A stretch of DNA of 64,000 bases from contig JAXGMI010000001.1 in assembly GCA_040768745.1 (NCBI GenBank), positions 1,408,001 through 1,472,000 of the forward strand. Direction: 5' to 3'. The notes beneath the pieces were generated by a model. The model saw nothing but the letters and a program-made list of their open reading frames with translations. It was not told where the DNA came from and ran no database searches. Both the position numbers and the translations under genes were made by a program. The stretch comes from Desulfomicrobium sp. (GTDB lineage Bacteria; Desulfobacterota; Desulfovibrionia; Desulfovibrionales; Desulfomicrobiaceae). Position 1 is the first letter of the stretch. The number at the start of each line of letters is the position of its first letter. Below, one piece after another: positions 1 to 64,000 of this stretch.

Positions 1-221
1 GAACTCAGCAGTGTTGAACGTCACATAGTTTTGGTGACTTCGAAAGTCAAACGATATTGGTGCACACGCCCTCCGATTGTATTTTTCTATCTGAAATCAT
101 TGTCGATAATGTGGCGTTATCAGACTGTGTCGATCTGCGGATAAACATGTGGTTTCGTGTTGAAACGGCTCTTGGTATTTCACGAAGAGCCGTTGTTGCC
201 GTGCAGTCTCATCGGGAGAGA

Positions 222-827
222 TCACGCTGACGCCTTGGAGCTTTCAGGGGAAAGTTTGTAGACGAGGGCTCTTTCATGGCTGCCAGCGGCCGTATCAAGC
301 CTGAACGGCTCTCCGATAAGGAAAAGTTGCGGGTTGGGGCTGAGTTCGCCTGCCTCCGCTTCTTTCCTGTAAAGGAGGATCTGGAGAACATAGAGAGCTG
401 CTACCGCATTGAGAGCGTTTTTGAGATTGGCCTCCGCGAAATGCTCATGGCGTTCGTATTTTACCTTCGTGTATGCTCGCCACCAAAGGGGTTGCGTTTC
501 AGTGCGCCACTTGTTCCACGGAGTCAGCGTCAGGCCGAATCTTGGCAGATGCACCTTGATTGCGCTGAAGTTGGGATGATGTTTTGTAATAACTGTTTTA
601 TAATTGCCGATGTTGTCTGCCGTGCAGTTGTGCTCAATGGTATGACAGTATTTTTTTGCAACAACGTCAACTTCAGAGGCTGCCGAAAAAAGTATGCGGC
701 CAAGTTCGATCGAATAACTGGAGAAGTTAGACTCGGCAATTTCTAAGAACCTGGAAAATTGTGAAAGATCGTTTTCAAGGGCGATAAAGTAGTTCCAATG
801 TATAGCTGTCTGTTTTTGCGGAATCAT
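222..827 (-). CDS. Conserved hypothetical protein (201 aa)
   Basis: Protein-like ORF with ATG start (HWNYFIALENDL...SEVDVVAK...WWRAYTKVKYER) in an AT-richer segment; no function recognised. Confidence 0.7.
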   Translation of the reverse strand: MIPQKQTAIHWNYFIALENDLSQFSRFLEIAESNFSSYSIELGRILFSAASEVDVVAKKYCHTIEHNCTADNIGNYKTVITKHHPNFSAIKVHLPRFGLTLTPWNKWRTETQPLWWRAYTKVKYERHEHFAEANLKNALNAVAALYVLQILLYRKEAEAGELSPNPQLFLIGEPFRLDTAAGSHERALVYKLSPESSKASA

Positions 828-862
828 CGTCAGTCTCTCGCTGAATTGAAGTTATACGATGT

Positions 863-891
863 CCTTGCGGGAAAAATTTTCTCCCGCAAGG
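863..891. terminator. Stem-loop, possible terminator
   Basis: CCTTGCGGGA...TCCCGCAAGG inverted repeat between two minus-strand ORFs; no clear U-tract. Confidence 0.4.
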
Positions 892-926
892 AGGTAATGT
901 GAAACGTAAAACTTAATTTTGCCAGA

Positions 927-1100
927 CTAGTGTGATTCGTAATACCAGAATATGAAGAAAATAAATCCGGCAACGGCGATGAATTTCAGCAACGTCGGGA
1001 TACTTTCACGCAAACTGTAGTTTTTTGGGGTGTAGTCGATTTCCGAATTTGGCGTATGGGAAGGCGCGCAACCGCGGCGCGGAGTGTTGTCATGTGGCAT
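927..1100 (-). CDS. Small membrane protein (57 aa)
   Basis: AGGAGG RBS before ATG at 1100; C-terminal hydrophobic helix LLKFIAVAGFIFFIFWYY. Confidence 0.55.
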   Translation of the reverse strand: MPHDNTPRRGCAPSHTPNSEIDYTPKNYSLRESIPTLLKFIAVAGFIFFIFWYYESH

Positions 1101-1176
1101 AATGCCTCCTTCATTCAAGGAAATAAGGTTCGCCACCGACAGCGGAGTGCATTGATGGCAAGAATGGAACACTTAT

Positions 1177-1530
1177 TCAGAATTTGAAACGAGGAGGCGC
1201 ACGACTGGCGACCGCCTTAAGCACAATTTTCTTGGCTGCCCGGTCGTTGATGTAAGAAGAAATGAAGGAAAGGGAAATTGAAGGAAGAGTAGAATTATGA
1301 CTTATAATTAAGGCATCTTGAAAATCGCTATTAGAAGATTTACGGATTTCTCTCTGGGACGTATCTATGCCGACAATTGTAGGCTCCATGATTGTCGAAG
1401 AGAAGTGAGCCGTTTTGGAGCTAGATTCAAGATAGCGAGTGGAATTTTTGCTGTATTTGTCAATTGTCGGGGGCGTACAAAATACCAGAAGTATAGAGAT
1501 AACCAGTCGTAATGTAATATACATTTTCAA
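1177..1530 (-). CDS. Signal-peptide protein with C-terminal RAPP motif (candidate arrest/leader peptide)
   Basis: Hydrophobic N-terminus LRLVISILLVFC; ends ...VASRAPPRFKF*. Confidence 0.5.
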   Translation of the reverse strand: MKMYITLRLVISILLVFCTPPTIDKYSKNSTRYLESSSKTAHFSSTIMEPTIVGIDTSQREIRKSSNSDFQDALIISHNSTLPSISLSFISSYINDRAAKKIVLKAVASRAPPRFKF

Positions 1531-1670
1531 TTTTTATTTCTTATGAAATATTTATCACGATCTGGTTACTGTGGCTTATTCCCGCAACTGAAACCTATCT
1601 GGTCTGGAATGAATGAGCATGACGTCTTAGCATGGCAATGAGTGGGTATTGATCCAAGAAATTTATTTTT

Positions 1671-2406
1671 GGGTCATGACTAGAACAGCGGGTTTGTCCT
1701 GATGATTTTGAGCAGGACTTTATAGATGTTCTGGCCCCTATTGTTAAATCGAAATTCGCATTCTTTCAAATGCAAGAAAAAGGTTACCTTGCTGACACCT
1801 CTGAACTTGGCAAGGCGAGTTTTCGAATAGCCCCAAAAGCTTTCTATGCCATTGATATGGCTACGTTCATTGGCAAATTCATTGTCTCCGTGGTTGACCC
1901 TGAAATGCTTCTGGTACCCTATATCCACCAGGCCGTTATAGCCGCGCCATCCATCGGAATGGATGACGCTTTCGACGCTGACTCGACCTCGGATAACCGC
2001 CTGAAGTGTGGCACGGCTGCAATCAGGCACGATCTCGGTATAGACTTGGCCTTGGCGCTTGAAGATGCCAAACACAATGGTTTTACTGCTTGCGCCACGA
2101 CCTCGGAGTCCTTTGACTCGGCGAGGCCCGAAGTAGCTTTCATCAACTTCGATTTCCCCGAGAACTGGGGCTTGTCGCTCGCAGTACTCAGCGATTCGTT
2201 GGCGCAAGGCCATGAGATACCTGTTCACGGTATTTCTGTTTAGGCCAGTCACCAGGGCGATCTGGGATGCATCCAGATCAAAGGAAAAGAGCTTCAAGAA
2301 TTGCCTGAATTTGGCCTCTGAAATTTTTGAACGATTTGCGTACTTATTAACCCTTGCCATGACTCGATCCTAGCAGATTTGTTATCCGCTGTTCTAGTCA
2401 TGACCC
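1671..2406 (-). mobile_element. IS1595-family insertion sequence, copy 1 (736 bp)
   Basis: 21-bp perfect terminal IR GGGTCATGACTAGAACAGCGG; 8-bp target duplication TTATTTTT at 1663-1670 and 2407-2414. Confidence 0.95.
1680..2360 (-). CDS. IS1595-family (ISXO2-like) DDE transposase
   Basis: Motifs EIEVDESYFG, IHSDGWRGY, HINGIESFW, LKECEFRFN. Confidence 0.95.
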   Translation of the reverse strand: MARVNKYANRSKISEAKFRQFLKLFSFDLDASQIALVTGLNRNTVNRYLMALRQRIAEYCERQAPVLGEIEVDESYFGPRRVKGLRGRGASSKTIVFGIFKRQGQVYTEIVPDCSRATLQAVIRGRVSVESVIHSDGWRGYNGLVDIGYQKHFRVNHGDNEFANERSHINGIESFWGYSKTRLAKFRGVSKVTFFLHLKECEFRFNNRGQNIYKVLLKIIRTNPLF

Positions 2407-2452
2407 TTATTTTTAATGTATGAGCTATTTGAATCGTGTTGTCAACATCAGG

Positions 2453-2575
2453 TCAAGAGGGCTTGTCGGGACTGTGGCCGACGAAATTGGAGGTCACGAA
2501 CTGGGTCACGGCGAAGCACAGGCCGGCCACGATGCAGGCGGGCAGCACTTCCATGGAGCGCTTGAAGCCGCACAT
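2453..2575 (-). pseudogene. Short internal fragment resembling an L-lactate permease
   Basis: MCGFKRSMEVLPACIVAGLCFAVTQFVTSNFVG resembles a transmembrane segment of LctP-family permeases; no gene start or end. Confidence 0.5.
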
Positions 2576-2592
2576 GGTCACGGAAGTGGCAC

Positions 2593-2623
2593 AAAAGAAA
2601 AAGCCGATCCTGAAGACCGGCTT
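2593..2623 (-). terminator. Rho-independent terminator of the tRNA-Pro/tRNA-Thr transcript
   Basis: AAGCCG...CGGCTT stem with an A-tract on + (U-tract on -) just past the tRNA-Thr 3' end. Confidence 0.7.
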
Positions 2624-2629
2624 GTCATC

Positions 2630-2705
<76 letters not shown>

Positions 2706-2713
2706 TTTTCGTG

Positions 2714-2790
2714 TGGTCGGGATGAGAGGATTTGAACCTCCGGCCCCTTGAACCCCATTCAAGTGCGCTCCCAGACTGCGCTACATCCCG
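2714..2790 (-). tRNA. tRNA-Pro (GGG)
   Basis: Reverse complement CGGGATGTAGCGCAGTCTGGGAGCGCACTTGAAT GGG GTTCAAG...GGTTCAAATCC...CCCGACCA. Confidence 0.97.
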
Positions 2791-3023
2791 ACAACGAGAA
2801 ATCGCTTGTATGGATGCCCCCGTGCTTTGTCAACTCTTTTTCCGGATTTCGAGTTCGCCGTGACGTATCCCTTCTTCACTGATTCTGCAGGGATGGAGAA
2901 GAATGCTCCAAAGCAACGGCTTCTCGACGTGACTCCTCCCTCCTGGATCGCGAGCGTGACGACGGCCGGTTTGCGGACAGAATTCTCCCTGGTTGCCGTC
3001 AGTTGTCAGGCCCGGGGGGCGTT

Positions 3024-3494
3024 TCAATGGCGGAGAGTGGCCTTGAGGCGGTTCGGGTGCAGAAGCAGATCCAGTCCGGCCTCGATACCGGGGACGAGGA
3101 TGTGGGCCGCGGACAGCGCGGACTGGGCCACGCCCTCCGGCTGCAGGATAGCCAGGGAGAGACCGCCTTCCTTGAGCATGGCGGCATCGTTGTTGCCGTT
3201 GCCCAGGCAGATGCAGGATTCAGCGCCCAGGCTGCGGATATATGCGACTTTGGCCTCGCGCTCATTGCCTGGCTGGAGAATATGCACGATGCAGTCGCTC
3301 TGCCCGAAGGCGACCCGCACCGTGCCGAAGGTGTCCGCAGTGAGAATGTGCACGCTCAAAAGGTTTGTGAGCTGGCTCAGGCGCGAAAAGACTCCTGGCT
3401 GGACCCGTCCGTCCAGGGCCAGGGTGCCGTTGTAATCCAGGACCAGATACCGGAGGCCGAGTTTCCCGAAGCCAGGGATATCAAGTTCAATCAT
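3024..3494 (-). CDS. HAD-superfamily hydrolase (soluble P-type-ATPase-like phosphatase)
   Basis: LDYNGTLA, TADTFG and GNGNND motifs. Confidence 0.9.
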   Translation of the reverse strand: MIELDIPGFGKLGLRYLVLDYNGTLALDGRVQPGVFSRLSQLTNLLSVHILTADTFGTVRVAFGQSDCIVHILQPGNEREAKVAYIRSLGAESCICLGNGNNDAAMLKEGGLSLAILQPEGVAQSALSAAHILVPGIEAGLDLLLHPNRLKATLRH

Positions 3495-4743
3495 GATTTC
3501 CTCGATGGTTGAGGCTGGCCCGGGCCAGCATTTTTTCCTGGAACATGCGCAGGTCTGCGGCCCTGATCAGGTCCTCCAGGGGCTGGCCGGGCTCATGTCG
3601 AGCCAATCCCACGGAGGCGGAGATGCGCAGATTCGTTGCCAGGCCGCAAATCTCCCCCACATTGATATTGGCCAGGGCCTGCCCCAATCGTGTGACGAAA
3701 CTCCAGGCCTTGGTTTCGTCCGTATCAGGAAGCATGATCACGAATTCATCCCCTCCCAAGCGGACACAGATGTCATATTTACGGACCATGGCCTGGATGG
3801 TCTGCCCCACAGCAATGAGAATGGCGTCTCCGGCCTCGTGGCCGAGGGTGTCATTGATGGCCTTGAATCCGTTCAGATCGATGAAAAGGAGATGCACCGG
3901 AAGGTTTTTGCGCACGGCAAAATCCAGAATGCGAGGGGCGTGGCGTTCCAGATAGGTCCGGTTGTTGATGCCGGTCAGGGAGTCACGCACCGTCAGCTCT
4001 TCCAACTGCTCGTGCTCCAAGGTGATTATCAGGGTGGAGGCCAGGATATCGCAGAAATGGCTGAGAAAATCCGTGGCTTTTTCGACGGCATAGCGTTCCG
4101 GATCCCGGTCATAGCCCGCCACTACACCGATGATTTTGCCGGGCAGGTACTTATGCCTGAGGGCGAAGATGAAGCAGGACCCGGACTGCGGATCCGTATC
4201 GCAACCCAGGAAAAACCTTGGCCCATCCACGCGCCGGACATCTCCCAGATAGAGCCGGGGAAAATGAACAGCCGGGGAGAACTGCTTCAGCTGTTCCTGC
4301 AGGCATCTGGGGCGGACTTGTCCGATCTGCGCAGGCACACGCCCAGCAAAAAGCTCCTGATCCAGGATCAGGTGCAGGAGGTGCATGTCGTGCAAATCCT
4401 GGATGGATTGGAGCGTCGGGGAGAGGTCCTGCAGCCGTTTGATGCGCTGGACAAGGTCGATGGTGCAGCGAAAGGTCTCGAAGCTGTCCAGCAAGGACCT
4501 GTAGGACGAAACCATGGCATCGAAGGCAGATTTGGAGGTCCGCAGTTTCTGGCGCAACTCTGCCATTTCCGGGAATTGCGCCGATCTGTCTGTCTGCTGG
4601 GCCATGGCCTGTCTCCTGGTCCAGGCATCCAGCAGGGAGAGCTGGCGTTTGAGTCTGGGCTGATCGTTCTGGATGACACTGACCTGCAGGGACGAGACAA
4701 AGCGCTGCAGCACATGCCACGTGACTCGTTGGTCGCGGGCCAT
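3487..4743 (-). CDS. GGDEF-domain diguanylate cyclase
   Basis: DSLTGINNR, DLNGFKAINDTLGHEAGD, RLGGDEF; start moved to MARDQ to avoid overlap with bcp. Confidence 0.9.
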   Translation of the reverse strand: MARDQRVTWHVLQRFVSSLQVSVIQNDQPRLKRQLSLLDAWTRRQAMAQQTDRSAQFPEMAELRQKLRTSKSAFDAMVSSYRSLLDSFETFRCTIDLVQRIKRLQDLSPTLQSIQDLHDMHLLHLILDQELFAGRVPAQIGQVRPRCLQEQLKQFSPAVHFPRLYLGDVRRVDGPRFFLGCDTDPQSGSCFIFALRHKYLPGKIIGVVAGYDRDPERYAVEKATDFLSHFCDILASTLIITLEHEQLEELTVRDSLTGINNRTYLERHAPRILDFAVRKNLPVHLLFIDLNGFKAINDTLGHEAGDAILIAVGQTIQAMVRKYDICVRLGGDEFVIMLPDTDETKAWSFVTRLGQALANINVGEICGLATNLRISASVGLARHEPGQPLEDLIRAADLRMFQEKMLARASLNHRGNHD

Positions 4744-4753
4744 TGTGTTCAGG

Positions 4754-5233
4754 TCAGACCAGGTTGCGCAGAGTGGCCAAAACTTCAGCGGCGTGTCCGG
4801 CAGCCTTGACCTCGGCCCATGTGTGGCGGATGACTCCAGAGGGATCAATGAGGAAGGTGGAACGCCTTACCCCCATGTATTCCTTGCCGTAGTTCTTCTT
4901 CAGGCGCCAGGCTCCGAATTGCTCCAGGATCTGGTGCTCCGGGTCGCTCAGCAGGTTCACCTCCAATCCGTGTTTGCCAGTGAACTTCTGGTGGGAAGAG
5001 ACGGAGTCGGGACTCATGCCGAGCACAACGGCGTTCAGTGCAGAAAATTGATCCTTGAGGGTGGAAAACTCCTGGGCCTCCACCGTGCATCCCGGGGTGT
5101 TGTCTTTGGGGTAGAAATACAGGACCACCCATTGGCCGCGAAAGTCTTCCAGCCGAGTGTCCGAGCCGGAAGTGTTGCGCAGGCAGAAACCAGGGGCCGG
5201 ATCGCCGGGGGCAGGGATTTTGAAGTCGATCAT
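4754..5233 (-). CDS. bcp: Peroxiredoxin Bcp
   Basis: VLYFYPKDNTPGCTVEA motif. Confidence 0.93.
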   Translation of the reverse strand: MIDFKIPAPGDPAPGFCLRNTSGSDTRLEDFRGQWVVLYFYPKDNTPGCTVEAQEFSTLKDQFSALNAVVLGMSPDSVSSHQKFTGKHGLEVNLLSDPEHQILEQFGAWRLKKNYGKEYMGVRRSTFLIDPSGVIRHTWAEVKAAGHAAEVLATLRNLV

Positions 5234-5266
5234 GTGCGCTCCTTGGGTAGAACAATCTTTTTTTTA

Positions 5267-6002
5267 GGGTCATGACTAGAACAGCGGGTTTGTCCTGATG
5301 ATTTTGAGCAGGACTTTATAGATGTTCTGGCCCCTATTGTTAAATCGAAATTCGCATTCTTTCAAATGCAAGAAAAAGGTTACCTTGCTGACACCTCTGA
5401 ACTTGGCAAGGCGAGTTTTCGAATAGCCCCAAAAGCTTTCTATGCCATTGATATGGCTACGTTCATTGGCAAATTCATTGTCTCCGTGGTTGACCCTGAA
5501 ATGCTTCTGGTACCCTATATCCACCAGGCCGTTATAGCCGCGCCATCCATCGGAATGGATGACGCTTTCGACGCTGACTCGACCTCGGATAACCGCCTGA
5601 AGTGTGGCACGGCTGCAATCAGGCACGATCTCGGTATAGACTTGGCCTTGGCGCTTGAAGATGCCAAACACAATGGTTTTACTGCTTGCGCCACGACCTC
5701 GGAGTCCTTTGACTCGGCGAGGCCCGAAGTAGCTTTCATCAACTTCGATTTCCCCGAGAACTGGGGCTTGTCGCTCGCAGTACTCAGCGATTCGTTGGCG
5801 CAAGGCCATGAGATACCTGTTCACGGTATTTCTGTTTAGGCCAGTCACCAGGGCGATCTGGGATGCATCCAGATCAAAGGAAAAGAGCTTCAAGAATTGC
5901 CTGAATTTGGCCTCTGAAATTTTTGAACGATTTGCGTACTTATTAACCCTTGCCATGACTCGATCCTAGCAGATTTGTTATCCGCTGTTCTAGTCATGAC
6001 CC
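5267..6002 (-). mobile_element. IS1595-family insertion sequence, copy 2 (736 bp)
   Basis: Same 21-bp IRs and identical transposase protein as copy 1; own 8-bp target duplication TTTTTTTA at 5259-5266 and 6003-6010. Confidence 0.95.
5276..5956 (-). CDS. IS1595-family transposase
   Basis: Translation identical to 1680-2360. Confidence 0.95.
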   Translation of the reverse strand: MARVNKYANRSKISEAKFRQFLKLFSFDLDASQIALVTGLNRNTVNRYLMALRQRIAEYCERQAPVLGEIEVDESYFGPRRVKGLRGRGASSKTIVFGIFKRQGQVYTEIVPDCSRATLQAVIRGRVSVESVIHSDGWRGYNGLVDIGYQKHFRVNHGDNEFANERSHINGIESFWGYSKTRLAKFRGVSKVTFFLHLKECEFRFNNRGQNIYKVLLKIIRTNPLF

Positions 6003-6038
6003 TTTTTTTAATACCTGATCACCCCTGGGCCTGCAAGG

Positions 6039-7289
6039 TCAGGGGCCGACAGCGGCGCTCATTCCGGCCAGATAGCCCGTGGACAGGGCTGCCTGCAGGT
6101 TGAAGCCCCCGGTGTCGGCGTCCATATCCAGCACTTCGCCGGCCAGGAAAAGCCCGGGGCAGATCCGGGACTGCATGGTCTTGGGATCCACTTCGCTCAG
6201 GCTCACTCCACCAGCGGTGATGATGGCCTCGCGCAGGGGGCGGTATCCACTGACCGTAAATCGCAGGCCCTTGAGCCAGAGCCGCAGTCGTTTGCGTTCC
6301 TCGGCAGAAATCTGGTGCGCGGCTTTGTCCCCGGTCAGCCCGGTCTGGTCGAGGCACACGGGGATGAGTTTGGGGGGCATCAGTCCACGCAGCAGGTTCT
6401 CCAGATGCATCTTGCCATGGCCCGCCAGGTCGCGCTGCAGGCGGGCGTCGAGTTTGTCCGGGTCCAGGGCCGGTTTCAGGTCGATGAAGAGCTCGGCCCT
6501 GCGCCCCTGGTCCACGGCCCGCACGGCGGCCTTGCTCAATGTCAGGATGATGGGGCCGGACAAACCGAAGTGCGTGAAGAGCATCTCTCCCATCTGCTCT
6601 CCGGCTTTCTTCCCATCCACCCGCAACTCAGCACGGACATTGCGCAGGGACAGACCCTGCAGTCTTGCCGCAATGTCCCCGGATGTGACCAGGGGGATGA
6701 GGGCCGGCGAGATGGGAATTATGGCGTGTCCGAGGCATTTGGCCAGGTCGTAGCCGTCGCCGGTGGAGCCGGTAGCCGGATAGGAAGCTCCGCCCGTGGC
6801 CAGGATGATTCTGTCCCCCGCGAGGGACTGGGAACCGAAGCCGACCTCGAAGCGAGCTTCGGCCCGTCTGATGTCCTGCACACGGCAGCCTGTTCGGATG
6901 GTCACGCCCTGGGATCGGGCATGGCGGACAAAAGCGTCCACGAGGTCCTGGGCGTTGTCGCTGGTCGGAAAAAGCCGCCCGCCGCGCTCCTCCTTGGTCG
7001 GAACCCCCAGGCTGTCGAGGAGTGCGACCGTGTCGGGGGTGAAGAAGTGAGCCAGGGCGGGCCGCAGGAAACGGAAATTCCTGCCAAAGTGAGAGAGAAA
7101 CTCATCCCTGGGTGCGGAGTTGCCGATATTGCCCCGGCCCTTGCCACAGATCCTGAGCTTGCGGCCCGGACGATCCATGCGCTCGAGCAGGGTCACGCTG
7201 GCGCCCCTGGCCGCTGCAGTGGCCGCGGCCAGGAGTCCGGCGGGACCTCCGCCTATGACGATGATGGAATGATGCATGGATGCTCTCAT
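6039..7289 (-). CDS. NAD(P)/FAD-dependent oxidoreductase, HI0933/BaiN family
   Basis: GGGPAG, GRKLRICGKGR, ATGGASYPATGSTGDG, GEVLDMDADTGGFNLQAA. Confidence 0.92.
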   Translation of the reverse strand: MRASMHHSIIVIGGGPAGLLAAATAAARGASVTLLERMDRPGRKLRICGKGRGNIGNSAPRDEFLSHFGRNFRFLRPALAHFFTPDTVALLDSLGVPTKEERGGRLFPTSDNAQDLVDAFVRHARSQGVTIRTGCRVQDIRRAEARFEVGFGSQSLAGDRIILATGGASYPATGSTGDGYDLAKCLGHAIIPISPALIPLVTSGDIAARLQGLSLRNVRAELRVDGKKAGEQMGEMLFTHFGLSGPIILTLSKAAVRAVDQGRRAELFIDLKPALDPDKLDARLQRDLAGHGKMHLENLLRGLMPPKLIPVCLDQTGLTGDKAAHQISAEERKRLRLWLKGLRFTVSGYRPLREAIITAGGVSLSEVDPKTMQSRICPGLFLAGEVLDMDADTGGFNLQAALSTGYLAGMSAAVGP

Positions 7290-7533
7290 AACGTGTTTTT
7301 TTCACGGAGGGAGAACAGATGTAAAGGAGCAGAAGAACATTGTTCTGTTCCGGTATTGCCGGGACAACTGGCGCACAGTGTGACGCACAGTTTAGGCACT
7401 GTTCTGTGTTCAGGACAATCTTCTGTCCTGTGCGGTCGGAGGCGTCGGACAATGCTCACGAACCACCCTGCCTTTCTGCGAAGAAGGCCGTGCAGCCCGA
7501 CTCCCCCGGTTTCAGGAAGGGCACATCGGCAGC

Positions 7534-7911
7534 TCAATCCTGTTTGATCTTGAACGTGACGTAGGCGGTTCTGCCTTCTGGAATGCGGTACTCAAGCCTG
7601 AGTTTCTCGATGGCCGATGCCATGCCCGGAATGTTGATCAACCCCGAGGATTCCCCGGATTTGAGCAATCCAGGTATTTTCAGGGCAACGGGCTGGCCCT
7701 GAACAGGGATCAGGGTCAGCCCGTCCAAATGGACGGTGGCCCCCTCGATCTGGAAGCGGAGGTTGTCGATCTTGCCCAGTTTTTCACCCACTTCGATGGT
7801 GGCAGACCTGTCCGAAGGCGACAGCTCCACCGGGTTCCGGGTGAGCCAGGGGCCGGCCAGGGCCGGGGCAGCTAAAAGCAGGCTGATGAAAATGAGGCAG
7901 AGTGTTTTCAT
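7534..7911 (-). CDS. Exported hypothetical protein
   Basis: Signal peptide MKTLCLIFISLLLAAPALA after a GGAG RBS. Confidence 0.75.
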   Translation of the reverse strand: MKTLCLIFISLLLAAPALAGPWLTRNPVELSPSDRSATIEVGEKLGKIDNLRFQIEGATVHLDGLTLIPVQGQPVALKIPGLLKSGESSGLINIPGMASAIEKLRLEYRIPEGRTAYVTFKIKQD

Positions 7912-8060
7912 GAGTGCTCCCTGAATTTGTTCAGGGCAGTCTAGACCGGGAAGCCGGAGCTGATCAAGAGCCGGTTTGGCGCCATTACGTCCCGGGGGCA
8001 TGGATGTGGACAACGATGCCAGAGAGCAGTTATCTGATTCTCCCAGCTCTGGAGGTGGCC

Positions 8061-8081
8061 GTGAGTATACTGATCAAAAAA
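8061..8081 (+). repeat. attL core GTGAGTATACTGATCAAAAAA
   Basis: Identical to 17540-17560; preceded by GGAGG at 8051, the apparent native RBS of the mtaD-like gene. Confidence 0.93.
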
Positions 8082-8192
8082 TACGGTTTCTCTCACTTTC
8101 TCCGAAATACCGTCTAGCCCTTGATATTCCTTGATTCCGGCTGAAAATATCCCTTGACGTTCTCCATATTTTTGCCTATTTTTGCCTTGAAA

Positions 8193-8211
8193 GTTGGGTT
8201 GAGGGTTGGGT
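8193..8211 (+). promoter_or_regulatory. Putative integrase arm-type binding sites (GTTGGGT x2)
   Basis: GTTGGGT at 8193 and 8205 (12-bp period); the same pair with the same period occurs at 17475 and 17487. Confidence 0.6.
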
Positions 8212-8231
8212 CAAAACTGGAGGCGGTGAAC

Positions 8232-9371
8232 ATGGCGGCACAGGGCAGAAACAAGACCAAGTATCCTGGCGTCTATTATACCGAAGGCAAGTCCACGACG
8301 GGCAAGTCCATTCGCCGCTACTATGTCGTCTTCAAGCGTGAGGGGAAGGTTTATGAAGAGGCCGCCAAGGTGCTGGTTGACGGCGGCCCTGATACCCGTC
8401 CGGCCGAGACCCCACAAGAGGCCAGCGCATGGCGCTCCCGCCGCATTGGCGAAGTTACCCAACAGCAGGGGAAGGGCAAGCCCGCCCTGACCGTGGATGA
8501 AATCTGGTCAAAGTGGGTTGAAGGCATGAAAGGTCGTGGCGGGCTGCACGCGGCGAGAAGTCGGTACAAGATGCACGTCGGCCGGTTTTTCGGTAAGCGG
8601 GTAGCCTCTGAGTTGTGCACGTTCGACGTGACCAGATTCCGCCGCGATCTGGAGCGGAATGGGTTGGCCCCTGCTTCCGTCAAGTTCTGCATGTCGCTTC
8701 TCTCGCAGCTTCTCAGGTGGGCAGCGGATCAAGACCTGATCCAAGACCCTGGACTCAAGTTTGATTATCCCAAATTCGACAACCAAAAGACCGAGAGCCT
8801 GACCCCGGAGCAGATCGGCCGGTATTGGGAAGTTCTCGACGCATGGCCGGATCAGCATATTGCCGACTTCTTTCGGGTCATGCTGCTGACGGGTGTTCGT
8901 AAGACGGCGCTGGCAAATGTCCGGTGGGATGACATCAACTTTGAGAACGGTTTTTTGACTCTCCGCGCCGAGACCTCCAAGAGTGGCAAGGTCAAGTCAA
9001 TCCCGCTTTCCGCTCAAGCATTGTCCGTTTTCAAAAGCATCCCCAGAACAGAGGACTCTGATCTTGTTTGGCCGGGCTGGAATGGCCCGCGCACAAATTT
9101 CAGCGGTCATGGGAGAGCTATCGCCAAGGCAGCAGGCTTGCCAGATAGTTTTCGAGGGTGTCATGGTCTTCGCCATGCCTTCGCGTCCGCCATGGCCAGC
9201 AGTGGGCGCGTTGATCTGTTCACGCTGCAAACTCTGCTGACCCATTCCAGCCCAAACATGACGCAGCGCTACAGTCACTTGTCCAGCGACGCTCTGCGCA
9301 GGGCGGCAGCGGTGGCTGACGACGTACTGGTCCCAGGTCCGGCGCTGAAGGTGGTGGCCGGGAAGGAATAA
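8232..9371 (+). CDS. Tyrosine recombinase / integrase
   Basis: LLTGVRK (R), TSKSGK (K), HGLRHAFAS (HxxR), LLTHSSPNMTQRYSHL (H..Y); GGAGG RBS. Confidence 0.95.
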   Translation: MAAQGRNKTKYPGVYYTEGKSTTGKSIRRYYVVFKREGKVYEEAAKVLVDGGPDTRPAETPQEASAWRSRRIGEVTQQQGKGKPALTVDEIWSKWVEGMKGRGGLHAARSRYKMHVGRFFGKRVASELCTFDVTRFRRDLERNGLAPASVKFCMSLLSQLLRWAADQDLIQDPGLKFDYPKFDNQKTESLTPEQIGRYWEVLDAWPDQHIADFFRVMLLTGVRKTALANVRWDDINFENGFLTLRAETSKSGKVKSIPLSAQALSVFKSIPRTEDSDLVWPGWNGPRTNFSGHGRAIAKAAGLPDSFRGCHGLRHAFASAMASSGRVDLFTLQTLLTHSSPNMTQRYSHLSSDALRRAAAVADDVLVPGPALKVVAGKE

Positions 9372-9425
9372 ATTTCGGGCCAGGCAAAGAGGTGGTGCTC
9401 TCTGCCCGGCCCTGGATCTTCTCAG

Positions 9426-10073
9426 GTGCAAGCGGAGGTGGCTTGGATGCATTGGGAAAAATTGCTTGGATATGAGCCTGCAAGCAGACTGCTTGTGAAA
9501 GACACAGGAGATCCGGCGCTTGTCCACATCCGAATCGTTGTCGAAGATGAAGAGAAAGACAAAGGCGCTATTCTGTGGGCTCTGCGCAAGACGTTTGAGA
9601 ATGGGCACGCCCTCCCGCCTGACCTTGGGCTTGCCGTCTGTGATCTTCTAGAGGCCAAGAACCCCGCCCATAAGCCCCCGACCCCAGACGCACAGAAGCT
9701 CCAGGGCCTAGCCAGTGCAGAGCTTTACGCGCAGATCCTCGGGGCTATCCGCGTCAAAAGAATAATGGAGGACCATCCTCGTTTTGCGGAAAAAGCCGCC
9801 CTTGACCTTTGCAAGCATCCCGGCGCGGGCATGTCTGTGGGAACAACCAAGTTCAAAGAATTTGAGAGGGTGCATCGGCTGGCGATTCTGTGTGGAGAGG
9901 TCCGGGAGATCCACAAGATGCTTGCCGACGGCATCATCACAATCGAAGGCGACTACCAGAAATGGATCAAGGCGCTCAAAAAATGCAAATTTCTTCCAGT
10001 AACCCAGACGTGCCGAGACCGCCTAGAGTGGATGTTCAAGAAAAACAGTCAATTAGATAGGTCGGGCAACTGA
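9426..10073 (+). CDS. Hypothetical protein (215 aa) in the element
   Basis: Long ORF co-oriented with int; start may be ATG at 9447; no family recognised. Confidence 0.7.
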   Translation: MQAEVAWMHWEKLLGYEPASRLLVKDTGDPALVHIRIVVEDEEKDKGAILWALRKTFENGHALPPDLGLAVCDLLEAKNPAHKPPTPDAQKLQGLASAELYAQILGAIRVKRIMEDHPRFAEKAALDLCKHPGAGMSVGTTKFKEFERVHRLAILCGEVREIHKMLADGIITIEGDYQKWIKALKKCKFLPVTQTCRDRLEWMFKKNSQLDRSGN

Positions 10074-10173
10074 CGACTTAAAAGCCCCTCTCATAAGCGT
10101 TTCTTCTCTCTATTTTCTAGCCGTGTTCTGCAATCCCGCAGTTCACGGCTTTTTACTTTTCCGAGGTAATCAC

Positions 10174-10353
10174 ATGGAACGAGTAAACGAGAAAGAAGCG
10201 GCAAAGTATCTTGGAATGTCAGTCAAGTGGTTGCAGCAGTCGCGGTGCTACGGACGCGGCCCGAAGTACATCAAGATCGGTCGGAGCGTCCGCTACAACG
10301 TCACCGATCTGGATCTGTACATCAAGTCCCGCACGATCAACCCAGCAGTGTAG
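10174..10353 (+). CDS. AlpA/excisionase-like HTH protein
   Basis: NEKEAAKYLGMSVKWLQQSR..GRGPKYIKIGRSVRY; GAGGT RBS. Confidence 0.88.
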   Translation: MERVNEKEAAKYLGMSVKWLQQSRCYGRGPKYIKIGRSVRYNVTDLDLYIKSRTINPAV

Positions 10354-10364
10354 GGGGTGCGACT

Positions 10365-10580
10365 ATGAAGCCAACAGAATTCACCGTCACGACTGCGGAG
10401 TATATCTCCCTGGCTGGCATCAATCCCAAGGGCCTGCAACAGTATCTGCGGGATGCGAAGGTCAAGGGCCGCGACTACATCGTCACCGGCAACCCGGACT
10501 GCATGGAGTTGTATTTTCGGAAGATCAACGGCCGCATCTATTTCAACCGGGCACAGATCGAAGTGCTCGTGCAGGAATAA
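10365..10580 (+). CDS. Small hypothetical protein (71 aa)
   Basis: GGGGG RBS and ATG; KINGRIYFNR ending resembles a second Xis-like wing. Confidence 0.6.
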   Translation: MKPTEFTVTTAEYISLAGINPKGLQQYLRDAKVKGRDYIVTGNPDCMELYFRKINGRIYFNRAQIEVLVQE

Positions 10581-10591
10581 GGAGTGGCAAC

Positions 10592-10825
10592 ATGATGACA
10601 ATGAAAAAGCCCGCCGGGCAAGGGCGAGCTTATGAGACCGGGCGCGGCGGTGATCCAAAAATCCGCAAAAAAAGCATGGCCGAAAATGACATTATTGTCA
10701 AGCTCTGCCATGCTTACGCCGGTCTCTTGAACGCTATGTTCATGCCCCTCTGCAATAATGCATCGGCATCGTTGGCAAGTTCATTTCTACCCAACCGGGA
10801 AACCCAACTCGGGAGGGCAAAATGA
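10592..10825 (+). CDS. Small hypothetical protein upstream of the replicase
   Basis: AAGGAG RBS; MMTMKKPAGQG...; ATGA overlap with rep. Confidence 0.5.
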   Translation: MMTMKKPAGQGRAYETGRGGDPKIRKKSMAENDIIVKLCHAYAGLLNAMFMPLCNNASASLASSFLPNRETQLGRAK

Positions 10826-13200
10826 ACGCAGAAATTACAAACGGCATCTTTATCGACACGCTTTTCGGCAAGCTCCCTGCAGACGCTTGCGTACCTGTGG
10901 CAAGCATCAAAGACGTATCTGCCCCAGGATGGCCAGCTGATAGTTTTGTGAATGGCCAGGAATTTACGGTGCGTCATGGCTGGAATAGCTACTATTGCTT
11001 GGGCATCCATCGCAAGGACGACCCCCAGCCACGGAGAAAAGAGAGCTGCCTAGGTCTATGCATGGTCATGCTCGACGACGTTGGGACGAAGGCAGATCGT
11101 GACAAGATCGATCTGACGCCGACCTACGCAATAGAGACCAGCTCTGGCAACTTCCAACTTGGCTACAGGCTGACCGTCCGCGTCACCGACATGGGACTTA
11201 TTGATCGGCTGGGCAAGGCAATTATCAGGAAGGGACTCTCTGACCCTGGAGCTGGTGGTCTAGGGACGAGATACGCCAGGCTCCCACAGTGCTGGAACAG
11301 CAAGTCCAATCCGCCGTTTCAGTGCCGATTGACCGAGTGGAACCCCGAGATTGCCTACTCTCCACAGGAGCTGATTGACGGTCTCGGTCTGGAGTTGGAC
11401 CCGCCCAAGCCCGAGCGCAAGGCCGCCGATCCCACCAAGAGGCAGTGTCTCTCTGAAATTGACCCGTATGTCCGCAAGGCTCTGGAAAATGAGTGCGCAT
11501 CCGTGGCGAGCGCTCCACAGGGACAGCGCAACGCGCAACTAAACCAGTCATCCTTCGCAATTGGTCAGTTTGTCGGCGGCGGTGAACTTGACGAGCAAGA
11601 GGCCGTCAACGCTCTGCAGCAGGCAGCGGCGGCTTGTGGGCTGGGAGAGACCGAAGCTGACAAGACAATCCGGTCGGGCCTGACTGCAGGCATGGCTGAA
11701 CCCCGCCCGGCCCCAGGAGAGAGTGATTGGAACCCCGACGGCGGGCAGCGGGCCGGGAAGAGTAAATTCGTAAATTCGTTAAATTCGTCTGTTAGTAACG
11801 AAGATCCTGACGCCTGGGCCCCTACGATCAGGACATGGCCCAAACTCGAACGAGCTGCGCTTCCCGGCATCGTGGGTGACTTCGTAGACCTGGCCACGGA
11901 CGGCAGTGAAGCAGATCCGGCGGCGGTGCTGGCAACCATGCTTGTGCGCTTTGGCGTGGAGGCTGGCTCTCCCGAGCCAAGCGCCCGCCCCCACGTCTAT
12001 GTGGGCGAGTCCAGACATGAATCCCGCATCAATGCCGTCATCGTCGGCAGGTCGGCCAAGGCCAGAAAGGGCACGTCCGGTGCTCCCGTGGCCAGGCTGT
12101 TCAAAGTTCCCGAGGGCAGCGTGGACGCCCCTGTCATGGGTGCAACAAGTCTAGGCCCTCTCTCGACGGGTGAGGGCATCGTCTACGCAGTGCGTGATGC
12201 TCTGGAGTCGTGGGACGAGAAAGAGCAGGAATTCAAGGTCACAGACCCCGGCGTGAAGGACAAGCGCCTCTACGTCCAAGAGGAGGAGTTTGCAGCGGCG
12301 ATCAACGCCGGGAAGCGTGACGGCAATACTCTTTCGGCTACCCTTCGCGCCCTGTGGGATTCGGGAACCCGTAGCCCGATGACCAAGACCTCAAGGACGA
12401 AATGCACAGACGCGCACGTCGGTATCCTGGCCCATATCACAATCGATGAATTGGCCATGAGCCTGTCTGCCTGCGACAAGCTGAACGGCTACGCCAACCG
12501 CTTTCTGTGGGTGCTGGCCAGACGTACCAAGCGCGTGCCCAGGCCCCGGAGAATGCCCGACGATCTGTTCATCCCGATCCGCAATGAAATATGGCGTCGG
12601 CTTAACCTGGCTCATGCTGCTGGTCGGATGCGTCTGACCCCGGCTGCGGGCGATCTGTGGGATGCGGAATATGATCGGCTGACCGAGGACCGGCCCGGCA
12701 TCGCTGGTGCTATTACGGCGCGTGCAGAGGCGCAGGTGGTCAGGCTCTCCATGATCTATGCCCTCTGTGGCGGGCAACCCGAGATCGACGCCGCGCACGT
12801 CCAGGCAGCGCTGGCCCTGTGGCGGTATGCCCAAGCATCTGCAGAGTATATCTTCAACGAGGACTCTGTGGGCAGCAAGCTGGACTGCAAGGTCAAAGAG
12901 ATCCTCTCGTGCGTGCCTGCTGGGATGAGCTTGACCGAGATCCACAACGCCACGGGGAACAACCACAAGGCTGCAGATCTGCGTAACTCCATCCAGAGGC
13001 TTGTGGACGCCGGGCTGGTCAGAAGCGAGTCAGTCAGATCCGAGGGTGCGGCGAAGCCGAAGACCGTTTTTTTCTCAAACGAAGAAACTAATTTTACGAA
13101 TTTACGAATTTACTCCGACGAGGAGCAAGACAGTAAATTCGTAAATTCGTTAAATTCGTACATTCGTACGGATGAAATCCCCGACGAGGTGACGATATGA
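10822..13200 (+). CDS. Replicase: RepB-like primase + PriCT-like + DUF3987 domains
   Basis: MLDDVGTK...ETSSGNFQLGY...TRYARLP (RepB-type primase); GQRNAQLNQSSF (PriCT-like); STGEGI...EEEF...LWDSG (DUF3987/YfjI-like); C-terminal winged-helix-like segment. Confidence 0.8.
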   Translation: MNAEITNGIFIDTLFGKLPADACVPVASIKDVSAPGWPADSFVNGQEFTVRHGWNSYYCLGIHRKDDPQPRRKESCLGLCMVMLDDVGTKADRDKIDLTPTYAIETSSGNFQLGYRLTVRVTDMGLIDRLGKAIIRKGLSDPGAGGLGTRYARLPQCWNSKSNPPFQCRLTEWNPEIAYSPQELIDGLGLELDPPKPERKAADPTKRQCLSEIDPYVRKALENECASVASAPQGQRNAQLNQSSFAIGQFVGGGELDEQEAVNALQQAAAACGLGETEADKTIRSGLTAGMAEPRPAPGESDWNPDGGQRAGKSKFVNSLNSSVSNEDPDAWAPTIRTWPKLERAALPGIVGDFVDLATDGSEADPAAVLATMLVRFGVEAGSPEPSARPHVYVGESRHESRINAVIVGRSAKARKGTSGAPVARLFKVPEGSVDAPVMGATSLGPLSTGEGIVYAVRDALESWDEKEQEFKVTDPGVKDKRLYVQEEEFAAAINAGKRDGNTLSATLRALWDSGTRSPMTKTSRTKCTDAHVGILAHITIDELAMSLSACDKLNGYANRFLWVLARRTKRVPRPRRMPDDLFIPIRNEIWRRLNLAHAAGRMRLTPAAGDLWDAEYDRLTEDRPGIAGAITARAEAQVVRLSMIYALCGGQPEIDAAHVQAALALWRYAQASAEYIFNEDSVGSKLDCKVKEILSCVPAGMSLTEIHNATGNNHKAADLRNSIQRLVDAGLVRSESVRSEGAAKPKTVFFSNEETNFTNLRIYSDEEQDSKFVNSLNSYIRTDEIPDEVTI
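11761..11788 (+). repeat. Iteron-like repeat (TAAATTCG x3) inside rep
   Basis: AGTAAATTCGTAAATTCGTTAAATTCGT, identical to 13132-13159. Confidence 0.85.
13096..13159. repeat. Inverted and tandem iterons, putative replication origin
   Basis: 19-bp perfect IR, 13096-13114 / 13132-13150, built from TAAATTCG units; AT-rich flank. Confidence 0.8.
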
Positions 13201-13502
13201 ACGCCGTCACCGTCATCCGCGCCCGTGGCGCAATCCCACGTATCGACGCGGCCGGGAACCTGGCTCTTGACCTCTCCCGCGTGCCGAAATCGCTCCGGCC
13301 CGAGGTCGTGAACCTGGCCAGGCAACACAAGACCGACATCATCAACGAGTTGAGCGGAGGGCCTGCGGGCTCTCCCGCTCCATCCATCCCGTGGGCCTGC
13401 CCTCTCGGGCATCGTGAGTTCTGGCTCTCCGACTACAATCTGAAGATCTGCGCCAAGTGCCATCCCCGGCCGGTCAAGGGAGGTGCTGCATGGAAGCAAT
13501 GA
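13197..13502 (+). CDS. Hypothetical protein with C-terminal Cys/His cluster
   Basis: ATGA overlap with rep; CPLGH...CAKCH. Confidence 0.65.
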   Translation: MNAVTVIRARGAIPRIDAAGNLALDLSRVPKSLRPEVVNLARQHKTDIINELSGGPAGSPAPSIPWACPLGHREFWLSDYNLKICAKCHPRPVKGGAAWKQ

Positions 13503-13720
13503 CCGAGCGCCTGCTGGATCTGTGGATGAAGGCGAAGCTGGCCGATAAGGACGGATTCCTTCTCATGGTCGGCGGCGGGCATAGTGGGATGCCGTGGTGG
13601 AACCGAGCGCACGTCAACGAGATGCTGGCAGCGTGGCGGGCTCTCCCGAAGCATACGCAGACGGCATTCCTGACCGTGGCCGTCAACGAGGAGCCAGAGG
13701 TGCGTCATGAGGACGCCTGA
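13490..13720 (+). CDS. Hypothetical protein
   Basis: GGAGGT RBS; MEAMTERLLDLW... Confidence 0.6.
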   Translation: MEAMTERLLDLWMKAKLADKDGFLLMVGGGHSGMPWWNRAHVNEMLAAWRALPKHTQTAFLTVAVNEEPEVRHEDA

Positions 13721-13877
13721 CATTCACGAGCGCATCGCCACGGCTGAGGACGAAATAAAGGGCCTTGAATCCATGATCGACGCCAGGACGCGGAAGTTAT
13801 GGGCTGAGATCCAGAAGCTACAGGCCGAAGTCCTCGAACTACGCAACAAAGACAACGCCAAGGAGCCACAAACATGA
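13707..13877 (+). CDS. Small coiled-coil protein (56 aa, below the ORF-track cutoff)
   Basis: GAGGT RBS; MRTPDIHERIATAEDEIKGLESMIDARTRKLWAEIQKLQAEVLELRNKDNAKEPQT*; ATGA overlap with the next gene. Confidence 0.6.
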   Translation: MRTPDIHERIATAEDEIKGLESMIDARTRKLWAEIQKLQAEVLELRNKDNAKEPQT

Positions 13878-14332
13878 AGCCAAGTGCATGGTTAGGAGTT
13901 GACCCCGGAAAGTCGGGTGCGTGCGCCGTCATCCACGACGGTGGGCACCTCGTTGCAGATTGGCCTGGAGATCCGGCTGGAGCTGCTGAAGTGCTGCGCG
14001 GGTGGCTGGACCGCTTCGAGATCCGTCTGGCGGCCCTGGAGAAAGTTGGAGCCCGGCCCGGTCAAGGTGTCTCGTCTATGTTCAGTTTCGGCCGCAACCT
14101 CGGGGTGTGGGAAGGTATCTTTGCCTGTCTGCGCATCCCCTACGTCATGCCGACGCCGCAACAGTGGCAGAAAGGACTTGTCATGCCATCCGACGGGGCA
14201 GACCCGAAGGACCGCGCCCTGACCGTAGCCAGGCGACTTTTCCCGGACGCAGACTTGCGCTTGAAAAAGCATGACGGCCGAGCTGACGCCCTGCTGCTGG
14301 CATGGTGGGCAAGGAGACAGACTGCAATATGA
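13874..14332 (+). CDS. Phage-type RuvC-like Holliday junction resolvase
   Basis: GVDPGKSGA, LEKVGARPGQGVSSMFSFG, PQQWQK, HDGRADALLLA. Confidence 0.85.
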   Translation: MKPSAWLGVDPGKSGACAVIHDGGHLVADWPGDPAGAAEVLRGWLDRFEIRLAALEKVGARPGQGVSSMFSFGRNLGVWEGIFACLRIPYVMPTPQQWQKGLVMPSDGADPKDRALTVARRLFPDADLRLKKHDGRADALLLAWWARRQTAI

Positions 14333-14517
14333 CAGCAATGGATGAATTACTAATTCACGACCGCATATCACAATGGCCTGGAATTGCGATAAAAGTTACT
14401 TTGAACCCAACCGGCTACCCTACCCTAAGTCCAGAGTTGGCAGTAAATGGACTGCGTTATCTTGTCCAGAAAATGCCGATGCCCGTATATTCTGTCCTAA
14501 CGGAGGCGCCGACATGA
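14329..14517 (+). CDS. Small hypothetical protein
   Basis: ATGA overlaps on both sides. Confidence 0.5.
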   Translation: MTAMDELLIHDRISQWPGIAIKVTLNPTGYPTLSPELAVNGLRYLVQKMPMPVYSVLTEAPT

Positions 14518-14723
14518 AAGAAAATAAACCCCCGGTCAGTTGTCCTACTTGTGGCGGGTGCGACACGATACGACGCAGAGGTCCACAAGGTCTATGCGAG
14601 ACCTGTTATCAGCAGAGACACGAATGTCGGAGCTGTGGCCAGCGCTTTTTGAGCTTTTGGGACTTGTCCTCGACGCGCTGTTACGGTGCCGCCCCCCGTC
14701 TGGAGGTGGTCGCCAATGCCTGA
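14514..14723 (+). CDS. Zinc-finger protein, Ogr/Delta-like candidate activator
   Basis: CPTCGG...RHECRSCGQRF; GGAGG RBS. Confidence 0.55.
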   Translation: MKENKPPVSCPTCGGCDTIRRRGPQGLCETCYQQRHECRSCGQRFLSFWDLSSTRCYGAAPRLEVVANA

Positions 14724-15174
14724 AAAAACAGCTCGGAAACAGACCTCCACACGATTCAAGCCGGGCAGATCCGGCAACCCTGCAGGACGCCCCAAGGGTG
14801 CGCGGAATAGGGCCTCTGTGTTGGCGCAGGCGCTCATGGAAGATCAGACCGCGGCCGTGGTGCAGACCGTCATCAATGCGGCCCTCACGGGCGATATGAC
14901 CGCGTGCAAGCTCATTGTGGAACGGCTCATTCCGCCGGTGAAGGAACGGACCATTGACGCGGATCTGAAGTTGCCCGCGACCATTACGGCCGCAAATGCC
15001 GGTGCTGTTTTTGCGGAGATCTTCAAGGCCGTCTCCGGCGGGCGGCTTGTCCCTGGCGAGGGCAAGGTGCTGGTGGAGATGATGAACGCCTATTTGAGCG
15101 CCTGCGAATACAGCGAGCTGTCCGAGCGCATTTCCGAGTTGGAGGAAACAGCTCCGAGGAACAAGCGATGGTAG
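14716..15174 (+). CDS. DUF5681-domain protein (terminase-small-subunit-like)
   Basis: RFKPGRSGNPAGRPKGARN signature; GDMTACKLIVERL; GGAGGT RBS. Confidence 0.8.
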   Translation: MPEKTARKQTSTRFKPGRSGNPAGRPKGARNRASVLAQALMEDQTAAVVQTVINAALTGDMTACKLIVERLIPPVKERTIDADLKLPATITAANAGAVFAEIFKAVSGGRLVPGEGKVLVEMMNAYLSACEYSELSERISELEETAPRNKRW

Positions 15175-15554
15175 CCGCGTCATCCCTACGCAGGCGGCTG
15201 CGCAAATTGCCCCAGGCGAAGCCCGCGCCTGTGTGCTGGACAATCGACGTTTACCCCGACGGTCGGGAGCTGGACCATTGGACCGGTCGGCCGTGGCCCG
15301 TGCCGGAATACCTAGCCCGCCCGGCTGGAGCGCCTGACCTGGTGCTGCGGCTGACGATGGGCGACGATGGCGAGGTGGGGGCGTTGGGGGAACATGGAGA
15401 TGGTCCGGGACGTGGGCACAAAAGAGTTGATAATATAAACTCTTTAACCACCACCAACCAGGTTCAGGTTGATAATATCAACTTGAAAACCAAAGGCGGC
15501 ACCGACCCCACTTACCTACTCGCCAGGATGCAACGCCCTCGTGGAATGAGGTGA
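15168..15554 (+). CDS. Hypothetical protein, possibly chimeric 3' end
   Basis: GAGGA RBS; SLRRRLRK N-terminus; 3' end contains two DNA palindromes. Confidence 0.55.
   Translation: MVAASSLRRRLRKLPQAKPAPVCWTIDVYPDGRELDHWTGRPWPVPEYLARPAGAPDLVLRLTMGDDGEVGALGEHGDGPGRGHKRVDNINSLTTTNQVQVDNINLKTKGGTDPTYLLARMQRPRGMR
15421..15487. repeat. Two 25-bp near-palindromes with core GTTGATAATAT(A/C)AAC
   Basis: AAAGAGTTGATAATATAAACTCTTT (15421-15445) and TTCAGGTTGATAATATCAACTTGAA (15463-15487). Confidence 0.85.
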
Positions 15555-15558
15555 CGGC

Positions 15559-15834
15559 ATGAAAGGAACCGAATCTTTACGCCGTCGCCTGCGCAAAATG
15601 TCCAACGAGTTGCCCGAAGGGATGCAGAACCTTCCCCGCGTGCTGGAGTACGACGAGAGCGATCCTGCAGGCCCGTGGGATGGATTCAAGACCAGGGAAG
15701 AGGCCGCGGACTACTGGTGGAAGGTGCATCGAAGCCGGATCTCTTTCGTGACGTACAACCCGGACGGCTCCGACGATATGTGGGGCACGCCGCTGCCAGG
15801 CGAACCGGATTATACTGATTGGTTTATCGGCTGA
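15559..15834 (+). CDS. Hypothetical protein
   Basis: GAGGTG RBS; shares SLRRRLRK N-terminus with the preceding ORF. Confidence 0.65.
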   Translation: MKGTESLRRRLRKMSNELPEGMQNLPRVLEYDESDPAGPWDGFKTREEAADYWWKVHRSRISFVTYNPDGSDDMWGTPLPGEPDYTDWFIG

Positions 15835-15877
15835 AAAATTTAACCGCCCGAGAGACCGGGCGCGGAGGTAAAGAGAA

Positions 15878-16822
15878 ATGGCAGTTCAGAAATTAGGCAA
15901 TGGCCGATTCAAGGTTTTTCACAAGGAAGTGGCCGCGCCCACGGCGGAAATGGAACACCTGCGCAGTCAGGCCCCGCGGACGCCCACGGGACTTTCCGGC
16001 TTTTTGCAGGGTAGCCTGCACGCGAACGGCTTCAAACAACTTCGCGCGTATGTCGCGAACAGTGACAGCGAGTGGACGCGCCAACAGATTCTCGACATGG
16101 ACAACTCCTTGTCGAACATAGCCGACGAGATCCAGTTGGACGACAAGTTGACCAAGGCCCGCAACACCGTGCTGGACGTGGATTTGACCGACGCGGCCCG
16201 CCGCAAGCGTGCGCTGGTGATTATTGCGGACCTGCTGGCCGACATTCACGGACGCCACGGGCGAGTGGTGGCTCGCGCCATGACAGCGCTGAATGAAGCC
16301 GTGGACGTGGTGAAACTGGCCCTTGCGCCCGACCTGACCGGCAACGAGCAGGTGCGGGAGCTGCGAGCGCAGGAAGTCCGCCGCGCCATCTTCGACACGG
16401 ACAAGGGGGAACGTGCGGCACTGGTGCTGGACCTGGGCAACCGTGCGGCCCTGGAAGGGCTGCTGGCCGTGGAAAGTTGTCCCTTGGGACGCTTGGTTGA
16501 GCCGGAGGTTGTGGGCCAGGCGAAGCGTGGCGCGCTGTCCAAGATGGGCGTGGACTTTCTGCTGGATCAGATCGAGGACCGCCGGGACATCCTGCGCAAC
16601 GTGGCCGCGCGCTGCGACATGCTGGAACAGGGCATCAGAGAGTTTCTTTCGGCCTATGGCGTGAAGCCCGCCGCGCCTGTGACCTGGATAGTAGCCACGG
16701 CGTCCGCCATCGAGGAGAGCGGACGATTCTTGACGATTCCGGGTGGCGGTGGCGTCCATTACCGCGCCCCGGAACCGCCGCCGGTTGAGGATGAGGGCGG
16801 AGAAGGCGAAGGCGAGGGATAG
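15878..16822 (+). CDS. Hypothetical helical protein (314 aa) with acidic Gly-rich tail
   Basis: GGAGGT RBS; GC3-rich codons; ends PPPVEDEGGEGEGEG. Confidence 0.8.
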   Translation: MAVQKLGNGRFKVFHKEVAAPTAEMEHLRSQAPRTPTGLSGFLQGSLHANGFKQLRAYVANSDSEWTRQQILDMDNSLSNIADEIQLDDKLTKARNTVLDVDLTDAARRKRALVIIADLLADIHGRHGRVVARAMTALNEAVDVVKLALAPDLTGNEQVRELRAQEVRRAIFDTDKGERAALVLDLGNRAALEGLLAVESCPLGRLVEPEVVGQAKRGALSKMGVDFLLDQIEDRRDILRNVAARCDMLEQGIREFLSAYGVKPAAPVTWIVATASAIEESGRFLTIPGGGGVHYRAPEPPPVEDEGGEGEGEG

Positions 16823-17284
16823 TTCAATATCGCCTCCCGCGATTCGACATAGCCCGCTGAAGTATTCGTTGCCTGTGACAATCAGACATCCGGCGTCAAA
16901 TTGACACGTGACAATTTGAACCAGCTCGCGCACGCGCGGGACTGACAGTGACGGAAATGGGGCAACGGTTGCACGATTAACCAGCTCGCGCACGCGCGGG
17001 ACTGAATATCACTTCGTAAGTCAACTTACGAAGTCCGAGGACCAGCTCGCGCACGCGCGGGACTGAACATCCGGCGTCAAATTGACACGTGACAATTTGA
17101 TAGACAAGGCCCGACACCTTTCAGAAATCCACAAAGCCCCTTCACCCCTATGGCCCGTCCTTGTATCCGCACTGCTTGCTAAAGAATGGTCCGTCAAAGA
17201 CACAAAGCAGGTTGAGGATGAGGGCGGCGAGGGCGGAGAAGGGACCGAGGGATAGTTCAATCGCGCCTCCCGCGATTCGACATA
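16783..17284 (+). repeat. Imperfect ~70-bp direct repeats (16783-16851 and 17210-17284) bracketing the array cassette
   Basis: GGTTGAGGATGAGGGCGG...CGAGGGATAGTTCAAT..CGCCTCCCGCGATTCGACATA present twice. Confidence 0.9.
16920..17066. CRISPR. CRISPR-like mini-array (3 x 26-bp repeats; 34- and 35-bp spacers), no cas genes in window
   Basis: ACCAGCTCGCGCACGCGCGGGACTGA at 16920, 16980 and 17041; hairpin-forming. The repeat structure is certain; CRISPR function is not. Confidence 0.5.
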
Positions 17285-17353
17285 AAGCCCGGTCAGTGGG
17301 ATGCTGGCCGGGCATCTACTCAAGGCCGCATCGCAAATTGCGTGCATCATATA

Positions 17354-17387
17354 GGTCATCCGGCCGAGTGCTGGGTGGCCTTTTTTT
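17354..17387 (+). terminator. Rho-independent terminator at the right end of the element
   Basis: GGTCATCCGGC-CGAGT-GCTGGGTGGCC-TTTTTTT. Confidence 0.8.
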
Positions 17388-17539
17388 GTGATGACAATCC
17401 CCGGATAATCGAAGAAAAGTGTCCCATATCCTCGACGGTGAAAAGCCCGCTAATGGACTCCCGATGCGTCATTTGTTGGGTTAAAAGTTGGGTAGAGCTT
17501 TCGTGTTATATATATTTCAAGGCATTAGAGGTGTGAAGA

Positions 17540-17560
17540 GTGAGTATACTGATCAAAAAA
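17540..17560 (+). repeat. attR core (first 7 codons of the amidohydrolase gene)
   Basis: Identical to 8061-8081. Confidence 0.93.
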
Positions 17561-18820
17561 GTGCGTCTCAAAGGCGACATGGTGGACGTGCTCATCAAGG
17601 GCAACCGCTTCGATTCCATCGGCACGGATATAGATGCCGCGGCCGAGACCGTCATTGACGGCACGGGCAAGGCCATCCTGCCGTCCTTCCACAACGCCCA
17701 CACCCATGCGGCCATGACACTCATGCGCGGCTATGCCGATGACATGGAGCTGCACACCTGGTTGTCAGAACACATCTGGCCGTTCGAGGCCAGACTGACC
17801 GAGGACGATGTCTACTGTGGGGCAAAGCTGGCCTGCCTGGAAATGATCAAGTCCGGGACCACGTTTTTCGCCGACATGTACTGGCACTGGAAGGGAACGG
17901 CCAGGGCCGTGGAAGAAATGGGCCTGCGCGCAGCCCTGTCGGCCGCCTTTTTCGACTTTGACGATCCTGCCCGGGCCCGGGCCATGAAGCAGCAGGTCAT
18001 GGATCTGCATGCACTCAGCGCCAGCTCTTCGGACCGCATCCAGTTCATTCTCGGACCGCATGCCATCTACACCGTCTCTGAGGACTCCCTGCGCTGGCTG
18101 AGAGAGTACGCGCATCGTCACGGTCTCCTGGTCCACCTCCATCTTTCGGAAACGAAGAAGGAAGTGGATGACTGCATAGCCAGACACGGCCGACGGCCAG
18201 TGGAATATCTGAACGATCTCGGCTTGCTGGCACCGAACCTGATTCTCGTTCACGCGGTGTGGATGACCGGGGGGGATGTGGCGCTGCTCGCCAGGCATGG
18301 GGTACAGGTGGTACACTGTCCCGTCTCGAACATGAAGCTGTGTTCCGGGCAGTTCGAATATGGAGCCATGCGGCGGCAGGGGGTGGCCGTCGCCTTGGGT
18401 ACGGACGGATGCTCTTCCAACAACAATCTGGATATGATCGAGGAGATGAAGATCGCCTCCCTGCTGGCCAAGGTTACGGCCATGGACCCCACACTCTGTC
18501 CCGCGGAAGAGAGCCTGGATCTGGCCTCGGTCAACGGCGCCCGTATGTACGGCCTGGAGGGGGGGCGCATCGCTTCCGGGCTGCTCGCGGACTGCATTCT
18601 GGTGGACCTGGATCATGTGCGCATGGTGCCGGGGCACAATGTGGTTTCCAACATGGTCTACAGCGCGAACAGTTCCTGTGTGGACACGACCATCTGCAAC
18701 GGTCGGGTGCTTATGCGCGGGCGCAAGGTCGAGGGTGAAGAGGAGATATTGGAACAGGTGCGGGCCTGCGTGGCCAGGCTGACCGGGGCCACTTCAAGGG
18801 GAGACAAGGCGTGCTCCTGA
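17540..18820 (+). CDS. mtaD: Amidohydrolase, MTA/SAH deaminase-like
   Basis: HNAHTHAAMTLMRGYADD, HLHLSET, HCPVSNMKL, LGTDGCSSNNNLDM. Confidence 0.85.
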   Translation: MSILIKKVRLKGDMVDVLIKGNRFDSIGTDIDAAAETVIDGTGKAILPSFHNAHTHAAMTLMRGYADDMELHTWLSEHIWPFEARLTEDDVYCGAKLACLEMIKSGTTFFADMYWHWKGTARAVEEMGLRAALSAAFFDFDDPARARAMKQQVMDLHALSASSSDRIQFILGPHAIYTVSEDSLRWLREYAHRHGLLVHLHLSETKKEVDDCIARHGRRPVEYLNDLGLLAPNLILVHAVWMTGGDVALLARHGVQVVHCPVSNMKLCSGQFEYGAMRRQGVAVALGTDGCSSNNNLDMIEEMKIASLLAKVTAMDPTLCPAEESLDLASVNGARMYGLEGGRIASGLLADCILVDLDHVRMVPGHNVVSNMVYSANSSCVDTTICNGRVLMRGRKVEGEEEILEQVRACVARLTGATSRGDKACS

Positions 18821-19317
18821 TTTACACCGGTAACGGTAAGGGCAAGACCTCCGCCTGCGTGGGTCAGGTGGTCCGAGCCTTTGGCCAGGGGCTGCGGGTG
18901 GCCTTCGGCCAGTTCATGAAAAAGGACGGTCAGGCCGGGGAGCAAAAAGTGCTGTCCGAGCTGCTGGGTGCACGGTTTCTGGCCTCGGGCGCCGGGTTTT
19001 TCCGCAATGTTGCGGACTACCCCCGACATCGGGAAAAGGCGGAGGCATTGCTCGGCTGGGCCAAAAAAAAATTGGATGAAGGCGTGGACCTCCTTGTCCT
19101 GGACGAGATCCTGTATGCCCTCGGCCATGATCTGGTGCGTCGGGAGGAGGTGGAGAACCTTGTCGGCCGCTGCGCTGCCCAGGACTGCCATTTGGTCTTG
19201 TCCGGGCGAGGGGCACCGGATTGGCTGGTTGAAATGGCGGACATCGTCTCGGACATTCGCGAGGTCAAGCATATCCATGCTCAGGGTGGTCCAGCCCGGC
19301 CTGGTATCGAGTTTTGA
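18811..19317 (+). CDS. cobO: Cob(I)yrinic acid a,c-diamide adenosyltransferase
   Basis: IYTGNGKGKTSA, LVLDEI, LVLSGRGAP, GIEF C-terminus. Confidence 0.9.
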   Translation: MLLIYTGNGKGKTSACVGQVVRAFGQGLRVAFGQFMKKDGQAGEQKVLSELLGARFLASGAGFFRNVADYPRHREKAEALLGWAKKKLDEGVDLLVLDEILYALGHDLVRREEVENLVGRCAAQDCHLVLSGRGAPDWLVEMADIVSDIREVKHIHAQGGPARPGIEF

Positions 19318-19327
19318 ACGGAAGGGG

Positions 19328-20359
19328 CTACTCCCCAGGCAGCAGATTCATTTCCCTGACCACTTGGATTCCGCACTTTGGGCATCGCCCCTGGCGCAAC
19401 AGGTTTCTGTGCACCGTGAACCCAGACCGTTGCACCACCGTCTGCCCGCACCCTGGACAGACAGTGTTTTCCAGGCCTGAGCCGGGCACGTTGCCCACAT
19501 AGACATGATGCAGCCCTTGAGTCCGGCCGATGTCATAGGCCTTGGTCAGAGTGGTCAGGGGGGTGGACGGGCGGTCCTGCATGAGGTGGCAGGGGTGGAA
19601 GCGGGAGACGTGCCAGGCGATGTCCTTTCCGAGTTCCATGCACAGGAAGCGTGCGATATCCGTCAGCTCCTGGTCCGAATCGTTCAGGCCAGGAATGATG
19701 AGCGTGGTCACCTCGAGGTGCCATCCCAGTTTTTTCATGTGCACCAGATTTTGGAGCACGGGTTTGAGGCGGGCAGCACAGATGTGCCGGTAGAAGTCCT
19801 CCCGGAAGGACTTGAGGTCGATATTGGCAGCATGGATCAGCTGACCCAGGTCATCCAGGCATTCAGGACTCTGGAATCCGTTGCTGACCATGATGTTCCT
19901 GAGTCCAACCTCCTGGGCCAATCGGGCCGTTTCGACCATAAGTTCGAAAAAGACCGTCGGCTCGGAATAGGTATAGGCCACGGAGGCCGCATGAGAGGTT
20001 TGGGCCATGCGCACCAGATCCGCCGGCGGGATGCGCTGCCCCCGCACAGGGCCACCTTCCCGGGGCGGCTGGGACAGATCCCAATTTTGACAAAAGGCGC
20101 AGCCCAGATTGCAGCCGGGCGTTCCCAGGGACAAGGTCAAGGTGCCGGGCAGGAAATGGAAGAGAGGCTTCTTTTCTATGGGATCGAGGTGCAGGGCGGC
20201 AACGGCGTCGTGAGAAAGGGAGACGAGGCTGCCAGTCCGGTTTTCCCTCACTCCGCACCGACCGCGCTCATCCTTTGGAATGCGGCAGAAATGGGCACAC
20301 AGCCGGCACTGGACCGTGTTGTCATCCAGGGGACGCCACAACAGGGCGGGGGTGGCCAT
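19328..20359 (-). CDS. amrS: AmmeMemoRadiSam system radical SAM enzyme
   Basis: CRLCAHFC, DPIEKKPLFHFLPG, GCNLGCAFCQNWDLSQ. Confidence 0.9.
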   Translation of the reverse strand: MATPALLWRPLDDNTVQCRLCAHFCRIPKDERGRCGVRENRTGSLVSLSHDAVAALHLDPIEKKPLFHFLPGTLTLSLGTPGCNLGCAFCQNWDLSQPPREGGPVRGQRIPPADLVRMAQTSHAASVAYTYSEPTVFFELMVETARLAQEVGLRNIMVSNGFQSPECLDDLGQLIHAANIDLKSFREDFYRHICAARLKPVLQNLVHMKKLGWHLEVTTLIIPGLNDSDQELTDIARFLCMELGKDIAWHVSRFHPCHLMQDRPSTPLTTLTKAYDIGRTQGLHHVYVGNVPGSGLENTVCPGCGQTVVQRSGFTVHRNLLRQGRCPKCGIQVVREMNLLPGE

Positions 20360-20683
20360 CTATTTCTCCTTGATCCTGACTTCCGGGACCACGATGATGG
20401 GTTCGGGATACTGCTCCGTTCGGATCTGGCTGGGTTTGACCTGCATCAGCGACCCGTTGCCCGGGTCGGACTGGATCCGCATTTCTCCATGCTCAGAGTC
20501 ATCCGGGTCCTTCGTAGAAGGTTCCACGGCCAGAATCGTATCTCTGCCTGCGCCGGATTGGATACGGATATCCTGCCCGGCGTGGAGCGGTGCGGACAGC
20601 AGGAGTGCACAGGCCAGAACCCCTCCAGCCCTTGCCAAAGCCCAGTTTTTTCCTTTACTTGAAAAAGCCGTGGGTTTAATCAC
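20360..20683 (-). CDS. Hypothetical exported protein (start uncertain)
   Basis: Signal-like VLACALLLSAPLHA; C-terminal PIIVVPEVRI; abuts amrS. Confidence 0.55.
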   Translation of the reverse strand: MIKPTAFSSKGKNWALARAGGVLACALLLSAPLHAGQDIRIQSGAGRDTILAVEPSTKDPDDSEHGEMRIQSDPGNGSLMQVKPSQIRTEQYPEPIIVVPEVRIKEK

Positions 20684-20750
20684 GATGGCCCCCTGAAGCT
20701 GATGTTTTCTTTCAGTAGCGGTTTGGCGGGCGAGAAACAAGGAGTCGCAC

Positions 20751-21812
20751 ATGTCTCAGCGGGACAAGGCCTACAAGGACGCCGGGGTGGATATTCAAGC
20801 GGGCAATACGTTCGTTTCCCGGATCAAGTCATTGGTGGCTTCCACCTATACCAAGGGGGTGGTCAACGAAATCGGTGGATTCGGAGGATTGTTCAAGCCC
20901 TCCATGACCATGGTCAACGATCCTGTTCTGGTGGCCTCCACCGACGGCGTGGGCACCAAGCTGAAACTGGCCTTCCTTTTTGACAGGCACGACACCGTAG
21001 GCATCGATCTGGTGGCCATGAGCGTCAACGACATCATTGTGCAGGGAGCCAAGCCTTTGTTTTTCCTTGATTATTTCGCTACAGGGAAGCTCGACATCGA
21101 CAAGGCTGTGGCGGTTGTCAAGGGCATTGTCGAGGGGTGCAGAGAGGCCCAGTGTGCCCTCATTGGCGGGGAAACGGCCGAGATGCCCGATTTCTACGCT
21201 GACGGCGAATACGATCTGTCCGGTTTTTGTGTCGGTATCGTCGACAACGACAAGGTCGTGGACGGCTCAAGCATCGGCGTGGGTGACGCCGTCATCGGCC
21301 TGGCATCGTCAGGCGTGCACTCCAACGGGTATTCCCTTGTTCGCAAGCTCTATGCCCAGTCGGGTCTGAGCCCTGCGGACGTTTTCCCTGGCACCGGCAA
21401 GACCGTGGCCGAAATTCTCCTCGCGCCGACCCGCATCTACGTAGAGGCAGTGCGCAACATCATGCGGGATTGGGAGATCCATGGCATGGTCCATATCACG
21501 GGTGGAGGATTCTACGATAACATCGTGCGAGTCCTGCCCAAAACCGTGACCGCACGCCTGCGGTTCGGTGCCTGGTCCATTCCTCCGGTATTTGACTGGG
21601 TCCGTGCCCAGGGCGATCTGTCCTGGGAGGAGATGCTGCAGATTTTCAACTGCGGCGTGGGCTATATCATGGTCGTCAAGAAGGATGTGGCCAAGGATGT
21701 GGTCCATCGGCTTGGGGCTTTGAAGCAGGACGCCTGGATCATCGGGGAGATCGCCGAGAGGGTCGACGACGAGGAGCAGGTCCGCATCGTCTTTCCATCT
21801 CCGGACGAATAA
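20751..21812 (+). CDS. purM: Phosphoribosylformylglycinamidine cyclo-ligase
   Basis: YKDAGVDI, GGFGGLF, STDGVGTKL, GGETAEMP. Confidence 0.97.
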   Translation: MSQRDKAYKDAGVDIQAGNTFVSRIKSLVASTYTKGVVNEIGGFGGLFKPSMTMVNDPVLVASTDGVGTKLKLAFLFDRHDTVGIDLVAMSVNDIIVQGAKPLFFLDYFATGKLDIDKAVAVVKGIVEGCREAQCALIGGETAEMPDFYADGEYDLSGFCVGIVDNDKVVDGSSIGVGDAVIGLASSGVHSNGYSLVRKLYAQSGLSPADVFPGTGKTVAEILLAPTRIYVEAVRNIMRDWEIHGMVHITGGGFYDNIVRVLPKTVTARLRFGAWSIPPVFDWVRAQGDLSWEEMLQIFNCGVGYIMVVKKDVAKDVVHRLGALKQDAWIIGEIAERVDDEEQVRIVFPSPDE

Positions 21813-21894
21813 GATGAAGGCGGCTGTGGCCGCCATTGGAGTCTTCGGACCTTTTCCGGATTTTTCAGGCCGCCTCGCTTCGGAGCGGCCTTCG

Positions 21895-22737
21895 TCATTT
21901 CTGCAGTCCGATGAGGGTGCAGGCCACGAGGATCAGCAGCATGCCCAAACCTGTGACGGGAGCGATGCTCTCGCCGAAGACCGTCATGCCGATCAGAATA
22001 TTGGTTACAGGGGTGACCAACACGATGATGGAGCCCTGGGACACTGGCAGGGCCTTGTAGGAGTAGGTCATCAGGAGCTGTCCGATGGCCGCGGTGATGC
22101 CGATGGCGAGGAGGATGAAGCCGCCGTCGATGCCGATGGCCACCGGGGTCAGGTTGGCCGGGATGATCGTCAACCAGAAGCCGATCACGCACTGGGAAAA
22201 AAAGATGGAGTAGGAGGACTCGGTGGCCCGCAGCTTGCGCACAATGACCACGGCCAGTCCCGAGAGCATGGAGCCGGCCAGGGCGATGCACTCGTTCAGT
22301 CCGAGGCCTCCCAGGGCATCGCCACGACCCACGGAGGTCAGGACAAAGCCGCAGAAGGCCAGGGCAATGAGGACCCAGGCCCTGAAAGACACCCGCTCGC
22401 CAAGCAGGACGGCCCCCCACACGGCGGCGAAGACGGGGTAGGAGTAACTCAGAAGCGTGCCCTTGCCCAGGCCGATGGCGTTGATGGACCAGAAGAAGAT
22501 GAACACGGCCAGGCCGCCGATGAAGCCGCGGCTGAAAAGCAGGGAGGAGCTGGCGAACTCCAAACGGATGCGGCGGCACATGGCGGCCGTGCCCAGCAGC
22601 GCCATGCCGATGGCGAAGCGGAAGAGGGTCGTCTTGAAAGGGTCGATGGTCGGCGCCAGGCGGATAAGGGTGGATGTGGCTGAGAAGCACAGGGCCGCTC
22701 CCAGCATGCTGCACATACCCAGGGCGTGGGTGTTCAT
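21895..22737 (-). CDS. DMT/EamA family transporter
   Basis: About ten hydrophobic segments; LLGERV and FGE repeats. Confidence 0.85.
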   Translation of the reverse strand: MNTHALGMCSMLGAALCFSATSTLIRLAPTIDPFKTTLFRFAIGMALLGTAAMCRRIRLEFASSSLLFSRGFIGGLAVFIFFWSINAIGLGKGTLLSYSYPVFAAVWGAVLLGERVSFRAWVLIALAFCGFVLTSVGRGDALGGLGLNECIALAGSMLSGLAVVIVRKLRATESSYSIFFSQCVIGFWLTIIPANLTPVAIGIDGGFILLAIGITAAIGQLLMTYSYKALPVSQGSIIVLVTPVTNILIGMTVFGESIAPVTGLGMLLILVACTLIGLQK

Positions 22738-22740
22738 GGG

Positions 22741-24021
22741 TTATGTCCAGAGTACGGGCACGCCGTCCCGCAGGAAAGGGTTGAAATATCCGTACTTGAT
22801 CCAGGGGCAGGTCTTGCGGAGGCGCTTCATGAAATTCGCAAGCCCCATGGAGGGCTCGGCCGGATCCCCCACGCAGCCGATATAGAGTTCAGGGTCGAGA
22901 CTCAGGTTGCGCATCTGAATGAAATCCGGCCTGGTGGTGGTGACCAGGTCCGTAAGTGCCAGAAGTTCGCTTTCCGTGTCGTTCGCCCCAGGGAAGAAAA
23001 GATAGTTCAAGGACACAAAGAGCCCGTTCGCCTTGGCCGTGGTAATGGTGCGGAGTACATCGGCAAAGCGGTAGCCGCGGGGGCGATAGTAGACATTGTA
23101 GATTGATTCGCGGGCGCTGTTCAAGCTGACCCGGATGGAATCGAGGCCGGCCTGAGCCAGGCTGGGGATGGTATCAGGAAGGCTCGCGTTGGTGTTGATG
23201 TTCACCGTCCCTTGCCCCCCGGCATTGCGGAAAAGGGCGATTGCCTCGGCGATGAGAGACGCCTCGGAGAGCGGTTCGCCCTCGCAGCCCTGGCCGAAGG
23301 ACAGGATGGGATTTTTGGTCCTCCGCGCATGCAGGCTCATGACCTCGGTGATCTCCTGTGGCGTTGGCGTGAAATCGATGCGATTCTGGGAGGCAGGAAA
23401 TCCAGAGTCCTCGGGTTGGAAGGAGATGCAGCCGAAACAGCGGGCGTTGCAGATTCTGGCTGTGGGCAGTGGAGCCTCGTAGCGGCCCAGGGCCAGATTC
23501 TTGGCCGCCGGACAGCAAAATGTCAGTGCGCAACGGGCCAGGTGCTGGAGCAGACGGTTTGCGGGATAGCGCTTCAGCAGATCCTGGGCGCCTCTGGCGA
23601 TGCGTTCCTGGGATATGCCGGTAAAGACCTGCCGCCGATCCTTGTCCACCTGTGTGGCTGTCACCCAGAAGCGATCATTGGCGAACCCCACAGCGCCGTA
23701 CGCGAAAAGCGGGAGCCTGGTTGCGCTGTCTTCCTGAAGATACGCCGCTGTGGCCGAGAGGGTGTAGGTCGGGCAGACAAATGCGGCCACAGCCCGTTCG
23801 TCCAGGGCTTCGGCCCTGCCCGTTACCGGATCGAGGCCCAAAGCATGGCGGCCAGGCAGGAGGTAGAGATCGCTGCCTTCGGGCAGGGGGATGAGCTCAT
23901 CCGGCCGGGGGAGGGTCAGTTCCCGGCCACGGCGGACCAGCATCAGAAATTCCGGATGGTCGTAGATGTTGCCGTGGTCATCGGCGAACACCATGACGGG
24001 CTGGATTTTTTTAGCGGCCAT
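22741..24021 (-). CDS. Radical SAM protein
   Basis: CNARCFGC (CxxxCxxC), SFGQGCEGEP. Confidence 0.88.
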   Translation of the reverse strand: MAAKKIQPVMVFADDHGNIYDHPEFLMLVRRGRELTLPRPDELIPLPEGSDLYLLPGRHALGLDPVTGRAEALDERAVAAFVCPTYTLSATAAYLQEDSATRLPLFAYGAVGFANDRFWVTATQVDKDRRQVFTGISQERIARGAQDLLKRYPANRLLQHLARCALTFCCPAAKNLALGRYEAPLPTARICNARCFGCISFQPEDSGFPASQNRIDFTPTPQEITEVMSLHARRTKNPILSFGQGCEGEPLSEASLIAEAIALFRNAGGQGTVNINTNASLPDTIPSLAQAGLDSIRVSLNSARESIYNVYYRPRGYRFADVLRTITTAKANGLFVSLNYLFFPGANDTESELLALTDLVTTTRPDFIQMRNLSLDPELYIGCVGDPAEPSMGLANFMKRLRKTCPWIKYGYFNPFLRDGVPVLWT

Positions 24022-24032
24022 TTTTTTCTCCG

Positions 24033-24072
24033 AAAAAAAGAAGGCAGGGAAGCAACCACTTCCCTGCCTTCT
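24033..24072 (-). terminator. Terminator after rplM-rpsI
   Basis: AGAAGGCAGGGAAG...CTTCCCTGCCTTCT with A-tract on +. Confidence 0.8.
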
Positions 24073-24092
24073 GTGCGAAAACCAGATCCGGA

Positions 24093-24485
24093 TTAACGCT
24101 TGGAGTACTGGAACCGGGCGCGGGCAGCGCGCTGGCCGTACTTTTTCCTTTCCTTGACGCGGGAATCGCGGGTCAGCAGACCAGCACGTTTCAACACGCC
24201 GCGGAGTTCGGGATCGAATTCCAGTAGAGCGCGGCTGATACCATGGCGCACTGCCTGGGCCTGACCGGAAAGGCCCCCGCCGGTAACCCGGCAGGCAATA
24301 TTGAATTTCTCGATGGTCTTGGTCAGTTTGAGGGGCTGACGGATGATCATCTGCAGCGTGGCCCGCGGGAAATAATCGCTCAATTCGCGGCCGTTCACGG
24401 TGATGCTGCCAGTGCCTTTATACAGTCTGGTCCGGGACACGGAAGTCTTTCTCTTGCCGGTACCGTAAAAGAAATCTTGGCTCAT
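24093..24485 (-). CDS. rpsI: 30S ribosomal protein S9
   Basis: GTGKRKTS...[16 protein letters not shown]. Confidence 0.98.
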
Positions 24486-24503
24486 AATCCTCTCCATCCC
24501 TGA

Positions 24504-24932
24504 TTAGATGTCCAGAACTTCAGGCTGCTGCGCCTGATGTGGGTGTTCCGCGCCGGGGTATACTTTCAGTTTTGTGATCAGCTGATAGCCGAGGGCGCTC
24601 TTGGGCAGCATACCCCGCACGGCCTTGGTGATGACATCCTGTGGCTTTTTCTTCATCATTTCGGCCAGGGTGGTCTCCCGCAGGCCGCCGACCTTTCCGG
24701 TATACCGGTAATACACCTTCTGAGTGCTCTTCTGGCCGGTGACTTTGATCTGGTCAGCATTGATGACGATGATGAAGTCACCATTGTCCATATGCGGTGC
24801 GAATTCGGCCTTGTGCTTTCCCCGGAGACGGGATGCGATTTCCGTGGCAAGCCGCCCCAGGACCTTGTCTTTGGCATCGACAAGATACCATTTGTGGGTC
24901 AGTTCGCTTGCTTTGGGGCTGTATGTCTTCAT
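24504..24932 (-). CDS. rplM: 50S ribosomal protein L13
   Basis: [29 protein letters not shown]. Confidence 0.98.
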
Positions 24933-25174
24933 TTCTGTGGCTCCTGCCTGATAAAACCCGTATCGTTGCGGGTGCTTCCAATCTTGAGATCAGTGATAAC
25001 ATACACAAATGCTTGTGCTTTATCACCGTAACCGCTACAACGTAACGAAACAATGCTTGTGGGATAAGGAACGAATCAGCTATCCGGCCTTGGCCTGCTT
25101 GTAAAGTGTTTTTCGCCATTGGTGAAGAAAAAAATTTTGGGTCGCCGCCAGATGGCGTCATCCGGAGGTTGTTT

Positions 25175-26425
25175 GTGGCCAGCATTCGCAAAGGCTTGCT
25201 CCAGCTCGTTTTTTCCGGCAGTTTCATGAAGCGCTGGAATGACAAGATGCGCCCGATGGAACTGGTGGAGGTGGACAAGCAGGCACACAAGATGATCGCG
25301 GCCTGGCTTCTTTTTGAACTCAACTCTGTCGACCTTCCGGCCGAGGCCAAGTCCAGTCTGGGAGAGGACATAGTCCGGGGCGGTATTTACGACTATCTCT
25401 ACCGGCTGGTCATCACCGACATCAAACCCCCCATCTTCTACCAGATCAAGGCGAATCCAGCACACTACCAGAAGTTGACAGCCTGGGTCCTGGATCAGCT
25501 CCAGCCCCGGGTTCAACCCCTGGGCAAGGATTTCTGGGACGGAATGCGTTGCCATTTCGAACATCAGGTCCGCCGGGACGAGACCTTGGCCTCCCGCATC
25601 CTGGACGCTGCCCATCTTTTTGCCAGCCGTTGGGAGTTCCATCTGATCCGTGATCTCAACCCTTGGGATGAGGAAATGGCTGACATCGAGGCCAATTTCC
25701 AGCGCAGTCTGGAGGCCCATCTCGACCTGGTCGGGGTGCAGCAGCTCCTGAAAGGACCGGGCACCAGACTTGGCAAGTTTGCGTATATGTGCGGACAACT
25801 CCGCTTTCAGAAAAGATGGTCCCAGACCCCGCGCATCCCTGAAACGTCGGTCCTGGGGCACATGTTCATTGTGGCCTGTCTGGCCTATTTTTTCAGCCTG
25901 GCGGTAGGTGCCTGCCCGGTGCGGCGGCACAACAATTTTTATGCCGGCCTGTTCCATGACGTGCCGGAACTTCTGACCAGGGACATCATTTCCCCGGTCA
26001 AAAGTTCGGTCCAGGGCATCGGCGATCTGATCCGCGAGTACGAAGCCAGGGAACTCGAGCGCCGCCTTTTTTCCATCCTGGACCGTGCGGTATATGCAGA
26101 TCTGGTCAAGCGTCTGGGATATTTTCTGGGCATCGAGGTAGGATCTGAATTCGAGTCCACCATCATCCATGATGGGAGGGCGCGCATTGTCAGTTGGGAT
26201 CAACTGCAAGGACAGTACAACGCCGACCGCTTTTGTCCCAAGGACGGCCGAATGCTCAAGATCTGCGATCATCTGGCCGCTTTCCTGGAAGCCTACACGG
26301 CGTTGTCCAACGGCATTACCAACGCACAACTGCAGCAGGCCTTGTGGAGGATCCGGACCAAGTACCAAAATGATGCCCTCACCGAGGAGCTGCATATCGG
26401 TGCCTTGCTGGCTGATTTTGAATGA
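25175..26425 (+). CDS. HD-domain protein
   Basis: MKRWND, ETSVLGH, LFHDVPELLTRDIISPVK; GGAGG RBS. Confidence 0.85.
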   Translation: MASIRKGLLQLVFSGSFMKRWNDKMRPMELVEVDKQAHKMIAAWLLFELNSVDLPAEAKSSLGEDIVRGGIYDYLYRLVITDIKPPIFYQIKANPAHYQKLTAWVLDQLQPRVQPLGKDFWDGMRCHFEHQVRRDETLASRILDAAHLFASRWEFHLIRDLNPWDEEMADIEANFQRSLEAHLDLVGVQQLLKGPGTRLGKFAYMCGQLRFQKRWSQTPRIPETSVLGHMFIVACLAYFFSLAVGACPVRRHNNFYAGLFHDVPELLTRDIISPVKSSVQGIGDLIREYEARELERRLFSILDRAVYADLVKRLGYFLGIEVGSEFESTIIHDGRARIVSWDQLQGQYNADRFCPKDGRMLKICDHLAAFLEAYTALSNGITNAQLQQALWRIRTKYQNDALTEELHIGALLADFE

Positions 26426-26625
26426 CGCTGGGGATGTCTCCGGGCATTTCGCTCCTCATGTGCATCGCAGAGATGTTCCTGTGCGCCCCTTTTTGTCGGA
26501 CTTCGGCGGGAGAGGGTCGAGGCATATCCATGGCCAGGACAGGGGTTGAAAACTGCTGTCCGTCGCATTCATGCTAACCGAGCCGGGTGTTTTGCGCCCG
26601 CTCTTCATTATCAAGGGGGGTTGTT

Positions 26626-27105
26626 ATGCTCTTACGTAAACGGGTCTGGGACATCATGCGCGAGGACTATGTATCCGTGCGCGAGGATGCGAGTCTGGCG
26701 GAAGCGATCACGGCCTTACTCGCAAGTCGAAAAACACAGAAGGACAACGGCTTTGTCCTGGTTTTTTCCAAAACCGGTCAGTTTCTTGGTATCCTGTCCA
26801 TGTGGAACCTGGTGCAGGGTATCGGGCCTTGTTTGCTCAAGGGCTCTGTCCTGACCGGCGATGAAGTGGACTGGGACAACGCTTTTTCCCGGGCCTGTCG
26901 CAGCTGTGCGCAAGTGCGCATCAATGAATGCCTGCAGACCGATATTCCTGTGGTCAAGCCCAACGACCCTTTGGCCCGGATGCTGGAAGTTTTTTTGGAT
27001 TACCGCCGGGGTCGAGCCGTGGTGGAGGAAGGAGGAAAGATCATTGGGGTGGTCACCCTGGCCGATCTGTTTGCGGAAATCGGAAACTCCCTGATAGTCA
27101 AGTGA
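26626..27105 (+). CDS. CBS-domain protein
   Basis: VWDIMREDY..., VVEEGGKIIGVVTLADL. Confidence 0.85.
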   Translation: MLLRKRVWDIMREDYVSVREDASLAEAITALLASRKTQKDNGFVLVFSKTGQFLGILSMWNLVQGIGPCLLKGSVLTGDEVDWDNAFSRACRSCAQVRINECLQTDIPVVKPNDPLARMLEVFLDYRRGRAVVEEGGKIIGVVTLADLFAEIGNSLIVK

Positions 27106-27127
27106 TTGCCGGTCGATCCTGTGCGTG

Positions 27128-27171
27128 AACAACAATCCCCTCTCTGCCAACGCAGGGAGGGGATTGTTGTT
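27128..27171. terminator. Bidirectional stem-loop between convergent CBS gene and lon
   Basis: AACAACAATCCCCTC...GAGGGGATTGTTGTT. Confidence 0.7.
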
Positions 27172-27179
27172 GCCGTCCT

Positions 27180-29594
27180 TTATTTGTTGGCCCCTGAGCG
27201 AACTTCGGGCCAGATCTCGTCGATGGCCTGCACGGTCTTGACCGTGATCCGCTTGCGGAGGTCCTTGGGTATCTCATCCAGGTCATGGGCGTTTCTGGCC
27301 GGGATAAGGACCTTGTCCACCCCATGGCTAACAGCCGCCAGAATTTTTTCCTTGATCCCGCCCACAGGCAAGACCCGACCACGAAGGGTGATTTCGCCGG
27401 TCATGGCCACGTCCGGGGCAATGGGCTCATTGGTGATGGCGGAGAGCAAGGCCGTTACAAGGGTGACTCCAGCCGAGGGGCCATCCTTGGGAGTGGCTCC
27501 AGCCGGGACGTGGATATGGATGTCGTGGGTGTCGAAGAAGTCCTCGGCAATTCCAAGGCTGGCGCTTTTGCTGCGGGCATAGCTCAATGCAGCCTGGGCG
27601 CTTTCCTTCATCACATCTCCGAGCTTTCCGGTCAGAATCAGCTTGCCTTTACCAGGCAGGAGACTGCACTCAATGTGCAGGATTTCACCGCCGTAAGGGG
27701 TCCATGCCAGGCCCAGGGCCACTCCGGCGGGCATGCTGTTTTCCCGCTCCTCATCCATGAATTTGGGCTGCCCCAGCAGCTTGACCAATGATGCGCTGGT
27801 CACCCGGAAAGGGCCTTTCCGGCCTTCTGCCACCTTGCGCGCGTATTTGCGGCAGACCGAGCCGATCTCTCTTTCCAGGTTCCTCAGGCCCGCCTCGCGG
27901 GTGTACCCCCGGATGATCTCCGCCAGAACCGCATCCGATACAATCAGAGTTTCCTCGGACAGGCCGTTTTCCTTGATCTGGCGGGTCAGCAGGTAGCGTC
28001 GGGCTATGGTGATCTTTTCCTGCTCCGTGTATCCGGGAATGCGGATGACCTCCATCCGGTCCAGCAGGGCCGACGGAATGGTGTCGAGCATGTTGGCCGT
28101 GCAGATGAACATGACCTTGGACAGGTCGTAGGGCACGTTCAGGTAGTGGTCCGTGAAGGAGTTGTTCTGTTCCGGATCGAGCACTTCGAGCAGGGCCGAG
28201 GATGGGTCTCCCCGAAAATCGTTGCCGAGCTTGTCAATCTCGTCAAGCATTATGACTGGATTGATGGTCCCGGCATCCTTCATGGACTGGATGATGCGGC
28301 CAGGCATGGCTCCTATGTAGGTTCTGCGGTGCCCCCGGATTTCCGCCTCGTCGCGCATACCGCCCAGAGACATGCGCACGAATTTTCGTCCCAAGGACCG
28401 GGCGATGGATTTGCCCAGCGACGTCTTGCCCACACCCGGAGGACCCACGAAGCAGAGTATGGGCCCCTTCATGGTGGGGTTCAGCTTCCTGACGCTCAGG
28501 TATTCGAGAATGCGCTCCTTGACCTTCTCCAGGTCATAGTGGTCGTCGTTGAGAATTTTGGCCGCTTCCATGATGTCGAGACGATCCTTGGACGTCTTCT
28601 TCCACGGCAGGTCGATGATCCAATCCAGATAGGTGCGCAGAATCGTGGATTCTGAACTGTCTGGATGCATGGACTCCAAACGGGAAAGCTGCTTGTCCGC
28701 TTCCTTTTTGACCTTCTTGGGCAGTCCGATGGAGTTGAGGGCACTTCTGAGATCCTCCATTTCGTCGCTTTCTCCGCCCTTGTCTCCCAGTTCCCGGCGG
28801 ATGGCCTTCAGTTGCTCGCGCAGGAAGTATTCGCGCTGGGCTTTGTCCATGCCTTCCTTGGCCATGTTCTGGATCTTGGCCTGCATGGAAGCGACCTCGA
28901 CTTCCTTGACCAACTGGGAATTAACCAGGCTCAGACGCTCAATGGGGTCGTGGCTTTCCAGGATGCGTTGCGCTTCAGAAGATTTCATGCGCAGGTTGGA
29001 GGCGACCAGGTCGGCCAGCCGGCCGTGATCGTTCACGGCGTTCAAGACGTTCATGATCTCGGATGAATCAATACCCCGTAAGGTCAGTATTTTTTCGCTC
29101 TGCTCCTTGACCGAGCGCAACAGTGCTTCCTCTTCGGGGCCAGGGTTCTCGACCACCAGTTCGTCAATAGGCTCGATGTGGACCATGTCGAAGGGCTCAT
29201 GATGCACAAATCTGGTGATGCGTGCCCTGGTCAGGCCTTGGACCAGGACTTTCAACCTGCCATCCGGCATCTTCAACATGCGCATGATCATGGCCACGGT
29301 TCCGATCTCATAGAGATCGTCCGGCCCGGGGTCGTCAATTCCCTCGTCCTTCTGGGTACAGATGAGGATGTAGCGGTTGCTGTTCAAGGCTGCATCGACG
29401 GCCTGCACGCTCTTTTCGCGGCCAACGAAGAGGGGCAGGATCATAAAGTTGAAAACGACGATGTCCCGGACTGCCAAAAGGGGCATGGTGGTTGGGATCT
29501 CTGCTTCCTGTGCAGCGCTGTCGGCATTTGCTGTATCGGGATTTTCACCTCTGAGTTCTTTGTTTTCAGGGGAAAATGTCTTCTCATCAGCCAT
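27180..29594 (-). CDS. lon: ATP-dependent protease La
   Basis: GPPGVGKTS, RGHRRTYIGAMPG, PKDGPSAG. Confidence 0.98.
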   Translation of the reverse strand: MADEKTFSPENKELRGENPDTANADSAAQEAEIPTTMPLLAVRDIVVFNFMILPLFVGREKSVQAVDAALNSNRYILICTQKDEGIDDPGPDDLYEIGTVAMIMRMLKMPDGRLKVLVQGLTRARITRFVHHEPFDMVHIEPIDELVVENPGPEEEALLRSVKEQSEKILTLRGIDSSEIMNVLNAVNDHGRLADLVASNLRMKSSEAQRILESHDPIERLSLVNSQLVKEVEVASMQAKIQNMAKEGMDKAQREYFLREQLKAIRRELGDKGGESDEMEDLRSALNSIGLPKKVKKEADKQLSRLESMHPDSSESTILRTYLDWIIDLPWKKTSKDRLDIMEAAKILNDDHYDLEKVKERILEYLSVRKLNPTMKGPILCFVGPPGVGKTSLGKSIARSLGRKFVRMSLGGMRDEAEIRGHRRTYIGAMPGRIIQSMKDAGTINPVIMLDEIDKLGNDFRGDPSSALLEVLDPEQNNSFTDHYLNVPYDLSKVMFICTANMLDTIPSALLDRMEVIRIPGYTEQEKITIARRYLLTRQIKENGLSEETLIVSDAVLAEIIRGYTREAGLRNLEREIGSVCRKYARKVAEGRKGPFRVTSASLVKLLGQPKFMDEERENSMPAGVALGLAWTPYGGEILHIECSLLPGKGKLILTGKLGDVMKESAQAALSYARSKSASLGIAEDFFDTHDIHIHVPAGATPKDGPSAGVTLVTALLSAITNEPIAPDVAMTGEITLRGRVLPVGGIKEKILAAVSHGVDKVLIPARNAHDLDEIPKDLRKRITVKTVQAIDEIWPEVRSGANK

Positions 29595-29721
29595 AAAAAT
29601 CTCCTCATGCTGGTGTAATAGAGCTCATCGAGCCCACAAAAAAGCAAATCCTGACAGTTATAAGGCGAATTACGGTTCAGGCAAGGGAAAAAAAGGCGTT
29701 CAGCCCATTTTGGAGGGGAGA

Positions 29722-30405
29722 TCAGAGCAAACCAAGGGCACGGAAGCTGGAGTAGTGCTCCCCAGTCACCACAAGGTGGTCCAGGAGGCGCAGGCCGATG
29801 TCCGTGGCCAGGCGAGAGATGGCTTCCGTCAGTTTTCTGTCCTGGAGGGAAGGGTTGGCGTCGCCGCCCGGATGGTTGTGGACCAGGATCAGGCCGCTGG
29901 CGTGATGACGCAGGGTCAGTTCAAGAATTTCCCGTGGATATGCCGCAGTCTGATCCACGGTTCCGCGAAAAATTTGTTCAAAAAGGATGAGTCTGTTTTG
30001 ATTATCGACCAGTATGATCCAGAATTCTTCCTTGGTCAGATGCCCCAGTCGGGAGCAGACCATGTCCCTGACCTGATCAGGGGTGGAGAATTTTTCCTTG
30101 TTCACTACGGGAGATCCGGCCTTTCTGACCAGGCATTCCTGCATGACCCGCCAAAAAGTTGCTGCGCCCTGGCCCAGACCGGGTATGTCCATGATGCGCG
30201 AGGGGTCGGTCAGCAAGGCGTTTCCCAATGATCCAAAGCGGGCCAACAATTCCTTGGCCATGGGCTTGGTGTCCTTGCGGGGCAGGGCATAGGTCAACAG
30301 GAGTTCCAGCAGCTCGTAGTCGGCCAGCTCTCGTGGATTGGAGATCAGTCGGTCCCGTAAACGTTGACGATGGCCGAGATAATGGGGCGTGGCTTCCCTC
30401 ACCAT
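29722..30405 (-). CDS. radC: RadC/JAB-domain protein
   Basis: GHRQRLR, YELLELLL, HNHPGG..PSLQD, LLDHLVV. Confidence 0.92.
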   Translation of the reverse strand: MVREATPHYLGHRQRLRDRLISNPRELADYELLELLLTYALPRKDTKPMAKELLARFGSLGNALLTDPSRIMDIPGLGQGAATFWRVMQECLVRKAGSPVVNKEKFSTPDQVRDMVCSRLGHLTKEEFWIILVDNQNRLILFEQIFRGTVDQTAAYPREILELTLRHHASGLILVHNHPGGDANPSLQDRKLTEAISRLATDIGLRLLDHLVVTGEHYSSFRALGLL

Positions 30406-31352
30406 ACGCGCTGGACATCCTTGATCAGATTTTCCATGGCCTGGGCAGGTTTGAGACGTCCGGTCTTGATGTCGGTGTCGGCCTTGAGGGCCAAGTCCCA
30501 GAACCGGCTGATCCGGTTTGGGCCAAGGCGTTGGGCAAGACGCTTTTTTTCCGCCTTCATACCAGGATGAAGCTGGACCTTGTCCTCGTCGCCGTGGAGG
30601 ATCTGCCATAGCTGCCTGGCCTCGCGCAGCAGCAGGGCCGAGACAGGGAAGACCATGTCACCGCTGGACAGGGCCGGATCGTTCAGCAGGTGGTTCCAGA
30701 CTTTTTGGCGGCCAGCTGAGTCGTGCAGGGAGCGCAGGAAAGAGAAAATCTCGATGCCATCCTCGCCAGGCAGTGATTGGAGGTGGCTTGGCCTGATTGT
30801 GCCCCCCTCGCCGGCCAGAAGAAGGATTTTTTCCATTTCGTTGCGCAGAGCAATGGTGGTGAGGGGCAGTGTCTGGATGAGGGACTGGCGGACTCCCGGG
30901 GCAAAGTTCAGGCCATAGCGCTGGGCAAAGCGGTCCACTTCCGCGCCGAGAGTCTTGCGGTTCAGGCCGGCGTGTTCCCAGACCCACCCTTTTTTCTGGG
31001 CCACGGCCCAGTATTTGCCTCTGATCACGGCTTTCGGCACGGTCGGTTTACCTTTCTGCCAATCGCCTTCCAGGCAGAAAAAGGGCCAGATCGAGACCCT
31101 GGCCATGGCCAGCAGTGGTTCGATTCTGGCCCAGAATTCATCCTTCTGGTCCTGGGCCCGGCGCAGCACGACGGCGTTGGGTTGGCCCATCATGGCGGGC
31201 ACGGTCAGGGCCTGCCAGTATCCGCTCGGCAATTCCTCGTCACCCCAGAAGACCTTGGCCATGAAGGGGGTGTCCTGAAGCAGCTCCGCCACCCGATCCT
31301 TGATCAGTTCTGCATCCGTGCAGACGAGAAAGGTAAAGCCTTGCCTGGACAT
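30399..31352 (-). CDS. holA: DNA polymerase III delta-like subunit
   Basis: leuS-lptE-holA synteny; LRNEMEKILL; DTDIKTG. Confidence 0.7.
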   Translation of the reverse strand: MSRQGFTFLVCTDAELIKDRVAELLQDTPFMAKVFWGDEELPSGYWQALTVPAMMGQPNAVVLRRAQDQKDEFWARIEPLLAMARVSIWPFFCLEGDWQKGKPTVPKAVIRGKYWAVAQKKGWVWEHAGLNRKTLGAEVDRFAQRYGLNFAPGVRQSLIQTLPLTTIALRNEMEKILLLAGEGGTIRPSHLQSLPGEDGIEIFSFLRSLHDSAGRQKVWNHLLNDPALSSGDMVFPVSALLLREARQLWQILHGDEDKVQLHPGMKAEKKRLAQRLGPNRISRFWDLALKADTDIKTGRLKPAQAMENLIKDVQRVW

Positions 31353-31355
31353 GCG

Positions 31356-31874
31356 TCAGAATTTCTGACCAAGGCGGTCTGCTACCATGCGCATCGCCAA
31401 GTCCACCGCGTTTTGGGTCGCTTCGCGCTTTCCGGCAGGCCTCAGGTAGTGGCCTGCGTTGGCGCGTGCCTCCGCGGATGCTCTGTAGGACTCTGTGGCC
31501 ATTACAGGACCGGAAGTCCAGATCAGCGCGTTGGTTCTCGCGTCGAAAAAGCTGACCTCCAGTTGGATGCGGGCCTCGGATTTGACGGTCACGTCGTCCC
31601 GCCCCTTGACCGCATCGGCCGTGCTGTATGAGCGCACGTCCACCGTGACCGTGGCCTGGGCCTCGTTCTGGGAAACCCAGACAACGTTCCCCCTTCGGGT
31701 CAATTCATCGCGCAGACTGGTCCTGATCATAGGTTCTAGCCAGGTTTCCGTGGTTGGGTTGGTCACCTTGCTCAAGAACAATTTGGTACTGTCCTGGGGC
31801 AAAACAATGGGTGAGTTTGCCGTTAGTTCATACCCGCAGGCGGACATCATGGCGATGCAGAACACCGCCCCCAT
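31356..31874 (-). CDS. lptE: LPS assembly lipoprotein LptE (start uncertain)
   Basis: Lipobox MSACGY; position directly after leuS. Confidence 0.75.
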   Translation of the reverse strand: MGAVFCIAMMSACGYELTANSPIVLPQDSTKLFLSKVTNPTTETWLEPMIRTSLRDELTRRGNVVWVSQNEAQATVTVDVRSYSTADAVKGRDDVTVKSEARIQLEVSFFDARTNALIWTSGPVMATESYRASAEARANAGHYLRPAGKREATQNAVDLAMRMVADRLGQKF

Positions 31875-31878
31875 CAGC

Positions 31879-34368
31879 CTAGCGAACCACCACGCTGACC
31901 AGTTTGCCGGGAATGACGATAGTTTTGACAATGGTTTTGCCCTCGATGTGTCGCGCAACATTTTGATCGGCCAAGGCCTGGGCCTCGATTTCTGCGGATG
32001 AGGCGTCGGTCGGTACAGTGATCTGCCCCCGCAACTTGCCGTTCACCTGCACCACCACGGTTACTTCGTTTGTTTTGAGGGCTTCTGGGTCGTAGGATGG
32101 CCATGGCTCCAAAGCCAGGGGCCTGGTATAGCCCATGCGGGCCCAGAGTTCCTCGCAGATGTGCGGCGCAATGGGGGAGAGGGTCACCAGAACCGAGGAA
32201 ATGGCCGACGACAACAGCAAGGGGCCGTCAGGGTGCCCGCGCAATTCGTCTTTGACGGCATAGAGCGTGTTGACCAGTTCCATCATGGCGGCGATGGCCG
32301 TGTTGAATTGGAATTTGTTTTCGATGTCGCGCTCCACGCGTCGGACCGTATCGTGCTCCTTGCGGCGCAGGTCCCTCCCGATGGGGTCCAGAAGGCTGGC
32401 AACCCTGGCACAGGGACCACAGGCCGTCAGTGCGCCCTCAAGTTCATCCACCAGGCGCCACAGACGGGACAGGAAACGGTTGGCGCCTTCGATGCCCTTG
32501 TCGTTCCATTCCAGGTCCTTTTCCGGGGGCGCGGCAAAAAGGCAGAACAAACGAACCGTGTCTGCCCCGTACTGCTCTATCATTTCATCAGGGTCGACCA
32601 CGTTTCCCTTGGATTTGGACATCTTCGAGCCGTGCAGCAGGACCATGCCCTGAGTCAGCAGGTTCTGGAAGGGTTCATCATGGGAGAGGTAGCCTTCATC
32701 CCTCAGGGCTTTGACAAAGAAGCGGGAATACAAAAGGTGGAGGATGGCGTGTTCGATACCCCCGATGTACTGGTCCACAGGCATCCAGTAGGCAATGTCC
32801 TCGGCAGTGAAGGGTGAGTCTTCGTTGCGAGCTGCTGTATACCTTGCAAAGTACCAGGAAGATTCCACAAAGGTGTCCATGGTGTCGGTCTCGCGCCGGG
32901 AAGGCTTGCCACACGCGGGGCACGACACGGTGACGAAGGACGCACAGGATGGCAGCGGAGAACGCCCATCCGGATTGACCTGCACGTCCAGGGGCAGTTC
33001 CACGGGCAGATCCGTTTCCGGGACCGCCACGATGCCGCAGGCGTCGCAGTACACAACAGGGATGGGCGCTCCCCAGTACCGCTGGCGGGAGATGTTCCAG
33101 TCCCTCAGCCGATAGTTGACCGTGGGCCTGCCCAGACCTTTGGCGCCGAGCATGGACACGATGGCGTCCTTGGCTGCTTCGGAATCCATGCCGTCGAACT
33201 CGCCGGAATTGGTCATCACCCCGGGCTGGGTATAGGCTTCGACCATGGAATCCGCTTCCAGTGTTGCATCCCTGGGGCTGATGACAACAACCTTGGACAG
33301 ACCGTATTTGGCCGCAAATTCAAAGTCTCGCTGGTCATGGGCAGGAACGGCCATAACCGCCCCGGTGCCGTAGCCCATGAGCACAAAGTTGGCCACGTAG
33401 ATGGGCATCTCCCGGCCAGTGACCGGATTGATGCAGTACCTGCCGGTGAAGACGCCCTCCTTTTCCAGATCCTCGGCCGTGCGCACGATGCGGTCCATCT
33501 TGGAGATGCGCTCAACGAAGGCGCGGATGTCATTCTCCTGTCCCGTGCCGGAAATAAGCTTTTCCACCAGCGGGTGCTCGGGGGCCAGGCTCATGAAGGT
33601 CGCCCCGTAGAGCGTGTCCGGCCGAGTGGTGAAAACCGTGATCTGCTCGTCCATGCCTTTGATGGAAAACGCAAGTTCGGCGCCCACACTCTTGCCGATC
33701 CAGTTGCGCTGCATGGTCAGGACACGTTCTGGCCAGCCCCCGACCAACTGGTCGAGGTCAGCCAGGAGTTCTTCGGCATAGTCCGTGATGCGCAGGAACC
33801 ACTGCGACAATTCCTTCTGCTGGACCTCCGAGTCGCAGCGCCAGCACAGTCCCTCTTCGACCTGTTCGTTGGCCAGGACCGTATGGCAGCTGGGGCACCA
33901 GTTCACAGGGGCTTTCTTGCGGTAGGCCAGCCCCTTTTTAAGAAACTTGAGAAAAAACTCCTGCTCGAAGCGATAATACTTGGGGTGGCAGGTGGCGATC
34001 TCCCGTTCCCAGTCGTAGGAATAGCCCAGGCGCATCAGCTGGGTACGCATGTAGTCAATATTCTCGTAGGTCCATTTGGCGGGGTGGGTACTGTTCTTGA
34101 TGGCCGCGTTTTCCGCAGGCAGGCCAAAGGCGTCCCAGCCCATGGGATGGAAGACGTTGAAGCCCTGCATGCGTTTGTACCGGGCCACCACGTCGCCGAT
34201 GGAATAGTTACGCACATGGCCCATGTGGATGCGACCGGACGGGTATGGGAACATTTCCAGGACGTAGTACTTCCTCTTTTTCCTGCTCACGTCGGTCCGG
34301 AAGCAGGCCTGGTCTGCCCACGTCTTTTGCCATTTCTCCTCAATCGTCTTGAAATCGTACTGCGCCAT
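31879..34368 (-). CDS. leuS: Leucine--tRNA ligase
   Basis: [21 protein letters not shown]. Confidence 0.98.
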
Positions 34369-34405
34369 GCTGTCCTCGATAGCGTGTTCCCGGGAGGGGT
34401 TGTCC

Positions 34406-34840
34406 TCAGCGTTGGTCTCGTTCAGCGCCCTTGGCCGCTGCGTCCAGAACGCCGTTGATGAAAGTCCTGGAGTTGTCGTCTCCGAAATCCTTGGCCAGTT
34501 CTATGGCCTCGTTCATGGCCACTTTGAAGGGAATGTCCGGGCAGAAAAGCATTTCAAACAGGGAGAGCCGCAAAATGGTCAGTTCGACCTTGGCTATGCG
34601 ATTGATTTTCCAGTGTTGGGAGTGCTTGACGATGACGGCATCGATCTCTTCTGCATGGTCCAAGACCCCCTCAACCAAACTCCAGGCAAAGGATTCCCTT
34701 GGATTTTCTCCGAAATCTTCTTCAGTCCAGAAATTGTCAAAGGATCTGGCCAAGGCGTCCTTGGTCGCGTCATGGCTGAAATTCAGCGAGTAGATGACCT
34801 GAAAGGCGAAGCGGCGCTGATGTCTGCGGTTTTGACTCAC
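34406..34840 (-). CDS. nusB: Transcription antitermination factor NusB
   Basis: [21 protein letters not shown]. Confidence 0.95.
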
Positions 34841-34849
34841 GCTAGGCCT

Positions 34850-35320
34850 CTAAATCTGCTGCAGGACACGCAGGGTTTCCAGGGCTGCAGCGGCGGCGTC
34901 CACCCCTTTGTTGCCGGCCTTGCTCCCGGCTCGTTCAATGGATTGTTCGAGGGAATCCGTGGTCAGCAGACCGAATCCGATGGGGATACCGGTTTCCAGG
35001 GAGACATGGGCGATGCCCTTGGTGGCTTCGCTGCAGACATAGTCGAAATGGGGAGTGGCTCCACGGATGACAGCGCCAACACAGATGATGGCGTCGGCTT
35101 TTCCGGACTTGGCCACCTTGCTGGCCACGACGGGCATTTCGAAGGCCCCGGGAATGCGGATGAGGGTGATGTTCTCGCGCTCAGCTCCATGCCGGATCAG
35201 GTAGTCCACGGCGCCGCCGATGAGCCGGTCCACGATGAAGTCGTTGAAACGGCTGGCGATGATGGTGAATTTGAGGTCCTGGGCCTGCAGATGCCCTTCG
35301 ATGGTTTTGATGTGAAGCAT
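34850..35320 (-). CDS. ribH: 6,7-dimethyl-8-ribityllumazine synthase
   Basis: [29 protein letters not shown]. Confidence 0.96.
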
Positions 35321-35333
35321 GAGTCCTCCAAAT

Positions 35334-36548
35334 TTATTTGTTCCCGGCGTCCAGGTGCAGAAGGTGGCCAAGCTTGGCGAACTTGGTGTGCAGATAGCAC
35401 TTGTTTTCCTCGCAGGCCGGAATTTCGATGGGCACCCGCTCTTCAACCTTGAGGCCATAGCCTTCCAGCCCGATGATTTTCTTGGGGTTGTTGGTCATGA
35501 GCTTCATTCGTTTGATACCCAGGTTGACCAGTATCTGGGCCCCCAGGCCGTAGTCGCGCAGGTCAGGGGCGAAGCCCAGTTCAAGGTTTGCCTCCACGGT
35601 GTCACGGCCTTCATCCTGAAGATGGTAGGCCTTGATTTTGTTGCCGAGGCCGATCCCCCGTCCTTCCTGGCGCATGTAGAGGATGACTCCCGCTCCTTCT
35701 TCATTGACCATCTGCATGGCCCGCTGCAGCTGGCTGCCGCAGTCGCAGCGCATGGATCCGAACACGTCGCCAGTCAGGCATTCGCTGTGCACGCGCACCA
35801 GAATCGGTTTGTCTTCGGAGATTTCTCCCTTGACCAGGGCGATATGGGTCTTGGAGTCAATATCGTTTTCAAAGGCCATGATGCTGAATTCGCCGTAGCA
35901 GGTGGGCATGCGGGCCTCGGCCACGCGGCGGACCAGGGAGTCCTTGCGCGATCGGTAGGCGATGAGATCGGCAATGGTGGCGATCTTCATATTGTGCTCG
36001 GCGGCGAACTTGCGAAGTTCCGGCATGCGCGACATGGTCCCATCATCATTCATGATCTCGCAAATGACAGCCGCCCCTTTGAGTCCGGCCAGGCGGGCCA
36101 GATCGACAGACCCTTCGGTCTGCCCTGCCCGGACCAGGACTCCTCCAGGCTTGGCCCGCAAAGGGAAGATGTGGCCAGGGGTGGCGATGTCTTCGGGAGT
36201 GGTGTCGTCGGCCACGGCGGTCTGCACCGTCAGGGCACGGTCGTGGGCCGAGATTCCGGTGGTCACGCCCTGCTTGGCCTCGATGGATACCGTAAAATTG
36301 GTCCCGAACTTGGACGTGTTGCGCTTGGCCATGAGCGGCAGCTGGAGCTTGTCCACCAGCGCAGGCTCAAGGGCCAGACAGATGAGACCCCGGCCGAATC
36401 TGGCCATGAAATTTATGGCCTCAGGGGTGACCTTTTCCGCAGCAATGGTCAGGTCCCCCTCGTTTTCCCGGTCCTCGTCATCCACCAGGACGATCATCCG
36501 GCCTTCCTTTATTTCTTTGATGGCCTCCTCGGCCGTGCACCTGTGCAT
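35334..36548 (-). CDS. ribBA: Bifunctional DHBP synthase / GTP cyclohydrolase II
   Basis: [25 protein letters not shown]. Confidence 0.96.
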
Positions 36549-36584
36549 ATGTTCCTCGTATGTTGGATTCCCGCGAAGGCGGGA

Positions 36585-37241
36585 TCAAAATCCGTGTTCC
36601 TTCAGAAAATCAGGGGTGATGGCCGACGGTCTGGACGGGGCGGAGGAAGCGGTCCACGGTCCAAGCATACGCTGGACATACTTGCCAATGACGTCGGTCT
36701 CCATGTTGACACGCTGCCCTGGAGTCCAGCCGGAGATGGTTGTTTCCCGCTGCGTGGCCGGGATGATGTTTACTTCCAAATAGTCCTGACCGCAATCGTT
36801 GACAGTCAGGCTGATGCCGTCCAGGGCCACTGAGCCTTTGGGGATTACCTGCCGGGAGAAGGCCGCGTCAAAGCCCAAACGGTAAATCAGGGATTCGCCA
36901 GCCGGACGCATGGACAGGACATGGGCTACGCAGTCGACATGACCAGACACGATATGGCCGCCAATCCTGTCCCCCAGGGACAGGGCCCGCTCCAAATTGA
37001 CCGAGGCGCCTGCGCGCAGGCCGCCAAGGTTGGTGACAGATAAGGTCTCGGCCGAGGCATAGGCAGTGAACCAGTCAGCTCCGAATGTTTCAACGGTGAG
37101 ACAGACTCCGTTTACGGCAATGGACTCACCGTGTTGGTAATCGGTCAGGACAAAGCAGGGACGGAGGGTGAAGCGGGTGTCGTTCCCGCGACGGTCCATC
37201 GTTGCCACGTGACCTGTGCCCTGAATGATGCCAGTGAACAT
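36585..37241 (-). CDS. ribE: Riboflavin synthase
   Basis: MFTGII, SIAVNGVCLTV, GGHIVSGHVD. Confidence 0.96.
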   Translation of the reverse strand: MFTGIIQGTGHVATMDRRGNDTRFTLRPCFVLTDYQHGESIAVNGVCLTVETFGADWFTAYASAETLSVTNLGGLRAGASVNLERALSLGDRIGGHIVSGHVDCVAHVLSMRPAGESLIYRLGFDAAFSRQVIPKGSVALDGISLTVNDCGQDYLEVNIIPATQRETTISGWTPGQRVNMETDVIGKYVQRMLGPWTASSAPSRPSAITPDFLKEHGF

Positions 37242-37244
37242 GCC

Positions 37245-38372
37245 CTACTCCTTGGGACGCAGTCTGAGGTAGAGATCCGGGCCAAAGAAGCGTCGCTCCA
37301 TCAGGCGCAGTTCCCATGCCTCCTGCATGGAAGTGACGTCCCGCCCGGCAAAGGCCGAACGTCCCTCTTCGTCTCCGAGAATTTTCATGGCCTGGAACAG
37401 GCGCAATTCGTCAACCAACCCCTGGGCGAAAAACGATCCGGCCAGATGTCCGCCGCCCTCGATCAACGTGTACAGGCAACCCCGGTCCCGGCGCAGGATG
37501 CGGAGACCTTCCCCCAGATCCAGTCGGTCGGTCGTCCATCCCGAAAGGAGGGGAAGGCTCCAGACCGAGACGCCCAGGTCTGCAAGACGTGCGGCCCGGG
37601 TGGATCGGCTTTCGGCCTCAGTGGTCCAGAAGATGGTTTGTTCCGGTCGCTCGTTCAGCAGGACACACGTTTGCGGTGCTTCGGGCAGAAAGCGGGACAC
37701 GACGACGGCCAAGGGCTGGGGGCCGCTGTATCCGGCCAGCCGGCAGGTCAGCTGGGGGTTGTCCGCCCGTAAGGTTCCCCCCCCGATGATGACCGCCCCG
37801 CACCATGATCGGAGCCGGTGTACTTCGCGACGGGAGGCCTCCCCGCTGATCCAGGCCGAATGGCCATGGCTGGTGGCGATTTTCCCATCCAGGGTAGTGG
37901 CCAGCTTGAGGATAGAAAAGGGGCGTTCCGTGGTCTGCCAGATGAGGAAATCGGCAATGAGGTCCCTGCATGCCCCCTCTCGTACGCCTTGACGGACTCT
38001 CAAACCCTGGCTGCGCAGGAACGCCGCTCCTCCGCCGGCCACATTCGGGTTGGGATCCGGACAGCCGATGATCACCTCAGGCAGGCCCGCATCCAGGATG
38101 GCCCTGGTGCAGGGCGGCGTCCTGCCCTGGTGGTTGCAGGGCTCCAGGGTGACATAGAGGCTGCAATGGCGTGGGTCAACACCCTTGGCCCGGGCGTCGA
38201 GCAAGGCTGCGACCTCAGCGTGGGGTTGCCCGCATGCCGTGTGAAAACCCTGGGCCACGATGCGATTCTGGCTGACCAGGACTGCCCCGACACAGGGGTT
38301 TGGCGCGGTCCGTCCCCGCCCCTGTTCGGCCAATTTGATGGCCCGGACCATGAATCGGGCATCAACGGTCAT
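37245..38372 (-). CDS. ribD: Riboflavin biosynthesis deaminase/reductase
   Basis: [34 protein letters not shown]. Confidence 0.95.
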
Positions 38373-38826
38373 GGGGCCTTCTCTCCATACGTTGATAGGG
38401 GATCCCCGATTCATCCAGCATCTCCCTTGACATTTCGTCCGGATAGCCTTCGGCGAAGTGGATGGCCCTGACCCGGCAATTGATGAGCATCTTGGCGCAG
38501 AGGATGCAGGGCTGGGTGGTACAGAAGATGTCCGCACCTTCGATGCTGACCCCGTGTATGGCAGCCTGAATGATTACGTTCTGTTCGGCATGCAGGGCCC
38601 GGCAGAGCTCGTGGCGCTGCCCTGAGGGGATGCCGAGCTTTTCCCGCAGGCAGCCGATGTCCAGACAGTGGGTCAACCCGGCAGGTGCGCCGTTGTAGCC
38701 AGTGGCCAGAATGCGTTTGTCCTTCACAGCCAGGGCCCCGACCTTCCGCCGCAGACAGGTCGAGCGTTCGGCGACCAGGTAGGCGATGTTCATGAAATAG
38801 TCGGGCCAGGGAATGCGTTTGTCCAT
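38362..38826 (-). CDS. dCMP/cytidine deaminase-family protein
   Basis: [24 protein letters not shown]. Confidence 0.92.
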
Positions 38827-38914
38827 GTACACCTCGTCCGCTCATGAAACGAAGCAACCACAGGACCCGTCGAAGAGCCCTGTGGTTGGTCAGAATCCAA
38901 GAAAGGCGCCTTGA

Positions 38915-40153
38915 TTACCAGGCAAAGAGCGGGAACTGGCCCGCGAATTTTTCCACTTCTTGCCGCACTTGGGTCAATCGGGACTCATTGTTCAGGTTCT
39001 GCAGCACGGCCACGATCCACTTGGCCACCTTGCGCATGTCGTCTGACTTCATGCCGCGTGTGGTCAGGGCAGGAGTACCCAGGCGGACGCCGGAGGTAAC
39101 GAACGGCGAGCGGGTCTCGAAAGGCACCGTGTTCTTGTTCACCGTGATGCCGGCTCTGTCCAAACCGATTTCCGCGTCCTTTCCGGTGATGTCCTGGGCG
39201 GTCAGGTCCATGAGCATGAGGTGGTTGTCGGTACCGCCGGAAACCAGGTTGTATCCGGCAGCGGTCAGGTCCTGGGCCAGGGTCGTGGCGTTCAGGAGAA
39301 CCTGCTGCTGGTAGTCCTTGAAGTCAGGCTTCAGCGCCTCGGCAAAGGCCACGGCCTTGGCCGCGATGACATGCATCAGCGGTCCGCCCTGGATGCCCGG
39401 AAAAATCTGGGAGTTCAACGTCTTGCCAAACTCCTCGGAGCTGAGGATCATGCCGCCACGCGGGCCGCGCAGGGTTTTGTGCGTGGTCGTGGTGGTGAAG
39501 TGCGCATGGGGAATGGGGGTGGGATGCAGGTCCGTGGCCACGAGGCCAGCGATATGGGCCATGTCCACCAGAAGCTTGGCCCCGACGTTGTCGGCAATGG
39601 TCCGGAAGCGGGCGAAGTCCAGAATACGGGGATATGCACTGGCGCCAGCGATGATCAGCTTGGGCCGGTGCTCCTGGGCCAGGGCTTCCACGTCGTCATA
39701 GTTGATCTGGCCGGTTTCCTTTTCCACTCCGTAGAAAGCCGTTTTGAAGAGGCGGCCGGAGAAGTTGACCGGGCTGCCGTGTGTCAAATGCCCGCCGTGG
39801 GAGAGATTCATGCCCAGGATGGTATCCCCGGGTTCGATGGCCGCAAAATAGGCTCCCATGTTGGCCTGGGATCCAGAATGGGGCTGGACGTTGGCGTACT
39901 CGGCCTTGAACAGTTGCCTGGCCCGCTCCATGGCCAGGTTCTCGGCCATGTCCACGTACTCGCAGCCCCCGTAGTATCGCTTGCCAGGATATCCTTCGGC
40001 GTATTTGTGGGTCATGATGCTGCCCATGGCGATACGCACTGCTGGTGAGGTGAAGTTCTCCGATGCGATGAGTTCCAACTTGGTGATCTGACGGTTTGTC
40101 TCCAGTTGGATTGCCTTGGCAATCTGCGGGTCCTGACGGGTCAGTTCGTCCAT
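38915..40153 (-). CDS. glyA: Serine hydroxymethyltransferase
   Basis: [33 protein letters not shown]. Confidence 0.98.
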
Positions 40154-40191
40154 TGCTCCTCCCTATGTTGGCCGCGGGCGCGGCGGATCGT

Positions 40192-41433
40192 TTATTTGAA
40201 GCGGCGCAGAATGATGGAGGCGTTGGTGCCGCCAAAACCAAATGAATTGCTGATGCCGTATTCGAGTTGCATGTTCCTGCTGGCGTTGGGCACATAGTCC
40301 AGGTCACAGTCTGGATCCGGAGTATCCAGGTTGATGGTGCCGGGAACGATACCGGTCATGAGGCTCATGGCCGTAAACACGGCTTCGGCCCCTCCGGCGG
40401 CACCCAGCAGGTGGCCGATCATGCTCTTGTTGGCGGTGATGGGCATCTTGTAGGCATGATCGCCGAACACGGCCTTGAGTGCCTTGGTCTCGGTCTTGTC
40501 GTTCAGCTTGGTCGATGTTGCGTGGGCGTTGACAAAGCTTATCTGCTCCGGTCTGAGTGCGGCGTCGCGCAGGGCGCAGCGCATGGCCTGGGCCATGCCG
40601 GTCCCTGATTCTTCTGGTGCGGCGATGTGATATGCATCGCCCGAAGCCCCGTAACCCACCACTTCGGCGTAGATTCTGGCCCCTCTGGATTTGGCGTATT
40701 CGAGCTCCTCAAGCATCAGAAGCCCGGCCCCTTCACCGATGACGAATCCAGTCCGGTCGGCGTCAAAAGGACGGCTGGCCTTGTCCGGTTCGTCGTTTCT
40801 GGTGGACAGGGCCTTCATGGCGTTGAACCCCGATACGCCCATGGGTGTGATGGTCGACTCGACTCCCCCGGTGATGCAGGCCCTGACCCGGCCGAGTTTG
40901 ATGTCGGAGAAGGCATACCCGATGGCGTGGGTGGCCGAGGCACAGGCTGAGGTGGTTACCAGATTGGGCCCCTTCGCCCCGGTCTGGATGGAAATCTGTC
41001 CGGCGGCCATATTGGCGATGAGCATGGGGATGAAGAAGGGCGAAACGCGCCTGGGGCCGGCCTGCAGGAGCTTGGAATGAAATTCCTCGATGGTGGATAA
41101 ACCGCCCAGGCCGCATCCCAGCAGTACGCCGGTTTCCGGTGCGCTCTCTTCGTCCAGTACGAGGCCGCAATCGGCCATGAGCTGTTTGCCAGCGGCAACG
41201 GCAATCTGCACAAAGCGATCCATGCGCTTGGCGTCCTTGACCCCCATGTAGGAAGTGGGATCGAAATTCTTCAGTTCGCCGGCGATCCTGGTTTCGAATT
41301 CCGAGGAGTCAAACAAGGTGATGGGGCCGATGCCACTGACGCCAGCCACGAGGTTGGCCCAGCTTTCATGCAGGGTATTGCCGATGGGGGTCAGGGCCGA
41401 GAGGCCGGTGACGACGACGCGTTTTCCAATCAT
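40192..41433 (-). CDS. fabF: Beta-ketoacyl-ACP synthase II
   Basis: TSACASA, NAHATST, GHLLGAAG, SNSFGFGG. Confidence 0.96.
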   Translation of the reverse strand: MIGKRVVVTGLSALTPIGNTLHESWANLVAGVSGIGPITLFDSSEFETRIAGELKNFDPTSYMGVKDAKRMDRFVQIAVAAGKQLMADCGLVLDEESAPETGVLLGCGLGGLSTIEEFHSKLLQAGPRRVSPFFIPMLIANMAAGQISIQTGAKGPNLVTTSACASATHAIGYAFSDIKLGRVRACITGGVESTITPMGVSGFNAMKALSTRNDEPDKASRPFDADRTGFVIGEGAGLLMLEELEYAKSRGARIYAEVVGYGASGDAYHIAAPEESGTGMAQAMRCALRDAALRPEQISFVNAHATSTKLNDKTETKALKAVFGDHAYKMPITANKSMIGHLLGAAGGAEAVFTAMSLMTGIVPGTINLDTPDPDCDLDYVPNASRNMQLEYGISNSFGFGGTNASIILRRFK

Positions 41434-41544
41434 GTTCTTCTCGAAAAATGACAATGCCTGCCGCGTGGGTCCGGCAAGCTGTGCATGAAAAAAAAGGTAC
41501 CCCAGCCAGACCGGGGTACCGTGTCACGGCAAATAGGGAAAATC

Positions 41545-41775
41545 CTAGGATTTGGACTTGATGTAGTTGATGGCATCCTGGACCGTGGCGATTTTCTGGG
41601 CGCCTTCGTCATCGATTTCGATATCGAATTCTTCTTCCATGGCCATGATCAGCTCGGTCAGATCCAGGGAATCGGCGCCCAGGGACTCCACGAAGGAGGA
41701 TTCGGGCTTGACCTCTTCGGGGGAGACACCCAGCTGTTCCACTACCAGTTCCTTGACCTTTTCTTCAATAGACAT
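41545..41775 (-). CDS. acpP: Acyl carrier protein
   Basis: LGADSLD. Confidence 0.97.
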
Positions 41776-41818
41776 TGTTTTCCTCCAGAGTGTGTATGCG
41801 TATGAGCTTGGAATCCGG

Positions 41819-42562
41819 CTACAGATATATGCCGCCGTTGATTCCGAGTACCTGGCCGGTGACGTAGTCCGCCTGGTCAGATGCGAGATATGCCACGGCG
41901 TCGGCGATGGCTTGCGCCGAGCCGAGGCGGCCCAGGGGGATTCGCTCCAGATACTTGGCGCGGACCTCCTCGGGCAAGGTTTCCGTCATGTCGGTTTCGA
42001 TGAAGCCAGGCGCAATGGCGTTTACGGTGATGCCACGCGACCCGAGTTCCAAGGCTGCCGCCTTGGTCAGTCCGATGAGGCCGGCTTTGGAGGCGCAGTA
42101 GTTGGCCTGGCCTGCGTTGCCCATCTGCCCCACAACGGACGAAATATTGACGATGCGGCCCCGACGCTGCTTGACCATGATTTTCGCGGCCTGTTGCAGG
42201 CAGACAAACGCCCCCGTCAGGTTGACGGTCAGGACCTGTTCCCAGTGCTCGCGTTTCATGCGGACCAGCAGACCGTCCTTGGTGATGCCGGCGTTGTTGA
42301 CCAGGAGGTCCAGACTGACCTTGTCCTTGATGTGGTCAGAAAAAAACTGGGCCACCGCATCCCAGTCGCTGGCGTCAAGCAGAAAGCCGCAGGCTGTGCC
42401 CCCTTCGGCTGCAACCAGGGAACGGACCTCTTCAGCCAGTTCCGGGCGGCTGACAAACGTGAAATAGACCTGGTACCCCAGGCCTGCAAGTTTTTTTACG
42501 ATCTCCCTGCCGATCCCTCTTGTGCCCCCGGTCACCAGGGCGGTCTTGGTCAGTCCGGTCAT
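41819..42562 (-). CDS. fabG: 3-oxoacyl-ACP reductase
   Basis: [19 protein letters not shown]. Confidence 0.95.
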
Positions 42563-42617
42563 GTCCACCTCGTGGCTATGGTCAACGTGAGCGAGTTGAG
42601 TGGTTACGCAATCGTCC

Positions 42618-43607
42618 CTAAAATTGCAACAACGCTGAGGCCCAGGTGAATCCACCGCCAAAAGCGCTCAGCAGGACCTTCATGCCCGATCTGATGCGCC
42701 CGTTGGCTACGGCCTCGGCCAGGGCAATGGGGATGGACGCGGCCGAGGTGTTTCCGATCCTGTCGACGTTGACGTAGACATTGTCCATGCTCACGCCGAG
42801 TTTTTTGGAGATGGCCTCAATAATGCGGATATTCGCCTGATGGGGGATGATGAGGTCGATGTCATCGGTGCGCAGCCCGTTGCGTTGCAGCAGGGATTCG
42901 GAAATTTCGGCCATGCAGCGGACTGCATGCTTGAATACGTCCCGACCGTTCATCTGTACGAAATATTCAGGGCCGATGGTCCCACCCAGCACAGGCCTGC
43001 AGGCGGAGCCCCCCCCGTGAATGGTCAGGAGGTTGCCAACTGAGCCGTCGGCCTTGAGCATGACATCCAGGACCCGGACCGGCCCTGGATGGGCAGCGCC
43101 TGTGACCACCGCGGCTCCAGCCCCGTCTCCGAAGAGAACGCAGGTGGATCGGTCTTCGAAATTGACACGGGAGGTGACAACCTCGCTGCCGATGACCAAA
43201 ATTCTGGCCTGAGGGTGGAGGAAGGTCAGCGCGCGGGCGGTCTCCAGGGCATATATGAATCCTGAGCAGGCGGCGGCCAGGTCAAAGGAAGGTATGCCCT
43301 TGAGGCCAAGCATGTCCTGCACCAGGCACGACGTGGAGGGGATGTTGTAATCTCCGGAACACGTGCCGACAATGATGTGCGTCAGGTCGCCGGGGCTGAC
43401 TCCGGCGTTGGCCAAGGCCTTGCAGGCTGCTTGGTGGGCCAGGACCGAACACGGTTCGTCAGGCTGGGAAAAATATCTGGAGGTGATTCCGGTACGGGTT
43501 CGGATCCATTCGTCGGTGGTGTCGACGAAGCGTTCCAACTCCGTGTTCGGTACGGCTGTCCGGGGCAGGTGCAGCCCCAGGCCGGCGATGGAACAAGGTG
43601 ATGACAT
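42618..43607 (-). CDS. fabH: Beta-ketoacyl-ACP synthase III
   Basis: AACSGF, LFGDGAGA, HQAN, GNTSAAS. Confidence 0.96.
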   Translation of the reverse strand: MSSPCSIAGLGLHLPRTAVPNTELERFVDTTDEWIRTRTGITSRYFSQPDEPCSVLAHQAACKALANAGVSPGDLTHIIVGTCSGDYNIPSTSCLVQDMLGLKGIPSFDLAAACSGFIYALETARALTFLHPQARILVIGSEVVTSRVNFEDRSTCVLFGDGAGAAVVTGAAHPGPVRVLDVMLKADGSVGNLLTIHGGGSACRPVLGGTIGPEYFVQMNGRDVFKHAVRCMAEISESLLQRNGLRTDDIDLIIPHQANIRIIEAISKKLGVSMDNVYVNVDRIGNTSAASIPIALAEAVANGRIRSGMKVLLSAFGGGFTWASALLQF

Positions 43608-43650
43608 GGAAGGGTTCCCCGTTGTGCCGCGATGGAGGAGGAAATCGGGG

Positions 43651-44718
43651 CTAGAGCCCCGAAGCTTCACGCCGCATGACGGAAGACTGGCCGCTGCGGG
43701 AAAAAAGGCTCAATTCGGTATTGGCATGCAGACCTTGGACAATCTGGTCATTGGCCTTTTTCCGCACGAAGAGGGCTGCCTGCTGCAAGGCGGTGGTGAT
43801 GGCACGGGCATTGGACGAGCCATGGCAGACAATAGCGATGCCGTTCAGGCCGAGAATGGGCGCTCCACCATATTCGGCGTAGTCGATTTTCTTGGTGAAA
43901 CGCTTGAATGCGGGCAGCGCGATCAAAGTCCCGAGTTTGGACCAGATGGACCTCTTGAGCTCTGTCTTGAGCATGGTCGTCAGGGCCGATCCCAGGCCTT
44001 CACTGAGCTTGAGTGCGACATTGCCGACAAATCCGTCACAGACGATGACGTCGGTTTCCCCGGTGAAAACATCACGTCCCTCGACGTTGCCGATGAAGTT
44101 CAGGGACGAGCTTTTGAGAAGGCTGTAGGCTTCCTTGGTCAGGGCGTTACCCTTCCCTTCTTCCTCGCCGATACTGAGGATGCCGACCTTGGGACTAGCG
44201 ATGCCCAAAACGTGGCGCGCCAGCACCTCGGCCATCAGACCGAATTGAACGAGGTTATATGGCTTGCAGTCGGCATTGGCCCCCACGTCGATGAGGACAA
44301 TGGGCTTTTTCAGAGTGGGCATGATGGAAGCCAAGGCCGGCCGGTCCACGCCATTGATGCGGCCAAGGATGAACATGCCGCAGGCCAGGGCCGCGCCAGA
44401 GTTCCCGGCTGTGACAACCCCTTGCGCGCGGCCTTCGCGCACCAATCGGAAGGCGACCTGAATGGAGCTGTCCTTCTTGCGACGCAGAATATCAGAAGGC
44501 CTTTCGGCCATGCCCGCGACCTGCGTCGTGTGCACGACTTCAACCTCCAGGTCGTTGTGGGCGTGCCTGCCCAGTTCCTGGTTGATGGATGCTTCATCAC
44601 CCACCAGGATGATCTTGGCTCCAGTCTCGCGGGCAGCAGCCAGGGAGCCCGGAACATTGATTTCCGGGCCATAGTCTCCCCCCATGGCGTCCACGGCGAG
44701 GCTGAGATCTTTAGGCAT
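43651..44718 (-). CDS. plsX: Phosphate acyltransferase
   Basis: AVDAMGGD, DGFVGNVALK, YGGAPILG. Confidence 0.96.
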   Translation of the reverse strand: MPKDLSLAVDAMGGDYGPEINVPGSLAAARETGAKIILVGDEASINQELGRHAHNDLEVEVVHTTQVAGMAERPSDILRRKKDSSIQVAFRLVREGRAQGVVTAGNSGAALACGMFILGRINGVDRPALASIMPTLKKPIVLIDVGANADCKPYNLVQFGLMAEVLARHVLGIASPKVGILSIGEEEGKGNALTKEAYSLLKSSSLNFIGNVEGRDVFTGETDVIVCDGFVGNVALKLSEGLGSALTTMLKTELKRSIWSKLGTLIALPAFKRFTKKIDYAEYGGAPILGLNGIAIVCHGSSNARAITTALQQAALFVRKKANDQIVQGLHANTELSLFSRSGQSSVMRREASGL

Positions 44719-44890
44719 CAACTGCCTTGGCGTACTGGCGACCCTTGTACTTGCCGCATCCCGGACAGATGCAGTGGGACAGGCTTGCCTCACCGCATTC
44801 ACAGTACACAACATTGGGGATGGCGACATGGTCGTGGGAACGGCGCATGTTTCTTCTGGATTTGGATGTTTTCTTTTTGGGTAATGGCAT
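44711..44890 (-). CDS. rpmF: 50S ribosomal protein L32
   Basis: MPLPKKKTSKSRRNMRRSH, Zn ribbon. Confidence 0.95.
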   Translation of the reverse strand: MPLPKKKTSKSRRNMRRSHDHVAIPNVVYCECGEASLSHCICPGCGKYKGRQYAKAVDA

Positions 44891-44915
44891 GGTGTCACCT
44901 CTATCGCATCTAGGT

Positions 44916-45446
44916 CTAATGATTTTTAATTTTAACGCCTTGGAGCGCTCTGGCCAAGGGGGATTGGGTGTCCAGGTTGCTGCAGACGCATTGTTCCAGA
45001 TTCCTGTTTTTTCCGCATTGCGGACATAGCCCCAAACATGAGTCGGAGCAAAGAATTTTTTCAGGCATGGCCAGGAGGAATTCCTCCCACAACAGGGCGG
45101 TTGCATTCAGCTCCCAGCCCGTATCAGTGGCCCGAAGATGATTTTCCTCGCCTTCGAGGGCCTCCGTGTCTTCATACGCTTCGAAGGTTTCAAAATGGTG
45201 ATCCAGGCCTACCTTGGCGACTTCGGAGCAGCGGTGGCAGATGGTTCCCACGGTGCCGGTCAGACGTCCCTGAATCAGGTATCCTTCCGGCTGGGGGATG
45301 ACGGACAAGGTGGCCTGCAGGGGGGCAAGAATTTCCGCGTCATATTGGAACTCCCGCCACAGCATGCGCCACATATCCTGATCATCAAAAGAAAATTCCC
45401 GACCATGAGTCGGGATATTCGTCAACCCAATCCAGCACTCAACCAT
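44916..45446 (-). CDS. YceD/DUF177 family protein
   Basis: CHRC...LCSDSCLGLCPQCG; upstream of rpmF. Confidence 0.9.
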   Translation of the reverse strand: MVECWIGLTNIPTHGREFSFDDQDMWRMLWREFQYDAEILAPLQATLSVIPQPEGYLIQGRLTGTVGTICHRCSEVAKVGLDHHFETFEAYEDTEALEGEENHLRATDTGWELNATALLWEEFLLAMPEKILCSDSCLGLCPQCGKNRNLEQCVCSNLDTQSPLARALQGVKIKNH

Positions 45447-45638
45447 TTTCCACCTCGAGTCGGGACGTGTATAGTTGTCCTCTTTTTCCTGTCAAGGATT
45501 TTTACTTGCCATTCCCCGCGCCGGAAGATATGAACCCAAATTCCTCTGGCGGCAAACCACGATCATGGCCGGCAGGAAGGTCTCGGAGCTGCCAGGCCAT
45601 GACAGCTGAGATATTTTAGCACTACTTAGGAGGACATT

Positions 45639-45839
45639 ATGTCGAAGGTATGCGATATTTGCGGGAAGAGCCCCCAGGTTGGCAACAATGTCAGCCACGC
45701 CAACAACAAGACAAAACGGCGCTTCATGCCCAATCTGCAGTCCGTGCGCGCTCAGCTGCAGAGCGGAGAAGTGAAACGGATCAAGGTGTGCACCCAGTGC
45801 ATCCGTTCAGGAGCCGTGACAAAGCCGGTGGCGAATTAG
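45639..45839 (+). CDS. rpmB: 50S ribosomal protein L28
   Basis: [25 protein letters not shown]. Confidence 0.97.
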
Positions 45840-45880
45840 TCTTTCCTATCATGTTGACAAAAAAGGCGACTTGGTCGCCT

Positions 45881-47496
45881 CAGACCACTGACAAACCCTC
45901 GTCACACTGTCCGGCGAGGGTTTGTTTTTTCTGACGATGTGTATTTTTCCTGAAATCGTTCAGGAGGCCCTTCTGGGATCAAATTGGGGCGTATTGGCGC
46001 TTCTGTTGTTGGAATATCCCGTAAATAAAGGACAGAATCATCCCGGCCATGGCGCCCGCCGGGCTTGCTGGCCTGCGGAGTCCCAACCTGGACAAGTGCA
46101 GCGCGATTTTCTTCATGTTGAACGCGGCCGCACACAGCAGGCACTGCTCCAAGACCTTCGAGAGACCACGCATCCGGGCGTAACGATGCCCATGCAGTTC
46201 CTTGCAGTCGGCAAAGCTGCGTTCAACCGTTTCCTTGCGTCGGGCATAGATGGCCTTGCCACGCTCCGTCAGCCGGTTGGAGTCGATGCGTTCCCGACTA
46301 TCTTCCCATACGTGGCGCGCTATGACCCGTCGGCATATCTTGCTGGTCGTGCATCTCTCAAGAAGCTGACATGCTTTGCAAATCTTGGGATCCGAGGCGT
46401 ATTCCCGGTAACCCGCCCGGTTGGTGGTTCGGTAACTCAAAAGGCAGTTTGCAGGGCAGACGTAGCAATCCACTGAGTCGTCGTAGAAAAAATCCTTGCG
46501 TCTGAAGCGGCCCGTGTTTTTTCCAAAACGACGGTAGCCAACCACTCCAAAAATCCCTCTCTCCTCAAGCCCTTTGCAGATTCCTGTCGTCGCGTAGCCA
46601 GCATCCAGTCCAACCGCCTCCACTTCAAAACCAAATCGTTCGCGCTGTCGATCAAGACGATCAAGATACGGTATCGAGTCATGCACATTGCCTGGCGTCA
46701 CGTACGTATCCGTGATCAGGCCATGAAGACCGTCCACCGAGCGGTGATCCAGAAAGAAGAACCCCTTGGGCTTGCCGTCCCGGTGCATGTAGCCAGACTC
46801 CGGGTCCGTCGTGCTCTGCTTGACCGTCTTGGTTTCGGGTTCCGGATCGTTCTCTTTCAACGCCTTCTTGCCGTGGTCGGCCCGGTCCTGGGCAACGTCC
46901 CGCTCCAGATCATCGATGTAATCCCGCGTGCTCTTGGCAACCTCGGCTTCGACAAACTTGTTCTTGTTGGCGTTGGCCTTGAGGTGGGTCGAATCCGTGT
47001 ACAGGGTACGACCGTCGATCATCTTGCGGCGGATGGCCTGAACCACGATCTCGTCGAAAATCTCCTGGTAGACCGTGCTCTGGTTGAAGCGACGGCGGCG
47101 GTTCTGGCTGATGGTCGAGGCGTCGGGAATCTTGTCTTCCAGGCTGAAGCCCAAAAACCAGCGGTAGGCGACATTGACCTTGATCTCCTCAATCAGCCGC
47201 CGCTCACTGCGGATGCCGAACAGATACCCCAGAAAGAGCATCTTGAAGAGCACTGTCGGATCAAGAGCCGGCCGGCCGTTGTCCGGACAGTACAGGTCTT
47301 TGACCTTGTCGTGGATGAAACGGAAATCGATGAACTTGGTGATCTTACGAAGAAGATGATCTTTGGGAACCAAGCGCTCGATGCAGACGAATTCGTACTT
47401 CAGTTGTTTGGGTCCTGTGCTGCGTAACATGTAAGCTTTCATAACAAAACCCCCGTCATTTGACGAGGGTTTTGAGGTGACTTTGTCAGCAGTCTG
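45881..47496 (-). mobile_element. IS1182-family insertion sequence
   Basis: Imperfect 15-bp IR, CAGACCACTGACAAA / CAGACTGCTGACAAA; 17-bp flanking duplication AGGCGACTTGGTCGCCT at 45864-45880 and 47497-47513. Confidence 0.92.
45979..47442 (-). CDS. IS1182-family transposase
   Basis: LVPKDHLLR, GRPALDP, DSTHLKANAN, STTDPESG, LDAGY, VERSFADCK. Confidence 0.95.
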   Translation of the reverse strand: MKAYMLRSTGPKQLKYEFVCIERLVPKDHLLRKITKFIDFRFIHDKVKDLYCPDNGRPALDPTVLFKMLFLGYLFGIRSERRLIEEIKVNVAYRWFLGFSLEDKIPDASTISQNRRRRFNQSTVYQEIFDEIVVQAIRRKMIDGRTLYTDSTHLKANANKNKFVEAEVAKSTRDYIDDLERDVAQDRADHGKKALKENDPEPETKTVKQSTTDPESGYMHRDGKPKGFFFLDHRSVDGLHGLITDTYVTPGNVHDSIPYLDRLDRQRERFGFEVEAVGLDAGYATTGICKGLEERGIFGVVGYRRFGKNTGRFRRKDFFYDDSVDCYVCPANCLLSYRTTNRAGYREYASDPKICKACQLLERCTTSKICRRVIARHVWEDSRERIDSNRLTERGKAIYARRKETVERSFADCKELHGHRYARMRGLSKVLEQCLLCAAAFNMKKIALHLSRLGLRRPASPAGAMAGMILSFIYGIFQQQKRQYAPI

Positions 47497-47530
47497 AGGC
47501 GACTTGGTCGCCTTTTTTGTTGCATCCTGT

Positions 47531-48127
47531 CTATTTTTTCAGTTGCTGGTTGACGAAATCCCAGTTGACGAGCTTGTCCAGGAAGTCTTGCAGGTAGTCC
47601 GCCCTCCGGTTCTGATAGTCCAGATAATAGGCGTGTTCCCATACGTCGGCCGTGAGCAGGGCCTTGGCCCCGTGGGCCATGGGCGTATCCGCGTTAGGCG
47701 TTTTCATGATTTCGAGCTTGCCCCCTTTTTCCACCAGCCAGGCCCAGCCGCTGCCAAACTGGGTCATACCGGCCTCCTTGAACGCCTTGGCAAAATTATC
47801 GTAGCCGCCGAAGGTCTGTGCGATGCCTTCGGCGATAGGGCCGGTGGGTGCCCCTCCTCCGCCTGGCTTCATGCACTGCCAGTAAAAGGAATGGTTCCAG
47901 CTCTGGGCCGCGTTGTTGAAGACGCCGATCCGGCTCGGATCGCCAGCCGTGGCCAGGATGATTTCCCGCAAGGTCTTGCCGTCGAGATCTGTGCCAGCGA
48001 TGAGCTTGTTGGTGTTGTCGATGTACAGCTGATGGTGCTTTCCATGATGAAAGTCGAAGGTTTTGGCGCTGATGCACGGGCTCAAGCTGTCCTTGGCATA
48101 GGGAAGATCCGGGAGAACAAAGATCAT
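47531..48127 (-). CDS. sodB: Fe/Mn superoxide dismutase (Fe-type signature)
   Basis: HHGKHH, FNNAAQSWNH, FGSGWAW, DVWEHAYY. Confidence 0.95.
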   Translation of the reverse strand: MIFVLPDLPYAKDSLSPCISAKTFDFHHGKHHQLYIDNTNKLIAGTDLDGKTLREIILATAGDPSRIGVFNNAAQSWNHSFYWQCMKPGGGGAPTGPIAEGIAQTFGGYDNFAKAFKEAGMTQFGSGWAWLVEKGGKLEIMKTPNADTPMAHGAKALLTADVWEHAYYLDYQNRRADYLQDFLDKLVNWDFVNQQLKK

Positions 48128-48296
48128 ACAAGCCTCCTGTGGTGATGAATGGAAGGTGATGCCGGCTGTTCTTTGGAACTGCTGCCCGTCAGACGGGCAT
48201 CGGCAACCCAGTGGGAAAGTCGGATTCAAAGTGAATCAATGCCCGTGCTCTGTCAACAGGGGGATCGGAAAAAGCTCTTCCTGATTGCCAGAGGCC

Positions 48297-49439
48297 TCAG
48301 TACAGGCTGAATCTGGCCAGTCGTCCGTCCAGGCCGCTGTTCTTGAGAGGTTTTTTCCAGTCGGGCTTGAGGCCTATGCTTTTCAGCCAGGTCCGGTCTC
48401 CGAAATAGACGTAGGCAATGGACCCTGGGCAGTGTCGCTTGAGGTGGTCGCCAAAGCGCTTGAACCAGCCGGCCATGTCCTCGCTTCTCCCGAGGCGGAG
48501 GCCGTAGGGCGGATTGCAGACGATGGTTGTCCCGGCTAGGTCCTGGCGGGTGAAGAAGTCCTTGCGTCCGACCACAACCTCGTCACCTCCAGGAAGGCGG
48601 GAGAGGTTGGCCCGCGTGGCCTCCACAGCCGCCGGGTCAATGTCGCTCCCGCGCAGGTCTGCAGCGAATCCGTCCACGAGGTCGCCCCTGGCCGCGGCGT
48701 CGCGCTCCAGGTCCCACAGCGCGGGCTGGAAATCGGGCATCCGCATGAAGCCGAAGGCGGTGCGCAAGAGGCCTGCCGGCAGGTTCGCGGCGTGCATGAG
48801 CGCTTCGCAGAGGATTGTGCCGGACCCGCACATGGGGTCGATCAGGGGTGAGCCGCCGTCCCAGCCGCTCATGCGGATGACGGCCGCGGCCACGGCTTCG
48901 TTCATGGGCGCTTCCACACTCTGCACGCGGTAGCCGCGGCGGTGCAGGGAGCCGCCGGAGACGTCGAGGCTGATGGTGGCCATATTCTCGTGGACGTGCA
49001 GGTGCAGCCAGAGGTCCGGCTCGCGAGGGTCCACGCTAGGCCGGCGGCCGGTGCGGTCGCGGAACCAGTCGACTACGGCGTCCTTGAGCTTGAGGCCCGC
49101 ATACTGGGAATGGGTGATGCGGCTTTTGGACACGTTGGCAAAGACAGCAAGGGTCTGGTCGGGGTTCAGGAAATCCGACCAGCGCAGGTCCCGGGCAGCA
49201 GTGTAGATGGCCTGCTCGTCAGGGCAGGCGAAGCGGGCCAGGGGGGCCAGGATCCGCGTGGACAGCCGCGAACGGTAGACGATGCGGTAGAGTGCGCGGT
49301 GGTCCGCCTTGAAGTGCACGAAGCGGAAACCAGGGGCGCAGTCCGTGGCTCCCAATTGGGCCAGTTCGTCCCGGGCCAGATCCTCAATGCCGTCGGCCAC
49401 CTGGGCCGTGAAGAGGTGGTTCTGCTGGTAGTTGTACAT
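48297..49439 (-). CDS. THUMP-domain RNA methyltransferase (RlmL-like)
   Basis: GSLHRRGYR, DPMCGSGT, CNPPYG. Confidence 0.9.
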   Translation of the reverse strand: MYNYQQNHLFTAQVADGIEDLARDELAQLGATDCAPGFRFVHFKADHRALYRIVYRSRLSTRILAPLARFACPDEQAIYTAARDLRWSDFLNPDQTLAVFANVSKSRITHSQYAGLKLKDAVVDWFRDRTGRRPSVDPREPDLWLHLHVHENMATISLDVSGGSLHRRGYRVQSVEAPMNEAVAAAVIRMSGWDGGSPLIDPMCGSGTILCEALMHAANLPAGLLRTAFGFMRMPDFQPALWDLERDAAARGDLVDGFAADLRGSDIDPAAVEATRANLSRLPGGDEVVVGRKDFFTRQDLAGTTIVCNPPYGLRLGRSEDMAGWFKRFGDHLKRHCPGSIAYVYFGDRTWLKSIGLKPDWKKPLKNSGLDGRLARFSLY

Positions 49440-49518
49440 GGGATGGACCTTGTGGACAGGATGGACGGTGTGGACACGCCCTAAAGAGAATGCAAAGGCC
49501 CGGTTTCCCGGGCCGCAA

Positions 49519-50913
49519 TTACAGAGTCAGGGCCTTTTGAAAGCGGGCCAGGGTGCGCTCTCGTCCCAGGACTTCCATGGTTTCGAAAAGGCCTGGGCTG
49601 GTGGTCGAGCCGGTGATGGCCACGCGGATGGGCTGGGCTAAGGCCTTGAACTTGAGTCCCGTTTCCTCCAGATAGGCCGCGGCCATGTCCTCCAGGGACT
49701 TGTGGTCGAAAGCGGTCAGGGCTTCCATGCGGGAGGCCATGACGGCCAGGTGTCCGCGGATCTCCGGCGTCAGGAGTTTGGCCACGGCCGCCCCGTCGTA
49801 GGGCAGGGTGTCGGCCGTGTGGAAGAAAAAGGCCGCCTGTTCGGCCATTTCCTTCAAGGTTTTGGCCCGTGTCTGATACAGGGGTACGATGGCCTCCAGA
49901 TAGGGTTGTTCCGGCGCAATGCCGGAAGTTTCCTGAAGCAGGTCCCCAAGCAGGCGGGCCAGCCGCGCCACCTCCCCGGTCTTGATGAAATGGCTGTTGG
50001 TCCAGTTCAGCTTGTCCATGTCGAAGACCGAGGCCGATTTGCCAAGGCCTTCGAGGGAGAATTTCTGCAGCAGTTCGGCCATGGTGAAGAGTTCATCGTC
50101 GCCGTGGGACCAGCCCAGGCGGACCAGATAGCTGAGCATGGCCTCCGGCAGGTAGCCGAGCTCCCTGTACGTCATGACCGAGGTCGCGCCATGGCGCTTG
50201 CTCATCTTTTTCTTGTCAGGTCCCAGAATCATGGGCACGTGGCCGAATTTGGGCAGGGGGAAGCCCATGGCCTCGTACAGGAGGATCTGCTTGGGCGTGT
50301 TGTTCTGATGGTCGTCGCCCCGGATGACATGGGTCACGCCCATCTCGGCGTCGTCCACGACCACGGCCATCTGGTAGATGGCCGAGCCGTCGGCGCGGCG
50401 GATGACGAAGTCGTCCATTTCCTGCACGTCCCAGGCGATGGGGCCCTTGATGATGTCGTCAAAAACCACTTTGCCCGTCAGCGGGGTCTTGAAGCGGACC
50501 ACACGGCCCGGGCCGGGCCCGAGATCCTGCTCGCGGCATTTCCCGTTGTATTTGGGCTTGAGGCCGGCGGCGCGGGCCGTCTCGCGCATCTCGTCCACTT
50601 CCTCGGGCGTGCAGGAGCAGTAGTAGGCCGCGCCTGTCTCCAGGAGCTTGTCCACGTAACGGTTATAGAGATCTCCGCGCTGGCTCTGGAAATACGGGCC
50701 TTCGTCGAAATCAAGGCCCAGCCAGTGCATGGCGTCGATGATGGCGTCTGTCATTTCCTGGGTCGAGCGGGCCTGATCCGTGTCCTCGATGCGCAGGATG
50801 AATTTGCCGTCGTTCTGGCGGGCGTAGAGATAATTGAAGAGCGCGGTGCGGGCGCCTCCGATATGCAGATACCCGGTGGGGCTGGGGGGGAAACGGGTCA
50901 CGATTTGGGTCAT
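49519..50913 (-). CDS. gltX: Glutamate--tRNA ligase
   Basis: RFPPSPTGYLHIGG, KMSKRHGA. Confidence 0.97.
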   Translation of the reverse strand: MTQIVTRFPPSPTGYLHIGGARTALFNYLYARQNDGKFILRIEDTDQARSTQEMTDAIIDAMHWLGLDFDEGPYFQSQRGDLYNRYVDKLLETGAAYYCSCTPEEVDEMRETARAAGLKPKYNGKCREQDLGPGPGRVVRFKTPLTGKVVFDDIIKGPIAWDVQEMDDFVIRRADGSAIYQMAVVVDDAEMGVTHVIRGDDHQNNTPKQILLYEAMGFPLPKFGHVPMILGPDKKKMSKRHGATSVMTYRELGYLPEAMLSYLVRLGWSHGDDELFTMAELLQKFSLEGLGKSASVFDMDKLNWTNSHFIKTGEVARLARLLGDLLQETSGIAPEQPYLEAIVPLYQTRAKTLKEMAEQAAFFFHTADTLPYDGAAVAKLLTPEIRGHLAVMASRMEALTAFDHKSLEDMAAAYLEETGLKFKALAQPIRVAITGSTTSPGLFETMEVLGRERTLARFQKALTL

Positions 50914-51029
50914 GTTGCTCTTCCAAGAATCCGGCGCGCGGCCGGTTGTGCCACGCGACCTGCCGGTGGAGGTCACGCGGGAAAGATGTTGTGGTTCGGG
51001 ACGCCTTCCCGCGGAGCGGGAGCGCGGAC

Positions 51030-51251
51030 CTACACGGCCTCGACGGCCTTGATACCGGGGACCATCTTTTTCACAGCGCGCTCAATGCTGTTTCGGAGCG
51101 TCATCTGGGACATGGGGCAGCCCTTGCAGGCCCCGGTCAGGCGGACTTGCACGATGCCGCTGGGCAGGATGTCGACCAGTTCCACGTAGCCTCCGTCGGC
51201 CTGGAGGATGGGCCGCACGGTGTCGAGGGCTTTTTCGACCTGTACTCGCAT
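51030..51251 (-). CDS. NifU C-terminal-domain protein
   Basis: RPILQADGG, GACKGCP. Confidence 0.92.
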   Translation of the reverse strand: MRVQVEKALDTVRPILQADGGYVELVDILPSGIVQVRLTGACKGCPMSQMTLRNSIERAVKKMVPGIKAVEAV

Positions 51252-51299
51252 GCGTTCTCCGCGGCCCGCGCCCTATCCGTTGCGCCGGGCCCGTGTCAA

Positions 51300-51653
51300 T
51301 CATTCCTCGAAGAGGAGGCCGGCCAGGAGTTTTTCCGGGTCGCGCCGTTCGGGCACCGTCTCGTGAGGGACCTTCCCGTCGTTCCATTCCTGGGACACGT
51401 AGAGGCCGCAGTAGCAGGCGCCGAATTCGGCCACGTCCGGCTCACGGTATACGCAGGGACAGAAGATGTCCTTGTCCAGATCACGGTTGCCCGATGCCAG
51501 GCGGCATGGGCAGGCCATGTACCCGTAGCGGTCGCGGTTGACCAGCAGGCTTTCCAGGAGGTCCAGTACGAACTCCTTGTCCTTGTTGAAGAAAAATCCT
51601 TTGGATTCCTGCAAAGGGCGCAGTTTTTCGTAGAATTCCTGGGGGGTCATCAT
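51300..51653 (-). CDS. Ferredoxin-thioredoxin reductase catalytic subunit
   Basis: CPC, CPC and CYC motifs. Confidence 0.9.
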   Translation of the reverse strand: MMTPQEFYEKLRPLQESKGFFFNKDKEFVLDLLESLLVNRDRYGYMACPCRLASGNRDLDKDIFCPCVYREPDVAEFGACYCGLYVSQEWNDGKVPHETVPERRDPEKLLAGLLFEE

Positions 51654-51907
51654 CTTCTCTCCAGAGCTTCCTTGATCTGGTCCTGCTTGAAGCCGACAAT
51701 GGCTTCCTCGTCCACCAACAGGGTCGGGAAGGAAAGCTTGGGGTTGACCTTCTTGATGGCCTCGATGATCTGCCTGCGTTCCTCACCTTCGAGCTTGTCA
51801 ACAAAGATGCAGTCGTACTTGGCTCCGCAGTCGTCCAGATATTCCTTGGTCTTCTTGCAGTGGATGCAGGTGCTCAAGGCGTACAGTGTGATGTTTTTTT
51901 CAGGCAT
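51650..51907 (-). CDS. Glutaredoxin-like protein
   Basis: CIHC, SFPT, IVGF. Confidence 0.9.
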   Translation of the reverse strand: MPEKNITLYALSTCIHCKKTKEYLDDCGAKYDCIFVDKLEGEERRQIIEAIKKVNPKLSFPTLLVDEEAIVGFKQDQIKEALERR

Positions 51908-52028
51908 CAATCCTCCTTGCTATGCCCTGGGTGTTGGGATAGCCCTTATCAGTCTGTGAAATTCGGCAAGCTATAAAGATTAATCGATCCGCCGTCCACG
52001 CTCGGATGGGGAATATCGCGAGGAAAAC

Positions 52029-53177
52029 ATGCGCGAACATTTTCTGGTCTTCGGTTCGCCCCGGATCGACGAGGACGAAATTGAGGAAGTTGTCTCCTGC
52101 CTGCGCAGCGGCTGGATAGGCACCGGCCCACGGGTGGCCGAGTTCGAGCGGCGCTTCGCCGCCTACAAAGGGGCAAGCCATGCCGTGGCCGTCAATTCCT
52201 GCACAGCGGCCCTGCACCTGAGCATTCTGGCCGCCGGGATCGGCCCCGGCGACGAGGTCATCACCACCCCCCTGACCTTCTGCGCCTCGGTCAACGCCAT
52301 CATCCACGCCGGCGCCACCCCGGTCCTGGCCGATGTCGACCCGCGCAGCATGAACATCGACCCCGAGTGCGTGAAGGCCAGGATCACTCGGCGCACCAAG
52401 GCCATCCTGCCGGTGCACTTCGCGGGCCGGGCCTGCGATATGGACCCGCTCTGCGCCCTGGCGGACGCGCACGGTTTGACTGTTGTCGAGGACTGCGCCC
52501 ACGCCATCGAGACCGAGTACCACGGCCGCAAGGCCGGCTGCTTCGGAGACTTCGGCTGCTTCAGTTTCTATGTGACCAAAAACATCATCACTGGCGAGGG
52601 CGGCCTCATCCTGGCCCGCAAACCGGAGCACGCGGCCCGGCTCAAGGTGCTGGCTCTGCATGGCATGTCCAGTGATGCCTGGAAACGATTCGGCGACGAG
52701 GGCTACAAGCACTACCTAGTGACCGAAGCCGGCTTCAAATACAACATGATGGATCTGCAGGCCTCTCTGGGCCTGCGTCAACTCGAAAAAGTCGAGCGTT
52801 ACTGGCTCCGGCGGCAGGAGATCTGGGCGCGCTACATGACCGAACTGGCCGACCTGCCCCTGACCCTGCCAGCGCCTGTGGAAGCGGACACCCGCCACGC
52901 CTACCACCTTTTTTCCGTGTTCGTGGACGGGAAGCGGGCCGGCATCACCCGCGACGCCTTCCTGACGGCCATGACCGGGCACAAGATCGGGGTCGGCGTG
53001 CACTATCTCTCCCTTCCCGAGCATCCGCACTACCAGGAGCGCTTCGGCTGGACGCCGGACGAGTGGCCCAACGCGCGTGACATCGGCCGGCAGACCGTAA
53101 GCCTGCCCATTTCGGCCAAGCTCACGGACGAGGATGTGGGCGACGTCATCGCAGCCGTGCGGCACATCCTGACCTGA
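52029..53177 (+). CDS. DegT/DnrJ/EryC1/StrS aminotransferase
   Basis: NSCTAALH, EDCAHA, SFYVTKNIITGEGG. Confidence 0.93.
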   Translation: MREHFLVFGSPRIDEDEIEEVVSCLRSGWIGTGPRVAEFERRFAAYKGASHAVAVNSCTAALHLSILAAGIGPGDEVITTPLTFCASVNAIIHAGATPVLADVDPRSMNIDPECVKARITRRTKAILPVHFAGRACDMDPLCALADAHGLTVVEDCAHAIETEYHGRKAGCFGDFGCFSFYVTKNIITGEGGLILARKPEHAARLKVLALHGMSSDAWKRFGDEGYKHYLVTEAGFKYNMMDLQASLGLRQLEKVERYWLRRQEIWARYMTELADLPLTLPAPVEADTRHAYHLFSVFVDGKRAGITRDAFLTAMTGHKIGVGVHYLSLPEHPHYQERFGWTPDEWPNARDIGRQTVSLPISAKLTDEDVGDVIAAVRHILT

Positions 53178-53200
53178 ACCCATCGTCAAGTACAAGAAAC

Positions 53201-53222
53201 GCCGGCCGGTCCGGCTTTTTTT
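53201..53222 (+). terminator. Terminator
   Basis: GCCGG-CCGGT-CCGGC-TTTTTTT. Confidence 0.65.
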
Positions 53223-53231
53223 GCATCCTCG

Positions 53232-54119
53232 TCACGTTGGGTTGCGTAGCAGGCGGCCGAAGCGCCAGCGCTCGTAGCAGAACGCGAGAACGGCGGCCCA
53301 GACCAGACCGAAGCCCGTGATCTGTGGGCCGGCGAAGGGTTCACCGTAAACCAAGACCCCGAGCAGGAACTGGATACTCGGCGCGATGTATTGCAGGAAG
53401 CCGATCATGGACAGCGGGATGCGGTGGGCGGCGGCCGCGAACATGACCAGAGGCGCCGTGGTGACCACACCAGAGCAGAGCAGCAGGGCATCCGAGAGTG
53501 TTCCGGCGTGCAGGAACACTCCGTGGCCACCCGTCTCGCTCCAGACCAGCCAGCCCAAGGCGGGCAGAAGCAGGAGGGCGGTCTCCAGGGTCAGACCCTC
53601 GAACGCGCCCAGGGGGGCCTTTTTTTTGACCAGGCCGTAAAGGCTGAAGGTCGAGGACAGGGCCAGGGCAATCCAGGGCGGCCGCCCGTACTCGATGGTC
53701 AGGTAGGCGACCCCGGCAGCGGCCAGCCCCAGGGGGATCCACTGCAGGGTGCGCAGCCGCTCACGCAGGATGAAGACCCCGAGCAGGACCGAAAACAGCG
53801 GGGTCATGAAATAGCCCAGGCTTGCCTCGATGATGAAGCCGGAATTGACGCTCCAGACGTAGATGAACCAGTTCACGCCCATGAGCGCACTGGCCAGGAA
53901 GGAGCTGTTCCAGACCGCCGGGGTCAGGCTGCGCCGCATGCTGCCCAGCTTCCGGGTCAGCCCCAGGAACAGGGCCAGGCTGACAAAGGACCATACAATG
54001 CGGTGGCACAGAAGCTGGCTGGCCGGCACATGGCTCAGCAGCTTCCAGTAGACGGGCAGCAGCCCCCAGCTGACGTAGGCGCCGATGGCCATCAGGATTC
54101 CTGGACTCATATCGTTCAT
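53232..54119 (-). CDS. rarD: EamA-family transporter RarD
   Basis: WGLLPVYWK, HRIVWS, ASLGYF, QYIAPS. Confidence 0.92.
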   Translation of the reverse strand: MNDMSPGILMAIGAYVSWGLLPVYWKLLSHVPASQLLCHRIVWSFVSLALFLGLTRKLGSMRRSLTPAVWNSSFLASALMGVNWFIYVWSVNSGFIIEASLGYFMTPLFSVLLGVFILRERLRTLQWIPLGLAAAGVAYLTIEYGRPPWIALALSSTFSLYGLVKKKAPLGAFEGLTLETALLLLPALGWLVWSETGGHGVFLHAGTLSDALLLCSGVVTTAPLVMFAAAAHRIPLSMIGFLQYIAPSIQFLLGVLVYGEPFAGPQITGFGLVWAAVLAFCYERWRFGRLLRNPT

Positions 54120-54170
54120 TCCGACGCGCGTGGCGTGGTGATGGCGCTTTGGGCCGGGTTGGCCGCGTCC

Positions 54171-54932
54171 CTAGCGCCGGTTCAGATAATCGGGTCCGAG
54201 CTGTCGCATCTGGCTCAGGACCCAGTTGGCCCTCTGCATGACGTAGGGGGACGGTCTCTGGGCCGAAAGTCGTCGGGGATTGGGCAGTACGGAGACCAGG
54301 ATGGCCGCCTCGTGGCGGCTCAGCCTGTCCGGTGTTTTTCCAAAGAACCGTCCTGCCGCAGCCCCCACGCCATAGGTGCCGTCTCCGAATTCCGCGATGT
54401 TCAGATAGACCTCCAGGATCCGCTCTTTGGGCCAGAGCAGTTCGAGGAGGACGGTCAGGCCCGCCTCCAGCCCTTTGCGAACCCAGCTGCGTCCGGGCCA
54501 GAGAAAAAGGTTTTTGGCTGTTTGCTGGGAGATGGTGCTCGCTCCCCTGATCCGCCCTCTTTTTTCGTTGTGCTCCACCGCGCGGGCGATGGCGTCCAGG
54601 TCGAACCCGAAATGGCGTGGGAAGCTCTGGTCCTCGGCCGCCACGGCGGCCAGGGCCATGTGCCCGGGGATGGAGCGCATGGGAACCCAGTCGTAGCGGA
54701 TTGGCGGACTTGGCTTGGTTTCAGTGAGCCGTTCCACATGGCGAAGAAGCATGAACATGGTGCTTGGCGGGGGCAGCCAGCGCAGAACCAGAATCTGCAA
54801 CACCACAGCCAGCAGGCATCCACTCAGGATGCGAAGAATGTGGCGCCGCGGAGAGACCCTGGCGGTGTTCTGCGTGCGGCTCATGAAATGTCTTCGGCGG
54901 CCGGCCTTGGGTGTGGTTGTCTTGCGTGCCAT
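54171..54932 (-). CDS. mtgA: Monofunctional peptidoglycan transglycosylase (start uncertain)
   Basis: [32 protein letters not shown]. Confidence 0.92.
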
Positions 54933-55043
54933 GTTCGGGCTAGTGGTCAGCACAGCGGGCAATGCGCCCGGCCATCGCTTGTGCGCCTGGGTCATGCCAA
55001 AGTCAATCCGCGCCAAGGACCCGCAACCAAGGACGAAACACCC

Positions 55044-55649
55044 ATGAATCTCCTCAGTAACGAAACCCTGACCACCATCCACGCCCGGCACAGCATCCGC
55101 CAGTTCGCACCAGAGGGGCTGTCCGAGGAGATGGTCATGACCTTGCTCGACGCAGCCAACCAGGCCCCGTCGGCCCACAATCGTCAGTCCTGGAAGTTTG
55201 TCATCCTGGAAGGTGACGTCAGGGGCGATCTGGCCGAATTGGTTTCCGGTGCGTCCAAGCAGTTCCAGAAGCCGGCCTCGACTCTCCTGCGCATGGCCGG
55301 CCGCAGCATCGCTTCCGCCCCAGTGACCATTGCCGTGGTCAATACCGGGGATCTCATCAGCCATGGCACGGAACTCTTCCAGGTCGACAAGGATCAGGCT
55401 TTCGATTTCTTCCGCACCATGGAGATCCAGAGCTCGGCCGCAGCCGTCGAGAACCTGCTCCTGGCCGCCACGTCCCTGGGCCTGGGCGCGGTCTGGCTCG
55501 GCATCCTCTATCTCATCAAGGAGCAGATCCTGGACTTCCTGCAGGAACCACAGGGTGAGTTCATGGCCGTCATTCCGGTCGGCCATCCTGCCCGGCCGAC
55601 CCAGGGGCCCAACAAGAAGCCGGTGCAGAACGTGGTCAAGAGGCTCTAG
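55044..55649 (+). CDS. Nitroreductase family protein
   Basis: [30 protein letters not shown]. Confidence 0.9.
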
Positions 55650-55671
55650 GTGGGCAGGGCCTGCGGGAGAG

Positions 55672-56427
55672 TTATTTTTTCCGGGTCAGCTCTACGAGGC
55701 GGATGTACTTGTGGAAGGCGTAGAAGAATGAGTTGACCGCCAGCACCAGTCCGGCCTTGCCGTCCAGAAACCCCCTGCGCAGCACATAGATCTTCAGGAA
55801 TCTGGCCAGACCATGGCCCAAGGCCTTGGCCACGCCGGCGTGCTTGCCCGCGGCATGCATCTCCTCCGCGGCGATCTGGGTGTAGTAGTTGATCTTGTCC
55901 ACATGCTGCCGCAGGTTTTCGTAGGGGTAATGGATGATATCCCCGGACAGGCGACGTGTTTTGCCCTTTGTCTCGAACCCGTAGTGCGGCCCGGAGACAT
56001 GCACGCCGGTATCCGCCAGTTTGAAAACCCTGGGCAGCAGATCCGGATACCACCCACTGTGGCGCAGGAATCTGTCGAAATAAAACGACGCTCTGGGGCA
56101 GAGGAAGGCGGAATACGGGCCAGGGTCGTCCAGAGAGGACATGACGCTGGCGCGCAGTTCGTCGGAAAGGATTTCATCCTGGTCCAGGGACACGACCCAG
56201 GTCGTGGAGATGTGCTTGAAGGCGAATTCGAACTGGGCCTTGGGTCCGGGCCAGGGATTGACCAGTACGCGGGCCCCCCGGGCGCGGGCGATATCGGTTG
56301 TGGCGTCGGTGCTGCCGGAATCCACGACCAGGAGTTCCGAGCAGAAGTCCAGGGATCGCAGGCACTGGTCCAGGTGTTTCGCGCCGTTGAGGGTCAGCAC
56401 CAGACCTGTGGCAGGGCGTTTATTCAA
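55672..56427 (-). CDS. Glycosyltransferase family 2 (LPS biosynthesis type)
   Basis: [23 protein letters not shown]. Confidence 0.9.
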
Positions 56428-57055
56428 TCCCTTTCTCCTCAAAACCGCGCAGAATGGAGGCAAAGACCTGATCCGGCCCCTGTGCGGCATCCACCACCAG
56501 AAAGCGGCTCCGGTTCAGGGCGGCCCAGGTCAGATACCCTTCCCGGATACGGCCGTGGAACTCCAGGCTTTCGGCCTCGAAACGGCCTTCGGTATTGGCC
56601 TTGTTTTCCTTCAGGTTGCGGGTCAGTGCGCGGCGCAAACCGATTTCCGGAGACAGGTCCAGGAGGATGGTCAGGTCCGGCCACAGGCCTTGCACCGCCA
56701 CGTCGTTGAGCTGATGGAGCAGCTTGGGGTCCAGTCCCCGGCCATATCCCTGGTAGACAACGGTGGAGTCGGCGAAGCGGTCGCAGATCACGGTTCTGCC
56801 GTCCTCCATGGCCGGGCGGATGATGGAGGCCACGTGCTGGGCCCGGTCAGCCAGGTACAGGAAGAGTTCGCTGGCAGGGGCGAGGTCGCTGTTTTCGGGA
56901 TGCAGCAGAATGCGTCGCAGCTCCCTGCCCAGTTTACTGCCGCCGGGCTCCCGGGTGTGCAGGACGTCATGGCCCTGGCGGATGAAGTGTTCCATGAGCT
57001 TGGCGCACTGGGTGGACTTGCCGCACCCCTCGATTCCTTCGAAGGTGATGAACAT
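56420..57055 (-). CDS. tmk: Thymidylate kinase
   Basis: [26 protein letters not shown]. Confidence 0.96.
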
Positions 57056-57064
57056 GCGTGCTCC

Positions 57065-58156
57065 TCAGGAGTTCCTGGACGGTTGGTTGATACCCATGGC
57101 CTTCAACAGGGGCGAGGCCCCGGCCTTGGGTGTGTTTTTTCGGGGTGTTCTGATGCTCGGTCCGTCGAAGCTGTCCGCGGGGGTGCGCATGGGCTGGAAT
57201 ACGTAGCGGGACAGGCTGCGCTGGTATTCACTCCACCGACCCGTTTCCAGGTCCTCCTCGCCCTCCGGGGCGGCCAAGGCCGCGCGGATGGTGTTGATCT
57301 TGGCATCCAGGTTGTCGGCGTAGTGCAGGATAAAGGCCTCCACGGTCTTGGGTCGCCGGGGTGAGCCGAATTCCAGCTCGCCGTGATGGGAGATGATCAG
57401 GTGCTTGAGATGCATGACCAGCTCTTTGGGCAGGTCCTTGGCTTTGCGCAGGAACGGCTCCACTTCTTCCAGGCCCATGAGGATATGTCCGATGAGGCGG
57501 CCCTCGTCCGTATACTCGCGGCTCATGCCGTGGGACAGCTCGAAGGCCTTGCCCAGGTCGTGCAGGAGGGCGGCCACGAGCAGGATCTCCTTGTCCACGC
57601 CGGGGTAGAGTTCCGCCAGGGCTTTGCATATGCGCATGATGCCCAGGGTGTGCTCCAGGAGGCCTCCGGCATAGGCGTGGTGGATGGCCTTGGCTCCCGG
57701 CGCGCTCAAGAGCGCATCGCGGATGCGCTTGTCCCCGAGCACATTCTTGCACAGTGCCGCCCAGGGTCTGAAGGTCAGCTCAGCCGCAAGAAACGCCTCA
57801 ACCTCGTGCAGCAATTCCTGCGGAGGAATGGTCGATGAAGGAAGGAAGTCGGCCATGTTCAGACCGGCTTCCACTGGGTCGATCACCTGCATGTCGGTGA
57901 TGTTCATCTGCAGCTGATCCTTGAAGGAGGAGACCTGGCCGCTCACGGCCACGAACTGTTCGGGCTTGAGGTTGTCGAACTGCTGGCTTTGGGGGAACCA
58001 GATGCGGGCTTCGATGCTGCCCGTGCGATCCGTGAGGGACAACTGCCAGTAGGGGCCGTTTTTGGCCTCCTTGCGCTGGGTCTGGGACAGGGCGAAGACG
58101 TCCGAAATGCTTTGGCCTTCGGCGAAGTCCCGGACATAGTTTTTTTTGTTTCTCAT
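57065..58156 (-). CDS. OB-fold/HD 3'-5' exoribonuclease, YhaM family
   Basis: DRTGSIEARIW, HHAYAGGLLEH, LHDLGK, SHHG..EFGSP. Confidence 0.9.
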   Translation of the reverse strand: MRNKKNYVRDFAEGQSISDVFALSQTQRKEAKNGPYWQLSLTDRTGSIEARIWFPQSQQFDNLKPEQFVAVSGQVSSFKDQLQMNITDMQVIDPVEAGLNMADFLPSSTIPPQELLHEVEAFLAAELTFRPWAALCKNVLGDKRIRDALLSAPGAKAIHHAYAGGLLEHTLGIMRICKALAELYPGVDKEILLVAALLHDLGKAFELSHGMSREYTDEGRLIGHILMGLEEVEPFLRKAKDLPKELVMHLKHLIISHHGELEFGSPRRPKTVEAFILHYADNLDAKINTIRAALAAPEGEEDLETGRWSEYQRSLSRYVFQPMRTPADSFDGPSIRTPRKNTPKAGASPLLKAMGINQPSRNS

Positions 58157-58400
58157 CGAGTTGCTATTCCTGCATGCATGAGGTAATGGCGCAAACCTGG
58201 GCGAATTCAATATTTTTCAAAATAATTGGGGAGTTGTACAGGTTTTTTGAAAAATTTTGGCACGCCTTTCCCAATCCGTCTACAGACAAGTTTTTGACTT
58301 TGGCAAGGGGGCGGTCTGGCTTGCCTGCCGCACACGGACTCGTGGCGTGTTCCCGTAAATCCTTTCAATCCCAATCATCAAGTCGAAATGCCGAGCGGTT

Positions 58401-58745
58401 ATGTCCAAGAAAAAAGGTCAAGCAAAGGTGACGATTTATCAGGACTGGTGCAAGGGCTGCGGGATTTGTGCCGCGTTCTGTCCTGCAGGGGTATTCGCGA
58501 TGCGGTCGGACGGCAAATCCCACGTGGTCCGCGAGTCCGAATGCGTGAACTGCGGCTTTTGCGAACTGCACTGCCCGGACTTTGCCGTGTCCGTGACCCC
58601 CAGGGAGACGAGCCGGAGAAAGACGGACGGCCTGTTCGATCCACGCGCCGAAGTCCCTGAATCCCCGTGCAGCAGTGATCCGGGTCCGGAGGAACATGTA
58701 GGAACACCTAACCGGGAAGAGGACCATGGTCATAAAAAAGCGTAA
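58401..58745 (+). CDS. 2x[4Fe-4S] ferredoxin subunit of a 2-oxoacid oxidoreductase
   Basis: CKGCGICAAFCP, CVNCGFCELHCP. Confidence 0.88.
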   Translation: MSKKKGQAKVTIYQDWCKGCGICAAFCPAGVFAMRSDGKSHVVRESECVNCGFCELHCPDFAVSVTPRETSRRKTDGLFDPRAEVPESPCSSDPGPEEHVGTPNREEDHGHKKA

Positions 58746-59874
58746 AAAGAAGGAAATTTTCGCCCTTGGCAACGAGGCTGTGGTGGAAGGAGCCCTCCTG
58801 GCGGGCTGTTCCTTCTACGCGGGATATCCCATCACCCCGTCCACGGAAATTGCTGAAGTCATGTCCGCCCGGCTGCCCATGGTCCAGGATGGGGTCTTCA
58901 TCCAGATGGAAGACGAAATCGCCAGCATGGGGGCCATCATCGGAGCGTCCCTGGCCGGTCGCAAGGCCATGACTGCCACCTCGGGCCCAGGCTTTTCGCT
59001 CATGCAGGAAAATCTCGGGTATGCCTGCATGACCGAGGTGCCTCTGGTGCTGGTCAATGTCATGCGCGGTGGGCCAAGCACAGGCCTGCCGACCAGCCCG
59101 GCCCAGGGTGACATGCAGCAGGCCCGTTGGGGCTGCCACGGGGATCATCCCATCATCGTCCTTTCGGCCAGCGACGTGCAGGAATGTCTGGAAATGACCG
59201 TTGTCGCCTTCAATTTCGCCGAGAAATACCGCACTCCCGTCATCCTGCTCCTGGACGAAATCACGGCCCACACGCGGGAGAAGATCGTCGTTCCCGATCC
59301 CCAGGACCTGGAAATCCTGTCCCGGGTCACTCCGGCCATGCCGCCGGAATGGTATGTCTCCTATGAGGAAACCATGCGCGGGGTTCCCCCCCTGCCGCCC
59401 CTGGGTTCGGGATACCGTTTTCACGTCACCGGCCTGACCCACGACCAGAACGGATTCCCGACCTCCAGGCCGGACGAGGTCAAGTCCCTCATCCACCGGC
59501 AATTCCGCAAGATCGACCAGTTTTTCTACGACATCCAGCTGGTGGAGGAATTGCAGTGCGAGGATGCAGAGGTGGTGGTCATCGCCTACGGCTGCGTGGC
59601 GAGGTCGGCAGAGCTGGCCGTGCACATGGCTCGTGAGCGAGGGGTGAAGGCCGGGCTGCTCAAGCTCAAAACCCTTTTCCCCTTTCCCAAGACCGTGGTG
59701 CAGGCCTTGGCCCGCCAGTGCAGGGCCCTGGTTGTGCCGGAGATGAACATGGGGCAGATGTCGCGCGAGGTGAAGCGGGTCAACAACGGCTTGGCCCATG
59801 TGGTGACCAACAACCGCGTGGACGGCCAGATCATCACCCCCTCGGAAATCTTCAAAAACATCATGCAGGCGTGA
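58726..59874 (+). CDS. 2-oxoacid:ferredoxin oxidoreductase alpha subunit
   Basis: YPITPSTE, QMEDE, TSGPG. Confidence 0.93.
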   Translation: MVIKKRKKKEIFALGNEAVVEGALLAGCSFYAGYPITPSTEIAEVMSARLPMVQDGVFIQMEDEIASMGAIIGASLAGRKAMTATSGPGFSLMQENLGYACMTEVPLVLVNVMRGGPSTGLPTSPAQGDMQQARWGCHGDHPIIVLSASDVQECLEMTVVAFNFAEKYRTPVILLLDEITAHTREKIVVPDPQDLEILSRVTPAMPPEWYVSYEETMRGVPPLPPLGSGYRFHVTGLTHDQNGFPTSRPDEVKSLIHRQFRKIDQFFYDIQLVEELQCEDAEVVVIAYGCVARSAELAVHMARERGVKAGLLKLKTLFPFPKTVVQALARQCRALVVPEMNMGQMSREVKRVNNGLAHVVTNNRVDGQIITPSEIFKNIMQA

Positions 59875-59876
59875 CC

Positions 59877-60728
59877 ATGGCACAGGTGACACAACTCATT
59901 CACGACTATCTTAGGCACAACAAGAAGTTCCCCCATGTCTACTGCGCAGGATGCGGCCACGGCATCGTGCTGGGCTCCCTCATCCGCAGCGTGCACGGAC
60001 TGGGCTACGCCAAGGACGACATCGTCCTCGTGGCCGGCATCGGCTGTTCCGGCCGCATGGCCGTCTATGTGGATTTCAACACGGTGCACACCACGCACGG
60101 CCGGGCCCTGACCTTCGCCACAGGCATCAAGATGGCCAACCCGGCCCTCAAGGTCATCGTGGTCATGGGCGACGGGGACGCCATGTCCATCGGCGGGAAC
60201 CATCTCATCCACGCGGCCCGGCGGAACATCGGACTGACGGTTCTGGTCCTGAACAACAACATCTACGGCATGACCGGCGGACAGTATTCCCCCACCAGCC
60301 CCGAGGGGACTGTTTCGGCCACATCGCCTTTCGGGCAGCTGGAGCGCGCCTTTGACATCGTGGACATGGCCGTGGCCAGCGGGGCCAGCTACGTGGCCAG
60401 GGGCACGGTCCTGCACGCGACCATGCTCGATGGGTTGATTTCCGCGGCCCTGGAAAAGCCGGGTTTCAACCTGGTGGAGATTCTGACCCCTTGTCACACC
60501 CAGTATGGCCGCAAGAACAACTTCAAGACGGTGGTTGACATGTACCAGTGGTACAAGAAGAACACGGTCAAGCTGGAAAACTACCAGAAGATGGCCGATG
60601 TCGACCGCAGCGGACTGACCCCCATCGGCGTATTCCGGGACGAGGGCCGTATCGGGCTCGAGGTGCGGTACGCGCAGCTGCGCAACAAACTTCAGGAGCA
60701 GGGGACATGCCAAAGCAGCACGAACTGA
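59877..60728 (+). CDS. 2-oxoacid:ferredoxin oxidoreductase beta subunit
   Basis: CAGCG, GIGCS, GDGD, YGMTGGQYSPT. Confidence 0.93.
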   Translation: MAQVTQLIHDYLRHNKKFPHVYCAGCGHGIVLGSLIRSVHGLGYAKDDIVLVAGIGCSGRMAVYVDFNTVHTTHGRALTFATGIKMANPALKVIVVMGDGDAMSIGGNHLIHAARRNIGLTVLVLNNNIYGMTGGQYSPTSPEGTVSATSPFGQLERAFDIVDMAVASGASYVARGTVLHATMLDGLISAALEKPGFNLVEILTPCHTQYGRKNNFKTVVDMYQWYKKNTVKLENYQKMADVDRSGLTPIGVFRDEGRIGLEVRYAQLRNKLQEQGTCQSSTN

Positions 60729-61318
60729 ACCGATTCGAAATCCGGCTTTCCGGCACGGGGGGCCAGGGTATCCTGACCCTGGGCAAGATCATGGGGCAGG
60801 TCCTGGCCCTGGACCACGGTTTCCACGTCACCCAGACCCAGAGCTACGGGCCGGAGGCCAGGGGCGGGGCCAGCCGGGCCGATCTTGTTGTCAGTTCGCG
60901 GAGGATCAGCTATCCTAAACCCGTCCAGCTCGACATGTTGGTGGCCCTCAGCCAGGAGGCATGCAACCTGTATTTCCGCAACCTGAAGCCCAACGGCTTT
61001 CTTTTGGTGGACACCACCCTGGTCACCCAGGCCCCGTCCAATATCTTCTGGGGACTGCCGTTCACGACCATGGCCCGAGAAAAGATCGGCGTGGCGCAGG
61101 CCACCAACATCGTTTGTCTGGGGGCCATGAGCCATTTTCTGCCGTTCATGAATTTTACCAATGTGAAAAAGGCCCTGGCCGGGGTGCTTCCGGCCAAGAT
61201 TCTGGACGTCAACATCAAGGCCCTGACCTTGGGTTACAACCAAGCCAAGAAACTCTATCCGGACGCTCCCGAGAAATGGACATACTCCTCACCAACGACG
61301 ATGGAATCCGAGCAGTAG
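60707..61318 (+). CDS. 2-oxoacid:ferredoxin oxidoreductase gamma subunit
   Basis: GTGGQG, SYGPEARGG. Confidence 0.93.
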   Translation: MPKQHELNRFEIRLSGTGGQGILTLGKIMGQVLALDHGFHVTQTQSYGPEARGGASRADLVVSSRRISYPKPVQLDMLVALSQEACNLYFRNLKPNGFLLVDTTLVTQAPSNIFWGLPFTTMAREKIGVAQATNIVCLGAMSHFLPFMNFTNVKKALAGVLPAKILDVNIKALTLGYNQAKKLYPDAPEKWTYSSPTTMESEQ

Positions 61319-62046
61319 GGCTCAGGGCGCTCTACGGGGCCCTGACCCATGCCGGACATCGCGTGCACGTGGCCGCACCCATGACCGAACAGAGCGCGGT
61401 CGGGCATTCAGTGACCCTGTTCTCCCCTTTGCGGGTCAAAGAGGTGGAGGAGAAAGGTTTTTCGGGATTGGGGATCTCCGGCACCCCGGCGGATTGCGTG
61501 AAGCTGGCCCTGAGCCACCTTCTGCCCCGGCGGCCCGATGTCATCGTGTCCGGCATCAACGCCGGGGCCAACGTGGGCGTGGACGTGCTCTACTCGGGCA
61601 CCGTGTCCGCGGCTACCGAGGGGGCCCTGGCGGGGATTCCGGCCATGGCGGTGTCCGTGGACGATTTTCATCCCGAGGAGCTTTCGGCTCAGGCAGAGTA
61701 TGCCACACGTCTGCTGAATGAGGAATTCTGGGGGGCTTTTCCCCGCCACTGCGTGCTGAACCTCAACTTCCCGGCCGGGAGGCTGGACCAGGCCAAGGGC
61801 CTCAAGGTCTGCCGGCAGACCGGTTCCACTTACAGGGACTGGTACGACGAGCGCAAGGACCCGCGTGGGAATCCGTATTTCTGGCTGTGCGGGGTCATTC
61901 CGGAAGAGAACGTGGCCCCCGACACGGACCGGGGGTGTTTGAGCGACGGCTATATCACCGTGACCCCCCTGACCTTTGATCTGACCCATGCCGCGTATCT
62001 CGAAACCTTGCGCGGGCATCTGGAAACCAATGATCTGAAATTTTGA
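61276..62046 (+). CDS. surE: 5'/3'-nucleotidase SurE
   Basis: ILLTNDDG, GTPADCV, SGINAGAN, YSGTV. Confidence 0.96.
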   Translation: MDILLTNDDGIRAVGLRALYGALTHAGHRVHVAAPMTEQSAVGHSVTLFSPLRVKEVEEKGFSGLGISGTPADCVKLALSHLLPRRPDVIVSGINAGANVGVDVLYSGTVSAATEGALAGIPAMAVSVDDFHPEELSAQAEYATRLLNEEFWGAFPRHCVLNLNFPAGRLDQAKGLKVCRQTGSTYRDWYDERKDPRGNPYFWLCGVIPEENVAPDTDRGCLSDGYITVTPLTFDLTHAAYLETLRGHLETNDLKF

Positions 62047-62057
62047 AGGAGACGACC

Positions 62058-62981
62058 ATGCCGCTGACCACCCCTAAAGAAATGTTTGCCAGGGCCTACG
62101 CCGAAGGTTTTGCCGTCGGCGGCTTCAACGTGAACAACATGGAGATTATTCAGGGCATCATGGAGGCGGGCAACGCCGAAAAATCGCCGCTCATTCTGCA
62201 GGTGTCCGCTGGGGCCCGGCGCTATGCCGGCCAGGGCTACATCATCAAACTCATGGAGGCAGCTCTGGCCGAGAACGATCTGCCGGTCTGTCTGCATCTG
62301 GATCATGGCCAGAATTTCGAAATCTGCAAGGACGTCATCGACGGGGGATTCTCCTCGGTCATGATCGATGGCTCGCATCTGAGCTTCGAGGAGAACATCG
62401 CCCTGACCAAGCAGGTCGTGGCCTATGCCCATGACCGGGGGGTGTGGGTCGAGGCCGAGCTGGGCAAACTGGCCGGGGTGGAAGACGATGTCAGCTCCGA
62501 GCACAGCGTGTACACCGACCCCGATCAGGCTGCGGAATTCGTGGGCCGCTCCGGGTGTGACTCCCTGGCCATCGCCATCGGCACCAGCCACGGCGCGTAC
62601 AAATTCGCCGGCGAGGCCAAGCTCGACTTCGACCGCCTGGAAAAGATCGCCAAGCTGCTTCCGGGCTATCCCATTGTTCTGCACGGGGCCTCTTCCGTGC
62701 CGCAGGAGTTCGTGGCCATGGCCAACCAGTACGGGGCCCAGATCGGCGGGGCCAAGGGCGTGCCGGAGGAACTCCTGCGCAAGGCAGCCGCCTCGGCCGT
62801 GTGCAAGATCAACATCGACACGGACATCCGTCTGGCCATGACCGCCACTATCCGCAAGTACCTGGCGGAAAATCCGTCCCACTTCGACCCGCGCCAGTAC
62901 CTGCAGGTGGCCAGGACCGCGGTGCGGGACATGGTGGCCCACAAGATCCGCAATGTTCTCGGCTCATCCAATAAAATTTAA
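62058..62981 (+). CDS. fba: Class II fructose-bisphosphate aldolase
   Basis: HLDHG, SVMIDGS, GTSHGAYK, VLHGASS. Confidence 0.96.
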   Translation: MPLTTPKEMFARAYAEGFAVGGFNVNNMEIIQGIMEAGNAEKSPLILQVSAGARRYAGQGYIIKLMEAALAENDLPVCLHLDHGQNFEICKDVIDGGFSSVMIDGSHLSFEENIALTKQVVAYAHDRGVWVEAELGKLAGVEDDVSSEHSVYTDPDQAAEFVGRSGCDSLAIAIGTSHGAYKFAGEAKLDFDRLEKIAKLLPGYPIVLHGASSVPQEFVAMANQYGAQIGGAKGVPEELLRKAAASAVCKINIDTDIRLAMTATIRKYLAENPSHFDPRQYLQVARTAVRDMVAHKIRNVLGSSNKI

Positions 62982-62995
62982 ATGAGGGTATTGAA

Positions 62996-63991
62996 ATGGC
63001 AGTAAAAATCGCACTGAACGGTTTTGGACGCATCGGACGTTATCTGGCCAGGATCGTGGCCAACGACAAGGACATCGAACTTGTCAGCGTGAATGCGCGC
63101 GGCGACAACATGCAGCTCGCCCACCTGCTCAAGTACGACTCCGTGCATGGCACCTTTGCCGGAGAGGTCACGGCCAACGATGACGGATTTCTCCTCAACG
63201 GTCGGCAGGTGAAGGTCACCCGCAACGCCCCGGAAGCCTGGGACTGGAAGGGGATTGACATCCTGATCGAAAACACGGGCAAGTTCACGGATCGCGAGAG
63301 CTGCGAGAAGCATCTGGCCGCCGGGGCCAAGAAGGTGCTCATTTCCGCTCCGGGCAAGAAATCAGACCTGACCGTGGTCATGGGCGTCAACGACGACCAG
63401 TACGATCCGGCCAGGCACAACATCATCTCCAACGCCTCCTGCACGACCAATTGCCTGGCTCCCGCAGCCAAGGTCCTCAATGACAGTTTCGGCATACGCC
63501 ACGGGCTGATGACCACCATCCATTCCTACACCATGAGCCAGCGCATGCTCGACGGCACCCACAAGGACATCCGCCGGGCCAGGGCCGGGGCCATGAACAT
63601 CCTGCCCACGACCACGGGTGCGGCCAAGGCCGTGAGCCTCGTCATTCCGGCCCTGGCCGGGAAGCTCGACGGCATGGCCGTGCGCGTGCCCACGCCCAAC
63701 GTGTCCCTGGTGGACCTGGTGGCCGAGGTGGAGAAGCCGACCACGGTGGCCGAGGTCAACGCTGCTCTGAAGGCCGCGGCCAGCGGACCCGAAGGCGGGG
63801 CCATGGGCTACACCGAGGTGCCGCTGGTGTCCTGCGACTATGTGGGCAGCATCTACGGCGGTGTTGTGGACGGGCTGTGCACCGCGGTCATGAACGGGAC
63901 CATGGTCAAACTCATCGTGTGGTACGACAACGAGGCGGGATTCACGAACCAGCTGCTGCGCCTGACCAGGATGGTCGCGGCCAAGTTGTAA
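62996..63991 (+). CDS. gap: Type I glyceraldehyde-3-phosphate dehydrogenase
   Basis: NGFGRIGR, SNASCTTNCLAP, WYDNE. Confidence 0.97.
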   Translation: MAVKIALNGFGRIGRYLARIVANDKDIELVSVNARGDNMQLAHLLKYDSVHGTFAGEVTANDDGFLLNGRQVKVTRNAPEAWDWKGIDILIENTGKFTDRESCEKHLAAGAKKVLISAPGKKSDLTVVMGVNDDQYDPARHNIISNASCTTNCLAPAAKVLNDSFGIRHGLMTTIHSYTMSQRMLDGTHKDIRRARAGAMNILPTTTGAAKAVSLVIPALAGKLDGMAVRVPTPNVSLVDLVAEVEKPTTVAEVNAALKAAASGPEGGAMGYTEVPLVSCDYVGSIYGGVVDGLCTAVMNGTMVKLIVWYDNEAGFTNQLLRLTRMVAAKL

Positions 63992-64000
63992 CGCATCATC

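Follow-up and report, generated by a model that had tools for sequence, protein, structure and literature searches.

A repeat block inside a ParB-methylase gene fragment of a Desulfomicrobium integrative element: a possible relic of a CRISPR-type array

Near the right end of a small integrative element in Desulfomicrobium sp. (assembly GCA_040768745.1, contig JAXGMI010000001.1), three identical short repeats alternate with units of nearly constant length, some of them strongly palindromic. Is this block a CRISPR-type array on a mobile element, an assembly of captured protein-binding sites, or simply a by-product of recombination? It lies in a stretch of 64,000 nucleotides (positions 1,408,001 to 1,472,000 of the contig), here called the window, and all positions below are those of the window. 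An earlier interpretation made from these letters alone (the sequence-only reading) had described a CRISPR-like mini-array on a satellite in which every spacer is a palindrome, and had proposed either guide RNAs aimed at other phages or a rack of binding sites at the DNA level.

Anatomy of the block and of the element that carries it

The repeat R (ACCAGCTCGCGCACGCGCGGGACTGA) is 26 bp long and occurs in three identical copies starting at 16920, 16980 and 17041 (60 and 61 bp apart), exactly as first described. The true inter-repeat units are two, S1 and S2, which are unrelated to one another (Table 1). A further 34-bp unit, S0, lies at 16886-16919 and has an exact second copy at 17067-17100. 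The identity of these two copies and the perfect arms of S2 had both been claimed, and both were borne out. Unit lengths are near-constant (S1 34, S2 35 and the duplicated S0 34 nt), and the duplication of S0 ends exactly at the R borders. The CRISPR-like architecture of repeats and units holds good. The inserted 181 bp are made up of R-S1-R-S2-R (147 bp) and the second S0. No second R locus was found in the 3.09-Mb host genome, even with 5 mismatches allowed, and no leader-like sequence was seen beside the block, which is abutted by coding fragments.

Table 1. Features of the integrative element and of the repeat block near its right end (window positions).
Feature	Position	Strand	Remarks
attL core, GTGAGTATACTGATCAAAAAA	8061..8081	+	21-bp exact direct repeat with 17540-17560
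Tyrosine integrase	8154..9371	+	PF00589, 1.3e-20; phrog_1, 2.1e-55
Large primase/helicase-like replication protein	10822..13200	+	Weak DUF3987 below the Pfam cut-off; PHROG primase and helicase matches
Last gene of the element, 314 aa, acidic GEGEG tail	15878..16822	+	Syntenic in G016
3' end of the 314-aa gene, first copy, and start of terminator; left mosaic junction	16780..16859	+	
ParB-methylase fragment, part A, translating as PAEVFVACDNQTSGVKLTRDNL; includes S0 copy 1 (16886-16919)	16853..16919	+	19/21 residues identical to P0010
Repeat R1	16920..16945	+	
Unit S1, 34 bp, weak dyad	16946..16979	+	
Repeat R2	16980..17005	+	
Unit S2, 35 bp, with a perfect 11-bp dyad; apparently copied from a P0015-like ParB-methylase allele (hypervariable segment)	17006..17040	+	
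Repeat R3	17041..17066	+	
ParB-methylase fragment, part B, 47 codons; starts with S0 copy 2 (17067-17100)	17067..17209	+	
3' end of the 314-aa gene, second, diverged copy (last 16 codons and downstream); right junction	17207..17284	+	
Conserved tail of the element family, terminator at 17353-17390	17256..17539	+	Same ordered motifs after the last gene in G016
attR core, first codons of the host amidohydrolase gene (17540-18820)	17540..17560	+	

The palindromes are of unequal weight. Dyads of the S2 class (perfect 11-bp arms, 2-bp gap) were counted at 85 sites in the 3.09-Mb genome and those of the S0 class (12-bp arms, 1 mismatch) at 269, or about 0.001 per 35-bp unit and 0.003 per unit, respectively. 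Dyads of the S1 class (11-bp arms, up to 2 mismatches) are present at 3309 sites in the same genome, about 0.04 per unit, which places the S1 dyad close to chance. The statement that every spacer is a palindrome could therefore not be upheld, as S1 is near chance and S0 with its copy is a resident coding duplicate around the 147-bp block. The hairpin proposed for R was found on the + strand (-12.6 kcal/mol; 3/200 shuffles equal or better) and not on the - strand, where 61/200 shuffles fold equally well. The coding sequence at 16875-16915 also has GTGWCAAT half-sites, three of them within 42 bp in direct, inverted and direct orientation, and 5 of the 7 matches to this motif in the window are inside the ParB-methylase gene fragment, the duplicate being counted.

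About 440 bp separate the block from the right end of the element, which is 9.5 kb long and may reasonably be called satellite-like. Beside the genes in Table 1 the element encodes a RusA-type resolvase, a DUF5681 protein and several proteins without assigned function, and no virion genes (capsid, tail) were found among the element proteins scanned. Two copies of the att core are found in the host genome (G000) only; each of 6 other family genomes has a single copy, indicating empty sites. Relatives of the replication protein occur in 71 of 401 genomes of the order, the host counted. The 314-aa protein has a much narrower distribution, with 4 homologues only in a search of 5.8 billion clusters and no match to its profile in viral contigs. 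This family, noted in the window, in L007 and in L050 (11317-12174), is very small, with 3 distant members in the genus, and the number of GEGEG-type repeats in the acidic tail varies between copies of the gene.

The integration point corresponds to the first codons of an MTA/SAH-deaminase-like amidohydrolase gene, and ahead of the restored start the element provides a new ribosome-binding region. The relative G016 likewise terminates directly before a host gene start. To judge from weak Rfam matches to microRNA precursors on both strands, a long hairpin or palindrome may be present at 13087-13159, where the replication gene has its 3' end. In another relative, L007, a promoter-like TTGAC is found beside a GTTAC-TG-GTAAC palindrome (1230-1290) downstream of the homologous gene, and is followed by further small genes that the element in the window does not have.

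The surroundings of the block are mosaic. In both L007 (a metagenome contig, protein 93% identical) and G016, the stop codon of the last gene is followed by a hairpin/T-run terminator. Similarity between the window and L007 breaks off at 16859, within the left arm of this terminator, and the foreign fragment runs from 16854, so that 16854-17209 is foreign to the element family. Behind it, the 3' end of the 314-aa gene is repeated together with about 30 bp after the gene, and this second copy (17207-17284) is 88-95% identical to 16780-16851 and 80% to L007. The motifs that follow the terminator in G016 recur in the same order at 17256-17540, behind the second copy. At the left junction CCGCTG is common to both parts, and at the right junction 2-3 nt are shared. 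The block is absent from L007 and G016, the two related elements with readable DNA, contrary to the expectation that the repeat would be kept in such relatives, and the other fetched loci contained no detectable array either. The arrangement is best regarded as a one-off mosaic scar and not as a conserved module.

The gene fragment around the block and the source of its units

Translated in the + frame, part B shows 73-89% identity to 9 proteins, four of which, all 522-530 aa in length, have both a ParB-like domain (PF02195) and a domain of N4/N6 DNA methylases (PF01555). About 58 codons of this ParB-methylase gene are kept in the window, split by the 181-bp insert. A minus-strand gene had been considered for the flank and was rejected once the homologues supported the + frame. 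Members of the ParB-domain/N4-N6 methylase family (P0010-P0019) come mostly from wastewater and digester assemblies.

Contigs of four public sequencing runs (X1, X5, X6 and X7) were compared with the window over 15500-18000. In X5, X6 and X7, which come from three studies other than that of X1, 16885 is joined straight to 17067, skipping 181 bp with 34 bp ambiguous; depth is zero across 16928-17011, and the flanks past 16854 and 17209 are unlike the window. The X5 and X6 contigs span 16854-16885, joined to 17067, and all three run on in frame past 17209, the loose ends of the metagenome contigs extending in frame as the ParB-methylase homologues do. Five of the seven listed variant positions of X7 in 17157-17177 are third codon positions. 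The junctions from 16885 to 17067 indicate that a form with one S0 and no repeats exists. X1 is identical to the window, its unitigs breaking at the S0 copies as expected of a 34-bp repeat. The array-bearing form was seen in one study (X1-X4) and in this genome only. No RNA data set holding the array was listed; X7, labelled RNA-Seq, was judged to be probably DNA and is without the array. Judging from the homologues and these contigs, S0 is to be read as coding sequence of the ParB-domain/DNA-methylase gene, and not as a spacer in place.

The host has no other copy of the gene, and neither S0 nor 17130-17151 gave an exact match in the scan of viral contigs. A blastn search with 16852-17300 against phages and plasmids returned no match, and a DNA search with 17067-17209 against the 401 order genomes returned chance matches of 19-27 nt only, in 6 genomes. 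The two matches of an S0 20-mer in genome_contigs have no wider similarity and are about what chance would give. With the family profile, distant methylases only (25-27% identity) were recovered from viral contigs. P0011 matched phage records through its methylase domain alone, with 0 of 20 records covering 80% of the query, and found relatives of 22-32% identity in 4 of the 401 order genomes.

S2 leads back to the same family. In the frame of R2 it translates as EYHFVSQLTKSED, and 10 of 10 residues match P0015, in which YHFVSQLTKS stands immediately after a conserved RGAAEV motif; by our own estimate, the chance of such a match is around 1e-6. On this evidence S2 evidently derives from the hypervariable segment of a P0015-like allele, the same segment that encodes S0. 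Among five long, close proteins, pairwise identity is 12.7% in this segment; the HTH region, taken as the 60 columns that precede it, reaches 45.6%, and the remainder 83-87%. The segment spans about 20 residues and is sharply bounded, and at least two alleles carry 24-bp palindromes there; those of S0 and S2 lie at differing offsets inside it. Residues ~115-175 of P0014 appear to be a tandem duplication of the HTH-containing segment that precedes it. Palindrome potential estimated by back-translation was 11 at the P0015 site against a background of 8-10, and gave no discrimination. At the DNA level, no exact match to S2 (centre taken as NN) was found in the viral contigs.

The remaining unit has no comparable source. 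S1 was not found in the viral contigs, nor with up to 5 mismatches in the host genome, and in any frame neither S1 nor R matched 67 family proteins over 6 residues or more. When the R1-S1-R2 peptide was compared with a profile of the region, 43/300 shuffles scored equally well. On this result the block as a whole was rejected as collinear coding sequence, and the 5-mers AGLTV and VRELV belong to the methylase domain. Seventeen nucleotides of S1 match a host ORF exactly (G000:C1:1183225-1183241, encoding PEMGQR); the match does not extend and is probably due to chance.

Units without matches elsewhere would have spoken against the sequence-only reading, but matches were found, for S0 in ParB-methylase genes in the contigs of three studies and for S2 in ten of ten residues of another allele. 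These matches fit the proposal that the units come from palindromic sites of other mobile elements. Other parts of the sequence-only reading were not supported, S0 being the gene in which the block is embedded and not a spacer, and the dyad of S1 being near chance. The palindromes in the block mostly reflect a shared origin in one palindrome-rich gene segment.

Comparison with CRISPR arrays and other repeat systems

Several features of CRISPR arrays were found in the block, namely three exact repeats within the range of about 23-50 nt, unrelated spacers of near-equal length, and protospacer matches for S0 and S2. S0 is identical over 34 bp to the gene contigs of X5-X7. Protospacer flanks at the DNA level are available for S0 only, too few to show a consistent PAM.

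That no cas gene lies in the window was confirmed and extends further, as Cas1, Cas2, Cas5d and Cas6 had no matches in the whole host genome (99.99% complete) and Cas3 had matches below the family cut-off only. No other repeat-spacer array was found in the host, the four matches of a crude detector proving by eye to be short-period tandem repeats. In the family, Cas1 is present in 21 of 34 other genomes, and 7 arrays were recovered from nine fetched Cas1 loci of relatives, their repeats measuring 32-37 nt and their periods 65-79 nt. In those with 32-nt repeats the period is 65-68 nt, leaving about 33-36 nt for each spacer, and S0, S1 and S2 fall into this length class.

The repeat sequence has no such counterpart. 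Against the seven repeats recovered from relatives the best local score of R was 11 (shuffle mean 5.7, maximum 13); a 23-mer of R with up to 3 mismatches was found in none of the 34 other family genomes, and the exact 23-mer was absent from both genome_contigs and viral_contigs. The suggested comparison with host CRISPR repeats therefore ended without a partner, the host having no other array and R being unlike the seven repeats of relatives. No Rfam family, CRISPR-DR included, matched the array at E<=1 within 6000-19000, and the proposed likeness to type I-E arrays found no support in it. With 26 nt, of which 5 nt lie 3' of the hairpin, R is atypical beside class 1 repeats.

Mini-arrays with 1-2 spacers on viruses are documented, as is recombination between spacer and target (PMC8616872, PMC11656645, in the available passages). 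The block resembles mini-CRISPR arrays of mobile elements, as far as those passages describe them, in having one or two spacers between identical repeats on a cas-less carrier and at least two units that match mobile-element genes. The mini-arrays documented there have repeats identical or nearly identical to the host CRISPR (PMC11656645, PMC8616872), whereas R matches no CRISPR repeat of relatives or of the host, which has none, and there is no leader. Moreover, in contrast to the mini-arrays of those passages, the block lies within a remnant of its own target gene and is absent from related elements. RNA anti-CRISPRs and solitary repeat units, in the available part of PMC10651486, mimic the host's own repeats. 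The block shares with them, on that description, CRISPR-repeat-like hairpins on a cas-less mobile element, but there is no host CRISPR here to mimic and R is dissimilar to the relatives' repeats. Among known kinds, orphan or mobile-element mini-CRISPR arrays come closest, and the block would be an atypical variant of them, probably relict, located in its own target.

Off-target "neo-CRISPR" arrays arise by Cas1-Cas2 integration at non-CRISPR sites. Such an origin would account for a repeat without relatives, the missing leader, the lack of adjacent cas genes and the normal spacer length, but the native repeat length would be expected and R has 26 nt as compared with 32-37 nt in relatives.

Other repeat systems were considered and dropped. 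The repeats of type III toxin-antitoxin RNAs do not fit, because the inter-repeat units are unrelated and a gene remnant and a terminator, not a toxin, come next. An iteron origin, or a centromere array shared by the element family, was rejected on the absence of the block from L007 and G016. For pac/cos, res and integron attC sites, IS200/IS605-type hairpin elements and a translational bypass cassette, either the relatives are without the block or the defining feature is missing. A new Cas-free system is a weak candidate, given the single occurrence, the recombination scar and the absence from related elements.

Origin of the block and its meaning

The explanation preferred here, tentatively and at somewhat less than even confidence, is that a fragment of a CRISPR-type array was joined to its target gene by spacer-protospacer recombination, became trapped in the element and is now an inert relic. 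Under this explanation R1-S1-R2-S2-R3 would be a piece of a repeat-spacer array that formerly held S0 as a spacer, with R as a CRISPR-type repeat, possibly a pseudo-repeat. At least two spacers, S0 and S2, would have been acquired from other mobile elements, whose ParB-domain/DNA-methylase genes have a hypervariable segment rich in palindromes between the two domains. The array fragment would then have come to lie inside the target gene when spacer S0 underwent homologous recombination with the identical 34-bp protospacer, either by going in through one S0 copy and out through a second one, or by way of a small circle of repeats and spacers excised from an array. Subsequently, 356 bp of the interrupted gene may have been trapped where the last gene of the element is present as two diverged 3' ends, with microhomology at both junctions.

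Two features of the anatomy would follow from this course of events. Recombination through S0 predicts that exactly one spacer length (34 bp) is duplicated on both sides of the block, and ruler-type acquisition predicts that the duplicated segment equals S1 and S2 in length. We know of no process besides CRISPR-type acquisition that sets 34-35-nt pieces of foreign genes between identical repeats. Varble (2019) and Watson (2018), as cited in PMC8616872, reportedly described spacer-protospacer recombination between CRISPR loci and phages. As in that process, a 34-bp identity joins array and target gene on both sides; the present case differs from documented ones in that the array fragment lies within the target and in that two S0 copies or a small circle are required. 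In the present host the block is most likely inert, because there are no Cas proteins and no leader, it occurs once, and related elements lack it.

Against the array-fragment explanation stand the lack of R relatives, the atypical form of R, the missing leader, the lack of a demonstrable PAM, and an S1 without source. So does the restriction of the array-bearing form to one study and this genome. Neither of the alternative substrates for the recombination, two S0 copies or a 181-bp circle, was observed. Two spacers taken from one segment of about 60 bp in different alleles would be unexpected under random acquisition, so that a hotspot or selection is needed.

A scar made without any CRISPR system is rather unlikely. 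Template switching or illegitimate recombination among co-infecting ParB-methylase alleles, at a fragile palindromic segment, would have stacked pieces of alleles, with R as filler copied three times. Palindromes are fragile sites, the whole region is mosaic with microhomology junctions and a duplicated gene end, and an R without known relatives would be no surprise. What such a process leaves unexplained is three identical 26-bp copies in alternation with units of 34, 35 and 34 nt and the exact stop of gene similarity at the R borders; nor does R1-S1-R2 show a detectable relation to the gene family, 43/300 shuffled peptides doing equally well.

Less probable still is a working mini-array, fed by Cas proteins in trans from a helper phage, a co-resident element or other hosts, that attacks competitors at the hypervariable segment, with transcription running on, for instance, from the last gene. 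The truncation of the last-gene terminator at 16859, with the next terminator at 17353-17381, would allow such read-through, and the frequency of Cas1 in the family means that other hosts could provide Cas. In architecture and in the length of its units the block resembles CRISPR arrays, the gene family matched by S0 and S2 has distant members named phage methyltransferases in the sources, and mini-arrays against related viruses are documented in the available part of PMC11656645. However, the arrays documented there share host CRISPR repeats, whereas R is unlike the seven recovered from relatives and absent from the 34 family genomes, and the host has no Cas, the block stands among gene fragments without a leader and the related elements do without it.

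A more elaborate reading, which we consider improbable, has the block as a CRISPR-type-acquired collection of allele-specific palindromic tags read by the protein's own variable HTH, serving as competitor-aimed guides or as a decoy rack of the satellite. Were it true, the ParB-methylase gene would contain, in its hypervariable segment of about 20 residues, an identity tag resembling a centromere or operator.

Most doubtful is a rack at the DNA level, in which putative allele-specific palindromic sites of the ParB/HTH domains are stacked, with R as a fixed linker, as a decoy or hitch-hiking site by which the element titrates or is bound by ParB-methylase proteins: two strong palindromes from the same gene segment of two alleles, the three half-sites in the window's allele and a fall in identity through the HTH region and segment that fits co-varying specificity speak for it, but the palindromes sit at different offsets, that of S1 is weak, related elements lack the block, the back-translation test on other alleles did not discriminate, and CRISPR-type acquisition is the sole known process able to build such a rack.

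If the array-fragment explanation is true, the block would be a naturally occurring trace of an event in which a CRISPR-type array recombined with its target. The trace would be preserved in a mobile element of a Cas-less host, and its repeat would belong to no described family. It would show a route by which array fragments reach mobile elements, and thereby an origin of exotic-looking orphan "arrays". The most interesting lead is the hypervariable palindromic segment of the ParB-methylases, which seems to be a favoured source of spacers and is a candidate specificity determinant or target in conflict between elements.

What the first reader, a model, noticed from the sequence alone, without database searches (positions are those of the whole stretch)
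16853..17255. The array interrupts a captured gene fragment and is flanked by a 34-bp duplication
Seen: ACATCCGGCGTCAAATTGACACGTGACAATTTGA occurs both before repeat 1 (16886-16919) and after repeat 3 (17067-17100). Deleting 16920-17100 restores one stop-free frame with no start codon: PAEVFVACDNQTSGVKLTRDNL|IDKARHLSEIHKAPSPLWPVLVSALLAKEWSVKDTKQ. Inference from pattern recall, not a search: this resembles the middle of phage ParB-like/DNA-methylase fusion proteins, where a variable palindrome lies between an AEV motif and an HLxEIH...WPxLV...W motif. S1 and S2 also read as such segments (DGNGATVARL; HFVSQLTK). The layout S0-R-S1-R-S2-R-S0 looks as if an array circle recombined into the native locus of one of its own spacers, or as if the array grew by duplicating the palindromic unit. 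Both differ from Cas1-Cas2 polar spacer addition.
Basis: partly seen in the sequence, partly recalled or inferred. Interest (0 to 1): 0.8.

Follow-up and report, generated by a model that had tools for sequence, protein, structure and literature searches.

The report
Array collecting phage ParB docking palindromes
A small virus-parasite island carries a CRISPR-shaped mini-array, in a genome where no CRISPR enzymes were found, whose spacers are DNA palindromes; one spacer still sits inside the phage gene piece it came from, so such arrays likely collect the docking sites of phage DNA-clamp proteins.

Summary
The flanks are the middle of a phage ParB-HTH-DNA-methylase gene (84 homologues). Genes of this family carry a single-copy palindrome at this spot that co-varies weakly with the HTH recognition helix, so S0 is likely the protein's own docking (parS-like) site. 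S2 matches another member's in-gene palindrome at 14 of 16 bases; S1's source was not found. The 355-bp cassette is a recent insertion at the right end of a 9.5-kb att-bounded satellite-like element, and close relatives lack it. The host has no detectable cas genes or other array. An unrelated 9.3-kb satellite-like contig carries a second array with the same 16-base repeat core and palindromic spacers, again without cas. Best reading: a cas-less array family on satellites that stores phage ParB docking palindromes, caught here recombined into the source of one spacer. How spacers are gained and whether the array acts as DNA or RNA are not shown; sequence alone cannot separate crossover from an integrase intermediate.

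The parts
8061..8081 (+). attL core, 21 bp, left end of a 9.5-kb integrated satellite-like element
   Evidence: exact 21-bp direct repeat with 17540-17560
8154..9371 (+). tyrosine integrase
   Evidence: PF00589 E 1e-20; phrog_1
10123..10353 (+). excisionase-like HTH
   Evidence: PF12728; phrog_66
10822..13200 (+). primase-helicase
   Evidence: phrog_4861, phrog_5311, DUF3987
13874..14332 (+). RuvC-like Holliday junction resolvase
   Evidence: phrog_1770 E 1.5e-31
14686..15174 (+). DUF5681 protein (small-terminase-like by recall, not by a call)
   Evidence: PF18932 E 1.7e-15
15878..16822 (+). last gene of the element, 314 aa, unknown, predicted helical at low confidence; homologues in 3 of 60 relatives
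16780..16856 (+). copy A of the gene end plus downstream motif (left border of the cassette)
   Evidence: 85% identical to copy A'; single copy in sister element L005 and in runs X3, X4, X5
16853..16885 (+). left flank of the ParB-HTH-methylase gene fragment (AEVFV motif)
   Evidence: adds 8 bits to the family profile; same spacing as P0003
16886..16919 (+). S0: 34 bp holding a 24-bp palindrome, the gene's likely docking site
   Evidence: palindrome score 9.5, at most 1 of 2000 shuffles; outer arms match the in-gene palindrome of L051, 24 of 34
16920..16945 (+). repeat R1, 26 bp, hairpin
16946..16979 (+). spacer S1, 34 bp, weak palindrome, source unknown
   Evidence: score 6, p 0.02; no source among 24 viral hits
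16980..17005 (+). repeat R2
17006..17040 (+). spacer S2, 35 bp, perfect 11-bp arms
   Evidence: score 11, 0 of 2000 shuffles; 14 of 16 to the in-gene palindrome of L050, same frame
17041..17066 (+). repeat R3
17067..17100 (+). second copy of S0
   Evidence: identical
17101..17210 (+). right flank of the gene fragment (HLxEIH...W...W motif)
   Evidence: 84 homologues; 85% nucleotide identity over 95 bp to L031/L032
17207..17291 (+). copy A' (right border of the cassette)
17353..17381 (+). terminator-like hairpin
   Evidence: consensus match only, about the chance count
17540..17560 (+). attR core, overlapping the start of a host amidohydrolase gene

Best explanation
This is a CRISPR-shaped array without detectable cas genes, on a phage-satellite-like element, whose spacers are likely the in-gene docking palindromes of phage ParB-like DNA-clamp proteins, and which likely recombined into the captured gene piece that holds one of its own spacers. 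Shown: the layout; the donor family; the single-copy palindrome at this spot in family genes; palindromic spacers; the empty site in relatives; a second cas-less array with the same repeat core and palindromic spacers on another satellite-like contig. Inferred: (1) the palindrome is the protein's own loading site (weak co-variation with the recognition helix; analogy with ParB-parS); (2) an array with order R-S1-R-S2-R-S0 met the gene piece, crossed over once in the 34-bp S0, and either was already a 181-bp circle or lost the rest by repeat-to-repeat recombination, giving S0-R-S1-R-S2-R-S0; (3) the satellite picked up the 355-bp piece at its variable right end; (4) the benefit is at DNA level: extra landing sites let the satellite load or titrate the helper phage's ParB-methylase clamp, for instance to be methylated against restriction. 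The enzyme that adds spacers is unknown.
For: Donor family. In-gene palindromes score 7-12.5 in 10 distinct 75-nt windows against at most 6.5 in 38 control windows (the motif search caught 11 of 26 loci). The palindrome core is at one site in 10 of 10 phage contigs at up to 1 mismatch. Helix and palindrome-coded peptide co-vary over 59 segments, partial r 0.09, permutation p 0.0075; 5 of 7 helices with [ST]Q[VIC] go with the SQL class, which is 11 of 59 overall. S2 matches L050's in-gene palindrome 14 of 16, the only such hit in 175 kb; 18 of 300 shuffled palindromes hit anywhere. Second array: L147/L179, 31-bp repeat x4 plus a partial fifth, 36-bp spacers with palindrome scores 7 and 10.5 (twice), on a 9.3-kb contig with recombinase, terminase-small-like, ParA, primase and DnaB genes and no cas hit in 9 ORFs by Pfam or 6 by PHROGs. 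Ordinary type I-E-like spacers from two genomes of the same phylum reach 7 or more in 2 of 44. In 4 of 5 distinct spacers the palindrome centre lies 21.5-23.5 nt from the 5' end, nearly flush with the next repeat. No Cas1, RAMP, Cas6e, Cas7e or Csf2 in the host. Other small elements keep pieces of the same gene with the palindrome but without repeats: L031/L032, L045, plasmid NZ_CP016479.1, which suggests the site itself is what is kept.
Against: Only two arrays were seen here, and their shared 16-mer is shared by construction of the search (1 of 45 hits); the repeats differ outside it. No source was found for S1 or for the L147 spacers, and no intact donor with S0. The left flank alone is not significant (1.4 bits). 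The helix co-variation is weak and could come from linkage. As RNA, S0, S1 and one L147 spacer fold no more strongly (-3.5 to -5.7 kcal/mol) than ordinary spacers (0 to -11.9), so an RNA-guide role is not excluded by structure. The repeat shares a 10-nt hairpin core and the 61-bp period with type I-E-like arrays of the phylum. Binding, methylation and expression were not tested.
Confidence: 0.45

Rival explanations
1. An ordinary CRISPR mini-array. Cas1-Cas2 of another host made it, the palindrome bias comes from ParB footprints that protect 34-36-bp pieces during phage DNA breakdown, and spacer-protospacer recombination moved it into phage DNA. It works, or worked, as crRNA with a host Cas complex against competing phages.
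Against: No cas genes or matching array in the host; no Rfam CRISPR repeat match; no CRISPR array with the repeat's 3' 12-mer among 14 hits in 185,579 species genomes; no match in 24 other genomes of the genus beyond two single 3-mismatch hits; repeat lengths of 26 and 31 around one core; no leader; ordinary spacers are rarely palindromic (2 of 44).
Confidence: 0.25
2. The locus is an acquisition intermediate. An unknown integrase nicks on both sides of the protein-bound palindrome and joins the array to it in place, as in replicative transposition, so S0 and one repeat are duplicated; excision between the two S0 copies would release an array that has gained S0.
For: The duplicated unit has exactly spacer length; the native flanks are intact; the palindrome sits at a fixed place in 4 of 5 spacers; no Cas1 is at hand; the element encodes an integrase and a RuvC-like resolvase.
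Against: One example only; homologous crossover gives the same sequence with no new enzyme; L147 shows no such flanking duplication; the two elements share no candidate enzyme.
Confidence: 0.15
3. A neutral recombination scar: hairpins stall replication and template switches patch palindromic scraps together at a hot spot, with no selected function.
Against: Three identical repeats with 34-35-bp spacers from different sources, and the same design in L147, are not expected from random patching; no repeat-spacer array in 29 scrap-bearing or sister loci.
Confidence: 0.12
4. The spacers are templates for swapping the operator segment of the ParB gene (specificity switching).
For: S2 reads in the family frame and starts with a Tyr codon, as after the AEV motif.
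Against: The spacers lack the recognition helix that would have to change with the site; no flanking homology for gene conversion; no intact target gene in the genome (one search shows only the fragment matching this region).
Confidence: 0.03

Closest known systems
Viral CRISPR mini-arrays (review PMC11656645 and PMC8616872, passages read)
   Same: Few repeats and spacers on a mobile element, no cas genes nearby, at least one spacer from phage DNA.
   Different: The repeat is not identical to any host CRISPR repeat and the host has none; the spacers are palindromic operator-like sites; the array sits inside the source of one spacer.
Spacer-protospacer recombination between CRISPR loci and phages (Varble et al. 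2019, Watson et al. 2018; seen only as cited in PMC8616872; PMC6533911 not held)
   Same: A crossover in a spacer-length identity joins array DNA to phage DNA.
   Different: Here both phage flanks are kept and the spacer is duplicated around a three-repeat block, which needs a circle or a resolved cointegrate; no Cas system is known for this repeat.
Phage ParB-CTPase-fold / N6N4-methyltransferase fusions (PMC12704722, passages read)
   Same: The donor family has PF02195 plus PF01555.
   Different: The paper's main text has no occurrence of 'palindrom' or 'inverted repeat'; the in-gene palindrome and its capture are not mentioned there. Its supplements were not read.
ParB-parS, including parS inside parB (recalled)
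   Same: An HTH-bearing ParB-fold protein with a palindromic site in its own gene.
   Different: Phage-borne, fused to a methylase, hypervariable site; binding untested.
TIGR-Tas arrays (PMC12045711, passages read)
   Same: Cas-less repeat arrays on mobile elements; acquisition unknown; some loci have a ParB-like gene or palindromic stem-loop units.
   Different: No dual repeats or 8-12-nt spacers, and no Nop-domain hit in either element; ParB is here the source of spacers, not a partner gene.

Membership tests
CRISPR array | Identical short repeats regularly spaced by unique spacers of constant length | tested here: met
   3 x 26 bp, spacers 34-35 bp
CRISPR array | Spacers derived from mobile-element DNA | tested here: met
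   S0 within its gene flanks; S2 14 of 16 to a family palindrome; S1 unknown
CRISPR array | Repeat belongs to a known CRISPR repeat family | tested here: not met
   No Rfam match; only a 10-nt core shared with type I-E-like repeats; no CRISPR array among 14 genome-collection hits
CRISPR array | Cognate cas genes in the element or host | tested here: not met
   0 matches for PF01867, PF03787, PF08798, PF09344, TIGR03115 in a 99.99% complete genome; class 2 effectors were not searched genome-wide
CRISPR array | Leader next to the first repeat | tested here: not met
   Both ends are S0 and gene-fragment DNA
CRISPR array | Consistent PAM beside protospacers | tested here: inconclusive
   One protospacer only (5' CAG, 3' TAG)
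CRISPR array | Transcription and processing into crRNA | not tested
   No RNA reads were laid on the array
Viral CRISPR mini-array | Repeat identical to a host CRISPR repeat | tested here: not met
   No other array in the host; none in 24 genus genomes
Viral CRISPR mini-array | Spacers match related viruses | tested here: inconclusive
   Phage gene family identified, but no exact protospacer in IMG/VR or INPHARED
TIGR-Tas | Dual-repeat or stem-loop units with two 8-12-nt spacers, and a Nop-domain Tas gene | tested here: not met
   One repeat type, 34-36-bp spacers; no Nop hit
Phage ParB_N-HTH-N6_N4_Mtase family (donor of the fragment) | Sequence homology and domain order | tested here: met
   84 hits, best single-stretch identity 79%; 7 of 32 scanned proteins carry both PF02195 and PF01555 over cut-off
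ParB-parS-like site | The HTH binds the palindrome and loads with NTP | not testable with these tools
   Indirect only: position, single copy, co-variation p 0.0075
Phage satellite (PICI-like) | att-bounded, about 10 kb, integrase, excisionase, primase, no full structural module | tested here: met
   helper-dependent packaging not tested

The most novel reading that the evidence does not exclude
Phage satellites have a Cas-independent memory system that cuts out the protein-bound palindromic loading sites of phage ParB-like clamps at a fixed register and stores them between hairpin repeats, to hijack or disarm those clamps; this locus is the acquisition step frozen in place, with the array joined to the target gene and the new spacer duplicated.
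Probability: 0.25. Interest if true: 0.92.

Novelty: new variant of a known kind. Interest (0 to 1): 0.72.

Why it matters
It ties a spacer of a cas-less, palindrome-spacer array to its source gene with both native flanks in place, which turns an odd pattern into a testable rule: these arrays hold the in-gene sites of phage ParB-like proteins. If the sites work as DNA, satellites have an undescribed way to exploit helper-phage clamps and methylases. If the array is CRISPR-made, the locus is a natural snapshot of how mobile elements pick up mini-arrays by spacer-target recombination. It also gives phage ParB-methylase fusions a concrete candidate loading site and a helix-to-site code. Eight full-text searches gave no paper describing either the in-gene palindromes or such arrays; subscription journals and bioRxiv supplements were outside these searches.

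Tried and rejected
Exact 24-mer of the repeat and a paired 12-mer in IMG/VR: 0 hits. Paired 12-mer in 185,579 species genomes: 14 hits, all gene-end or low-complexity repeats on reading; L013 has two copies 61 bp apart at a gene end and was judged unrelated. Paired core in 400 genomes of the phylum: 4 others, none this array type; in 241 genomes of the phylum of G690: 0. Cassette in 300 genomes of the order, plasmids and phages: no real hit. Fragment peptide against cultured phages: chance hits only; P0004 against them: none. 16-mer cores of S2 and S1 in IMG/VR: 4 and 24 loci, best 19 of 35 and 23 of 34, none in a ParB-like gene. The array read as protein: 5 candidates, none scored. Type IV csf2 in 301 genomes of the order: none over cut-off. 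Whole-family profile over 401 genomes was swamped by ordinary ParB and methylase domains. Fold of the 314-aa neighbour: pLDDT 42, not searched further; Atlas look-alikes unnamed. Genome-wide palindrome lattice in donor phages: rejected for this family, one site per contig; in G938 the script picked a palindrome a few codons upstream of the usual spot, and the contigs are 39-100% complete. Assembly artefact: rejected.

Full report
Observation. A 26-bp repeat (R) occurs three times without mismatch, separated by S1 (34 bp) and S2 (35 bp), and an identical 34-bp unit (S0) stands before R1 and after R3. Neither R nor the spacers recur in the host genome, and a simple scan found no other CRISPR-like array. 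Run X1, which may be the source sample, rebuilds the array with S0 at about twice the depth of its neighbours, so this is not an assembly slip.

Setting. The array lies at the right end of a 9.5-kb element bounded by a 21-bp att core at 8061 and 17540. The element encodes a tyrosine integrase, an excisionase-like HTH, a primase-helicase, a RuvC-like resolvase and a DUF5681 protein, and no recognisable capsid or tail genes among the 13 element ORFs scanned. It is satellite-like. The whole 355-bp cassette (16852-17206) sits between two 85%-identical copies of the last gene's end. A sister element in G015 has one copy and no cassette. Relatives about 93-95% identical in runs X3, X4 and X5 skip the cassette; X3 follows copy A and X4 joins 16810 to 17226. 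The cassette is therefore a recent insertion, and A and A' correspond to two alleles that exist in nature.

The gene fragment. S0 plus the right flank has 84 homologues at E up to 0.001. Of 32 scanned, 7 carry both ParB_N and N6_N4_Mtase over cut-off and many others are pieces. The alignment shows ParB domain, HTH, AEV motif, a variable segment, then HLxxIH...W...W. With one period removed in a script the frame is open for 59 codons and scores 79.3 bits, against 71.0 for the right flank and 1.4 for the left flank alone; the AEVFV-to-HL distance equals that of P0003, a 79% identical hit. A common origin of both flanks is likely but rests mostly on that spacing. The closest DNA relative, L031/L032 (85% over 95 bp), is a longer piece of the same gene on another primase-bearing small element, with a different palindrome.

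The palindrome. In family loci the variable segment is a palindrome: scores 7-12.5 in 10 distinct windows, from the 11 of 26 loci that the motif search caught, against at most 6.5 in 38 neighbouring windows. It occurs at one site per contig in 10 of 10 phage contigs. Across 59 segments the recognition helix and the palindrome-coded peptide co-vary weakly after allowing for downstream similarity (partial r 0.09, p 0.0075). I infer a parS-like site read by the protein's own HTH; binding was not tested. S0 scores 9.5 and S2 11 (0.07% and 0.03% of host 34-mers reach these), S1 only 6 (7%). S2 matches the in-gene palindrome of family member L050 at 14 of 16 bases, in the same frame, with one compensated pair; it is the only such hit in 175 kb, and 18 of 300 shuffled palindromes hit anywhere. 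No exact source was found for S1 or S2.

The repeat. R folds as a hairpin, better on the + strand. It matches no Rfam family, and no CRISPR array among the 14 hits of a scan over 185,579 species genomes. It shares a 10-nt hairpin core and the 61-bp period with type I-E-like arrays in two genomes of the phylum. The host shows no Cas1, RAMP, Cas6e, Cas7e or Csf2. A 16-mer scan of IMG/VR gave 45 loci, one of them an array: L147 has four copies of a 31-bp repeat, a partial fifth, and 36-bp spacers with palindrome scores 7 and 10.5 (the latter twice); the DNA after the last full repeat holds a further hairpin. Its 9.3-kb contig encodes a serine recombinase, a terminase-small-like HTH, ParA, a primase and DnaB, and no cas hit. 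Ordinary spacers of the two control arrays reach 7 or more in 2 of 44. In 4 of the 5 distinct spacers the palindrome centre is 21.5-23.5 nt from the 5' end, which suggests oriented capture. The shared 16-mer is shared by design of the search, and two arrays are a small sample. Others describe clusters of ParB-gene scraps centred on palindromes without mention of a constant repeat (e1-5920148, e1-6213991).

How it most likely works. Satellites and small plasmids keep pieces of this gene that hold the palindrome (L031, L045, NZ_CP016479.1). Arrays with the R core appear to be a compact form of the same collection. The flanking duplication follows from one crossover in S0 between an array R-S1-R-S2-R-S0 and the gene piece, with the array either already a 181-bp circle or trimmed afterwards between repeats. 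A replicative integrase acting on the nicked site in place would give the same letters, so sequence cannot decide. I favour a DNA-level role, as landing or decoy sites for the helper phage's ParB-methylase, because the host has no Cas machinery and similar sites are kept without repeats. Against this, three of the five spacers fold no more strongly as RNA than ordinary spacers, and expression was not examined.

Comparison with what is known. It is shaped like a viral CRISPR mini-array (PMC11656645, PMC8616872; passages read) but fails the tests of a known repeat, a host system and a leader, so it is not filed as a member. Spacer-target recombination is reported (cited in PMC8616872; the primary paper was not held). 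ParB-methylase fusions in phages are known (PMC12704722, passages; no mention of palindromes in the main text, supplements unread). TIGR arrays differ in unit and partner (PMC12045711, passages). A recent language-model survey of noncoding arrays has no occurrence of ParB, palindrome or satellite in its main text (10.64898/2026.10.21.760802; supplements closed). Eight literature searches found no description of this arrangement.

Verdict. Real, well anchored to a donor gene family, and probably one of a small family of cas-less palindrome-spacer arrays. New variant of a known kind, with about a one-in-four chance of a new Cas-independent acquisition system. Interest 0.72.

Noticed in passing
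window 17500-17560: The element integrates at the start codon of a host amidohydrolase gene and supplies a new ribosome-binding-like sequence just before it, so the gene's expression may now depend on the element.
   Followed up: no
window 16868-16883: A degenerate second copy of the S0 palindrome, with one good half-site, lies just upstream of S0 at the place where the closest relatives have theirs; the variable segment may have been replaced or shifted by nine codons.
   Followed up: partly
window 16920-17063: R1-S1-R2-S2 is one open frame in which S1 and S2 both read in their ParB-like frames; no protein homologue, probably chance.
   Followed up: yes
proteins P0001, P0002, P0003, P0005, P0012, P0019; locus L045:3560-4450: Tandem or chimeric pieces of this and other ParB-like genes, each with a different helix and palindrome segment, are common in metagenome proteins.
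   Followed up: partly
L208:2205-2537 (NZ_CP016479.1): A 7.4-kb cyanobacterial plasmid carries a 110-codon piece of this gene family covering HTH, palindrome segment and HL motif: a cultured example of site capture.
   Followed up: partly
window 11761-11788 and 13132-13159: A 28-bp exact repeat within the primase gene, with inverted partial copies; likely origin iterons.
   Followed up: no
run X1: The sample holds at least one further related element (a 792-bp contig with 18 differences and a different sequence before 17286), which gives the partner needed for the A/A' recombination; a contig end at 17540 may mark the empty site.
   Followed up: no
window 1680-2360 and 5276-5956: Two identical transposase ORFs of one insertion sequence.
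   Followed up: no
L179:2747-2840: Short direct repeats between the second array and parA, possibly a plasmid-type centromere or operator.
   Followed up: no
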